DNA from: a virus
Taxonomy: Duplodnaviria; Caudoviricetes
Virus record (IMG/VR): IMGVR_UViG_3300020440_000025
Location: 1 to 46,902 of that record
Length of the DNA: 46,902 bases
Direction: 5' to 3' (one strand)
Part shown: one piece after another, positions 1 through 46,902 of the stretch
Position numbering within the stretch: the stretch's first letter is position 1
Layout of the letters: each line of letters begins with the position of its first letter
Position numbers and translations under genes: made by a program
Notes under the pieces: generated by a model
What the model saw: only the letters and a program-made list of their open reading frames with translations
What the model was told of the DNA's origin: nothing
Database searches by the model: none

Positions 1-300
1 AGAGCTAGAGAAAGTTAGATCTGCAAAGTCTGTCAAAGCGGTGGTGCTTGATGTCGTAGGAGTTACGTTTGTTAACGCTGAACCCCCAGAACTATAACCA
101 GTACCTGATGCTTCGTTGCTTGTTGTGAACGCTGTCGTAGCGGCTCCCAAACTAGCACTGCTGGTATACAAAGCTAACTTAAATGCATTACCGGACCCGG
201 TTGACGTTGTTGTTCCACCACCTGATCCACTCGTAAAATTATGTACACCTTGAAGCAATTCTTGCTTGAAAGACGTACACATTGCTTGACTGATAGCCAT
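1..300 (-). CDS. Phage tail/structural protein, truncated at the window start
   Basis: Hand-translated, not in the ORF track. ATG at 300 gives MAISQAMCTSFKQELLQGVHNF...FKLALYTSSASLGAATTAF..., open to position 1. It overlaps the stop of the upstream ORF (TAATG). Ser/Thr/Gly-rich, like virion proteins. Confidence 0.75.
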   Translation of the reverse strand, partial: MAISQAMCTSFKQELLQGVHNFTSGSGGGTTTSTGSGNAFKLALYTSSASLGAATTAFTTSNEASGTGYSSGGSALTNVTPTTSSTTALTDFADLTFSSS

Positions 301-590
301 TACAGTTTCCTCAATATTTCAGCCATATCATCATGACCTTGTTTTTTAAATTCATTATAAAGAGTAGTTCTATCACTTTTAATACCTTGATTCAAAGCAT
401 GAACAATGACATGAAACATTCTTTCTCTAAACATTTCTGCTTGTTGTCTCAATACAGGATCAGCGCTGTCAGCAATGTTAATAATCTTAGCCACAGCGTT
501 TGCTGCTAGTTCCTCTGACGTATGTCCTCTTTCAGAAGTAGTCTGAACATTAATACTACCGGGCTCCATTTTTACTTCTAAATCAAACAT
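300..590 (-). CDS. Hypothetical late-operon protein (96 aa)
   Basis: Tightly packed in the minus-strand structural operon. Confidence 0.7.
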   Translation of the reverse strand: MFDLEVKMEPGSINVQTTSERGHTSEELAANAVAKIINIADSADPVLRQQAEMFRERMFHVIVHALNQGIKSDRTTLYNEFKKQGHDDMAEILRKL

Positions 591-592
591 GC

Positions 593-1228
593 TTAATTCC
601 TAGCAATATCAAATCTGTATTCATCCCTGGCTCCGTACCCTTCACCCAATCTCTTTAAGCTTTGAAGCGCCATATCAAACCTTTGCTGATACAAAGGTAT
701 TTCCTCTGGTGCTTTTAAGAAAGTAGCTGCTTCTACCAAAGTTCCATAAAGCAAGGCATCCGGTGCGTTGTCAGATATCCAGGTGGTTCCACTGTCAGCG
801 CCTGCAGTCAATGACGCTGGCCTATATTTGTAGTGGAGTTCAACTGTGTAAGTTGAATCAGGCGTTGGCCCAATAATAAATGTATTGTCATCAAACAAAG
901 CATAGTATTTAGGCAATCCGGTTGTAGAAGCATTGGGTGTGTAATCTCTTATAAACGACACATGTTTGAACAGTAGATAAGAATAAACACTGCTTGATAT
1001 CACAGCCAAACTGTACGATGAGAGAAAGTCATCGGGCGTTGATAGGTAAGTATTGCCTGAACCCAGAGTACCTGTCTGATTCTTTCTGAACACAGGCATC
1101 TCTACGTTCTTTAAAATTCTTTCTTCAGCCTCTTTAATAAAGGTCGGAAGCGTGGAAACAAAAGTTGTTTCTGATGTTTCGCAATAGTTCTGAACTGCTG
1201 TTTTTAAAGTTGCAAGTGTAAAACTCAT
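593..1228 (-). CDS. Head-tail adaptor / tail tubular protein A-like
   Basis: 211 aa. Motifs FIKEAEERI, GLPKYYA, IGPTPD..YTVELHY and PDALLYGTLVEA are typical of podovirus adaptor proteins; lies downstream of the capsid gene. Confidence 0.7.
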   Translation of the reverse strand: MSFTLATLKTAVQNYCETSETTFVSTLPTFIKEAEERILKNVEMPVFRKNQTGTLGSGNTYLSTPDDFLSSYSLAVISSSVYSYLLFKHVSFIRDYTPNASTTGLPKYYALFDDNTFIIGPTPDSTYTVELHYKYRPASLTAGADSGTTWISDNAPDALLYGTLVEAATFLKAPEEIPLYQQRFDMALQSLKRLGEGYGARDEYRFDIARN

Positions 1229-1563
1229 ACTGTCACCGTCACTGTTCCTACGCTTATTGTAACCTCTATTCCATCAAAAGCAGAACCTATTGAGTCTCCA
1301 GTAACTGTAATCATTCGATTAGGATCAATGGTTCTAACAACACCAGCCCCAGCCACTCGTGAAGCAGGCACAGAGGGTCTTGGGTTCTTTAATGCTTGAG
1401 GATCTACCAGATGTCTTGGAGGATCTAATTGAGGATGCTTGGGCTCGTAGCACTCAGAACAAACTCTGAACCCTGTCCATTCTTTTCTTAACTTGGTGTA
1501 CTTGTATCTGAAACCACATCTATCACATATGGCAACTGAGTATCTACCAGATGCATAGGCCAT
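1225..1563 (-). CDS. Small Cys-motif protein of the structural operon
   Basis: Paired CxxC motifs (CDRCGF...VCSECYEPKHPQ); overlaps both neighbours. Confidence 0.7.
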   Translation of the reverse strand: MAYASGRYSVAICDRCGFRYKYTKLRKEWTGFRVCSECYEPKHPQLDPPRHLVDPQALKNPRPSVPASRVAGAGVVRTIDPNRMITVTGDSIGSAFDGIEVTISVGTVTVTV

Positions 1564-2243
1564 CAGGCTCTCCTGGTAGTGGAGAGAGCAGGAGCGACTC
1601 TTAACGAAGCTCTACTGCTATCCTGATCTGCTGCCCTCTGAAATTCTTCTTCGTAAAAACCTTTTAACATTTGAACCCTATCAGGAGCTCGTTTAAGTGC
1701 AATGTAATAAGACAATCCAGCCGCTAAACAAGGATAGAATCTAAACGGCATATCGACTGTGTTCACACTCGCATCTGCATCTTCAATTCTAACTAGTCTA
1801 TTGATCAGCACTTGGTCAGTGCTGTTCTCAGCGGCAGGCCAGAAGTACAGCCTAGGCGTTATCTGTTTGTCTAAAAACCATTGAGTTGGTCTGGCTTTCG
1901 TAGATTTATTAGGAATGTTCCAGTATTCAGAACGACTGACTTGTTCCATTGAGATATCGGTAGTAGTGCTTCCCTCCGTTCTTCTCAACACAACATCGAG
2001 TACATCAATTGTGGTAGATGTTAAGTCAATAAATTCAGCAGCTTCAGTTAATGTAGTTGTCGTATTGGTGACTGTCCATTGGTTTAAACCACGGTTAGCC
2101 CAATCGGCAAATAGGAGATTGAGGGATCTCCTTGCGGTGACCCCATCATATCCTGTGCGAAACTCAAGACCGCATCGTTCAAATGCTTCTTCTATGTATT
2201 CCGCAACATCTGGTTCAAAGTCTCTAGATCCTGACGTAGCCAT
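1563..2243 (-). CDS. Head-tail adaptor / head completion protein
   Basis: 226 aa, MATSG...IEEAFERCG...ARRSLNLLFADWANRGLNQWT; adaptor-like, between head and tail genes. Confidence 0.65.
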   Translation of the reverse strand: MATSGSRDFEPDVAEYIEEAFERCGLEFRTGYDGVTARRSLNLLFADWANRGLNQWTVTNTTTTLTEAAEFIDLTSTTIDVLDVVLRRTEGSTTTDISMEQVSRSEYWNIPNKSTKARPTQWFLDKQITPRLYFWPAAENSTDQVLINRLVRIEDADASVNTVDMPFRFYPCLAAGLSYYIALKRAPDRVQMLKGFYEEEFQRAADQDSSRASLRVAPALSTTRRA

Positions 2244-2253
2244 TTATCATCCC

Positions 2254-2877
2254 TTATGAGAAGAACGTAGTCATTGCTGTTAAATCAGTTACAGCCGTGA
2301 AAGTTACATATCCTCCGCTCTTAAACAAAAGACCGTCATCTGGAATATCAGGATAAGAGTTAGTGCTTGCTCCAGCAACCGTTGCAAATTGCATAACAAT
2401 AGTCCCTGTAGCAGAACCTTCTCTAAACTTTAACGTTGCCGCACCACTTCCGTTAACTACATAAATACCACGCAGACGGCATCGTGATGCTGATATAACA
2501 CCAGCAATGCTTGTTCCAGAGCCTGCACTAACATTACCAGCAGGATCACCTACTGCAGTTATAGAGGTAATAGTGGCAAAAAACTTCGTGCCTGTGGCCG
2601 TGCCAGTATCAGCACCAGTTATAGACTCTGTGGCTGCAGTGCCTGATTCATCCGTACCAGCAACAGTAAAAGATATAGCACTGTCATCTCCGCCACTAAG
2701 AATGGTGACGTTTCTTGGAGAGTCAAAAGTAACAGACCCTCCAGAAGCTAAAGCACCTCCTAACGTCAATGCAGCGTTATTACCTACTGCAGCAGCAGTC
2801 GAAACACCGTCTGGATCTGCGGCAGCAGCAGTTATAAAGCTGGATGTTACGTCACTACCTATACTTTTAAAAGCCAT
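2254..2877 (-). CDS. Virion structural protein (Ala/Gly/Thr-rich)
   Basis: 207 aa with beta-rich composition, downstream of the capsid gene; RBS GAGG upstream. Confidence 0.65.
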   Translation of the reverse strand: MAFKSIGSDVTSSFITAAAADPDGVSTAAAVGNNAALTLGGALASGGSVTFDSPRNVTILSGGDDSAISFTVAGTDESGTAATESITGADTGTATGTKFFATITSITAVGDPAGNVSAGSGTSIAGVISASRCRLRGIYVVNGSGAATLKFREGSATGTIVMQFATVAGASTNSYPDIPDDGLLFKSGGYVTFTAVTDLTAMTTFFS

Positions 2878-2891
2878 AGTAGTTTACCTCT

Positions 2892-3608
2892 CTATCGTTC
2901 AACTGCCGCTAGAATGTAGTCAATTGTCATCGTCTTAGCTACAGCCTCACCATTCTGAATACCAAAGCTGACAGTAAGGTCTTCATCATCAGTGGCATTT
3001 GTTAGAGTGGCTTGAGTTGCAACTTGAACATCATTAATAAATATTTCAAACGCACCGCCACCGGAGGATGCAGATCCGCCAGTTGGGTTGTAATGAAATG
3101 ATGCTGTGACAAACGTATCATCGGCTATGGTAGCAACGGAGCTATTAGTGGTTGCAGAGTTATCTTTTTCAATGAGAAAGTCCATGGTTGCAGCACCATC
3201 AGCTTTTAAGAAAAAGAATCCATCTGTGGTATCAAGAGGTGTGGTATCAGTAATACCCAGGCCCATGACAAAATCAGATTGAGTTGCATCGCTTACTTTA
3301 AAACGTGCTGTAAAGAACATGTTCTTAGTTGCAACGTACTTGAAAGCCTCTCCTTTTAATTGAAGGAAGTCCAAATCGTTGTCACCAGCAGCGTTTGTAA
3401 TAAGCAATAAGCCGCCTGCTCCAGAAGCCAATGCTTCAGTCGCGCTTCCTGTACCAGCTTCAGTGGTAGTAATCGTCCACTCATCAGCATGATAAGTAAG
3501 GAAATCATTAAAGTAAGTAACATACTTAGTAGGATCTAAGTATGGGAATTGAAATAAAGGGTTTCCGGGTACTTGGTTAGAAACACCAGTTCTAAAATGT
3601 GTAGGCAT
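2892..3608 (-). CDS. Virion structural protein (possible capsid decoration/spike)
   Basis: ORF track 2892..3629. The likely start is ATG 3608 (MPTHF), after AGGAGG. Acidic and beta-rich; immediately follows the MCP gene. Confidence 0.65.
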   Translation of the reverse strand: MPTHFRTGVSNQVPGNPLFQFPYLDPTKYVTYFNDFLTYHADEWTITTTEAGTGSATEALASGAGGLLLITNAAGDNDLDFLQLKGEAFKYVATKNMFFTARFKVSDATQSDFVMGLGITDTTPLDTTDGFFFLKADGAATMDFLIEKDNSATTNSSVATIADDTFVTASFHYNPTGGSASSGGGAFEIFINDVQVATQATLTNATDDEDLTVSFGIQNGEAVAKTMTIDYILAAVER

Positions 3609-3653
3609 AACAGTTCCTCCTAGAACCAACGCAATGCGTCATTATACACGATC

Positions 3654-3680
3654 AACAAAAGGTGGCTTTTCAGCCACCTT
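3654..3680 (-). terminator. Intrinsic terminator downstream of the major capsid gene
   Basis: Minus strand reads AAGGTGGCT-GAAA-AGCCACCTT followed by TTGTT. Confidence 0.6.
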
Positions 3681-3702
3681 CCATTGTTTCACATGAAACT
3701 TA

Positions 3703-4611
3703 TTAAGCTCCTTGAGATCCAAACACACAACGAGGGTTGCTGAATCCGAATGAGTAACGCTCTCTAGCCTTGTAGCGAACATTACCAGTATCGAAGTCAC
3801 CTTCCATCGAGGTGGTGATTGGGGTTCTTTCAAAGTGCTTAAACCCATCGGGGCAGTCAGTCAAGATAAAGAATGCATCGGTATCCGTCAGGAAGTGGTT
3901 GACTGCATAGCCTTCTGGCAAGAGTCCCATATTCCTGATTGCGTTGATGTCGTTATCTGCTGTTCCCACTCTTCCGGGAGTTTCAAGCAGTCTGTCAGCA
4001 ACAAACTGAAGTTGTGGCGGAACAATTAACTTAGTTCCTTTCATAGCTAGAATCATGTTTCTATCGTCAACAAAAGTTGAGATATTGATTAAAGCGTTTT
4101 CCAATGACGTTTCGTTAAGATCCGCCATGGTGGTAGCTCTGTTAGCTAGGGTTCCACCGTGAGCAAGGGGGTGATCTGTGGCAATCAATGATTTGCCGTC
4201 ACCGCCTGCAAAGCTTGAGCTAAACGCATTATTCAATACGTTAGCAGCTTTAACCTGCTTGGTGTGTGCCATGCTTCTTGCAAGAGCCTTTGTATAACGA
4301 GCGCCAAGCCTGTCATAAAGGTTGTCTTCTACCGCTTCCTCAGTCAAAGAAAACGCAAGAGCTACTGTTTCGTGAGTGTAACGAGCCGTGAAACCTTCAC
4401 TAGCGCTGTCGAATTCAACGCCTTGGCCTTCTTCTTTAACAGAAGCATTGCCAAAGCCAACGATCAGCACTTCTTCTTCAAACGCTCTGTCTGAAGATTC
4501 GGTATCAAAGATCTCAGCATGTTCGTTTTCATAACGATCATACTCCATGCCAAATAAGGCATTAAGACCGGGCTCAAGTTCTTTCGCTAGTTGTGCGCGT
4601 GAAATTGCCAT
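3703..4611 (-). CDS. Major capsid protein (Mu gpT-like, HK97 fold)
   Basis: 302 aa, MAISRAQLAKELEPGLNALFG...LIVPPQL...EGDFDTGNVRYKARERYSFG, a recognisable capsid family of aquatic podoviruses. Confidence 0.9.
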   Translation of the reverse strand: MAISRAQLAKELEPGLNALFGMEYDRYENEHAEIFDTESSDRAFEEEVLIVGFGNASVKEEGQGVEFDSASEGFTARYTHETVALAFSLTEEAVEDNLYDRLGARYTKALARSMAHTKQVKAANVLNNAFSSSFAGGDGKSLIATDHPLAHGGTLANRATTMADLNETSLENALINISTFVDDRNMILAMKGTKLIVPPQLQFVADRLLETPGRVGTADNDINAIRNMGLLPEGYAVNHFLTDTDAFFILTDCPDGFKHFERTPITTSMEGDFDTGNVRYKARERYSFGFSNPRCVFGSQGA

Positions 4612-4626
4612 CTATTCAGCCTCCTA

Positions 4627-5235
4627 TTACGCTAAACCAACTGCTTTAGCACCAAACAGATGATTCTGTATGGTAACAAGCACGTTGGTATTGGCTGTAC
4701 TTACATCTGAATTTTCAGGATCTTGTGAAATATCCAGGGCTTTTACTGGCAATGTCGCTGTTGTAGCTCCGGTAGAAACATCAAGTTCTACATAAGAAAT
4801 ACCGCTTGCGGTGCTTCCTGTTCCAGTGTTGTCAACAATATCGAAATTACCAAACAAGTCAGCAACAGGGAAAGCCGCATCAGCTTGCATCTCGAACACA
4901 TCCATAGGACTGTCGTAGATAAAAGCTACTGCATCAGTGGCCGCGTTTCCGGGCCAGTAATTGCTCCATGTAGGCTTGCTTGTGGTTGGATCAGTATAAA
5001 AACATCCGTTAAATACGCCAACAATGAGAGCGCTGGTAGCACTACCACCGTCTGCTCTAGCGATCCTAGTAACAATACCACCAGTATCTTGAGTGACAAT
5101 GTCACCCTGATATATGTTGGTAGTGTTGGTCGCTGCAGAAGTCGTTAGTCTATAACGAGACTGTCCTGAAGAGTTATAATTACCCTGCAGGTTACGCACA
5201 TAACGAAGTCCAAAAGGCGTGTCTTGATTTGCCAT
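4627..5235 (-). CDS. Head decoration / minor capsid protein
   Basis: 202 aa (MANQDTPFGLR...GVFNGCFYTDP), immediately upstream of MCP with a strong AGGAG RBS. Confidence 0.6.
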   Translation of the reverse strand: MANQDTPFGLRYVRNLQGNYNSSGQSRYRLTTSAATNTTNIYQGDIVTQDTGGIVTRIARADGGSATSALIVGVFNGCFYTDPTTSKPTWSNYWPGNAATDAVAFIYDSPMDVFEMQADAAFPVADLFGNFDIVDNTGTGSTASGISYVELDVSTGATTATLPVKALDISQDPENSDVSTANTNVLVTIQNHLFGAKAVGLA

Positions 5236-5264
5236 TCTTCATTCTCCTATAACACAATCAAAAA

Positions 5265-5738
5265 TTAATCGTTTTTACCAGAAGCACCAAATGTAACTTT
5301 ACTTTTACGGTCATTAGAAATCGGCATACGAGGATCGTTTTCACGCATTAAGTTATTATCGACAGCTTTCATCTGATTTTCAGTCTGCTGTTCGTAATAA
5401 GCGTTTCGTTCATCTACCGTTTCTTTCGGTATCTTGGCAAGAATCAGACCGCCAACGCCCACAGTTCCAGCGTGTTTTCCTTCTTCAACTGTAGGCAAAT
5501 CGTAGCCTTCAACTTCAGACGGATGCACAGGCTCATAACCTTCCTGAAACCTTTTGTGTACATTGGTCTTGTCATCCTCATTTCTAATATGAGTTCTTAC
5601 CCACCGATAAACCATTCCAGGCGGTGGCTCTGGTGTTTCCAAGGCTTGAGGCGGCTTCCAAGGTTGCCGTGCCGCTTTCGTACTCCTAGAGTTTTGACTT
5701 CTAGGGGCTCTGTTCGATCCAGCTTTCTTTTCTGTCAT
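5265..5738 (-). CDS. Conserved head-module protein
   Basis: 157 aa, WKPPQAL..P.PPPG..YRWVR...GVGGLILAKIP; lies between scaffold and capsid genes. Confidence 0.65.
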   Translation of the reverse strand: MTEKKAGSNRAPRSQNSRSTKAARQPWKPPQALETPEPPPGMVYRWVRTHIRNEDDKTNVHKRFQEGYEPVHPSEVEGYDLPTVEEGKHAGTVGVGGLILAKIPKETVDERNAYYEQQTENQMKAVDNNLMRENDPRMPISNDRKSKVTFGASGKND

Positions 5739-6823
5739 GATGCCTCTAACCTCATTTTTTGTTTTGCGTATTCCTTGAACGGCACACCTAGCTTCTTGGC
5801 TAACGCCTGTTCACTAGGGGTCAGTTCAACCCTACGATCTTTTTGACTGCGTCCATTTCCTGTTGTGCGCGTACCGGAAACTACGGTTTGGACGGGTTTT
5901 CCGCTGTTTCCTGCGTTGCTTGACGCTTGGAACCTGTTTGGAAGTTCTTCGCGTAATTTATTGTCAAGTTGAGAATAGTATTCATCAGACTCTAAGTCAA
6001 TGCCAGTTTGTGCTAAGTCTTGATGTATTGCCATCGCAACATTAGTCATTATCTTATCGACACCAAACCAATCATTCTTTTGCGCCCAGCTTTGTGCTTT
6101 CTGAGATGGTTCTGCGTACTGCGGTTGGGCTGGTGATTGAGAATATTTTGGTTCTTGATAATTTGGAAATTCTTCTCTTACTTTATTTTCTGCTTGATTA
6201 TATGAATCAAGTTCTTGTTCGTACTTCTCAAGATCTCTTTTGTATTGATTTAAAGATCCTCTATCTGCTTCGGCTCTGGCTAACTGTTGTTGAGCTTCAA
6301 CCATTAAATCTTGATTGCCTGACTCGTATGCAGTTTTGAGTGCTACCTTTGCAGCATCAACTTGTGCATCAACCCTGCCTTCAAACTCATTGCTGTAATT
6401 CTTTGATATAGCAAGATTTTCTTTAGCAGTGGTTTGATTGCTTAATTGCATTTGAGTAGAAAGTTTTTTGTTTTCTTCCTGCAATTGTTTAGCAAATTGA
6501 AGTGCTTGAAGTTCTCTGCGTTGAAAGTCTTTAGCCTGCTTAACCGCTTGGTTTATTCGGCCTTGAGCTTTCTTAGCTTCTTTTTCAACTTCAGAAAGTT
6601 CTACATCATCTTCGCCAAGCGCACCTTCTTCAAAGTCATCTTTAACTTTGTCATCTGTGATTGGCGCAACGTCTTTTAAATCATCATCGTCTAAATCAAT
6701 AAAAGTAGAACCTTCTTGAATTTCATCAACTGATTCTCTTTTATGTTCTGGGACTGCTGCTTTTTGAATGTTATCGTCATTCAAGTTAGATAGTGCTTCA
6801 CTTAAAGTTTCTTGCTCTGACAT
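5735..6823 (-). CDS. Putative capsid scaffolding protein
   Basis: 362 aa with an acidic N-terminus, a long coiled coil and a C-terminal LTPSEQALAKKLGVPFKEYAK helix; upstream of MCP. Confidence 0.65.
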   Translation of the reverse strand: MSEQETLSEALSNLNDDNIQKAAVPEHKRESVDEIQEGSTFIDLDDDDLKDVAPITDDKVKDDFEEGALGEDDVELSEVEKEAKKAQGRINQAVKQAKDFQRRELQALQFAKQLQEENKKLSTQMQLSNQTTAKENLAISKNYSNEFEGRVDAQVDAAKVALKTAYESGNQDLMVEAQQQLARAEADRGSLNQYKRDLEKYEQELDSYNQAENKVREEFPNYQEPKYSQSPAQPQYAEPSQKAQSWAQKNDWFGVDKIMTNVAMAIHQDLAQTGIDLESDEYYSQLDNKLREELPNRFQASSNAGNSGKPVQTVVSGTRTTGNGRSQKDRRVELTPSEQALAKKLGVPFKEYAKQKMRLEAS

Positions 6824-6831
6824 AATTTACC

Positions 6832-7272
6832 TCACAACGCTTTAATATCATCAGGATCTAGGATAGTGCCAATCACTTCATCATCATTGATGATTCGTAC
6901 TTCAGCATCATCTTCTAGAGAAAAACGAGCGCCAGCATATCTGCCGATTAGCACCCAGTCGCCTTTCTTGCACCAAGGGACACAAGCAAATTTGCTTTCA
7001 TCCTGATAAGCAAGAGGTCCAACTTTAAGCACATAAGCGACTACAGTAGCTAGGCTTTCACGATCAGTTGTCTGTTTGGTTAACAGAATCCCTGCATCTG
7101 TTTTTCCTTTCCCTTTGTAAGGTAATACAAGTAAACGCCATCCCACAGGGTTTGGCATTCTTTCAATCAGAGATTTATCAAGAACAGTTGGGTCCAAGAT
7201 CTTACTCTCTTCTGGTATGTATGCGTCCGTTAAGGACGGTTTTGCGACAGTATCTGTTGCCAGATCACTCAT
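6832..7272 (-). CDS. groES: Co-chaperonin GroES-like protein
   Basis: PVGWRLLV...KTDAGILL...VLKVGPLAY...KKGDWVLIGRYAG...RIINDDEVIG matches the Cpn10 pattern. ORF track start is 7287; the likely start is 7272. Confidence 0.85.
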   Translation of the reverse strand: MSDLATDTVAKPSLTDAYIPEESKILDPTVLDKSLIERMPNPVGWRLLVLPYKGKGKTDAGILLTKQTTDRESLATVVAYVLKVGPLAYQDESKFACVPWCKKGDWVLIGRYAGARFSLEDDAEVRIINDDEVIGTILDPDDIKAL

Positions 7273-7462
7273 CGAAGTCTCCTTCACTTTGCAGCGCTTT
7301 CTTTAGCTCGTCTTGCAGGGTGCGAAGCGCAGACAATTCACCCATGACGAATCGATAATCCTCCATGTCTTTGATGTTACCGCTTGAGATATAACTTACT
7401 CTGTCTGACTCAAGCTGCTTTATCTTCTCATGTATGTAGTTTGCTAAGTTTACTGAATCCAT
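7265..7462 (-). CDS. Small hypothetical protein (65 aa)
   Basis: Overlaps both neighbours in the head operon. Confidence 0.7.
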   Translation of the reverse strand: MDSVNLANYIHEKIKQLESDRVSYISSGNIKDMEDYRFVMGELSALRTLQDELKKALQSEGDFDE

Positions 7463-8745
7463 TAACTGGCTGTACCGCCTTCATCTTCTTTGCCTACAAC
7501 GTCAGCCATTCCAAAATAATTAGCTGGAGCCATGCCTATGATATTAGAAAGAGATGGATTAGGAGAGCTCATGCCAGCATAAGGCATAGCAGGTGCTTCT
7601 CCGAAATACCCTTTGTATTCAGGGTTTCCATAGTTTCCGCCATAACTCGTTTCTTGTCCGCCATAACCACCATAACCTTTGTTAGGCTGTTCAGGCATAG
7701 GCTGGCCACCTCCCCCTCCAGACATATAACCGGGGAATCCAGATGCTTCTATCGCTTGTCTGTAAGCTCCGCCACTAGTTTCTTGGTTAGGGTCGTATCC
7801 AAGTATTTGTTTTAAAAGAGATTCTATACCTGACCCTGACTCAGCCCCTTCCATCTGACTTAAAGTTTGAAGGGCTCTTTCTATAGTAGGAGTTTCAGTT
7901 TTACCATAATCCGTAGCAACACTACTGCCTGCAGAAATTGGATTGCCTGCTCGATCAAGCATGCCTAATCTATTAGCTACTCTTCGATAGATACCACCGC
8001 CCAACATTCCTCTTTGATCTTCTGTTAGTTGATCAGACTCACCGGATAAAATTTTATCAATAACATCCCTCGCAGCCCCTTCATCAGCAACACCGATTTG
8101 GCTGTAAAGCATTTCAAGGGGGCTCATGGCTTCTCCACCCTCATTCATACGCATGACTTTACCGGGCATTCTAGGCATTGAAGGTCCAACTTGATCGAAC
8201 ATGCCATCAGGATTTATTCCGCCTCCACCACGAGCTACGACATCTTCATAGTTACGTCTGGCATCTTGCAGACGACTTTGATCGAAAGGACTCATAAGTT
8301 TACTAGGATCTATTTTTGATATATCAAAGGGCTCGTATTTATCTGATGTAGGAGAACCAAGATCATCTCTTCTTGGGCCAGTTCCTCTTCCTCTTAACTT
8401 TTCTCTAAGCATATCCATCATTTCTTGAGGAGATCGTTTAGATTCTGGTGGTCTAGTTCTTCGACCTGATCTTCCTTTAAAAATATCTTCAATAGTTTTG
8501 CTTTTGGGAGATGGTCTAGTTGGCATGTCTGGAGTTCTGCCTATTGGTCCTCTTGGTTCAGGAGATCGGCCCCTTAATCTATCAAGAAGGTCAGTAAGAT
8601 CAATTTTATCCCCACCACCCCTTCTTGGCATGTCAGGCATATCTCTTCTGGGCATTGGCCTAGGCATATTTCTTCTGGGCATTGGTCTGGGCATTCTATC
8701 GAACAAATCATCGTAATCCATTGGTGATCCTGGCCTTTGACTCAT
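7462..8745 (-). CDS. Low-complexity Met/Pro/Arg/Gly-rich protein (427 aa)
   Basis: MPRPMPRR repeats and an MNEGG motif; lies between portal and groES. Confidence 0.7.
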   Translation of the reverse strand: MSQRPGSPMDYDDLFDRMPRPMPRRNMPRPMPRRDMPDMPRRGGGDKIDLTDLLDRLRGRSPEPRGPIGRTPDMPTRPSPKSKTIEDIFKGRSGRRTRPPESKRSPQEMMDMLREKLRGRGTGPRRDDLGSPTSDKYEPFDISKIDPSKLMSPFDQSRLQDARRNYEDVVARGGGGINPDGMFDQVGPSMPRMPGKVMRMNEGGEAMSPLEMLYSQIGVADEGAARDVIDKILSGESDQLTEDQRGMLGGGIYRRVANRLGMLDRAGNPISAGSSVATDYGKTETPTIERALQTLSQMEGAESGSGIESLLKQILGYDPNQETSGGAYRQAIEASGFPGYMSGGGGGQPMPEQPNKGYGGYGGQETSYGGNYGNPEYKGYFGEAPAMPYAGMSSPNPSLSNIIGMAPANYFGMADVVGKEDEGGTAS

Positions 8746-8919
8746 TTAATAGACTCCTGAGAACTTAGTGCCTCTCAATGCTGCACCACCGCCCCTAGCT
8801 TTACCTTTTCCCATACCGGGTTTTGAAGACGCATTGGTGGGCTCTTGCTTAATCTTCGCATAGTCCACTCTGCCTTGATCTTTAATAGTGAATCCGTCTT
8901 TCTCTACTTTATTCGTCAT
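8746..8919 (-). CDS. Small basic protein (57 aa)
   Basis: Hand-translated: MTNKVEKDGFTIKDQGRVDYAKIKQEPTNASSKPGMGKGKARGGGAALRGTKFSGVY. It fills the gap between the portal gene and the next ORF. Confidence 0.75.
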   Translation of the reverse strand: MTNKVEKDGFTIKDQGRVDYAKIKQEPTNASSKPGMGKGKARGGGAALRGTKFSGVY

Positions 8920-8921
8920 GA

Positions 8922-11501
8922 TTAGTTCCCGAAAAAGTTTTTAGTCATTTTCTCAGCAAGGTTACCCATCTGTACAGCCTGCTGAAGTTTTAATCTATCT
9001 TGCGCAGTTTGATCTTTCATCTCCGCAATATCAACCTGTATGTCGTTTCTTTCTTCTGAAAGTTCTTTTTGCGTATCAAGACGTTCTTGATCAAGACCAA
9101 ATCTCTTCTCTGCTTCTTCTGCTTTGCGTTCTACGTCAGCGGCTTTGATGTCTAACTCTTCTCGCCTTAAATCAATCAAAGGATCTTCTGGTTGTTTAGG
9201 TTCAAACGCAGGTGATATCTGATCTACTAGCTCTGCGGTAATCTGTGCAACCTTTGTTTCCAGCACTGCCTGCATCTGTTGTTGCATCTGCTGCATCTGA
9301 GGATTAGGTTGCTGTGGTGGCATACCTGGAATTTGTTGTGGCGGCATACCTGGCATACCAGGTGGTCCGGGCATCTGTTGTTGTTGCATCATTTGCATTT
9401 GTTGTTGCATTTGCATGATCTCTGGATCTTGTTGTGCTTGGTTTCTTGCCATCAAATCTATGTGTGCGTAGATATGTGCCATGACCAATCCTTGTATCTG
9501 AGGATTCGTCTGACAGACAGCAGAGTTATAAAATGATAAGTGAATCTGTATGTGCGCCATATGATCTTGATCAGGGAAAGGCGTAGCAGGTTGCATTGCC
9601 ACAAATCCTGCGTTTTCTAATGCGGCAGCTACTGGCTGTGGCTGTGGCGGAGGCGGTGGGGGCGGCAGTATCTGATCTACCTGTTGTATTCCCATCGCTT
9701 CATACATACGCTTATATGCGTTGTATATGCCCATCGGACCATGTATTTCTGGTGCTGCCTGCACCATTCTCAACATTTCCTGCGCCATCATCACACGCTG
9801 ACTCATAGAGAAAATGTTGGGATCACTGACTGGTATGATATCTATCCGGTCATCAAAGTCAGACTGCTTAACGGTCTGATCGCCATTAGCTGTCATATAC
9901 GGATATTGCGGTGGCAGATAATCTCTGAATAAACCTGCTAACAGATTAAATTCTATCCGCTGTGAATAATGCAATCGTTTGTGAATCGCACTCATCACAC
10001 GGCTACCGCGCTCAAGTAAGGCTACGGTTGTACCGACAGGCGCTTCTTGATTACCATCTCCTATCTGCATGTCTCCGATAGAAGCAAAGCGTCTGCCTGC
10101 ATCAACGAGCATGCCTAACAAATTAAGTAATGTAGCACTGGGTTCTTTAAACGGCAGAGGCATCAACGCCTCACGCAATGACCCACCGGGTGCGTCCATG
10201 TCCCTGAACTCACCGGGCTGGATAGGCACATCGTCATCTCGAATACGGATGCCTCTGGCCTTAAAACCTGCAGGTAGGTTGGACAGTGTGCCTGCGTCAA
10301 TCAACTGTCTGAGTATTGAGGTAGCACCTCTAGACAGACCGCCAATCATATGCGTCAAGCCGAATCCGTAGAACCCTACCCCAGGTAAGAACTTGTAATG
10401 AACAAAGTAATCTATTCTCTTACGAAGTGGATCATTCTGGTTGTAGTTTCTGCGAATGGATAAGATCGTAGATTGTTTGGGTAGAAGAGTAACAATGTAA
10501 GGTAGCTTTATTCCTGTCTCAATGCCTTCAGCGTCAACGTCCTCAAAACCGGGGATATCAAGATCAATGTGCATCTCAAGGATCTCACATTCATCAGAAC
10601 CTGAATCACCTGACGGTTTAACGCCCTGTAACTCATCAATCTCTTCGTTCACACCGTCTGCGGTGTAAGACGGACTGGATCGATAAGATATGTCAGACTT
10701 CTTGTAGAATCCTGACAGTTGTAATTTCTTAACGTCATTGATCGACATATCAATAACGTGCGTAATTCTGGTTGCGCTATCTAAACTGGATGCGCCATAA
10801 GGCACGATCATCTTTTCAGACGGAATGAATCGTGATACCGGACGATCTAAGGTTTGGTCAAAGTGAACCTTCCTGAATGCACTGCCTGAAAGGGGCAGAT
10901 AAAAAAGCATTTGGTCAGTCTCAGGGTCATACTCCTTCATCACCTGCGTGATCTGGTAGTTCATGAACTCCTGAACTCGTGCGGCCTGCAGATCGGTGTT
11001 AGGGCTCATCATGCCCACTACCTGCGTCTTGACCGGACCACCAGAAGGCAACATCTCTTTGTATGCCTGTGCTTGGAACTGTGTGACTGACTCTGCGAGT
11101 AACGGATGAATGATACCGGATGCACCCTCAAAAGGTTCAGTTCTCTCCTCAAACTTCATGCCAAGGAACTCAAGCCCTTCTTTGTACTGCTCTTCCCACT
11201 CCTTGCGAGATGACCTATCGTCTTCGTAATCTGACATACAGTCAGAGTAGATCTTGCCTAAGTCGGCATCATCAATAACTTGTGCGAGGTTTTCAAAGAA
11301 GTCTCCGCCTTGCTCCATCATGGGTGCAGGTGGCATGCCTACAAGCATGGTGCCGTCTTCTAATATTTCATTATCGTCATCATCAAAATCCTCAAACATC
11401 TCATCAATGCGAGGCTCTACATCAACTGTAATTTCTTTTGTGTTGTCCTGAATATCAAGATCAGCTTTATCTAGATCGTCAACACCACGTTCAATGGCCA
11501 T
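8922..11501 (-). CDS. Portal protein
   Basis: 859 aa, HPLLAESVTQFQAQAYKE...FVHYKFLPG.GFYGFGL...LIDAGTLSNLPAGFKARG; P22-like portal with a coiled-coil C-terminus; lies between terL and the scaffold. Confidence 0.85.
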   Translation of the reverse strand: MAIERGVDDLDKADLDIQDNTKEITVDVEPRIDEMFEDFDDDDNEILEDGTMLVGMPPAPMMEQGGDFFENLAQVIDDADLGKIYSDCMSDYEDDRSSRKEWEEQYKEGLEFLGMKFEERTEPFEGASGIIHPLLAESVTQFQAQAYKEMLPSGGPVKTQVVGMMSPNTDLQAARVQEFMNYQITQVMKEYDPETDQMLFYLPLSGSAFRKVHFDQTLDRPVSRFIPSEKMIVPYGASSLDSATRITHVIDMSINDVKKLQLSGFYKKSDISYRSSPSYTADGVNEEIDELQGVKPSGDSGSDECEILEMHIDLDIPGFEDVDAEGIETGIKLPYIVTLLPKQSTILSIRRNYNQNDPLRKRIDYFVHYKFLPGVGFYGFGLTHMIGGLSRGATSILRQLIDAGTLSNLPAGFKARGIRIRDDDVPIQPGEFRDMDAPGGSLREALMPLPFKEPSATLLNLLGMLVDAGRRFASIGDMQIGDGNQEAPVGTTVALLERGSRVMSAIHKRLHYSQRIEFNLLAGLFRDYLPPQYPYMTANGDQTVKQSDFDDRIDIIPVSDPNIFSMSQRVMMAQEMLRMVQAAPEIHGPMGIYNAYKRMYEAMGIQQVDQILPPPPPPPQPQPVAAALENAGFVAMQPATPFPDQDHMAHIQIHLSFYNSAVCQTNPQIQGLVMAHIYAHIDLMARNQAQQDPEIMQMQQQMQMMQQQQMPGPPGMPGMPPQQIPGMPPQQPNPQMQQMQQQMQAVLETKVAQITAELVDQISPAFEPKQPEDPLIDLRREELDIKAADVERKAEEAEKRFGLDQERLDTQKELSEERNDIQVDIAEMKDQTAQDRLKLQQAVQMGNLAEKMTKNFFGN

Positions 11502-11507
11502 ATGATT

Positions 11508-12095
11508 CTATCCCCACTTGGATTCCCATTTAGTGCCTTTTCCACTTTTCTTCATTGCTTTCTTTTTAACTGGTTTTTTCTTATTGACTGATCCGCCATC
11601 TTTTAATTTAGTTGTTAAGTTTCTAATTTGAGTAGAAGGATTAACAGGTTTTTTTCTTTCATCTCTAGCTTTAGTTAATTCTTTGCCAGTCTTTTCTTCA
11701 TTAGCTCTTTTTTGAGATTCTTTTTTCAAATATTTTTCAAGATCTTTTTTAATTTCTTCTTCATTTATTTTAAGTTCTTTTAGTGCTTTTGAACGTGATT
11801 TTTCATCAAGCTGAAGATCTAAATATCTTTCATAAGATTTTGCTGTAGGATCTCTAAAAATAGTATTTTTTCTAGATTCTGATAGCTCTTCTTTTGTTTT
11901 TCTATCTTTTTTTATAATATTTCTTTCTTTATTTTTTATTCTTTTTTGTATGTCTTCAGAAAGGTTATTAAAAATATAATCAGACCTTTCTTGTTTTTTT
12001 AATTCTTTTGCATTTGCTTTCTTTCTAATATGAGTTTTAAGTTTATCAGTGCCACTTTCAATTAATTTATTTAAGACACTTGCTTTTTTTGTCAT
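11508..12095 (-). CDS. Lys/Glu-rich basic protein (195 aa)
   Basis: AT-rich ORF coupled to its neighbours; contains an LKDGG motif. Confidence 0.65.
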   Translation of the reverse strand: MTKKASVLNKLIESGTDKLKTHIRKKANAKELKKQERSDYIFNNLSEDIQKRIKNKERNIIKKDRKTKEELSESRKNTIFRDPTAKSYERYLDLQLDEKSRSKALKELKINEEEIKKDLEKYLKKESQKRANEEKTGKELTKARDERKKPVNPSTQIRNLTTKLKDGGSVNKKKPVKKKAMKKSGKGTKWESKWG

Positions 12096-12775
12096 CAGTC
12101 ATCTTCCCGATAAAGATTGTCAAATATCTGGTTTACGTCAAGCGTGTAGTCAAGATCCGACTTGGAATAATGAATATGCTGTGACGGTTTAAAATCCGGT
12201 GCGCCTTCTCCTGTCTCAAACCAAGCAGGGTGCGTGACCCTCACTCTGTTATTCGGTAATGCCACTATGTTACCTGTCCACTTTCCTGCATCCAACAACT
12301 CCATCACATGACTTTGTTTATGTTGTGCAGGATCATCGCCTATTTCACTCTCTGTGTAGTCAACTGTAAAGAGATATTTTGCAGGATAGAACTCACCGTC
12401 TATCTTTGCAATCCACGGACATGGCTGACATCTCTCTAACACATACACCGCATGGTGTCTGGAAGAACAATCCCAAGGCTGTGCGGCCCAGACTGGCATA
12501 GGTTCAGGCCAATCCTCAAAGGGGGTATCTCCTACCAGAGCCGTGATGGGCATCCTTGCCCACATAGCCCCACCATGTATGTTCTCTTCTCCCTCCTCTT
12601 CGTCAGCTTCACACCCGGTGAAGATAACTTGAAAGCTCAAACACCTGCTAGGCAGGGTAGTCACGGCAATGACCATGGCGTGTATGAACTCACCATGGTA
12701 TCGCTCGTGATTGACCGTATACTCTCTCCTCACCCACGCTTTAAAGTGAGGAATATTACTTTGTAAATACGCCAT
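12095..12775 (-). CDS. Conserved phage protein of unknown function (226 aa)
   Basis: MAYLQSNIPHFKAWVRREY...GGAMWARMPITAL...QPWDC...YLFTVD...PNNR; globular composition. Confidence 0.75.
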   Translation of the reverse strand: MAYLQSNIPHFKAWVRREYTVNHERYHGEFIHAMVIAVTTLPSRCLSFQVIFTGCEADEEEGEENIHGGAMWARMPITALVGDTPFEDWPEPMPVWAAQPWDCSSRHHAVYVLERCQPCPWIAKIDGEFYPAKYLFTVDYTESEIGDDPAQHKQSHVMELLDAGKWTGNIVALPNNRVRVTHPAWFETGEGAPDFKPSQHIHYSKSDLDYTLDVNQIFDNLYREDD

Positions 12776-12824
12776 ACTTTTTTATCCATTTACCCAATTG
12801 CGACCCTCAAAAGGGTCAAAAGCC

Positions 12825-14114
12825 TTATCTCATTATCGCTCCGCCTCCACGAGTCGCAGCGCCCATGCTGCTTTTTCTCTTTGAGGTTCTCTTAACTTTA
12901 GTAGCGGCTCCGCCTTTGGCATAACCTTTTTTGGCCATTCCACCTTTGGCATAGCCTTTCTTCTTCATCATGCCGCCTTTAGCCATTTTTGCACCTTGTT
13001 GTTGCTTTTTGGCTGCTGGCGATCCTTTTTTGTCTCCACGCCTGTTGGGTTTAACCTTGCCCCCAGAACCAGAGGCTGCATAGTCTTGCGCCATTCTTTT
13101 TTTAATCTCTTCTTTGCTTACTCCATATTCACTTGCCATTTTGCTAATGAGGCGATCCATCATCTTTGCTTGTTTTGCAGATTCTTGCGCAGCATCACCG
13201 CCTTCGTTCATGTAACCCATTTTATTTCTGACTGCGGTAGGCAACTTCTTCAAACCTTTTTGATCAGCACCAGCTTTCTTCAAGTTGGCAGATCCACCCA
13301 TGGCATAACCTTTCTTTTTCATGGCTCCGCCATTAGCTTTGCCCTTGGCTTTCATCATGCCGCCCATGTTCTTTTTCTTAGTTTTTCTTCTAATGCCCAA
13401 ACCAAGATCTGGATCAATTAAGCCTGCCTCTCCACCAAACTGCTCATCTTTACCAAGCAAGACTTTGGCAAGTGCGCCTCCAAAAGGTCTTACTCTTGGC
13501 ATGAACTTACCTTTAAGTCTTCTAGGCTTGCCAGTTGTAGTTGTTGTAGTTGTTGTAGTTGTTGTGCTTCCGTTTTTTTTCTTTTTGGGTTTATCTGAAT
13601 CAGCAGATGCAGATGAAATAATTTTGCCTTTGTCTTTGCCTTTATTTAAAGCTTTTCTTACTTGGTCAGGCGTTAATCTATTTTTGTAATCTTTTTTGAA
13701 TTGTTCCTGAGTTCGCTTGCTATCTTTCTTTGGCTTACCTGCTCTTGATAATTCTACCGCTGATCCGCCTGCTACAGGAGTTCCGCCATATACAGCAACC
13801 CTTGATTTGGTTCTTTCTTTAGCTGCTTCTTTTTTAGTAATAAATCTACCAGTGCCTCCAGGCCTATCTTTAACGTACTCACCACCTTTTTTGGTAGTTT
13901 TTACGTCAGCGATTTTATTCATTAATTCTTTTTCTTTTTTCGCAATGTTTTTTGGGCTTAGACTTCTTATTGTTCTGTTTATGAAGGTGTCAGCAACGCC
14001 TGCTTGTTTCGCTTTTTTTACCGTGGATGTTAATGTTTTTATTGCTGAATCAAATAAGCTTAATTTCTTTTTGTCTTTTGGTGGTTCTACTTCTATACCT
14101 GCTACTGTGGCCAT
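12825..14114 (-). CDS. Highly basic Lys/Gly-rich protein (possible DNA-condensing internal head protein)
   Basis: 429 aa with repeated KKGYAKGG/MAKGG units and a poly-Thr tract; directly downstream of terL. Confidence 0.7.
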   Translation of the reverse strand: MATVAGIEVEPPKDKKKLSLFDSAIKTLTSTVKKAKQAGVADTFINRTIRSLSPKNIAKKEKELMNKIADVKTTKKGGEYVKDRPGGTGRFITKKEAAKERTKSRVAVYGGTPVAGGSAVELSRAGKPKKDSKRTQEQFKKDYKNRLTPDQVRKALNKGKDKGKIISSASADSDKPKKKKNGSTTTTTTTTTTTGKPRRLKGKFMPRVRPFGGALAKVLLGKDEQFGGEAGLIDPDLGLGIRRKTKKKNMGGMMKAKGKANGGAMKKKGYAMGGSANLKKAGADQKGLKKLPTAVRNKMGYMNEGGDAAQESAKQAKMMDRLISKMASEYGVSKEEIKKRMAQDYAASGSGGKVKPNRRGDKKGSPAAKKQQQGAKMAKGGMMKKKGYAKGGMAKKGYAKGGAATKVKRTSKRKSSMGAATRGGGAIMR

Positions 14115-14135
14115 CTATAATTCTCCCTTTAGGGT

Positions 14136-15599
14136 CTAATAATAGGAAATCCTTTTTCGGTACACTTCTTCTTCAACCTCGTCAGATTGAAGCGATATAA
14201 AGTTACCTTGTCTAAATCTTAGTACAGCTTGTGTCATAGAGTCTACATAATCATCGTGTTCTCCAAAAGGAAAAGATGCACATTCCTCTATAACTTCTTC
14301 TGCAAACAGATAATCGGGAGCCCAAACAAGTCCTGACTCAAATACCGGGCTGGCAGAGTGGACTCTGGTCATCTTGTCGTTCCCTCGACTGGGGCGATAA
14401 TTCACAACAGGTATGCCCATCATGCGGAGCTCGTGTGTAAGGGGCGTACCGCTGGCCTGGGACTCTATCAACACCATGTCAGGGTTGTATTCACGGTAGG
14501 CTTCGTAGGCAACGGCCTTCAATTCAGGGAAATCCCACCTGCCACGCTCTGCATTCAGCAGGATAATCGCATCTGCCATGCTGTCACCCGGACTGAACAC
14601 GCCCCAAGTGGTAATTGCACTGTAATCTGCGTTTGCCTTCTTGGAAAAAGCGGTGTCATAGGACTGAATGATGTAATTGCAGCTAGGTGGCGAGTCCTTG
14701 GTCCAGATATTCCACCATTCTCGCTTAATAATGGCCCCTTCTTCCGAAGTGGGGTTCTGTTGGTACTGTGCATTCCACTTCATCACCGGAATCGAGGCCT
14801 TAACCGACTCTAATTCCTCTTTCTTCCAGAACTCTGGCCACAATACGTTGCCTGTATCCTCGAAAATGGCAGGCAACTCAATGACTTCCCAGTTATCTGC
14901 GTGATTTTCGGTCTGTCTGCCCAATAATTTGCCTGTCAGGTCGATGGTAGACCAACGTGTCATGACAATAACGATGGCTCCGCCAGGCTGTAGACGCTGT
15001 CTGGGGCCAGATGTGTACCAATCGTAGGCTCCCTCCATGGCAGTCAGGGATAATGCGTCCTGTTCAGAGTGCGGATCGTCAATAATTAATAAATCTGCAC
15101 CCCGGCCTGTGATGGCTCCACCGACACCTGCTGCGAAATATTCCCCCCCCTGTGATGTTTCCCACCTTCCGGCAGATTTTGAGTCAGCCGCCAAAGAAAC
15201 ATTATCAAACATCCGCTTATATTCCTGAGTGTCCATAAGGTTCCTTACCTTTCTACCGAAACGTATGGATAAATCAGCGGTGTGGGTGGTCTGCATGATC
15301 TTCATGTCAGGTTTAAGTCCCATGACCCACGAGGGGAAGTACACAGAGGCGAATTCGGATTTGGTGTGCCTAGGGGGCATGTTGACGATTAAACGCTTAC
15401 ATTTGCCTTGAGCGACCTCTGTGAGCTTGTCTGCGATAAGGCGATGGTGTTCGCCCTCAATGAACCCATCCCAGATGTACCGGACGTACTCCATGAATGA
15501 TTGCCTGCACTGGTCTTGGGACTCAAGCATGGATAGACGATCCTTGAGCATAAGGATCTCTTTCATCTCAGATTCAGGAATGTGCGCCAAGCTACCCAA
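14136..15599 (-). CDS. terL: Terminase large subunit
   Basis: ATPase motifs NMPPRHTKS, GAITGRGADLLIIDDP and VMTRW; nuclease motifs SYDTA and HDDYVDS. ORF track runs to 15662; TTG 15599 is my guess at the start. Confidence 0.92.
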   Translation of the reverse strand: MGSLAHIPESEMKEILMLKDRLSMLESQDQCRQSFMEYVRYIWDGFIEGEHHRLIADKLTEVAQGKCKRLIVNMPPRHTKSEFASVYFPSWVMGLKPDMKIMQTTHTADLSIRFGRKVRNLMDTQEYKRMFDNVSLAADSKSAGRWETSQGGEYFAAGVGGAITGRGADLLIIDDPHSEQDALSLTAMEGAYDWYTSGPRQRLQPGGAIVIVMTRWSTIDLTGKLLGRQTENHADNWEVIELPAIFEDTGNVLWPEFWKKEELESVKASIPVMKWNAQYQQNPTSEEGAIIKREWWNIWTKDSPPSCNYIIQSYDTAFSKKANADYSAITTWGVFSPGDSMADAIILLNAERGRWDFPELKAVAYEAYREYNPDMVLIESQASGTPLTHELRMMGIPVVNYRPSRGNDKMTRVHSASPVFESGLVWAPDYLFAEEVIEECASFPFGEHDDYVDSMTQAVLRFRQGNFISLQSDEVEEEVYRKRISYY

Positions 15600-15670
15600 T
15601 CGTTTTCTCACAGAATTGTATGTGGTGATTGATATATTATAGACAACCGCACAGCGTGTCACGTTTGGGG

Positions 15671-15720
15671 GGGGTCGGGTCTTGAAAAAAAGATTGCGGC
15701 AAAATTCAAGACCCGACCCC
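15671..15720. repeat. Perfect 16-bp inverted repeat
   Basis: GGGGTCGGGTCTTGAA (15671-15686) and TTCAAGACCCGACCCC (15705-15720), with an 18-nt spacer. Confidence 0.9.
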
Positions 15721-15734
15721 TAGGGAACCTAGCA

Positions 15735-15750
15735 CTGTATAAACATACAG
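15735..15750. promoter_or_regulatory. LexA-type SOS box 1
   Basis: CTGTATAAACATACAG fits the CTGT-N8-ACAG consensus of Gamma/Betaproteobacteria. Confidence 0.75.
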
Positions 15751-15785
15751 TAGATGACTGCAGCTGCTATCGAGGTCGATCAATA

Positions 15786-15801
15786 CTGTATAAACATACA
15801 G
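15786..15801. promoter_or_regulatory. LexA-type SOS box 2
   Basis: Identical copy of CTGTATAAACATACAG, 51 bp from box 1. Confidence 0.75.
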
Positions 15802-15855
15802 TAAACAACAGTGTATTTTGTACATGTTTTGTACATATTATTTATTTATATAAGG

Positions 15856-15884
15856 TTGATTATACTTTTATGCTATGATACTGT
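15856..15884 (+). promoter_or_regulatory. Putative sigma70 early promoter
   Basis: TTGATT-N17-TACTGT with an extended -10 TG and AT-rich upstream sequence. Confidence 0.5.
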
Positions 15885-15935
15885 GGTTACATGTTCCACA
15901 GCGGGACACAAACAAAACTTTTTAGGAGAGAACAA

Positions 15936-16262
15936 ATGAGAGTATCAGAATATCTAGCAAATAAGGCCGAGCTCAAAGCGGCTAAGAAAAGGTTACAAGC
16001 GTTAGAGAATGAAATTAAGGCTTTCGAGTCTAAGCATAAACTAGAGTTAAAGGATAACTTCGATATCTCGCTATCGAGTTCAAAGTCTAAGGTAATGCTT
16101 AATAAAGATTTTCAAGTATTGAGAAATCTTAGCTTAACACCGAGCGCCACTAGTAACGGATTTAATTACAGGTTTAAAGGTGTAGAAGGTCGAATCTCTT
16201 ACATCGGAGAGCAAGTAAGAAAGGCACACTTTCAAATCGTTTGCGGCCTTAACGCTAAATAA
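15936..16262 (+). CDS. Early hypothetical protein
   Basis: ORF track 15891..16262; AGGAG RBS precedes ATG 15936. Confidence 0.75.
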   Translation: MRVSEYLANKAELKAAKKRLQALENEIKAFESKHKLELKDNFDISLSSSKSKVMLNKDFQVLRNLSLTPSATSNGFNYRFKGVEGRISYIGEQVRKAHFQIVCGLNAK

Positions 16263-16309
16263 AAACTAAACGGAGCCCTTCGGGGCTCCACAACTTTGGA
16301 GAGAGTAGA

Positions 16310-16477
16310 ATGATATCAAAAATATTATCTTTAATTATGGCGGCCTGGATTGGAATTACTGTGGTCTGGCTAGGATCGGAGGTCAACACGATCAAAGGAG
16401 CTCTAATGATCACAACGTGTTTTTTCTCAGGACTGTTTGCTTATTGGCTATTCGATTTCATAGCCGAGTCAGACTAA
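16310..16477 (+). CDS. Small membrane protein (55 aa, two hydrophobic segments)
   Basis: Hand-translated: MISKILSLIMAAWIGITVVWLGSEVNTIKGALMITTCFFSGLFAYWLFDFIAESD; GGAG RBS. Confidence 0.7.
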   Translation: MISKILSLIMAAWIGITVVWLGSEVNTIKGALMITTCFFSGLFAYWLFDFIAESD

Positions 16478-16525
16478 AACTAAAACCGGGAGCTCTAGCG
16501 AGCTCCCACAACCTAGGGGTAAATT

Positions 16526-16759
16526 ATGGATATACATTGTAAATTTTGCGGTGAGCCTTGGGATAATGATTTCTTACACGATTGCGTAGAGGATGAGTTA
16601 TTCAATTCTTACCAGGCAGCTGCTAAATCGTTTAGCCAATATGGTTGCGGTTTCAGAGAGCATACCAAATGCACGGCTCCAACTGTAGACGATGGTGCAG
16701 CATGGTATGCCCAAGTACAGCAGGAATTATCTGATCATCCCGATGACTGGATGGCGTAA
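16526..16759 (+). CDS. Early small Cys-containing protein (77 aa)
   Basis: MDIHCKFCGEPWD; AGGGG RBS. Confidence 0.75.
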   Translation: MDIHCKFCGEPWDNDFLHDCVEDELFNSYQAAAKSFSQYGCGFREHTKCTAPTVDDGAAWYAQVQQELSDHPDDWMA

Positions 16760-16766
16760 ACTAACC

Positions 16767-16795
16767 GGGAGAGCCTTGAGCTCTCCCTTTTTTTT
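16767..16795 (+). terminator. Intrinsic terminator
   Basis: GGGAGAGC-CTTGA-GCTCTCCC followed by T8. Confidence 0.8.
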
Positions 16796-16804
16796 GGCTA
16801 TACT
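16776..16804 (+). promoter_or_regulatory. Putative sigma70 promoter overlapping the terminator
   Basis: TTGAGC-N17-TATACT. Confidence 0.5.
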
Positions 16805-16830
16805 AATAAGCGATAACTAGGGGAAACATA

Positions 16831-17010
16831 ATGTCAAAACAAAATAAAAAACTAGCGAGAGCTAAACGCATAAAGAAAAAAATGAATGTCGAAAGATCTC
16901 AGAAAACTAAATTAGAAAAAGTAAACCTAAGAAATGCTAGGAATAAGGTTACTTGGTCGCACACCAAAAGAGCAAATTCTAAGATTACATTTAATCCGAT
17001 CCTCACCTAG
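16831..17010 (+). CDS. Small very basic protein (59 aa)
   Basis: Hand-translated: MSKQNKKLARAKRIKKKMNVERSQKTKLEKVNLRNARNKVTWSHTKRANSKITFNPILT; TAGGGG RBS. Confidence 0.65.
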   Translation: MSKQNKKLARAKRIKKKMNVERSQKTKLEKVNLRNARNKVTWSHTKRANSKITFNPILT

Positions 17011-17027
17011 CAGCCGAGCTCGGCCAG

Positions 17028-17099
17028 GGCCGCAAGCATACCAGGCCGCAAGTATATATAAACGGCCAAGGCCGCAAGTAAGATAACCAAGGCCGCAAG
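17028..17099 (+). repeat. GGCCGCAAG direct-repeat cluster 1 (4 copies)
   Basis: Copies at 17028, 17044, 17070 and 17091, in non-coding DNA. Confidence 0.9.
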
Positions 17100-17112
17100 T
17101 TCTCTCCAAGAT

Positions 17113-17139
17113 AGCCCCATTTCGGTGGGGCTTTTTTTT
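17113..17139 (+). terminator. Intrinsic terminator
   Basis: AGCCCCAT-TTCG-GTGGGGCT followed by a T-tract. Confidence 0.8.
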
Positions 17140-17167
17140 GTACACTACTACTTAAATTTGTTATACT
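17138..17167 (+). promoter_or_regulatory. Putative sigma70 promoter
   Basis: TTGTAC-N18-TATACT with an extended -10 TG. Confidence 0.45.
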
Positions 17168-17211
17168 TATAAGCAATACGCAATGGTGCGTAGACACTTG
17201 GAGAAAATGAT

Positions 17212-17433
17212 ATGTTCGGAAAAGACAAACAACCAATCAAGTATTGGGAAGAAAATTACAATCAAGGTTACATTGATATTGAGGATACCGTTGATCATTT
17301 TAGAAATGAGCACGGAAATCTTATAGTTAAGCACAAAGATGGGAGGTGGGCGGACGTTCACGATTGGCTGCCATGTGACGATGGCCGATGCATTCATGGC
17401 GTGAGATGGTGGATAGAAAAGGAGGAAAAATAA
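17212..17433 (+). CDS. Early hypothetical protein (73 aa)
   Basis: TTGGAG RBS; co-oriented with the early cluster. Confidence 0.7.
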   Translation: MFGKDKQPIKYWEENYNQGYIDIEDTVDHFRNEHGNLIVKHKDGRWADVHDWLPCDDGRCIHGVRWWIEKEEK

Positions 17434-17434
17434 C

Positions 17435-17833
17435 ATGGCTATATGTTGGAGAAACTACATACATGCGGAAGTAATTTTTACTTACGCACACCACGAACAA
17501 CAAATGGGGAAGCAAGATTTTAAGCTTGATATCACTGAGTCAGAAGACAAGATTATCTATAACTTAATTAAATCTATGTTCGACACTGAAAACGAATACA
17601 TCGGAGAATACGAGCGAGAAATGATGAGCGACATTGTTAAGGTGTCGTTTTGTCTTTCCAACACTGAGCTCCCCACTAAAATGAAAAAGAAAGAGGCGGA
17701 ACAAGTTTGGAATTTACCATTTATGAAAGCTTTCTTAGCTCGTAACGGTAAGTATTACTTTGACGAAGAGCAACGTGACGAAGTTGAGTCATCTATCAAG
17801 GAGTTGATTGATTGTTGTGAGGAGGAGGCGTAA
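17435..17833 (+). CDS. Early hypothetical acidic protein (132 aa)
   Basis: AGGAGG RBS. Confidence 0.75.
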   Translation: MAICWRNYIHAEVIFTYAHHEQQMGKQDFKLDITESEDKIIYNLIKSMFDTENEYIGEYEREMMSDIVKVSFCLSNTELPTKMKKKEAEQVWNLPFMKAFLARNGKYYFDEEQRDEVESSIKELIDCCEEEA

Positions 17834-17845
17834 GCCTCCTTTTTT
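17823..17845 (+). terminator. Intrinsic terminator
   Basis: AGGAGGC-GTAA-GCCTCCT followed by a T-tract. Confidence 0.7.
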
Positions 17846-17870
17846 ATTTAAACCTAGGAGGAAAAGACTA

Positions 17871-18101
17871 ATGAACTTTGATATCAAAATATACTCACAA
17901 GACACAAGTGACGTTTACAAAATGGATGGGAGACCTGTTTGGAATATTGAGGTCACCGAAAATTACGAAGGGGACAAATGGCACGTAGTGGTTTTTGAAA
18001 TCGATGACCTGGACTTTAACCATTTTGATACCAGGGGATTTGATACACCAAATGAAGTGTTCGAGTATCTTCGGGAGCTCGGCAACTTTCCAAAGGAGTA
18101 G
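17871..18101 (+). CDS. Early hypothetical acidic protein
   Basis: ORF track 17808..18101; AGGAGG RBS precedes ATG 17871. Confidence 0.7.
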   Translation: MNFDIKIYSQDTSDVYKMDGRPVWNIEVTENYEGDKWHVVVFEIDDLDFNHFDTRGFDTPNEVFEYLRELGNFPKE

Positions 18102-18121
18102 GGGCTCCGCCCCTCCCACCT

Positions 18122-18274
18122 GGCCGCAAAAAAAATGAGAAAGGCCGCAAGCAATCAAGGCCGCAAGGCCGCAAGCAATCCGCCCACCGATCCGAAAAAA
18201 AAAGCCAGTCCGCAAGCGGTCGCATATAAAACGCGCAAGGCCGCAAGCACATATAAAACAATTTAGGCCGCAAG
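18122..18274 (+). repeat. GGCCGCAAG direct-repeat cluster 2
   Basis: Exact copies at 18143, 18159, 18167, 18239 and 18266; near copies at 18122, 18208, 18218 and 18232. Confidence 0.9.
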
Positions 18275-18364
18275 CTTTCCCCTATATATACAAGGGGGAG
18301 AAGGGGCGAGAGGGTGGCGCGATTCCCCACCCTATATCTTTAGTTTTATCAAGTGTTTTATTAG

Positions 18365-18393
18365 TTGTTTTAATATCTGTTTAAGCCTATACT
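18365..18393 (+). promoter_or_regulatory. Putative sigma70 promoter
   Basis: TTGTTT-N17-TATACT upstream of the 18425 ORF. Confidence 0.5.
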
Positions 18394-18424
18394 ATTACGC
18401 AATCAATAGATAAAAAGGTGTTAA

Positions 18425-19204
18425 ATGGATACGAAAAGAATTCTAAAATCAAATAGCCTAATCAAGACAAAGAATAAAGGCAAAGCCCCTAGCGGTTTAG
18501 TCCTTTACGATGGTCCCTCAGTACTTGACCCATCGCAAGATGTGCTAGTTATCGCCACGTTATCAAGCGCCAACGTGAAAACTGGTAACATGGTTCAAAC
18601 TTGGATTCTTGTTAAGGACTACGCACCAGTAGAAGCTTCCAAGCTTGGCCAAGATGAAATCATTTGTGGTTCTTGTCCTCATCGTCACTTCAACAATGGC
18701 GCTTGCTATGTGAACCTTGGCCAAGCGCCCAACGGAATCTACAAAGCTTGGAAGGCTGGAAAATATCCGATCTTTAACAAGGCAAAACATGGTCAGTATT
18801 TCCTAGGTAGAAAGCTTAGACTTGGCGCGTATGGTGATCCGGCAAGCGTTCCTTTTAACGTATGGAAAGCGCCCCTATCTCTAGCCATTGGCCATACCGG
18901 ATACACTCACCAAATCAAGCACCGCAATTTTGATAAGCGTTATCTTTCCATTTGCCAAGTATCAGCCGACACACCCAAACAAGCGATAGCCTACCAGAAA
19001 CTAGGCGCGAAAACTTTTCGGGTCGCGCTTGACGGTGACCAATTGCTAGACGGTGAAGAGATTTGTTTATCTGAAACCGTTGGCACCCAATGCCAAGATT
19101 GTTTGTTATGCGATGGATCAAAACAAAACATAGCAATCGCGGTCCACGGTTCACGCAAGACCAAATTTAAATCTAACTTAATCCCAATCAAGGCGGTCGC
19201 ATAG
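18425..19204 (+). CDS. Cys-rich putative Fe-S protein (phage Gp88-like / radical-SAM-related)
   Basis: 259 aa: NVKTGNMVQTWIL, ICGSCPHR...GACYV, LRLGAYGDP, TGYTHQ and C-terminal C...CQDCLLC. Family recognised by eye only. Confidence 0.55.
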   Translation: MDTKRILKSNSLIKTKNKGKAPSGLVLYDGPSVLDPSQDVLVIATLSSANVKTGNMVQTWILVKDYAPVEASKLGQDEIICGSCPHRHFNNGACYVNLGQAPNGIYKAWKAGKYPIFNKAKHGQYFLGRKLRLGAYGDPASVPFNVWKAPLSLAIGHTGYTHQIKHRNFDKRYLSICQVSADTPKQAIAYQKLGAKTFRVALDGDQLLDGEEICLSETVGTQCQDCLLCDGSKQNIAIAVHGSRKTKFKSNLIPIKAVA

Positions 19205-19238
19205 ATCGCCATAACCTTTCATAACTTGGAGAAAATAA

Positions 19239-19475
19239 ATGCAAACAAACCTACCAAAATTTTATTCATACGTTGAAAACTTCTACGGTGGCCAGAATCC
19301 GATCTACCAATTGGACGGAGGCAAGGCCACGATAAAAGAAATCAAGGCCGCAACCAACATGCACTTAGATAGATTAAAGAAGTCCGCAGGCGTTTTTCTT
19401 GAGGACTCAACGGACCGCGAGATGGTGCGAGACATCATCTTGGAAAACAGAAACCAACAACCTTGGGGATTATAA
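19239..19475 (+). CDS. Early hypothetical protein (78 aa)
   Basis: TTGGAG RBS; FYG...IY...DSTDREMVRDI. Confidence 0.75.
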   Translation: MQTNLPKFYSYVENFYGGQNPIYQLDGGKATIKEIKAATNMHLDRLKKSAGVFLEDSTDREMVRDIILENRNQQPWGL

Positions 19476-19853
19476 ATGAACAAGCCAATCACGATCATGT
19501 CATTAAGAGATGAACATATGGACCATAAAATCCGCATGCTTTCAACCGACCTAGATTTGCTGAAGGCCGCAGGCTTTGAAGATGTGTCGTGGAAAGATGA
19601 CGAATGCTCATCCTTCCACAGAGATTCAAAGCACAACAAAAATCATTTCTATGAAATCTATATTAACTACAAAGATGAATCATATAACTTTGTTGACACA
19701 CCAACCATCACCGCCATGTACAACCACATGGAAGAAATCAAAGACGAAGATGGATACTACAGATCTATCAATTCATTTTGTGGAATCAGAGAAGCCATCA
19801 TCGCATGCGCGAGGCATGAAGAAGAAAAAAGAAAAGAGGAGAAAATAAAATGA
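19476..19853 (+). CDS. Early hypothetical protein (125 aa)
   Basis: Abuts both neighbours; GFEDVSWKDDECSSF motif. Confidence 0.75.
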   Translation: MNKPITIMSLRDEHMDHKIRMLSTDLDLLKAAGFEDVSWKDDECSSFHRDSKHNKNHFYEIYINYKDESYNFVDTPTITAMYNHMEEIKDEDGYYRSINSFCGIREAIIACARHEEEKRKEEKIK

Positions 19854-20443
19854 CATTCGATAAGAACAAACTACTCGCACCACAAACCGCGATCAGCATA
19901 CGAGGACTGAAGCACTCAGAGTTTGCAAGCCATGAGACTCATTGCTTCCAAGCTTCCATCTGGCTGAAAAAAACGAGGGTCTGCATCGCTGAGAACGATG
20001 GGCGAGGAGGCGCAACCGACTTCAACCGAACTCAAACCATCAAGAAAGAAACGTGGTCAGAGTTCATGCCCCTCCTAGTGCGTGAAGCAAACAGAATCAT
20101 GCCCCTACTCTGGGAGGATGAAGACTGGTACACACCAAAAGACGAAGACCCATCCGATGTCGTGCATGGCAATAGCGCATGGTCATCCAACCTTGAATGC
20201 GTAGTCGCACACCTAATCAACGAAGAACTAAGCAAGAAAGAAATGCTCAGACGCATGAAGAACAAGCTATTAACCTACGACACCAAAGATAAGAGAGTGT
20301 ACGCAAGAAAGATCAAGCTTGATCCCAAGCAACATCCTCTCAGGGCAGAGAAGGTTAAGCAAAGTCTGAACGAATCAAGCCCCAATGAAATCATCCTCAA
20401 CCTCATACCAGAGGAAGAGGCCTTACAAATGTACTTATCTTAA
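19850..20443 (+). CDS. Early hypothetical protein (197 aa)
   Basis: ATGA overlap and GAGGAG RBS; SHETHCFQASI...ENDGRGG motif. Confidence 0.75.
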   Translation: MTFDKNKLLAPQTAISIRGLKHSEFASHETHCFQASIWLKKTRVCIAENDGRGGATDFNRTQTIKKETWSEFMPLLVREANRIMPLLWEDEDWYTPKDEDPSDVVHGNSAWSSNLECVVAHLINEELSKKEMLRRMKNKLLTYDTKDKRVYARKIKLDPKQHPLRAEKVKQSLNESSPNEIILNLIPEEEALQMYLS

Positions 20444-20456
20444 ACGGAGAAAACTT

Positions 20457-20633
20457 ATGGATAAAAAATTCCAAAAAGTCACCATCATCATTTCATCTGA
20501 TGACTTTGGAGGGGATAGCACCATCCCTCCATTCGACATCCTATGTGATCTGATATCACACTCAGACGATGTTGATCTCATCTCAACTCAAGATGTGAGG
20601 GACATGCATCTAACACTAATGGAGGTGGACTAA
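20457..20633 (+). CDS. Small hypothetical protein
   Basis: ORF track 20385..20633; GGAG RBS precedes ATG 20457. Confidence 0.65.
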   Translation: MDKKFQKVTIIISSDDFGGDSTIPPFDILCDLISHSDDVDLISTQDVRDMHLTLMEVD

Positions 20634-20634
20634 C

Positions 20635-20787
20635 ATGATCGTTTACTTTGACCCAAGGGATGGACTGCACCACGCAGTCCTTCGCATGACCACAATCTAT
20701 TACGCCTATTCTCAGTCTCGCCAGGAGGCAATCGAGTGGGTCAAACAAATGGCATCTGAAGATAGGAGGGCGCAAGAAAATGCCTGA
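20635..20787 (+). CDS. Small hypothetical protein (50 aa)
   Basis: Hand-translated: MIVYFDPRDGLHHAVLRMTTIYYAYSQSRQEAIEWVKQMASEDRRAQENA; GGAGGT RBS. Confidence 0.6.
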   Translation: MIVYFDPRDGLHHAVLRMTTIYYAYSQSRQEAIEWVKQMASEDRRAQENA

Positions 20788-21055
20788 ATTCAAATCAGGA
20801 AGGGGCGGACTACGGTCCAACTCTTCCGCCTTGAGCTCGTACAAGAAACCATCTGATCAGGTGTGTGACTGGTGCAGCAAAGAGTTTATATCTGTGAACA
20901 AGAGACATCGATCAGGTCGCAGGTTCTGTGGTCAATCGTGCAAGATGAAGCAATACAACTTCGCAAGGCACATGAAGTACAGGGCTCACCTCACAGAGAA
21001 AAACCGCAAGGGCTCTTGGTTCAAAGATCCCTTACACAGGTTGAGGGGTCTATGA
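20780..21055 (+). CDS. Small basic zinc-finger protein
   Basis: CDWC...RRFCGQSC; AGGAGG RBS; converges on terS. Confidence 0.7.
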   Translation: MPEFKSGRGGLRSNSSALSSYKKPSDQVCDWCSKEFISVNKRHRSGRRFCGQSCKMKQYNFARHMKYRAHLTEKNRKGSWFKDPLHRLRGL

Positions 21056-21703
21056 TCCCTCTTCCTCATCCTCTCTCCCATCGTTCCACTCATCGTAGTT
21101 GGCATCTTCAAGACCATCATCTTCCTCCACCTCTTCAAAGTCCGCATCCATTACCTCCCCTTCATCGTCCAAGTCTGCAGGCTCTATGTCTTCCTGCTTG
21201 GAATCAAAGTCGAGCCCATGCTTTTCAATCAAGCTACGAAGCCTAGACTCAACCTCACCTCGATCCATCTGATCAATCTTCCCTGTCTTGATCTCCTTCT
21301 TATCCACCATCAAGCCTGCAAGCTTGGCCCTGCCCATCTCCGCCTGTACTGCTGCACTGTAAGAACCATCTTCGACTGCCGCATCTCTGATCATCTGAAG
21401 ATCCCTGGCTACCTTCTCATAGGTGATCTCATACTTTCTCTGCTTTGCCTCAGTCAAGTCCGCAATCCGGTGTTGCACATGCGCATAGATCGGACTGTTT
21501 AAAAGATGACTCGCACTCACACTCGCATTCTTATACCCAGCCCTGAGCGCACACTCTTTCTTAGTCAGATCATGGAACACATACAACTGACAGAACTTCT
21601 CCTGTTTCTGCGTAATCTTTGTTCGCTTGATTCCCTTTGTCCGATACTTATCAGGACTGAGTAAAATGTTTGATGAACCTTCGTTAACTAATGACTCTGA
21701 CAT
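21050..21703 (-). CDS. terS: Terminase small subunit
   Basis: N-terminal HTH ITQKQEKFCQLYV...KECALRAGYK..SVSASHLL, then helical SAAVQAEMGRAKLAGL and an acidic tail. Confidence 0.8.
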   Translation of the reverse strand: MSESLVNEGSSNILLSPDKYRTKGIKRTKITQKQEKFCQLYVFHDLTKKECALRAGYKNASVSASHLLNSPIYAHVQHRIADLTEAKQRKYEITYEKVARDLQMIRDAAVEDGSYSAAVQAEMGRAKLAGLMVDKKEIKTGKIDQMDRGEVESRLRSLIEKHGLDFDSKQEDIEPADLDDEGEVMDADFEEVEEDDGLEDANYDEWNDGREDEEEGS

Positions 21704-21795
21704 ATTTTTTTTCCTAAAATTTTCCTACATACAAAGCAAGAGAGAGAGTGTAGTAAAGGAAGAGATGTTAATCTCTCTTCCTCTCCCTTTAGGGA

Positions 21796-21976
21796 TGACC
21801 CTACTGACCCTTGACCCACCCTTATAAATCAATGACTTACCTAGTAGGGTCACATGGGTCAACATGGGTCAGCACTGACCCTACTGACCCTACCCATTTT
21901 TCCTATACAAATCATACACTTAACCTTTTTTCAGAGGGGGTAGGGTCAGTCAGAAAAAATCCAATATTGACCCTAC
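21796..21976. repeat. TGACCC(TAC) iteron-like cluster with IHF consensus site (candidate origin or pac region)
   Basis: TGACCC at 21796, 21805, 21812, 21876, 21885 and 21968; inverted GGGTCA at 21847, 21856, 21866 and 21943. AATCAATGACTTA (WATCAANNNNTTR) at 21827-21839. Confidence 0.75.
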
Positions 21977-22110
21977 CCCTAGCCCCATACACCGACCTAG
22001 AATTTACTTTAACTTTCTCTCCTAAGTGATTTTTCATACCCCCTGCATCGGACACGGACAGACCGGACATCCCTCTATAAAAATCCTGTCTGTCCACCCT
22101 ACTTTCCACC

Positions 22111-22434
22111 CTACTTTGCAAAGTATTCAGGCACATATTCACCCAGCCTTCTGAGTTCTTTGTGCGCCCACCTTGGGTCCACACCACTGCTGTTGAACAG
22201 CTTCGCTACCCAGACTCCTTCCAAAGACAGCCGCTTGTTTCTGACGTTGTCATTCGGGTTACGGTTACACCGAACACACATGCTGCTCTGCATAATCCTA
22301 GCACTAAACTTCTCAGGGTCTGTCGTTCCACACATCACACAAGGGTCACGCTTCTCCTTCAAGATCTGATCCCTCGTTCTCTTAATCGTGCTTCTCATTA
22401 CTTCTAACATCCACTTTCTCCCATTTTTCTCCAC
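22111..22434 (-). CDS. Hypothetical zinc-finger protein
   Basis: CVMC...CVRC; start uncertain. Confidence 0.55.
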   Translation of the reverse strand: MEKNGRKWMLEVMRSTIKRTRDQILKEKRDPCVMCGTTDPEKFSARIMQSSMCVRCNRNPNDNVRNKRLSLEGVWVAKLFNSSGVDPRWAHKELRRLGEYVPEYFAK

Positions 22435-22469
22435 TTGTTTTCTGTTTGCCTGTTTGAAATAATATCCTT

Positions 22470-22587
22470 TCCTGATCTTCGTACATGGGATCAGGATTTA
22501 GTTTGTTAAATTCATGCAAACAACTGTTTTCTCCAAGACAGTAACGCCCGACTTGTATTCCCCCTAGGTTGAGTCGGGCGTTTTTTT
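22470..22587 (+). ncRNA. Candidate structured sRNA with anti-Shine-Dalgarno loops
   Basis: Four consecutive hairpins end in a plus-strand terminator (AACGCCCGACTT/GAGTCGGGCGTT + T-tract) in a region where the genes are on the minus strand. The loops CTCC and TTCCCCCTAGG are complementary to early-gene RBSs. Confidence 0.55.
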
Positions 22588-22701
22588 ATCACCCTCTTCA
22601 CCTTCTTCTTCCTCACTCTCAGGCAAGAGGTCCATCATAAACTTCTCGATCAACTCCAGGTCTTTCCAGTCATCCGTGTCGATCTCTATCTTGATCTTCA
22701 T
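22564..22701 (-). CDS. Small acidic protein (45 aa)
   Basis: Hand-translated: MKIKIEIDTDDWKDLELIEKFMMDLLPESEEEEGEEGDKKTPDST; ATGA overlap with the nuclease stop. Confidence 0.55.
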   Translation of the reverse strand: MKIKIEIDTDDWKDLELIEKFMMDLLPESEEEEGEEGDKKTPDST

Positions 22702-23090
22702 CGAGCCCACACATGAGTCTTCTTACTGCCATCGTACTTGATTGCATGACCTTCCTCGATGAGGATCTTACAGATGTCACGCCTGCTATCATGGGTGAAC
22801 ATGTCTGCGAGTAACCGCCCATACTTATCCAGCTTCCCACCATTGAGCGACTCGACATAAATTGCCTTACCACACAGCACCTTCATTCTTTTCTTTGCAG
22901 CCAGTCCCAATACCTTCTCTGCCTTGTTTCTTGTGCGTGACTCAGGAGTATCTATGCCATTGGCTCTGATCCTGACCTTCCGGTAGACACCAAAGGACAG
23001 ATCAAGGAGGACATCCACCGTGTCACCATCAATCACACGATCTACCTCCGCCTTATAGATATACTGCTGCTCAATCACTTTCCTTGCCAT
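22698..23090 (-). CDS. Staphylococcal nuclease (thermonuclease) family protein
   Basis: RVIDGDTVDV...IRANGIDTPES...DKYGRLLA. Confidence 0.9.
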   Translation of the reverse strand: MARKVIEQQYIYKAEVDRVIDGDTVDVLLDLSFGVYRKVRIRANGIDTPESRTRNKAEKVLGLAAKKRMKVLCGKAIYVESLNGGKLDKYGRLLADMFTHDSRRDICKILIEEGHAIKYDGSKKTHVWAR

Positions 23091-23284
23091 TGCACCACTC
23101 TCCCTTTATTCAGCAACTCTTGTTCGTCTATCTCTACCTTCATGCAATAGAGAGAGAACTTAATTGTCGGGTCATACCGATAGTCTTCGTACACCATTGA
23201 CGCTGCTTCTGTGCATTCCATCATCGTGTCGTAGGATGCCAGCAATGTATAGAAAGTCATCGTGAACAGATAGAGTTTAACCAT
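23075..23284 (-). CDS. Small hypothetical protein
   Basis: ORF track 23075..23323; the likely start is ATG 23284, overlapping the upstream stop. Confidence 0.55.
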   Translation of the reverse strand: MVKLYLFTMTFYTLLASYDTMMECTEAASMVYEDYRYDPTIKFSLYCMKVEIDEQELLNKGRVVQWQGK

Positions 23285-23502
23285 CAGTGCCTGCTTGGAT
23301 ACTCCCTCTCTTTTTCCTCCCACGCCTCGTTCTCTGGGGTGTTAGGATCGTCCTTGATGAACCGCCCCTTCGCATCACGAGTCCTGACCTTCAGCTTCTG
23401 CGCCTTACCCTTTACCTTCTTCAAGGTATCCACGGTCCTGTTTGCAAAAGAGTCATGCTGTGAACCGAACAACTTATCTATCCAATCTTTAAAAAATCCC
23501 AT
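23284..23502 (-). CDS. Small hypothetical protein (72 aa)
   Basis: AAGGAG RBS; RTRDAKGRFIKDDPNTPENEAW motif. Confidence 0.7.
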   Translation of the reverse strand: MGFFKDWIDKLFGSQHDSFANRTVDTLKKVKGKAQKLKVRTRDAKGRFIKDDPNTPENEAWEEKEREYPSRH

Positions 23503-23518
23503 GTCTTATCTCCTTTAA

Positions 23519-24367
23519 TTAATCACCGCAAAAGCACGGTATGGTTTCATCGTCATAACCAAACAAACTACCTTGGTCAGTTGCTATCATTTTCATATCT
23601 GCATAAGACGGCTGATCACTTCTGAATGTCCCTGCCTTCTGGCCTTTTCCCACCTTAGTCTCCATCTCTGACCACCAGTCAACCAAGTCAGGCCGTGCCT
23701 GGACGATAGATAGTTTTTTATTAAACCCTTTGAGGAAACACAGATCACAATTGCCCCAGTCAGTCACACCATTGTTGTTAGGCAGTTCAAGATCAAAGTT
23801 TTGCTCAGTCCAGAACTCGTACACCTCTTTGACGTACACGTTATCGTCCACCAAGGGCAGTATGTTTCTTGGTTCCTTTCTCAACTTGGCTGCTCTTCTC
23901 TGCTCATCAGCCCTGATACCAATGATATTCGCCCATTCGGTATCACCAAACTTATTCTTCATCCAGTCTCTGATTCGATATACCTTGAGCTCTTGTGTGC
24001 AGAATCTAGCGACCGGGTTAGGCAGGTATTGCCTAGCAACGATGAGAGATTCAAAAGGCTCACCGTTCCTGCTTGCAGATTCGTAGTCCACCTCTTTGGT
24101 TTCATACACATATTTGTTTTCGTCCTCTCCGCCAGGTCGAGCAAGACACTCCAGCCAAGTGATATCCACACCCCAATGAACAGAACATGCTTGAACAAAG
24201 TCCAGTGTCTGCGTCATCTCTTTTCCTGTGTTCGCAAAGGTAACTGGTAGATAGTCAGGCAACTGTCCGTCATGGGCATCAAGGATCTTCCACAGCATGT
24301 AACCAGAAGTTCGACCACCGCTAAACGATATGGCTGCAGGCTCTGTAATTTTATATGGATTTCTCAA
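23519..24367 (-). CDS. PAPS-reductase-family (PP-loop) Fe-S protein
   Basis: SFSGGRTS PP-loop, FANTGKE, RFCTQELK, IGIRADE..R, GNCDLCFLK and C-terminal PCFCGD. Confidence 0.85.
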   Translation of the reverse strand: MRNPYKITEPAAISFSGGRTSGYMLWKILDAHDGQLPDYLPVTFANTGKEMTQTLDFVQACSVHWGVDITWLECLARPGGEDENKYVYETKEVDYESASRNGEPFESLIVARQYLPNPVARFCTQELKVYRIRDWMKNKFGDTEWANIIGIRADEQRRAAKLRKEPRNILPLVDDNVYVKEVYEFWTEQNFDLELPNNNGVTDWGNCDLCFLKGFNKKLSIVQARPDLVDWWSEMETKVGKGQKAGTFRSDQPSYADMKMIATDQGSLFGYDDETIPCFCGD

Positions 24368-26425
24368 TCATACCTCCCACGGCTTTGCCGATGCATTCGT
24401 ACCAAGGTAATGCCACATCGCCTTACCCGGTTCGCTGTAGGTAAATACTTTATCAGCTAAATGTTTCTGAACATAACTGACAGCCTTCTGACATGCCTTG
24501 TTACCATTCGGCTTGTTGTATCTGCGCAGTTGCTGCCGTGCCAAAGACTCAAGCTCGTTGCGCCTGTAGTATTCTTCTTCCTTCATGCCCTTGAGTACGA
24601 GCTCTGCGAGTGCCACCTGATCTTCAAAGCTATCTTCTGTCGGTGTTTTCTTGGCCGTCAGATCACTGGCTGTCCAGACACCAAGATCAAAATCAAAGTG
24701 TGCTAGGTGTTCATCAGGGTCTCGTGCGTTCCTTGCTTCATAGAAGAAGGACACGTTGGGTTTCTTACCTGACATCTTGATGCCTGAGTCGAACCATCCT
24801 GCGAAGACTGACCCACCCCTGGCGGACATGAATGACTTGTCATCCGCCCTTTCCTTTCCGGTGTGATGGGCCAACATCACCGCACAATTGTTAAGCTCAA
24901 TCAGTTTATCGATTCTATCCAGTAGCTTTCGTATCTCTGTGTTGCTGTTCTCTTCACCGTCAAAGAAATTAATGATCGGGTCGATCATCACGATGTCAGG
25001 CTTGTGAAACTGTATCTCTTGGTGGAATGCTTCTATGTCTTGGTCCGTCATCAAATTCTTTCTTAGTCTGCCTGATACAATCAGGTTGTCGTACCCCTGC
25101 CTAATGGTATCTTCATCATCCCCGAACCGCCTGAAGTAAGTGGTGATCCTGTCCTTCATGAACTCTTTGATGATCTCTGCTTGAAACCATATTACTTTCA
25201 ATGGCTTACTGAAGGGTACGCCCATGAAGTCTGTGCCTGTCGTAGCTCCTGCAGCGAATGCACCAAGGAAGTTTGACTTACCTATCTTGGGCTTGCCCAG
25301 TAATAGGACACGGCTGTTCTGGAATATAAAAGCATCGCCCCACCATTGTTCAACGGTGTCCTCTTTCAGGTCAGTCCATTCATCTGCGCTGAAGGGTTGG
25401 AGCCCAAGCGGTCCCATTTCTGGTGCGTCCTCGACCTCAACCGGATACTCTTGGTCCTGAATCTGTTTCAGATCCTCACTGATCTGTGTCTGCCATTCAC
25501 TGGTCTTCCACTCATTCACCCCTGCATCGATGTCTTCCGGGTGTCGCTTGATGTGTCCCTGCGCGATGCTGAGTGTAGTGGTGGTGGCCTCAACGATAGA
25601 CAGGGGAGGATCACAACTCTGGTTCCAATCCTGCGCCTTGATCAGGATCTCTCGCATCCCCCAACCTTCTTTGATCCACTTACCAACCAGCCTTGCCAGC
25701 TTGTCATTGCGTCCGCCTTCCTTGGCCGCTTCTTCGGTCAGCTTCTCCCGAATAGATGGCTCGATTTCACCACCGTTGTTGAACATCGAGATACTTTGTA
25801 TGTCTGATTCGGTGAGTGCAGGCAGGTCTTCCATACTGCCGATGCCAAAGGCTTGTTCGCAGTGCATGGTGTAGCCCAATGAAGGTGCGACCATGACGTA
25901 GCCACCCACCCCCCTGGTATCAATCTTGTTCTTACCTGCACCAGTGCGGACCTCATGCTGTGAGATACTATAGAAGTAATGCTCTCCCCCTCTTGGGGTG
26001 CGCTGTGTTAATGGTGATCGGGTAATACTACCTGCCCTAATCCAGTCCATCGCCTCTTCACTGTCTGCGTCAATGACTGCGAAGTTAATTCCGGTAATCG
26101 CTGCCCAGTTGGCATTCGGGAACTCGTGATGCCAGCTTGTGATCTCTGTATCTGACGGTTGGGTTCTTTGATAGTGAGCCCAGTTTACCCTTGGTGTCTT
26201 GGCCCACTTAGACTTGAGCTCTAGCTCATCATCAAACGGATGTCGCTTCCTGAAGTATTGAGGAACAATGTCAGAAGGGCTGCCACATGGAATGATGTGA
26301 ACACCATACTCCCATAGCTCGTGTAGCCAGTCTCCCTTCTGCTCTTGGCTGATCGATGCACCGCTGAACTCAGGCTGAAATAGTTTTAACTCACTCGACC
26401 CGATAGATTCTTCGGTGATGCTCAT
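24368..26425 (-). CDS. Bifunctional primase/polymerase fused to a RepA-like (AAA_25) helicase
   Basis: N-terminal prim-pol (NWAAITG..AVIDAD, TPRGGEHYFY, IDTRGVGGYVMVAPS), PriCT-like EGGRNDKL, Walker A GKPKIGKS, Walker B VMIDP, and HHTGK. Confidence 0.85.
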   Translation of the reverse strand: MSITEESIGSSELKLFQPEFSGASISQEQKGDWLHELWEYGVHIIPCGSPSDIVPQYFRKRHPFDDELELKSKWAKTPRVNWAHYQRTQPSDTEITSWHHEFPNANWAAITGINFAVIDADSEEAMDWIRAGSITRSPLTQRTPRGGEHYFYSISQHEVRTGAGKNKIDTRGVGGYVMVAPSLGYTMHCEQAFGIGSMEDLPALTESDIQSISMFNNGGEIEPSIREKLTEEAAKEGGRNDKLARLVGKWIKEGWGMREILIKAQDWNQSCDPPLSIVEATTTTLSIAQGHIKRHPEDIDAGVNEWKTSEWQTQISEDLKQIQDQEYPVEVEDAPEMGPLGLQPFSADEWTDLKEDTVEQWWGDAFIFQNSRVLLLGKPKIGKSNFLGAFAAGATTGTDFMGVPFSKPLKVIWFQAEIIKEFMKDRITTYFRRFGDDEDTIRQGYDNLIVSGRLRKNLMTDQDIEAFHQEIQFHKPDIVMIDPIINFFDGEENSNTEIRKLLDRIDKLIELNNCAVMLAHHTGKERADDKSFMSARGGSVFAGWFDSGIKMSGKKPNVSFFYEARNARDPDEHLAHFDFDLGVWTASDLTAKKTPTEDSFEDQVALAELVLKGMKEEEYYRRNELESLARQQLRRYNKPNGNKACQKAVSYVQKHLADKVFTYSEPGKAMWHYLGTNASAKPWEV

Positions 26426-26627
26426 CTTCTTTTACCCCTTTGATTTTCATCTCCAACATCTTCGCTTGGTTGCGGATGTTCTGATACTGAGCCCGGTTCT
26501 CATCGTCTGACTCATCAATGAGGAATGAATGTCCAACGTCCATCTCTTCAAGCACTTCTCTCCACTTGTTGTTCTGAGTTCTGAAGCTATCCCGAAGGGG
26601 AACGTCCTTCTCGATTTTAACTTTCAT
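26391..26627 (-). CDS. Small putative DNA-binding protein (78 aa)
   Basis: MKVKIEKDVPL...EMDVGHSFLI...RIYRVE; first gene of the leftward operon. Confidence 0.65.
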   Translation of the reverse strand: MKVKIEKDVPLRDSFRTQNNKWREVLEEMDVGHSFLIDESDDENRAQYQNIRNQAKMLEMKIKGVKEDEHHRRIYRVE

Positions 26628-26654
26628 GATTCTCTCTTCTATTTAGTTAGACAT

Positions 26655-26683
26655 ACTATATAGAGTATAAAAATCTTTTTCAA
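26655..26683 (-). promoter_or_regulatory. Sigma70 promoter of the leftward replication operon
   Basis: Minus strand reads TTGAAA-N17-TATAGT. Confidence 0.65.
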
Positions 26684-26702
26684 AACTTTTTTTAAAAAAG
26701 TG

Positions 26703-26731
26703 TTGACATTAGTTTTACATAGGTCCAGTAT
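26703..26731 (+). promoter_or_regulatory. Sigma70 promoter of the rightward replication operon
   Basis: Perfect TTGACA followed by N17-CAGTAT (weak -10), with A/T tracts upstream. Confidence 0.5.
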
Positions 26732-26774
26732 CGTTTTTGTAGAGAAGAGGAAAGGTAAGGAAAAGGAGAAGTCT

Positions 26775-27185
26775 ATGACTTTTGATGAACTGTTAGATGC
26801 ATTAAAAACGTACCAAGATATGGTGGCAGGTCTGAATGTTAATATCAAGAAGATCAAACGCCAGATTCTAGAAACCAAAGAAGCGCAAGATGGCATTGCG
26901 CCAATCCGAAATGAAGGTGGGCAGAGGAAGGTAGATAACCTCACCCTCGAAATCAAACGCACATATAACTGGGACCAAGACGCTTTACACACGTTCTATT
27001 ACCAGCAAGCCGATGACACGCTTCCTTCTTTCATCACCCGAAGCACCGTCTATAAAGTCGATCAACGTAAGTATCAGTCCTGGGCTACGCAGAATCCTGC
27101 GGAGAATCTCAAGATTGGATCTGCCTTGTCGGTCAAGCTAGGCGAACCTTCGATTAAATCCATAGATATTAAGGAGGAAAAGTGA
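26775..27185 (+). CDS. Hypothetical protein of the recombination module
   Basis: ORF track 26700..27185; AAGGAG RBS precedes ATG 26775; coiled-coil N-terminus. Confidence 0.7.
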   Translation: MTFDELLDALKTYQDMVAGLNVNIKKIKRQILETKEAQDGIAPIRNEGGQRKVDNLTLEIKRTYNWDQDALHTFYYQQADDTLPSFITRSTVYKVDQRKYQSWATQNPAENLKIGSALSVKLGEPSIKSIDIKEEK

Positions 27186-27976
27186 TGTCGCTACTTGCAC
27201 AAGTTACGACACAAAACGTGGCCACTGGGCCACAAGGCTACCCCCCTATGAGGCTCAACATTCAAGGCACTGACGGCATCGGTAAATCTACCTTCGCCAG
27301 CAAAGCTGACGATGTGATCTTCTTACAGGCAGAGGATGGGCTAGGCTTCTTAGAAGCTGCAAGATTTCCCAAGGCTGACACTTGGCAGGATCTCTTAGAG
27401 CAAACTAAGTCTCTCGCCAACGAAGATCATCCATACAAGACAATGTGTCTTGACACCACGGATGCCGCCTCTCTCCTTGCAGAGCAACATGTCTGTGAGA
27501 AGAACAACTGGGACTCTATTGAGACACCCGGTTACGGTAAGGGGTACACAGCAGTACGAGAACTCTGGGTGCATTTACTCAATGGCTTTCAGGTGTGTCA
27601 CAAGACAAAGAATATGAACATCATTCTCTTGTCTCATGTGGCCGTCAAGCCGTTCAATGATGCGATCCACGAGCCTTATGACCGATGGGAGATGCGATGC
27701 CATAAGAGCGTCAATTCACTCATCAAAGACTGGGTAGATTTTAATTTCTTTGCAAACTTTGAAGTGAACATACAGAAGGACGGCAGTAAGAATCGTGGCG
27801 TGAGCTACGGCAACCGGGCTTTGTACACCAAGTTCGCTGCAGGGTATGACGCAAAGAGCAGAGTTGATCTGCCTCAAAAAATTGATTTCGAGTGGAGCTC
27901 ATTCATTCAAGCTTATCTTGCTGCGATGGCTCCTCAACAACCACAACCCACACCTAAAGCAAAGGGAGCTAAATAA
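27182..27976 (+). CDS. AAA_24 / Sak4-like ATPase (ssDNA annealing)
   Basis: Walker A GTDGIGKS, EDG, MCLDT, GYGKGY, IILLSH, AKSR; adjacent to an SSB-like gene. Confidence 0.8.
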   Translation: MMSLLAQVTTQNVATGPQGYPPMRLNIQGTDGIGKSTFASKADDVIFLQAEDGLGFLEAARFPKADTWQDLLEQTKSLANEDHPYKTMCLDTTDAASLLAEQHVCEKNNWDSIETPGYGKGYTAVRELWVHLLNGFQVCHKTKNMNIILLSHVAVKPFNDAIHEPYDRWEMRCHKSVNSLIKDWVDFNFFANFEVNIQKDGSKNRGVSYGNRALYTKFAAGYDAKSRVDLPQKIDFEWSSFIQAYLAAMAPQQPQPTPKAKGAK

Positions 27977-27978
27977 TT

Positions 27979-28542
27979 ATGGGTATACTTGATCAAGGCG
28001 TAGACTGGAGTGGCGTAGATGAATCATCACAAGGTGATTTCTCTCCCATTCCTGAAGGGCAGTACACTATCGAGGGTGTTTCTTTCAAAGAGCGCGATTA
28101 CCAAAGTGGGAACCAAGGTGTTGACATTCAGTTCAAGATCAACGGTCCCACCCATGAGAATCGTAGGGTCTTTGAGACGTTTGTTTTGACTGGCAACAAT
28201 CCTAACGTGGCCATTGGAAGACTCAAGTCTTTCATGCGAGGCACAGGGATTGATGTGGACAACATCCCACTCAATGCACAGTCACTGAGTCAGGCGATGA
28301 ATCGTCCGACACAGGCAAACATAGGTATTGAAGCTGGCACTGGCGGCTATCCAGACAAGAACAAGGTGAAGTCGTTCCTGACTCCACAAGTTCAGGCTCC
28401 GATGCAACCTCAACCCCAGGCACCGATGCAACCTGCACCACAAATGCAGGCTCCGGTTCAGCCACAGGTTCAGGTGCAGCCTCAACAACCACAGGTTCAA
28501 CCTCAACAACCAGTTGGTAATCAGCCAACTAATTGGCAATAA
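27979..28542 (+). CDS. DUF669-like single-stranded DNA-binding protein
   Basis: FSPIPEGQY...GPTHENRRVF...NKVKSF with a Q/P-rich tail ending in W; follows the Sak4-like ATPase. Confidence 0.75.
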   Translation: MGILDQGVDWSGVDESSQGDFSPIPEGQYTIEGVSFKERDYQSGNQGVDIQFKINGPTHENRRVFETFVLTGNNPNVAIGRLKSFMRGTGIDVDNIPLNAQSLSQAMNRPTQANIGIEAGTGGYPDKNKVKSFLTPQVQAPMQPQPQAPMQPAPQMQAPVQPQVQVQPQQPQVQPQQPVGNQPTNWQ

Positions 28543-28543
28543 T

Positions 28544-28646
28544 CTAGTGGGGGGGATCACCTTCAGGCGAGTGGCCGCGTCTGTGAGCGGTGTACGCTCC
28601 CCCTCTAGTTTTTCATGGATAGCGTATATCGCATCGGCCACACTCG
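28544..28646 (+). promoter_or_regulatory. Structured leader RNA upstream of the RAMP-like gene
   Basis: Nested stems 28568-28577/28635-28646 and 28587-28598/28621-28632. Loop segment 28599-28608 can pair with 28544-28553. Confidence 0.5.
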
Positions 28647-28662
28647 ATTGGAGAAAATAGAA

Positions 28663-29316
28663 ATGAGTGAACTAACTCAAGCACAAATAAAAATTACACC
28701 TTTTAAAATTAGTAGGTTTCAAATAGCCATCAAAGGATTGAGTCCACTGGTCATGCATGCGTGGTCAGAGAAGGCAAAGCGCATGGTAAGAATGACTCCG
28801 ACAGAACGGAAGAAGTTACCAAAAGAAGAGCGGACACCGGAAGAGACAGCACACGAGTGCGCCTACCGATGTGATGATGAAAGCTTCGGCCTTCCCATTG
28901 ATGCCTTCAAGAAAGCTGTGACATCAGCAGCACACACCGATGATGGCGTGGCAAAGACTGTAATCAGGAAGGCTTTGTTTGTTCTTCCGCATGACAAGTC
29001 TGGCAACGTACCTCTTGTTTATGACTCAGAACCAATTGTCACTGAAGACAAGGTGACGGTAGGTCGAGGGGCAACTGACCTTCGGTATCGACTTTACTTC
29101 CATGACTGGTCAGCAGTCTTCACCATCGACATTGACACCACTCAGCTAAATGTTCAGGACGTTGTGACGCTTGTTCAGAGAGCAGGATACGGTGTTGGTA
29201 TTGGTGACTGGAGGCCACAAAGGGACGGAGACAAAGGTCGTTTTGAAGTTGATACCACTCAAGGCATCAAACAACTTGACATGATCACTAACGAGATCGT
29301 TGGAGAGGTGGTGTGA
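28663..29316 (+). CDS. Stand-alone RAMP / Cas7-like RNA-binding protein
   Basis: 217 aa from ATG 28663 (TTGGAG RBS). RAMP-like motif order: IAIKGLSPLVMH, FGLPIDAFKKAV, RYRLYFHDWSAVFTI, then Gly-rich loop AGYGVGIGDWRPQRDGDKGRFEV. Confidence 0.7.
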   Translation: MSELTQAQIKITPFKISRFQIAIKGLSPLVMHAWSEKAKRMVRMTPTERKKLPKEERTPEETAHECAYRCDDESFGLPIDAFKKAVTSAAHTDDGVAKTVIRKALFVLPHDKSGNVPLVYDSEPIVTEDKVTVGRGATDLRYRLYFHDWSAVFTIDIDTTQLNVQDVVTLVQRAGYGVGIGDWRPQRDGDKGRFEVDTTQGIKQLDMITNEIVGEVV

Positions 29317-29792
29317 TGGAGAAAGCAAGTTGGAGAAAGGGTGCTAGGTTTACAAAGATAGATCCTGATCTAGCCTATGCTGAGATGGAATCCATCAGAG
29401 AAGAAGAGGGTCAGCTAACCGCTGACCTGCTTCTTGAAAAAGCGAGGGATGGTTCTAACGTCCTTCACTCTGCATTTGAATGGAACGATTCAAAAGCAGG
29501 GCATATGTATCGTAAGCAACAAGCGATGCAGATGATCAAGTCTATTGAGATTGTCGTAGAGGAGCTACCTCAAGAAGAAAAAACCATCAAGTATTGGCAC
29601 ATCGTTAAGGGAGAAGAAGAGCCTTCTGTTAAATCCTATGTTCCAAAAGAAGAGGCTCTGGCAGATCCAGAAGCGAGAGCAAAGATGGTTCTTAATGCAT
29701 ACAAGGAACTTAGAAACTTTAGGAAGAAGTACAAAGAACTGCATGAGTTAAATGCATTTCACGATCTTATTGATTCTTTAGTTCCAGATTAA
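29313..29792 (+). CDS. Partner protein of the RAMP-like gene (159 aa, helical)
   Basis: GTGATG overlap with the RAMP-like gene; LTADLLLEKAR...LHSAFEWNDSKAGHMYRKQQA; ends 3 nt before the pentamer array. Confidence 0.8.
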   Translation: MMEKASWRKGARFTKIDPDLAYAEMESIREEEGQLTADLLLEKARDGSNVLHSAFEWNDSKAGHMYRKQQAMQMIKSIEIVVEELPQEEKTIKYWHIVKGEEEPSVKSYVPKEEALADPEARAKMVLNAYKELRNFRKKYKELHELNAFHDLIDSLVPD

Positions 29793-29795
29793 CCT

Positions 29796-30080
29796 GGCAG
29801 GCAAGGCATGTCGGAGTGCGGTAGTGCGCGGTAGGGTGCGGTTCGGATAGGCAGGGCAGTGGGGGCAAGGCACGGAGCGGTATGGTCGGGAGTGGTATGG
29901 CGAGGTTTGGTTAGGCAGGCATGTCGGGGAATGTCGGGGTGGGGTGCTGTGGGGTGCGGTTTGGCTAGGTATGGCAGGCGCGGCGAGTCGTGGATAGTTC
30001 TGGTACGTTGCGGTGAGGTGAGGTATGGCAGGCTAGGCTAGGAGAGGTCGGGTGAGGTTAGGTGAGGTTAGGCATGGTTA
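29796..30080 (+). repeat. GGY-NN pentamer array, 5 units (candidate guide-RNA array)
   Basis: 285 nt = 5 x GGCA (29796, 29855, 29914, 29973, 30027) + 53 pentamers (11, 11, 11, 10, 10). 43 of 53 start with GG and 37 with GGY; the last two bases vary. Confidence 0.9.
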
Positions 30081-30108
30081 ATTTATTTGAAAAATACAGG
30101 AGGTTTAT

Positions 30109-30375
30109 ATGTCAGACGTTGTAGAGATGACACCGGAAGAAGAAAAGTTTGTTATTAATTTTACTGACAAGCTTCATGAGTTTATTTGTAACTCAGAGAA
30201 CGATGAGTTGGGATATGACTACCCCACTCTTATTCAAGAGGTGGTTGGGTTTTCAGTTTATTATGCGTACATGCATGTAGAAAACCCGGACCAAGTTACT
30301 TTTGCTCTTGGTAAAATTAAACAACTAGCTATCAAAGAAAGAAAAAAAGCAAATGAGGAGGTAGAGATACATTAA
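30109..30375 (+). CDS. Hypothetical protein (88 aa)
   Basis: AGGAGG RBS; abuts the helicase gene. Confidence 0.75.
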   Translation: MSDVVEMTPEEEKFVINFTDKLHEFICNSENDELGYDYPTLIQEVVGFSVYYAYMHVENPDQVTFALGKIKQLAIKERKKANEEVEIH

Positions 30376-32052
30376 ATGAAACTAAGAAACTATCAGAAAA
30401 AAGCCATGAACAAGGCTCTCTGTTGGTTTGAAAAAGAAACAAGCTATCCCCTGATCGTATTACCGACAGGGGCAGGGAAGACAGTAGTATTTGTATCCAT
30501 GATACAGGAACTCTATCTTCAAGATCCTAGCAAACGATTTCTTATTCTGGCCCACCGACAAGAGCTTATCACTCAAGCGAAAGACAAACTCTTATCTGTG
30601 TGGCCCAATGCACCAGTGGGCATACTCGCTGCCAGTCTCAAGGAGTTTGACAGCACAGCGCCCATCGTTATCGCAAGTCGGGATACCCTGGCTTCTAAGA
30701 CAAGGCTAGAGAAGAGTCTGCCTTTTGATTACATCATCATTGATGAAGCACACCATGTCGGGACGGAGAAACGATCCCGATACCGGAAGATCATTGATCA
30801 CTTTGAAGAGATTGGTTGTCCCAAGATCATGGGCGTGACGGCTACGCCATATCGTATGGGGCAGGGATACATCTATGGCATGGGTGACCATGTCTTTGGT
30901 GGCGTGGCACATCGAGCCCCTATCACCCAGCTTATCAAAGAAGGATTCTTATGCAGGCTATCTGCTTTCAAGGTGGCGGACGATGCCATCATTGATGCAT
31001 CCAAAGCAAGACTCAAGTTTAAAAACGGTGACTACCGTGAGTCTGACTTGGAGCAGTTGGCCATGGTTGATCAGACCATCATTGCAATCGTCAACGACTG
31101 GATAGACAAGGCGTACACCAAGGGTAGAACCAGCACTGTATTCTTCTGTGTATCTGTTGAACACGCTCACAAGATGAACCGTTATCTTCTTGATCACGGC
31201 ATCAAGTCAGCTTGTGTGACCGGAGAGACACCCACGGATGAGAGAGAGGAGATCCTTGAATCATTTGAGGACGGTAAGATTAATGCGCTGTGCAACGTGG
31301 CCGTGTTGACAGAGGGGTGGGATGCCCCCAGGACAGACTGTATTGCACTGCTCAGACCCACCAAGTCGCTTGGCCTGTATGTTCAGATATGTGGGCGTGG
31401 CATGAGGCCATGGGGCGAAGAGAAAGAGAACTGCATGCTTTTAGATTACGGTGGGAACATGCTTCGTCATGGATGCATAGACGTTGCCAAGCCAGAGCGC
31501 AACAAGCGTGATGAAGAGCTCGGCAATGAGAAGCCTAAGATCTGGATTTGTGATGAGTGCTTGGCGGTCAATGACATGGACTACAAGAAGTGCATAGAGT
31601 GCGATGCGAGTAAACCTGCACCACCTCCTCCGCTTCAGATCGTAGAGTCGGTCAAAGAAACAGAGGCATCTGAGACTACCATCGCTGCACAAGGTAGCGT
31701 GTTGTCTGATGAGATGGCAGGGGAAGCACCAGTCAGAGAGAGATCAGAGCCTGTCGAGTGGGTTCGGGCTGAGAGCGCTATATCTAAGAACGGTAATCAG
31801 TATTTGAAGATTATGTTCAAGAGCAAAGAAAACTATTGGCCGTACAGCACTGCGCTCATGATCAACATGCGAGGTAAACCTGCTGAGATAGCTAGAAAAA
31901 AATGGCGCATCATGTCAAAGAATCAGCCATGTCCTAGTGATGTAGATGATGCAGTGAAGGCAGTGAATGTGTATGGATTATTTAAGGAGATCAAACGTGT
32001 CAACGTCAGAAAAGAAGGAAAGTATTGGAATGTTATCGGAGTCGGTTTTTGA
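30376..32052 (+). CDS. Superfamily 2 DNA helicase (RadD/YejH-like)
   Basis: PTGAGKT, DEAHH, TATP, LTEGWD and QICGRGMR, plus a C-terminal CDEC...CIEC zinc finger. Confidence 0.92.
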   Translation: MKLRNYQKKAMNKALCWFEKETSYPLIVLPTGAGKTVVFVSMIQELYLQDPSKRFLILAHRQELITQAKDKLLSVWPNAPVGILAASLKEFDSTAPIVIASRDTLASKTRLEKSLPFDYIIIDEAHHVGTEKRSRYRKIIDHFEEIGCPKIMGVTATPYRMGQGYIYGMGDHVFGGVAHRAPITQLIKEGFLCRLSAFKVADDAIIDASKARLKFKNGDYRESDLEQLAMVDQTIIAIVNDWIDKAYTKGRTSTVFFCVSVEHAHKMNRYLLDHGIKSACVTGETPTDEREEILESFEDGKINALCNVAVLTEGWDAPRTDCIALLRPTKSLGLYVQICGRGMRPWGEEKENCMLLDYGGNMLRHGCIDVAKPERNKRDEELGNEKPKIWICDECLAVNDMDYKKCIECDASKPAPPPPLQIVESVKETEASETTIAAQGSVLSDEMAGEAPVRERSEPVEWVRAESAISKNGNQYLKIMFKSKENYWPYSTALMINMRGKPAEIARKKWRIMSKNQPCPSDVDDAVKAVNVYGLFKEIKRVNVRKEGKYWNVIGVGF

Positions 32053-33118
32053 TGAGATAGATCAACAGATCTCTGATCAGAATGATCCTTATCGCACACA
32101 CCTTGGGTTCAGTGTGATTGGTGATGACGATGAGAGGAAGGGGTGGATGTCTTATCACTGGTCACTTCCTTCATCATTTGAAGGCAGGATGCTACGACTC
32201 TTCGATCTGGGCAACCGGATTGAGGATCAAGTGGTGGACAACATAGCCAACACCACAGTCATGCAGGTGTCTGCACTGGACAATCAAGGCAACCAATACC
32301 GGGGATCTATCCTAGGTGGCCATGTGGGTGGGGCATGCGATGGATTTCTTCGCAATGTTCCAGGCTATGATGAGAACAAAGTATTCTTGCTTGAGGTCAA
32401 GTCGGCTAACGACAAGCGCTTCAAATCATTGGTTAAGATGCAGGACTACCAAGGATGGTCTAAGACTTATCAGTGGCAGATACACTGCTACATGGGGCTC
32501 TTCAATGTCGATAAGACCATGGTGATCGTGGTCAACAAGAACGACAGCAATGTGTATACGGAGATCATAGACTTCAATCCCAGTATCTGGGAGCAAGCGC
32601 AAGAGAGAGCAGAGCGATTGGTGTTCAGCAACAAGATCCCTGACGGCATGAGCGAGAACGACTGGCGGTTGAAGAACTCACCTTCTGTATACCGGGATGT
32701 ATACCTAGGCAAGCGTTTGCCACCGTCTGTTAACTGTCGTAACTGCAAGGATTGTAAGCCTCTTTCAGACGGATCTAAAGGCGATTGGTGGTGCAATAGA
32801 TCTGGTAAGGCATTGACACCACAAGAACAGAGAAACGGCTGTAGAGATCACCTATGGCGGCCTGAGATGGTCAATGCAGATCATCTGCCAGACAAGAGCG
32901 AAAAGGACATGGTCTGTTATCAGGTCGGGATCTTTGAGTTCTACAACGTGACGGCAGACAAGCTGGGTGAGATGAAGTTCAGCAGCCCTGAGATGCGTGA
33001 GCTATCTAAAACAAACTATGACTTTGAAAGAATGAAGGAGATGTTTGAATACCGCACACAGTTTGATGGAGAGATCAGCCGTGTGCATGTAATGGATGAG
33101 GATAAAACTCCGTTCTAG
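32030..33118 (+). CDS. PD-(D/E)XK exonuclease (Cas4/RecB-like)
   Basis: HLGFSVIG, GACDG...LLEVKS, YQWQIHCYM and a Cys cluster CRNCKDC..WWC..GC. ORF track start is 31967; the likely start is 32030. Confidence 0.8.
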   Translation: MLSESVFDEIDQQISDQNDPYRTHLGFSVIGDDDERKGWMSYHWSLPSSFEGRMLRLFDLGNRIEDQVVDNIANTTVMQVSALDNQGNQYRGSILGGHVGGACDGFLRNVPGYDENKVFLLEVKSANDKRFKSLVKMQDYQGWSKTYQWQIHCYMGLFNVDKTMVIVVNKNDSNVYTEIIDFNPSIWEQAQERAERLVFSNKIPDGMSENDWRLKNSPSVYRDVYLGKRLPPSVNCRNCKDCKPLSDGSKGDWWCNRSGKALTPQEQRNGCRDHLWRPEMVNADHLPDKSEKDMVCYQVGIFEFYNVTADKLGEMKFSSPEMRELSKTNYDFERMKEMFEYRTQFDGEISRVHVMDEDKTPF

Positions 33119-33464
33119 GCGGCTCTCTTGGGTCCACGATAATTTGAATGACCAGCCCTGGATACAGGGCTTCGACCAGTTTCTTCTTTAACGTAAACAC
33201 CTGGGTGATCACACCCTTGGTGTCTTCTACGATGACATCTTCTCCGCATCGATAACGGAAGTCCGCAAAGTATTTGCAGATCTTCTTCCCCTCCACAACA
33301 CACTCATAGGGAACCTGCACTTCCAAGTCGGATATCTCTCCACGGTCTTGCATGCCTTTGAGGATTTTGTATCGAGCTCCTTCGAGTTTGGAGTCGAATG
33401 TGATGCCGTCATACTTGACTTTCTTTGCGTAGTATTTGCTTTTGTTCTTTCGTTTTGGAATCAA
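33075..33464 (-). CDS. DUF1064-family endonuclease (resolvase-like)
   Basis: KYYAKKV.YDGITFDSKLE.ARY...YFADFRY...VEDTKG..T.VF.LKKKL. Confidence 0.85.
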   Translation of the reverse strand: MIPKRKNKSKYYAKKVKYDGITFDSKLEGARYKILKGMQDRGEISDLEVQVPYECVVEGKKICKYFADFRYRCGEDVIVEDTKGVITQVFTLKKKLVEALYPGLVIQIIVDPREPPRTEFYPHPLHAHG

Positions 33465-36400
33465 TCATCTAAACCAAGTAGTTTATTTAATTCTACTTGA
33501 CGGAGTGCAGATGCACCAGTGTTTAAAGACAATGGCCTCTGTGATACTTCAGGAACTTCTATTGTAGGCATTTCTGGTTGTACTTGTTGAGACATTTGTT
33601 CTCTAATCTGTCTCATTCTTTCTTCAGCTTCTTGTTCTTCCATCTTTGGTAAGAAAGGTTTTCCGTATTCTTCTCCAAATATCTTACTCATTTCTCCAAA
33701 ATCAAATGGATTAGATACCTTATCGTTCTGTGATGACAAAGCTATCTTTATTGTTTCAGATGAAGGATAGAAAGGCGTGAACTTTCCTGCCATCATTTCT
33801 CTTATGTTTGGAGTTTTAGATTTTTTTAAAGAAGTTACTATCTCTCCATCAGACAAACCTAAAGTTCTGGCATCATCAATGGCCATGCTTAGATCACGCA
33901 ATGCTTTAAATCTTTGTTCATTAGAAACTATGTAAGCTTTAGTAATATCTTCTGGACTCATATCTGATTTAGATTTAGCAAGACTATTAAAAATACCAGA
34001 AGCTTCTCTCACTTGGGCTGACGCTTCATATCCTCTGTACATCAAACCTATTTCTACTTTTGGTTTAACTGATTTCAAACCAGACAATGCTTCAGCAAAT
34101 TCACCAGCAGCATCTATTCTTTCCCCCCTTCTATTAACTCCGGTTATGGGATCTAAACCAGCCGCTAGTCCGATTGCTTTTGGGAAGTCAGTAAAATCAG
34201 CGCCTAAAGTAAAACTTCCTAATTGAATGTCTTGTCCAGCTACATCTCCTCTTAATTTTATAGGAGCAATGCCAGGCGTTAGTCCATCAGCTAAATGAGC
34301 AAACCCTTTTGAAATTTGTAATCCTAGCGGATCTGCTGATCTCCAAATGTTTCTTCCATACCTAGTTTGATTTCTAAATAAGTCTGCAATTTTTTCTGTG
34401 ATGATGGACTCATCCATAAACGGACTAAAAAATTCTTTAGCAGAATCTACTGACGCTCTATAGAATATATCAGTCAAATCTTTTTCTGATCTAATACCAT
34501 TTTGAACAGCGCCATAAAGAGCTCTGGCAGGTCTTGTTAGATAATCATAGGGATTGGTATAAGAAAAATTATATAGTTCTCTTATGTTTCCATCTTTGTC
34601 AGTTGACATAGGAATCATAACAGAATATCTATCCCAATCTGCGGCAAACGATCTTTTGTATGCGTCAACTTGTTCTGATGTAGACCCTGTTAATGTTAGA
34701 CCTAAAGTATATAAACCTGCAGGCAAGGTAGCATCAACAGTCAGTCCGCCCATGAGTCTTCTCATGCCGATAGCTCTTATTTCTTCAGACTCACTGGCCA
34801 ATTCTCTGATCGCTCTTCCATAAGAATTACCACTGGTTCTTAATATCTCAGCAGGAAAAGCAATAAAGTTTCCAAAAGGAAGTTGTCGTAGTTGTTTAAT
34901 AAATTCAGGAACACGAGAGTAATTAGGAACAGTGTCTTTAACTATCTCTGCAGATTCTCTTCTTAAAAATTCTGCTGCATCTTCTGGATCTAGTTGTCTT
35001 AAATTAACAAAGCTATCTCCGTAATCAAGGATGTTTTGAGCATCTGTTGTTTTTAAACTAAAACTTTGATTGTTTTTAATTGAGTTTTCAAAAGACTTTC
35101 TTAATCTTCCCAACTCCATTTGATAACTATAAATTTTAAAAACATCATCAGAGCCTTGGTAAAGTTTTCCTGCAAATCTGTTTTGAGTATTTTGTGCAAT
35201 CTGCAAAGCTCTTTTTCCAAAGCCTCCACCTTTAATGGCATCACCTAACAAATCTTCAAACTCACCAATCTTTGCGTTGGTATTAACCACGCCTCTTTCT
35301 ATCATTTCATTATAGAAATCTTTTACTTCTTGTTTAGTTGCTACTTTAGATCCGCTACCTTTAAAAGCTTCAGATCTATTTTGAAACGATATGTTGTCAT
35401 TAATGTTTTGAAAAACAACTTTAGCGGAGTTAACAAAGTCTTCTCCGTTTCCAAAGTTTCCATTTCTAACAGCGAACATTCCAGCGGTGGTTCCATTTCT
35501 AACTTGAGTAACAGGAGAATAAACAGTCTTGGCTATTTGAGACATACCTTTTAAGCCCATGAAGGTAGCGTATAATCTACTTTTCTCAGTGAGATTAACG
35601 TAGCTAGGTATATCAGTAAGGGCTCTTATGTCTTCATACTTAGAAAACTTTCCAGCAAGATCTCCGTATTGCAAATAACTATTGTAAGTAGGAACTTGAG
35701 TTACTTCTCCGGTAACTGGGTCGGTGACTTTTCTAAAACTTCCTATTGGTTTGTAGTTTAAACCTTCTAGTCCGCTAGGCGGTTGATCCAAAATAAACTT
35801 TTTATCTTGTGGTAAATTGTCATTGTGCTTTTTAATGTCATTAAAGAATTTGCGTTGTTGAATCATGTTAGACATCTTGCTAACTGTCTCAGTTACTTTG
35901 TACTGCAAGCCTAACTTTTGTTCATCAAGAGTTTGTTCTCTAATTTTTCCAAACTCAAAAGCACCGTCCTTATCTTTTCTGCCAACAGGTCCATATATGT
36001 TTCTTTGTCCTGTGTATTCTCCTAAGAAAGCTCTCACTGCTGGAAGATTATCTAATTGTCTTTCTTTTAAAACACCTGTCGATGCACCTTGAAGAGTGTC
36101 TTCTTCAAACATATTTTTTGGTTTCATGTTTGCATTTGAAAAGCTGGTTATATTTTCAAAGATGTCTCTTAATTGTTTTTGAGCTTCAGGTTGGCTCAAT
36201 AATTCTTCAGCTTCTTTACCTGAATTAGCAATTATATTATCTACAGCAGCTTGATAAGACTTTTGATTTTTTGAGCTCATGTCATCAAATGGTTTGAAAT
36301 CAGGATCATTGCCTGCTCTGTATATTCTTCTTCCGTAATAGCCTTCGTTATTTTTTATTTCTCCCAATAAGGCTGCGTTTAAATCATCATCAGCCTTGGA

Positions 36401-37684
36401 CAATCCTGTTGCAGCAACTGATTCCAAATCATCTGTTATTACTTTTGAAAGGCCGTCAATATCCCCTCTTAATCTTTGTGCTGTTTCAAACAAACTAAAA
36501 TCTTTTTCTCTGCCAAATAAACTTTTTTTTCCGTAACGAGATAATTTTGTATCTTTTATTTCTTTAAATAATTTATCTGTATCTTTTAAAACATTTTCTG
36601 CATTTAACCTTACCGCCTCTTTAGCGTTCTTTCCTTTTGGCACAGCAAACAGATAATCGTTGATTGCATTCAAAACCATTTGTTGATCAAACTCATTTAG
36701 AAGACCGTTCTTATTTAACACCTCTAAGCTATCAGCCATTTCTTCTACAGCGTTTCTTGCTTTTTTATTTGCCAGAGAAACATTATGTATTTTCATGTGT
36801 CTTATTTTTTGTACTACTTCATCAGGCATTTGACCTTTAAAAGAAATACCTTCTTTTACAGCCCTAGACATCTTGGCTATGTTTCTTGATATGAAATTCA
36901 TGTTTTCTAAATCTGGCTTGACACCTACATCGTCAAAGATTTTAGATTTGATTCCATCGAGTGCGGCAGATGCTGACTGACCAACAGATTGAGCGGCTTC
37001 AGTTCTTGCAATCTTTTCCGTTGCAGCACCTACACCTTTCACGGCTCCTTTTATTAATACAGGACCGCCAAGTAAAAGTGCTGTGCCTTCAGATGCCACC
37101 TTGAATCTGTTAATTAAATCAGCGGCTGCTTTCTCTGATCCTTCTAAGTCTTCAGTTTTTATTCTTTGAGTAGGACCAGTCTCAAAAAAATCTCCTAGGG
37201 TTTCAACATCAGGGGTAGTGGCCACTACATCTGCAGCACCAAATGCACCTACTTGACCTACTTTTCCTAACTTAGCTTCTCTAGCAGCCTTCGCAGCTAA
37301 TCCACCAGGGACAACGAATTGAGTTACAAACTTAACTGCGTTACCTGCTCCGGTTTTTGTGGTCGGTGTGATCACATCAAAGAAATCACGCACACCTTCA
37401 GCTAAACTTTCCTCGCCTTCATCGAGAGTAGCTAGGTCAATAAGTTCTGCAGGTAGGGAAACAGCCCCAGATATTGCGCTGACCACACCAGCGACAGGCG
37501 CTTTAAGTATATCGCCAAAGGTTGATACGTCTTCTTCGCCTAGCTGTGCGGCTCTTTGAGTGGTGTCTATTTCTAGAAGGGGGTTTTTTTGAACCCAATT
37601 TGCTGCTGCAATTTTTGCAAATTCTAAATCATCCGTTGGAATTTCAATTTTTCTTCCATCAGGAACTGTAATTGTTGTACTCAT
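33461..37684 (-). CDS. Large internal virion / DNA ejection protein (1407 aa)
   Basis: Size, helical composition and position as the last of a series of internal virion genes, as in podoviruses. Confidence 0.65.
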   Translation of the reverse strand: MSTTITVPDGRKIEIPTDDLEFAKIAAANWVQKNPLLEIDTTQRAAQLGEEDVSTFGDILKAPVAGVVSAISGAVSLPAELIDLATLDEGEESLAEGVRDFFDVITPTTKTGAGNAVKFVTQFVVPGGLAAKAAREAKLGKVGQVGAFGAADVVATTPDVETLGDFFETGPTQRIKTEDLEGSEKAAADLINRFKVASEGTALLLGGPVLIKGAVKGVGAATEKIARTEAAQSVGQSASAALDGIKSKIFDDVGVKPDLENMNFISRNIAKMSRAVKEGISFKGQMPDEVVQKIRHMKIHNVSLANKKARNAVEEMADSLEVLNKNGLLNEFDQQMVLNAINDYLFAVPKGKNAKEAVRLNAENVLKDTDKLFKEIKDTKLSRYGKKSLFGREKDFSLFETAQRLRGDIDGLSKVITDDLESVAATGLSKADDDLNAALLGEIKNNEGYYGRRIYRAGNDPDFKPFDDMSSKNQKSYQAAVDNIIANSGKEAEELLSQPEAQKQLRDIFENITSFSNANMKPKNMFEEDTLQGASTGVLKERQLDNLPAVRAFLGEYTGQRNIYGPVGRKDKDGAFEFGKIREQTLDEQKLGLQYKVTETVSKMSNMIQQRKFFNDIKKHNDNLPQDKKFILDQPPSGLEGLNYKPIGSFRKVTDPVTGEVTQVPTYNSYLQYGDLAGKFSKYEDIRALTDIPSYVNLTEKSRLYATFMGLKGMSQIAKTVYSPVTQVRNGTTAGMFAVRNGNFGNGEDFVNSAKVVFQNINDNISFQNRSEAFKGSGSKVATKQEVKDFYNEMIERGVVNTNAKIGEFEDLLGDAIKGGGFGKRALQIAQNTQNRFAGKLYQGSDDVFKIYSYQMELGRLRKSFENSIKNNQSFSLKTTDAQNILDYGDSFVNLRQLDPEDAAEFLRRESAEIVKDTVPNYSRVPEFIKQLRQLPFGNFIAFPAEILRTSGNSYGRAIRELASESEEIRAIGMRRLMGGLTVDATLPAGLYTLGLTLTGSTSEQVDAYKRSFAADWDRYSVMIPMSTDKDGNIRELYNFSYTNPYDYLTRPARALYGAVQNGIRSEKDLTDIFYRASVDSAKEFFSPFMDESIITEKIADLFRNQTRYGRNIWRSADPLGLQISKGFAHLADGLTPGIAPIKLRGDVAGQDIQLGSFTLGADFTDFPKAIGLAAGLDPITGVNRRGERIDAAGEFAEALSGLKSVKPKVEIGLMYRGYEASAQVREASGIFNSLAKSKSDMSPEDITKAYIVSNEQRFKALRDLSMAIDDARTLGLSDGEIVTSLKKSKTPNIREMMAGKFTPFYPSSETIKIALSSQNDKVSNPFDFGEMSKIFGEEYGKPFLPKMEEQEAEERMRQIREQMSQQVQPEMPTIEVPEVSQRPLSLNTGASALRQVELNKLLGLDD

Positions 37685-39264
37685 TATTCTTTTTGTTTTT
37701 CTAGTATTTCTTGCATTTCTTCTAGAGACATTTGGTTTGTAGAGCTAGACCCTAAATCGCTTTCAAAAAATGCAGCCCTTGCTATTCTAGTTGCTGTTTC
37801 TATGACCCATTGATCAAAGTTTAAAGGTGCTAGTCCTTGAGCAGACCTTGCCTCATTATCTTTTTCAAAACGACCTTGTGACATTGGATCTTCTCTAAGC
37901 GCTGTGGCTTGATCACTAATTATTTTAGCAGCTTGTTTTTGACTATCACTACCTTTATTCAAGAAGACAGTTAGTATTTCTCCAACAGGTGTGCCAGGCA
38001 TTTGAGTTTTAAGATACTCAATTGTCTTAGCTATCTCAGGAATTTGATTTGCTATTCTTGCTTGCGCTGCAGACTCTTGTTCTTTACGTTTGATATCAAT
38101 TAATTCTTGTTCTTGAAGAGCTTTAACGTAAGCTTGCCCTCTACTTTCACCCAGTTCTCTTCCTCCAACCGCTGCTAAAAGAGCCCTTCTTTTCATCGGA
38201 TCATCTATCTTTCCACCTGTAATGGTATCAAGACCATCAAAGACTCTTCCCAATAATGTAGTTGGTTTTTTCTCTTCAGGAACAGGGATCTCTAATTTTT
38301 CTTTAGTTTCATCGCTAACCGGAGTTTCTGGTAACGTGGGTTGCTTCAAAGCTCCTTCATATTCTTCAAAAGAAGCTCTAGTGGGAGCTTGTTGTTCGAT
38401 TGCTGCTTCTCTATCTTCTTGAAAGCTTGGATCGTCTACTGGTTCTGCTAATGGATCAGTAGCGCCAAGCATCTTTGCAATACCGCTGTATTTTACAGAA
38501 TCATAAATATCACCTGGAGCTTCTAAGAGTGCATTAATGGCATCTCCGCCACTGGCTATAAAACTTGCAAGAGGATTATCTAAAGTGGTGTCAATAAGAT
38601 CTTGTCTATCTTGAAAATTTTCTATGTATACTTGTTTAGATTCTTCTGGCAACTCCATAAAAGTTTTAAAATCCATTTCGTAAAAATCTAAAAATCCTTT
38701 TATATCATCTGGTACTTCTGGTTTTGCTTCTCCACCATTTGCCAACATGGCGATGCCGCCCTGATTCATTTGAGCTACTTGTCCCTCTACTGGTTCAAGC
38801 AAAGCATCTTTTAACTCAACAAGGCTATCTCCAACTTCAGGAAGAACTGTAGCTTCGTCTTTGACCTGAAGAGCTCCAGATGTTCCATATGAAAGTTGAG
38901 TTGTTAAATCTTTAAGAGGCTCTTTACCTATCTGTCTTTCCATAGCATCTTTAGCTTGTTTGTGTTTTTGCACTTGTTTAGCAAGTTTTGCGCCTTTTAC
39001 CCCCATACTAACTAACCGTGCTGCAGCCGCTGCAGGTGGGAAAAATATTAAAGCCATGCTCATTTGATCTATAGGATCGGTTGGATCAAAAAAGAATTTA
39101 GCTGCTTCAGTAGCTTGTTGAACTAAATCAGATGACATAAAACCGCCATCATTTAATTTCATTGGCCCCATGCCTTCGTTAATTGGAGCAATGCCAGCCA
39201 TGATGCCACCGCCTGCTCTTCGCTGGGGAGTTTGAAACATGGGTCTATCGTATATGCTATTCAT
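37684..39264 (-). CDS. Internal virion protein (526 aa)
   Basis: Begins MNSIYDRPMF; contains xxxGG motifs; lies in the ejection-protein block. Confidence 0.6.
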   Translation of the reverse strand: MNSIYDRPMFQTPQRRAGGGIMAGIAPINEGMGPMKLNDGGFMSSDLVQQATEAAKFFFDPTDPIDQMSMALIFFPPAAAAARLVSMGVKGAKLAKQVQKHKQAKDAMERQIGKEPLKDLTTQLSYGTSGALQVKDEATVLPEVGDSLVELKDALLEPVEGQVAQMNQGGIAMLANGGEAKPEVPDDIKGFLDFYEMDFKTFMELPEESKQVYIENFQDRQDLIDTTLDNPLASFIASGGDAINALLEAPGDIYDSVKYSGIAKMLGATDPLAEPVDDPSFQEDREAAIEQQAPTRASFEEYEGALKQPTLPETPVSDETKEKLEIPVPEEKKPTTLLGRVFDGLDTITGGKIDDPMKRRALLAAVGGRELGESRGQAYVKALQEQELIDIKRKEQESAAQARIANQIPEIAKTIEYLKTQMPGTPVGEILTVFLNKGSDSQKQAAKIISDQATALREDPMSQGRFEKDNEARSAQGLAPLNFDQWVIETATRIARAAFFESDLGSSSTNQMSLEEMQEILEKQKE

Positions 39265-39266
39265 GT

Positions 39267-40202
39267 TTAAAGTCTTCCAAGAATAAGGTCAAGAATACCA
39301 CCACCTTCACCGCTACCTAGTTCTCTAAACAAAGAATCAAGTTCTGTAAAACGATCAAGTATGTTTCTGCTTTCTCTGTTTTGTAATCCTTGCGATCCTG
39401 TTCCATAACCAGACTGATAAGTTGGTAAGAAAGGTGCTAATGATTGTAGACCAGCTTGACCTCTTTGAAATCTCATATATGGTTCATCTGCCATTTGAGT
39501 AGCAGCGTCATACCCATACCCAAGAGCCCTGTCTTGTATACCTCTGCCTGTTGCACCTAATCCAGTTAACGTACCAATCTGATTAGTTAGCATGTCTTGT
39601 CCTTGTCTTCCAAGACCTGCAATACCTGAAGCAGCGCCAGCTTGTCTTCTTTGAGCATCTTCAAATGCTCTCATAGACGCATCTCTTGCAGAAGTAAAAC
39701 CTTTGTTTCTAAGGTCTGCACCTATTCTTGACTGCTCTCTCAAAGTATCTCTGTTTATCTGAGCTTCTTGAAGAGCGCCTCTTGATCCACCGAATGCACC
39801 AGACTGAGCTTGTCTTGCTCTGGCTTGTCTTTTCTGGTCTTCCCCTAATCGAGAAACGTCCGCCTGTTGAGTTTGAACAACAGACTCAGTGTATGGATTC
39901 ATAAACTGACTAGCGAACAAAGGGTTGTAAGCCGAAGCACTAGATTGATATAAGTCTTGAGCCGTACCTAATTGACCAGAAAAACCACCCAGTCCACCTG
40001 CAAGATTTCTAGCCTCAACTTCTAATGGAGATAACCCTGCTACCTGTCTTGTTGGTATAGGTATTGGTTGGCTCATTAAGCCACCTGGTCCGAAGTAAGA
40101 AGCTAATAAATCTCTACTCGCTTTTTCTACCGCTGGATCAACAAAAGCTGTTTGAGCATTTGGATTTATTATTGGTTGAGATTGTGCGTATGTGTCTACC
40201 AT
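39267..40202 (-). CDS. DNA transfer / pilot-like internal virion protein
   Basis: Ala/Gln/Gly-rich; FMNPYTESVV...GAFGGSR motif. Confidence 0.6.
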   Translation of the reverse strand: MVDTYAQSQPIINPNAQTAFVDPAVEKASRDLLASYFGPGGLMSQPIPIPTRQVAGLSPLEVEARNLAGGLGGFSGQLGTAQDLYQSSASAYNPLFASQFMNPYTESVVQTQQADVSRLGEDQKRQARARQAQSGAFGGSRGALQEAQINRDTLREQSRIGADLRNKGFTSARDASMRAFEDAQRRQAGAASGIAGLGRQGQDMLTNQIGTLTGLGATGRGIQDRALGYGYDAATQMADEPYMRFQRGQAGLQSLAPFLPTYQSGYGTGSQGLQNRESRNILDRFTELDSLFRELGSGEGGGILDLILGRL

Positions 40203-42064
40203 TATGAAAGTCCTGCTGCTTTTTCGCCTGCTCGTTGAAGCGCATACATTGTTCTAGCGCCTTCCCTTCTAGCGTTCTTTTTGTCTTTTATTTTACCGTT
40301 GAATAATCTACCTATACCTCTAACCGCTTTTGCGTTCACAACAAACTCGCCATCACTCAACATGGCTGGTATGTCATCAGATCTTTCTGTACCGGGGCCA
40401 GCTATCTGTCCGTTCTTTCTAGGGAAGTTTGTTTCACCGCCTTCTGCTAAAGATATGATGCCACCATTCCTTGCGTTCTTTGGACTTAGTGCGCCTGTCT
40501 TATCGTCTACATTATAGTTGGCATACATTTGACCGGGTACACCTTGATACCCAAGATTAAAATCAGGTTCTTCTCCTTTAGGAACAAAAGATGAAATACC
40601 ATAATACCTAGGGTCAACCATTTGAAGTGCGCTAGGTTGAATTCTGGCAAAGTTAAGAGGGTCATTAAATACAGAAGCACTTGCTCTTTGCGCTGCTTTA
40701 TTTAAGTCACTTTCGTTACCTCCTGGAAATCCTCCACTTCCTCCAAGCAAACTGACTAAAGCCCTTATTCCCCTACCAATAGGTATACAAATATCATTTA
40801 TACCATCGCCATTAGTGTCTCTTCCTATGTATCCAGCAGGGCATACTCCATTTGCGTCTGGTTCAGGTGTGCCTCCTTTATCTTTATCTCCATCTCCACC
40901 TCCAGTGTCTGGCCCAGTATCTGGAAGATCTGTGTCATCTTCACCTTGATTATCTTCATCAGTAGGAGTGTCATCTCCACCTGTTTCTTGTCCGGGGGTT
41001 GGGCCACCTTCACCAGGAGATTGACCGCTGTCTGGAAGATTTGGAGGAAGACCACAGTATGTTCCTCCTCCAAATTCTGAAGGAAGAGTAATAGGAACAA
41101 AAGGAGGTATGCATTCACCATTTGCTAGTGGAGGTTCGCCTGCTCCACCTCTGCCTGGTTCTTCTTGTCCGGGGGCTGGGCCACCTCCACCAGGACTTGT
41201 TCCCCCACCGGGGATTGTCCCCCCACCGGGAGGCGAATCATCTCCTCTTGGAGGCGAATCACTAGGAGGTGAGTCATCTTTCTTATCATCGTCTTTTTTT
41301 AACCATTCAGTAGGACACCAAGCACCAATGTCTTTTAATTGAGCTCTAGTCTGCGTACCTTTGGTTAAAACTTCTATCTCATCATCGGTAAGTGAATCTG
41401 GGTCTAAAGTCCCATTGCAAATAGCTTGTAATCTAAACACTCTATCTCGTGCATCATCAATATCTTCAAGCTCTCCATCAGTGGGCTGTCTTCCCGGTGG
41501 GGGAGGCCCATAGACTTCACACCTATCAAGAACCGGATTGTAAACTTCGCCTGGACCGCAACCTTCAACTGGTCTTCCACTGTCATTAGCCATTCTGTCT
41601 TTACCGCCTCTGCCAAAATCTCTTATCACATTGCCTGCAGCGTCTAATATTCTAAATCTTGCAGGGTCTTTATTTTCTGGATTATATTCAAATTCAGGAT
41701 CTGTTACCTTCATCATGAAGTTTTTAAATCCATCTAATGGAGCATTTGGAAAAGTTTCATAGAATATTTCTCTTTGAACTTCTCTGTCGCTTATGTCTTT
41801 CCCTTCTTGTGCTGCTATATTTAAAGCTAAAGCCCATGCAATATCTTTTTCTTCAGAGGGAAAAGAAGCTCCTCTGTAAGATTTGTCAGCGCTACCACCC
41901 ATGCTTGGATAATACCCACTTAAACCAGGGTTTGGACCAAGCTGTGGTGATCTAGGAAATCTTCTAGAGCCCGGTTCTCCTCCACCAAATACTCCTCTAG
42001 CAAGATCTTTAAAATATCCTTTAACGGCTCCACCAAAAGGTTCAAAAGATCCAATGCCTGCCAT
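40202..42064 (-). CDS. Internal virion protein with a Pro/Gly-rich centre (620 aa)
   Basis: C-terminal IAGPGTERSDDIPAMLSDGEFVVNAKAV motif, seen in phage virion proteins. Confidence 0.65.
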   Translation of the reverse strand: MAGIGSFEPFGGAVKGYFKDLARGVFGGGEPGSRRFPRSPQLGPNPGLSGYYPSMGGSADKSYRGASFPSEEKDIAWALALNIAAQEGKDISDREVQREIFYETFPNAPLDGFKNFMMKVTDPEFEYNPENKDPARFRILDAAGNVIRDFGRGGKDRMANDSGRPVEGCGPGEVYNPVLDRCEVYGPPPPGRQPTDGELEDIDDARDRVFRLQAICNGTLDPDSLTDDEIEVLTKGTQTRAQLKDIGAWCPTEWLKKDDDKKDDSPPSDSPPRGDDSPPGGGTIPGGGTSPGGGGPAPGQEEPGRGGAGEPPLANGECIPPFVPITLPSEFGGGTYCGLPPNLPDSGQSPGEGGPTPGQETGGDDTPTDEDNQGEDDTDLPDTGPDTGGGDGDKDKGGTPEPDANGVCPAGYIGRDTNGDGINDICIPIGRGIRALVSLLGGSGGFPGGNESDLNKAAQRASASVFNDPLNFARIQPSALQMVDPRYYGISSFVPKGEEPDFNLGYQGVPGQMYANYNVDDKTGALSPKNARNGGIISLAEGGETNFPRKNGQIAGPGTERSDDIPAMLSDGEFVVNAKAVRGIGRLFNGKIKDKKNARREGARTMYALQRAGEKAAGLS

Positions 42065-42418
42065 CTAGCACTTCCATCTTCTACGAGCCTGTCGCAGTCT
42101 AGAATTTGGATTTTTTGCTGCTTTCGGAAACTTCTTCATCTGTCCTGCCGATCTAGCGCAAAAGGACTTTCTTCTTGTCGCCCTCTTGCCAGTTGGTTTA
42201 CTTTCTGTTACAGCCGTCTGTAGTTTACTACCTGGATTCTTTTTGCGATAGGCTTTTACACCTGCTTCTGTCATTCCAGCCCCTGATTCTGTGGACCGGA
42301 AGTTCTTCTTATTACGTTTTGGCATATTATCAGGCTTTCTTATGCGCCTGCCACCACGCTTTACGGTTTTAGTAGCGTATCCACCGTTTTTAAATTCTTC
42401 TGCATAAGACCTAAACAT
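42065..42418 (-). CDS. Small basic protein (117 aa)
   Basis: GMTEAGVKAYR..NPGSKL...RRKSFCARS...SRLRQARRRWKC. Confidence 0.75.
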   Translation of the reverse strand: MFRSYAEEFKNGGYATKTVKRGGRRIRKPDNMPKRNKKNFRSTESGAGMTEAGVKAYRKKNPGSKLQTAVTESKPTGKRATRRKSFCARSAGQMKKFPKAAKNPNSRLRQARRRWKC

Positions 42419-42744
42419 CAGCTATGTCTCGTTTTCTTTCTACGATCTGACATGATTGCACCGCACCCTCTATGGTATGCCATGCCTCCATTCATGAAAG
42501 TAGATACATTGGTGGGCTTACCGCCCACGCCTTGCTTCTTAGATCTCTTTCTTTTAACTGCGCTTTTCCTTTCGCCTTCTGTCATTTGATTTGCCTTAGA
42601 TCGAGGCACACATTTTGGATACTTTCTTTTAGAGCCTTTGGTGGATTTACGACCACACCTCTGAAACTTACCTTTCTTCTTAGGTGCGCCTATATCTACC
42701 CAGTCTCCTTTCGAGCCTTTACCAAACCAATCCGTTAAGCTCAT
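42418..42744 (-). CDS. Small basic protein (108 aa)
   Basis: LTDWF...WVDI...CGR...YPKCVP; overlaps its neighbours. Confidence 0.75.
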   Translation of the reverse strand: MSLTDWFGKGSKGDWVDIGAPKKKGKFQRCGRKSTKGSKRKYPKCVPRSKANQMTEGERKSAVKRKRSKKQGVGGKPTNVSTFMNGGMAYHRGCGAIMSDRRKKTRHS

Positions 42745-42941
42745 TGAAGAACTCTGTATCTTTTAGCAACAAAACCACCACAATTCATCTTCTTTGGACC
42801 CCAATCTTTTTTCTTTTTACCAGAGGGATCTTTTATCTTGCCTGCACATATCTTGCTGGCATAGGCATTTGCATAAGCTGACGGATATACATCAAACTTA
42901 CGTTTGGCTGCGGCTTTACCACGAGCGCATAATTTAGTCAT
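42741..42941 (-). CDS. Small basic protein (66 aa)
   Basis: AAKRKFDVYPSAYANAYASK; overlaps its neighbours. Confidence 0.75.
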   Translation of the reverse strand: MTKLCARGKAAAKRKFDVYPSAYANAYASKICAGKIKDPSGKKKKDWGPKKMNCGGFVAKRYRVLQ

Positions 42942-43267
42942 TACCCTACCTCTACGACAATAGAACCTTTAGTTACTACTTGAACCGTGCCAACACTGGC
43001 TGTAGCCAGTAATGTACGAGAATCATATGATATATCTTTAAATGTGTCTCCATCAAATACCTGTAATCTGCCTGCAGTTTGGTTCCAAATAACGTCACCG
43101 TCCCTGAATTTAGATTTATCAATAGTAGTTTGATTGAATTGAGGCGTTTGGTCTACGTCAACAGCGTTTAAATTAAGCTCCAGCACCCTGACCGCCCGGT
43201 TGTATGTATCTGCTGTGACGTTCCCATCAGAGGATAAAGGCAGTCTGGTCTGTAATATCTTAGCCAT
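42941..43267 (-). CDS. Tail-associated protein (108 aa)
   Basis: Follows the tail tubular gene; GDVIWNQT..RLQVFDG beta-repeat. Confidence 0.6.
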   Translation of the reverse strand: MAKILQTRLPLSSDGNVTADTYNRAVRVLELNLNAVDVDQTPQFNQTTIDKSKFRDGDVIWNQTAGRLQVFDGDTFKDISYDSRTLLATASVGTVQVVTKGSIVVEVG

Positions 43268-45135
43268 TATCTCTTACCATTTGGTTGTAGATCTAACCTA
43301 GTCTTGCCAAGCCTGAATCCCACCCCTGCGTTTGCAGATTGGAATCGTAAAGCTGCCTGCCTGCCTCTAGCCCTCATGTCTATCTTAGTGGTGCTACCAG
43401 TAAACGCTGTTGTCTGTTCTGTGGCTAGGTCATCGCCTGGGAAGTTTCTAACTTTAAGAACTGCATCAATTGACTGACCGCTACCCCCAGATCCATTAAA
43501 GTTAATGTCTGGAATCATGCGCTTAACAAACTGAAACTGCTCTCCATCGCCTATGTCAAAGTCACCGGACTCAATAAAGACAGACTCCATGGGCGATCCA
43601 TCATCGTCATTGCCCACCTCATGGCTATACAAGTATGCAGTGGATGAGTCTTTGCCTGCAGCTATGGGGTTGTCAGAGATGCCTTCGTCTATCCATGTGG
43701 TTCTAGAGAGTTGTCCAATCGCCCAGCTATCCTCTTCATAGTTGTAAGTAACGTATCGGTCAATGACTGCGGTAGAAGCTGAACAATAGAACCAACCCAC
43801 TTCGTTGAACTGTTTGTTCACAAAGCCAAAGAACTGAAATCCTTGTGACTGGTTCATGTCATCGTACACATAGGATTGCACGGTACATCTGACGTTTTCA
43901 ACCGCACCTGTATATTTATAGAAACCTTTCTTATCCATCCAAAAGGTTCCAGAAGGCGTATTCACCGGACAGTTTGGACCCATCAAGCTTACACCTTCAT
44001 TGATTAGGTTAAGACCAAAGGTCAAAGGCGGTCCTATGAACTGTAAACTATATAGAGCCACATCAGTCCATATCAGCGTTTCTTGTCGAGCTCGTAATCC
44101 ACCAATGATCTCAGAACCTGCAGAACATCTAAGATCACCTGCTGTATTGTCCGATCTGGGCTCCCAATCTGCTGGGTTTTCTTGATCAGAGAATGCAATC
44201 AAAAGCGGATCAACTGAACCTGTTCTTGCGGTAAAGGTAGAATTAATAGGATCTGCACCCAACACTATAACGTGTCTATCAATGTCAGATACGATGACTT
44301 GTAACCCTTTGGTGGGCGTAAGGTTAGCGCCAGACAAAGCGCTTAGCGCAACGGCTCTGGTATTCAAACCATTGGTATTGTCCCAATAATAAATACTTCC
44401 TGCTCTTGGATTGGCTACAAGATCTTCACCAAAATTATCCATTGACCACAATCTTAATTGGTTGCCTTCAGAGATAGCAGAGGTCGATCCCCATGCCCCA
44501 GAGCCCCATGAGTCAATGCCCCAGCCTGTGCCTGCAACAAAGACATCTAGTCCAGTGTTGATCTGATATGTGCCTACCGTGGACCCACCACCATTACCGC
44601 TGTCACTTGAGTTAGCAGTCACTGTGTTACCAGAAGTATCTTTGGCTGTAATGGTGTAACTGTTAGTGTTTACTATCGATAATATTTGGTATTCTTGATT
44701 CAGCACATTAGCAATAATCAGACCGCCCAAACTTGCTGCACCTGAAAAAGTAACAAAGTCATTTTCAAATGCACCATGTCCGGTTTCATTTACTGTAATG
44801 GTGGACGATCCGTTGGTTGCAGAGAAAGTGACATCGCCTGCTGCAGTGGTCAGACGTATGGGGGTCACATCGTTATAGCTTGCGCCTTCTTGAATGTAGA
44901 GCTTGAATCGAGTGCCAAGCCCTAAAAGCTTTGACCCTGCTAGATTCACCCAGTTATGTAGCTTTCTGCCAGTCCCTTCGTAAGAGGCTAAGACAAACTT
45001 CTGCCAACCGCCTATCTTCTCAGCATACCCTTTTCTAAATCTAACTAGGTTACCGTCAAACCAACCGCCTTCAGCGGTATAACTGGTGCTTTCTTTGTTG
45101 ATGCCTGGTCTAAACTGAAAAGGTTGTAATGGCAT
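43267..45135 (-). CDS. Tail tubular protein B / P22 gp10-like stabilisation protein
   Basis: 622 aa with beta-propeller-like composition; begins MPLQ...FRPGI and ends RLDLQPNGKR; upstream of the internal virion genes. Confidence 0.7.
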   Translation of the reverse strand: MPLQPFQFRPGINKESTSYTAEGGWFDGNLVRFRKGYAEKIGGWQKFVLASYEGTGRKLHNWVNLAGSKLLGLGTRFKLYIQEGASYNDVTPIRLTTAAGDVTFSATNGSSTITVNETGHGAFENDFVTFSGAASLGGLIIANVLNQEYQILSIVNTNSYTITAKDTSGNTVTANSSDSGNGGGSTVGTYQINTGLDVFVAGTGWGIDSWGSGAWGSTSAISEGNQLRLWSMDNFGEDLVANPRAGSIYYWDNTNGLNTRAVALSALSGANLTPTKGLQVIVSDIDRHVIVLGADPINSTFTARTGSVDPLLIAFSDQENPADWEPRSDNTAGDLRCSAGSEIIGGLRARQETLIWTDVALYSLQFIGPPLTFGLNLINEGVSLMGPNCPVNTPSGTFWMDKKGFYKYTGAVENVRCTVQSYVYDDMNQSQGFQFFGFVNKQFNEVGWFYCSASTAVIDRYVTYNYEEDSWAIGQLSRTTWIDEGISDNPIAAGKDSSTAYLYSHEVGNDDDGSPMESVFIESGDFDIGDGEQFQFVKRMIPDINFNGSGGSGQSIDAVLKVRNFPGDDLATEQTTAFTGSTTKIDMRARGRQAALRFQSANAGVGFRLGKTRLDLQPNGKR

Positions 45136-45136
45136 A

Positions 45137-45619
45137 TTATGCGTCCGCTAGTTCAAGCATTCGTATTTTTAAACGATTGCTTCTTGCTGGAGTCTGTTTG
45201 CTCCACCTAGAATCCATCATCTCAAGGGCTACCTGGCCCCAAGCCTGCGCCTCTACTGCTTCGTTCATATTCTTAAACTTACTGAGTCCGGTGGTTCCCA
45301 TTTGGAAGCACATGTTCACAAGCACATGTTGGGCTTCTTGAGGTAGCTCCTCCCAATTGTCATATATCCTACAACAACCATCAATAGCGATTTGTACGTC
45401 TTCTTGGAACAACTCGTAGCATCGATGTTCTGTAATGCACTCCTCTTCTGGCGCACCGTCATAAGCATTCTTAACAGGCAGACTAGCTTCTGGATCAGTG
45501 TGTAAGATCTTATGGCCGATCCCTATGGTGGCGTGACCTTCTGTACAAAGGTAAGGATGAAGCACCTTTCCTTCGTCACTGGCTATTTCGTCATAAAGGA
45601 CTGTTACATCTACCGTCAT
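45137..45619 (-). CDS. Phage lysozyme (T4-like, GH24) endolysin
   Basis: DEG..LHPYLCTEGHATIGIGH...VLVNMCFQMG..GLSKFKNM...EMMDSRWSKQTPAR. Confidence 0.88.
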   Translation of the reverse strand: MTVDVTVLYDEIASDEGKVLHPYLCTEGHATIGIGHKILHTDPEASLPVKNAYDGAPEEECITEHRCYELFQEDVQIAIDGCCRIYDNWEELPQEAQHVLVNMCFQMGTTGLSKFKNMNEAVEAQAWGQVALEMMDSRWSKQTPARSNRLKIRMLELADA

Positions 45620-45669
45620 GCGTACTTACCGATTAAGTAACCAATTATAAATACTATTGCTATTTCCAT
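45616..45669 (-). CDS. 17-aa hydrophobic micropeptide
   Basis: Hand-translated: MEIAIVFIIGYLIGKYA. Its ATG overlaps the upstream stop (TAATG) and its stop overlaps the lysozyme start (ATGA). Confidence 0.5.
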   Translation of the reverse strand: MEIAIVFIIGYLIGKYA

Positions 45670-45986
45670 TATTTTCTAAAACTCTGAAACCCAAAGAAAG
45701 CTGCAATCAAACCTGATACAGATATAAAATACACTGACGCTATGTCCCCTAGTATAGAGGCTGCTTGGTCTAGTTTCAAAAAGGATGTGATCACAATACC
45801 AGAGGGGTATAAAAGCATGCCAAACAAAGCAAACCAACACATGTTCTTCTGTGCATCAGCTTTTTCGTTAGCAATCTCAAGCGCCTGTAACCTCTCTGTG
45901 GTAGCAAGCTCTGCATCTGTCACCACACCATCGCCATCTGTATCGTATTTATTGTACTCCGATCCAGGCTCTAGCTCTTTGTTCAT
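45669..45986 (-). CDS. Membrane protein with an EF-hand-like loop and two transmembrane segments
   Basis: YDTDGDGVVTDAEL followed by two hydrophobic helices; lies in the lysis cassette. Confidence 0.7.
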   Translation of the reverse strand: MNKELEPGSEYNKYDTDGDGVVTDAELATTERLQALEIANEKADAQKNMCWFALFGMLLYPSGIVITSFLKLDQAASILGDIASVYFISVSGLIAAFFGFQSFRK

Positions 45987-46390
45987 TTTTCTCTACTTAC
46001 TTTCTGCGTTTTTTCTACAGTTCTCATAGCGCCAAGTCCAAGCATACCTAGCAATACAGGCATCATGGCTGACATATCAAGGCTAGGAACCTCAACATTC
46101 ATTTCAGCCAGCAACAACCCAAAGTTAGCCATAGGTATAAGGATGTAGTTTGAAAGTAAGGCAACGCAGCATGTCCATCCCACGGCCGGGCGCCACCCGG
46201 CAACGAACATACTCTTGCTTGCCGCTTCTACTTTGTTTACCTCTAACTGACCCTTTGCAAGCTCTTGGGCATGTCGTTCTGACATGGTTGCAATCTCGTG
46301 GGCGAGAGCGTTCTTTTGGTCTTTATCTTCGATAAACTTATCAAGCAACCCGGTAACAGGGCCAACGAGGGAACTAAGTATTGCGCTCAT
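45983..46390 (-). CDS. Holin (3TM / GTA-holin-like)
   Basis: VTGLLDKFIEDKD...FVAGWRPAVGW...LLGMLGLGAMRTVEK. Confidence 0.8.
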   Translation of the reverse strand: MSAILSSLVGPVTGLLDKFIEDKDQKNALAHEIATMSERHAQELAKGQLEVNKVEAASKSMFVAGWRPAVGWTCCVALLSNYILIPMANFGLLLAEMNVEVPSLDMSAMMPVLLGMLGLGAMRTVEKTQKVSREK

Positions 46391-46492
46391 ATCATCTCCT
46401 TGTTATTCATTTATGCGGTCTTTGACGCACCTGACCGCGAGGTAGGGTAGGCTGAATAAGGCCTGCGTCAGGTAAAATTTCATCACATATTC

Positions 46493-46708
46493 TCACTCAA
46501 ATAAAGGCGTATTTTTACTTACCATCCTTGGGATGCAATAACTGGTCACATTTTGTTGTCTGTAATACGGACGATCATTCGGACTCCACTTGCCTTGTTC
46601 TATTGCACTGGCAAATTCTTGGCATCGATACACTGATTTCCAGAGCATCCGGTTGTCAGACACAGTCTCGCCTTCTACCACCACCACTAACAAGAATGCC
46701 ATCAACAT
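46493..46708 (-). CDS. Small hypothetical protein
   Basis: ORF track 46493..46723; hydrophobic N-terminus and two Cys; start uncertain. Confidence 0.55.
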   Translation of the reverse strand: MLMAFLLVVVVEGETVSDNRMLWKSVYRCQEFASAIEQGKWSPNDRPYYRQQNVTSYCIPRMVSKNTPLFE

Positions 46709-46902
46709 TTGTATCGACCACACTTTCTAATATTCCGCTGACGTTCTTTAGCTTGCTCAAGCCTTTGCTTGGCAGAATCTAATCTTCTCTCTTGTATGGC
46801 TTCATATATGTACCATCCTGACCAACCTATAAACCCTAAAGAACAAATAATAAAAAGAACAGTAAGGCGATCCTTCATTCTTTGTTGTCGTTCTTTACGT
46901 TT
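46702..46902 (-). CDS. Membrane-anchored coiled-coil protein, truncated at the window end
   Basis: Hand-translated open frame from 46902: KRKERQQRMKDRLTVLFIICSLGFIGWSGWYIYEAIQERR...KCGRYKC*. Confidence 0.55.
   Translation of the reverse strand, partial: KRKERQQRMKDRLTVLFIICSLGFIGWSGWYIYEAIQERRLDSAKQRLEQAKERQRNIRKCGRYKC

Follow-up and report, generated by a model that had tools for sequence, protein, structure and literature searches.

The array at 29796-30080 of the DNA analysed here is the staggered vrRNA array of a VIPR locus carried by a marine phage, and it very probably encodes five back-to-back VIPR guides, predicted to direct the protein Vipr onto the DNA of competing mobile elements and silence it. 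VIPR is a CRISPR-related system known from 2026 preprints and built from 9-16 pentamer repeats, each with a conserved GGY and a hypervariable NN dinucleotide (10.64898/2026.04.26.720920); staggered vrRNA arrays, in which the units are offset by a one-base overlap, are presented in the same work (fig. S18; also PMC13142463). The find itself is thus not new, since VIPR and its staggered layout have both been published, and the locus differs from the published staggered VIPRs in being a new marine phage locus with guides of its own. It shares with VIPR a phage-borne vipr gene, an accessory gene and a flanking non-coding GGY/NN array without a CRISPR array, and its units of 10-11 pentamers lie inside the 9-16 range. 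The word GGCA, which opens every unit of the array, is absent from the supplement text of 10.64898/2026.04.26.720920, where the image of fig. S18 may nevertheless show it, and from the accessible parts of the texts of 10.64898/2026.10.15.759431 and 10.64898/2026.10.21.760802; in the portions of the VIPR preprints that could be searched, the term "staggered" occurs only in the first of these.

Genome setting and structure of the array

The window, that is, the whole stretch of 46,902 nt analysed, is that of a tailed phage with terminase, portal and major head genes assigned by PHROGs, and its record is classed as a virus. Its large terminase is 58-60% identical to the counterparts in 023Pt_psg01, HTVC027P, HTVC023P and DSL-LC04. 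At least half of the words of the locus were present in 14 sequencing runs from 8 studies, one of which may be the source of the record, and 12 of the runs are labelled marine metagenome. The array is located inside a replication and recombination block, with genes for a Sak4-like ATPase, an SSB-like protein, a helicase and a Cas4-domain exonuclease as neighbours, among which no CRISPR array, cas1 or cas operon was found. Elsewhere in the window, a PAPS-reductase-family gene (23519-24367, minus strand) adjoins the primase, and ten GGGTCA hexamers (four on the plus and six on the minus strand) are clustered at 21796-21973, within a non-coding stretch of roughly 180 bp on the upstream side of the small terminase gene (21050-21703); the cluster looks like the iteron set of an origin or a packaging site.

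An independent parse resolved the array into five head-to-tail units without leftover bases, all on the plus strand and all opened by GGCA. Units 1 (29796-29854), 2 (29855-29913) and 3 (29914-29972) measure 59 nt each and carry 11 pentamers after the opening word, while units 4 (29973-30026) and 5 (30027-30080) measure 54 nt and carry 10, giving 53 pentamers overall. Each unit is a predicted vrRNA guide. Precisely this division, with the same lengths and no remainder, had been put forward in the original prediction, and the phase-parse score behind it, 92.5, is far above that of 1000 dinucleotide-preserving shuffles (mean 8.3, maximum 18.7). The autocorrelation and pentamer entropy that the prediction proposed as its check bear it out, revealing a 5-nt period with a slip, and variability that rises towards positions 4 and 5 of the pentamer. 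Autocorrelation peaks occur at lags 5 and 10 (z 8.0 and 9.0) and again at lags 49, 54, 59 and 64 (z 7-10), the latter set indicating a one-base phase slip, and the entropies of pentamer positions 1-5 are 0.37, 0.56, 1.48, 1.76 and 1.97 bits, respectively. At each of the four internal 4-nt breaks GGCA is followed by G, which makes a one-base overlap with no spacer; the break between units 1 and 2 could be moved one pentamer earlier, because two GGCA words stand side by side there. Runs of at least three strict GGY pentamers exist in the array and nowhere else in the window. The scaffold is nevertheless degenerate, with a strict GGY start in 37 of the 53 pentamers and a non-GGY start in the other 16, and the units share 5′ or 3′ halves in a chimera-like manner. 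Tandem Repeats Finder picked up the array as short pieces only and detected no long direct repeats in the region.

Neither a tail nor a ribozyme could be recognised in the units, because none folds better than its shuffles (z -0.57 to 1.51) and a search of Rfam with them gave no match at E up to 1. The units adjoin directly, so that no structured 3′ tail follows any of them, and with zero bases between them there are no intervening hammerhead ribozymes. Directly 3′ of unit 5 lie AT-rich sequence and the ribosome site of the next gene, and no terminator was predicted where the array ends. Sigma-70 promoters show no excess (5 found against 5.1 expected). RNA libraries from four runs yielded short contigs, which carry no information on ends, strand or level; the array is covered mainly in one run, and one contig covers parts of three units.

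Vipr, its accessory gene and the turnover of units

While the earlier reading of the array holds, it missed the protein partner encoded upstream, Vipr with its accessory gene, which explains the array. The vipr gene (28663-29316, plus strand) encodes a 217-aa RAMP-fold protein with a thumb and a glycine-rich loop. In a phmmer search of the PDB with this protein, the sole match at E up to 10 was the Vipr of SUSP1 (36pp, E 3e-7), and a profile built from 49 of 77 homologues matched the same entry with E 2.2e-11 over positions 18-196, the next entry standing at 0.037. Alignment of the two proteins with hhalign gave a probability of 97.8%, the matched C-terminal part being 36% identical. The structure model (pLDDT 90) has as its best fold match a Csm3/Cas7 RAMP (Z 11.9, rmsd 4.2, 162 aligned residues, 12% identity) in a list made up of representatives only, to which SUSP1 Vipr does not belong. 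Csm3 and Cas7, class 1 CRISPR RAMPs of the same fold, oligomerise on a guide RNA. Residues H32, R143, D182, W183 and R184 align with H17, R138, D177, W178 and R179 of SUSP1 Vipr, which hold the GGY bases according to the accessible part of 10.64898/2026.04.26.720927. Counting against a VIPR reading, K82 and K33 of SUSP1, both required for silencing, face H91 and P46 rather than a lysine, in a region where the alignment is uncertain. Taken together, the 217-aa protein is a member of the Vipr family, a RAMP homologue that stands alone and has both the thumb and the G-loop. The gene is preceded by a 120-nt leader (28543-28662) with a G run, a complementary C run and then a T run, which could be a terminator or a regulatory leader (folding z -1.36, not significant).

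The accessory gene (29316-29792, plus strand) occupies the vap position and encodes 158 aa. Its start overlaps the vipr stop, giving a two-gene operon, and the array starts 3 nt after its own stop. The product belongs to phrog_15946, of unknown function; it has no match in Pfam, NCBIfam or the PDB, its neighbours in the Atlas are unnamed viral clusters, and a profile comparison against the single sequence of SUSP1 Vap1 found no detectable likeness (probability 0.1%).

For a broader view, the best 80 of 528 Vipr relatives in IMG/VR were taken, which left 77 distant loci once the close relatives had been set aside; near-duplicates are included, so these loci are not independent of each other. 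Within this sample a pentamer array is present in 74 of the 77 loci, in 73 of them on the vipr strand, an accessory-gene homologue was detected by tblastn in 56 (two copies in one locus), and 65 have at least two GGCA breaks. GGCA accounts for 619 of the 926 phase breaks in a parse that gave no bonus for that word, and the 361 unique contexts have G after it in 99%, a figure partly forced by the parse. Among 367 unique GGCA-bounded internal units the mode is 9-11 pentamers, and the mid-unit NN entropy reaches 3.97 of 4 bits. The conserved register and the role of GGCA as a boundary, both anticipated from the single array, therefore recur in distant relatives; the comparison of related phages supported conserved phase and did not support fixed unit length, units having mostly 7-13 pentamers.

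Variations on this layout were also met among the relatives. GTCA takes the place of GGCA at the phase breaks of L036, L037 and L044, and CGCA often does so in L050. Locus L034 has an array of about 4 kb (5676-9649) between vipr and the accessory gene, with 818 parsed words and more than 100 phase breaks, while in L011 (4849-7507) the accessory gene is duplicated and arrays surround both copies. In the Gordonia phage UmaThurman (NC_031249.1), the DNA annotated as gp40, a hypothetical protein, forms a pentamer array with GGCA stagger that follows a Vipr homologue (L294, about 2130-2460). Such a homologue occurs in 34 records, mostly of Mycobacterium and Gordonia phages, which offer culturable test cases.

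Among near-identical phages, whole units behave as cassettes that are gained, lost or placed in another order. Besides two records (L002 and L005) whose array equals that of the window and which may be the same genome, L001, with a Vipr 100% identical, keeps units 1, 2, 4 and 5, unit 4 being identical, while unit 3 is replaced there by about 127 nt of other units. In L003, whose Vipr is 97% identical over residues 51-218, units 2, 3 and 4 are kept, the last with one additional pentamer, and there are two new units, one of them in place of unit 1; units 1 and 5 are missing. Units 2 and 4 accordingly persist in all three array versions found in IMG/VR, and one long unit precedes unit 4 in L001 but follows it in L003. 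In three of four further DNA runs, contigs contained inserted letters at the junctions with short flanking duplications, one of these inserts matching that of L001. This pattern fits recombination between units, as the presumed mechanism, rather than polar addition. Substitutions within the shared units comprised 5 distinct changes in the scaffold and 3 in NN, which is uninformative because it lies near the expected ratio of about 4.8 to 3.2.

Target searches and the reading code

In SUSP1, each NN pair reads two bases of DNA and the next base, mostly a wobble position, is skipped; binding represses transcription (10.64898/2026.04.26.720920). Scans for targets of the window guides relied on one-skip patterns in which a seed of 16-22 bases had to match exactly, a requirement that makes the absence of targets weak evidence. 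Among the IMG/VR scans, 9 NN of unit 4 gave no locus, as did a scan of the same type with the long unit of L001 and L003. Hits rejected as chance were obtained with 8 NN of unit 2 (30 loci, the best at 20/22 in 3), unit 1 (11 loci, best 19/22), unit 3 (19 loci, best 19/22) and unit 5 (5 loci, best 18/20). Metagenomes held no match to unit 2 at full length; 8 NN of unit 4 gave 121 loci from 13 of 64 parts, of which the best, 3 loci scoring 21/22 against the L003 form, are close to chance level, fall in one gene family of 66-67% GC and were rejected. With 10 NN of unit 2, 24 GTDB genomes were found, nearly all of the Rhizobium group and in one gene family (21/22, 60% GC), which was likewise rejected because a collection of 596 Gb should contain about one such family by chance.

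In three large phage records (L083, L101 and L111; about 2990-3030 in L101), the 20/22 match of unit 2 covers the start of a 346-aa gene in antisense orientation, with the skips at wobble positions. From motif and gene order, this gene is presumably a T4-like gp47. With up to 3 mismatches allowed, these records contain no match to units 1, 3, 4 and 5 (0/5, 0/5, 0/3 and 0/5), and unit 2 searched against 50 whole records gave only the 2 matches already known. With a chance of about 1 in 5 among some six seed families, the match is a lead only. As targets, the 77 distant Vipr loci drawn from the best 80 of 528 relatives reached no more than 16/22 and 16/20 at one skip, and other skips did as well. 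In the phage's own genome with the array masked, the best values were 15-16 of 20-22 under every skip rule, with no self match at 80%, as is also reported for known VIPRs (10.64898/2026.04.26.720920). In sum, no credible target was found in the collections and local searches for any of the five window guides.

A computational case for the code came from one relative. When 274 guides of the clade were compared with about 0.7 Mb on both strands, there was no general excess of one-skip matches: a level of at least 85% was reached by 6 guides, versus 5, 4 and 2 for the other skips. One guide of L060, however, whose staggered, proviral array lies at 6162-6429, matches a methyltransferase gene of L043 (8966-10315) at 19/20 with one skip, and the 95% match level was reached by 0 of 5480 shuffled guides. 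We take the match site to be the DPPY motif of that gene. The other two long L060 guides have their best match in the same L043 gene (17/22 and 18/24, against 12/22 and 14/24 antisense), all three guides reading it in codon frame, while a six-pentamer piece of L060 did not fit it. The L043 gene is probably a homologue of the true L060 target. These matches suggest that the L060 VIPR targets DNA methyltransferase genes in rival phages, and that the one-base-skip code holds in the GGCA clade and uses every NN from one GGCA word to the next, on the strength of one locus pair found post hoc.

Proposed guide function, maturation and renewal

The closest characterised relative is the type II VIPR of SUSP1 (36pp; 10.64898/2026.04.26.720927, 10.64898/2026.10.15.759431), which, in the parts of these sources available, shares with the window a Vipr with the five GGY-binding residues, a two-gene operon with the array downstream, and a comparable guide size of 10-12 repeats. 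SUSP1 guides, however, are about 100 nt long, separately spaced and provided with a 3′ pseudoknot tail, whereas the window units adjoin and have none; since this is the only biochemically tested type, the missing tail counts against the assignment. The window array also differs from VIPR ribozyme arrays (examples in types I and V), which place hammerhead ribozymes between vrRNAs, and from class 1 CRISPR-Cas, which has a repeat-spacer array and a multi-gene cas operon. The locus has neither of the latter two, and its specificity is predicted to reside in non-contiguous dinucleotides.

In the preferred reading, the array would be co-transcribed with vipr and the accessory gene. One Vipr subunit would then bind each GGY and leave the NN pair exposed, as the SUSP1 structures and the conserved residues suggest. 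At GGCA(G) the one-base slip breaks the register and would end the filament, and the transcript may be cut or trimmed there to give units of some 55-60 nt, each sharing one base with the next. The NN pairs would read DNA two bases at a time with one skipped, often a wobble position, and, by analogy with SUSP1, the bound complex would block transcription of a competing phage or satellite. The observed gain, loss and reordering of whole units would renew the guides, probably through recombination at the shared GGCA-GGC junctions. Some units may be weak or decayed, because strict GGY is confined to 37 of 53 pentamers, and substitutions to AGY and GGA are among the tested GGY perturbations that abolish silencing in SUSP1 (10.64898/2026.04.26.720920).

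Other readings of the locus concern what becomes of the RNA and what it acts on. It is rather unlikely that the array acts as one long RNA, uncut or cut by a host nuclease, in which GGCA only ends the filament and separates targeting segments. Such a reading would suit units that have no ribozyme, tail or stable fold, and also the RNA-library contig spanning parts of three units, although contigs cannot reveal RNA ends. RAMP relatives such as Cas6 cleave guide arrays, which speaks for processing. While sRNA-seq confirmation is named in the text of 10.64898/2026.04.26.720920 only for the ribozyme and single-vrRNA layouts, the legend of fig. S18 mentions individual processed vrRNAs. We give about the same low weight to guides that are partly dead, serve as decoys or act on host genes instead of rival viruses. 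The lack of a viral target, the 16 of 53 non-GGY scaffolds and the chimera-like halves of the units would agree with this, and vrRNAs that serve as decoys or are aimed at the host occur in SUSP1 satellites according to the accessible part of 10.64898/2026.10.15.759431. The persistence of units 2 and 4 in every array version argues the other way, and the failure to find targets says little when the scans of viral, metagenome and GTDB collections demanded exact seeds and one covered 13 of 64 parts.

It is highly improbable that the region is a neutral G-rich microsatellite or encodes a short protein. A 60-codon frame does run through 29859-30041, and one reverse frame in L003 has no stop, but every frame of the window array contains 2-6 stops, the 59-nt units shift the frame and the relatives have no frame in common. 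Coding, which the original prediction had named as its possible refutation, is excluded by the stops in each frame and the frame-shifting unit changes, and no reading frame is kept by the array. Its contention that the array is no microsatellite and that NN carries information is backed by the exchange of whole units between near-identical phages and by the near-maximal NN entropy in relatives, to which the tight linkage to Vipr adds a further argument against a slippage origin.

Five adjoining VIPR guides therefore remain the preferred reading, and the window locus is a compact test case for two matters, namely how separate guides are cut from an array without tails and how a VIPR replaces its guides with new ones. 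Both are directly testable, because near-identical strains carry different unit sets. We tentatively propose, as a possibility rather than an expectation, that the GGCA(G) slip of staggered VIPRs without tails serves both as the maturation site, cut by Vipr or by the accessory family, and as a recombination handle through which guides are swapped, reordered and spliced in wild phage populations. If this were true, it would amount to a Cas1-free renewal of RNA-guided immune memory, visible as strain-level turnover in one marine phage.
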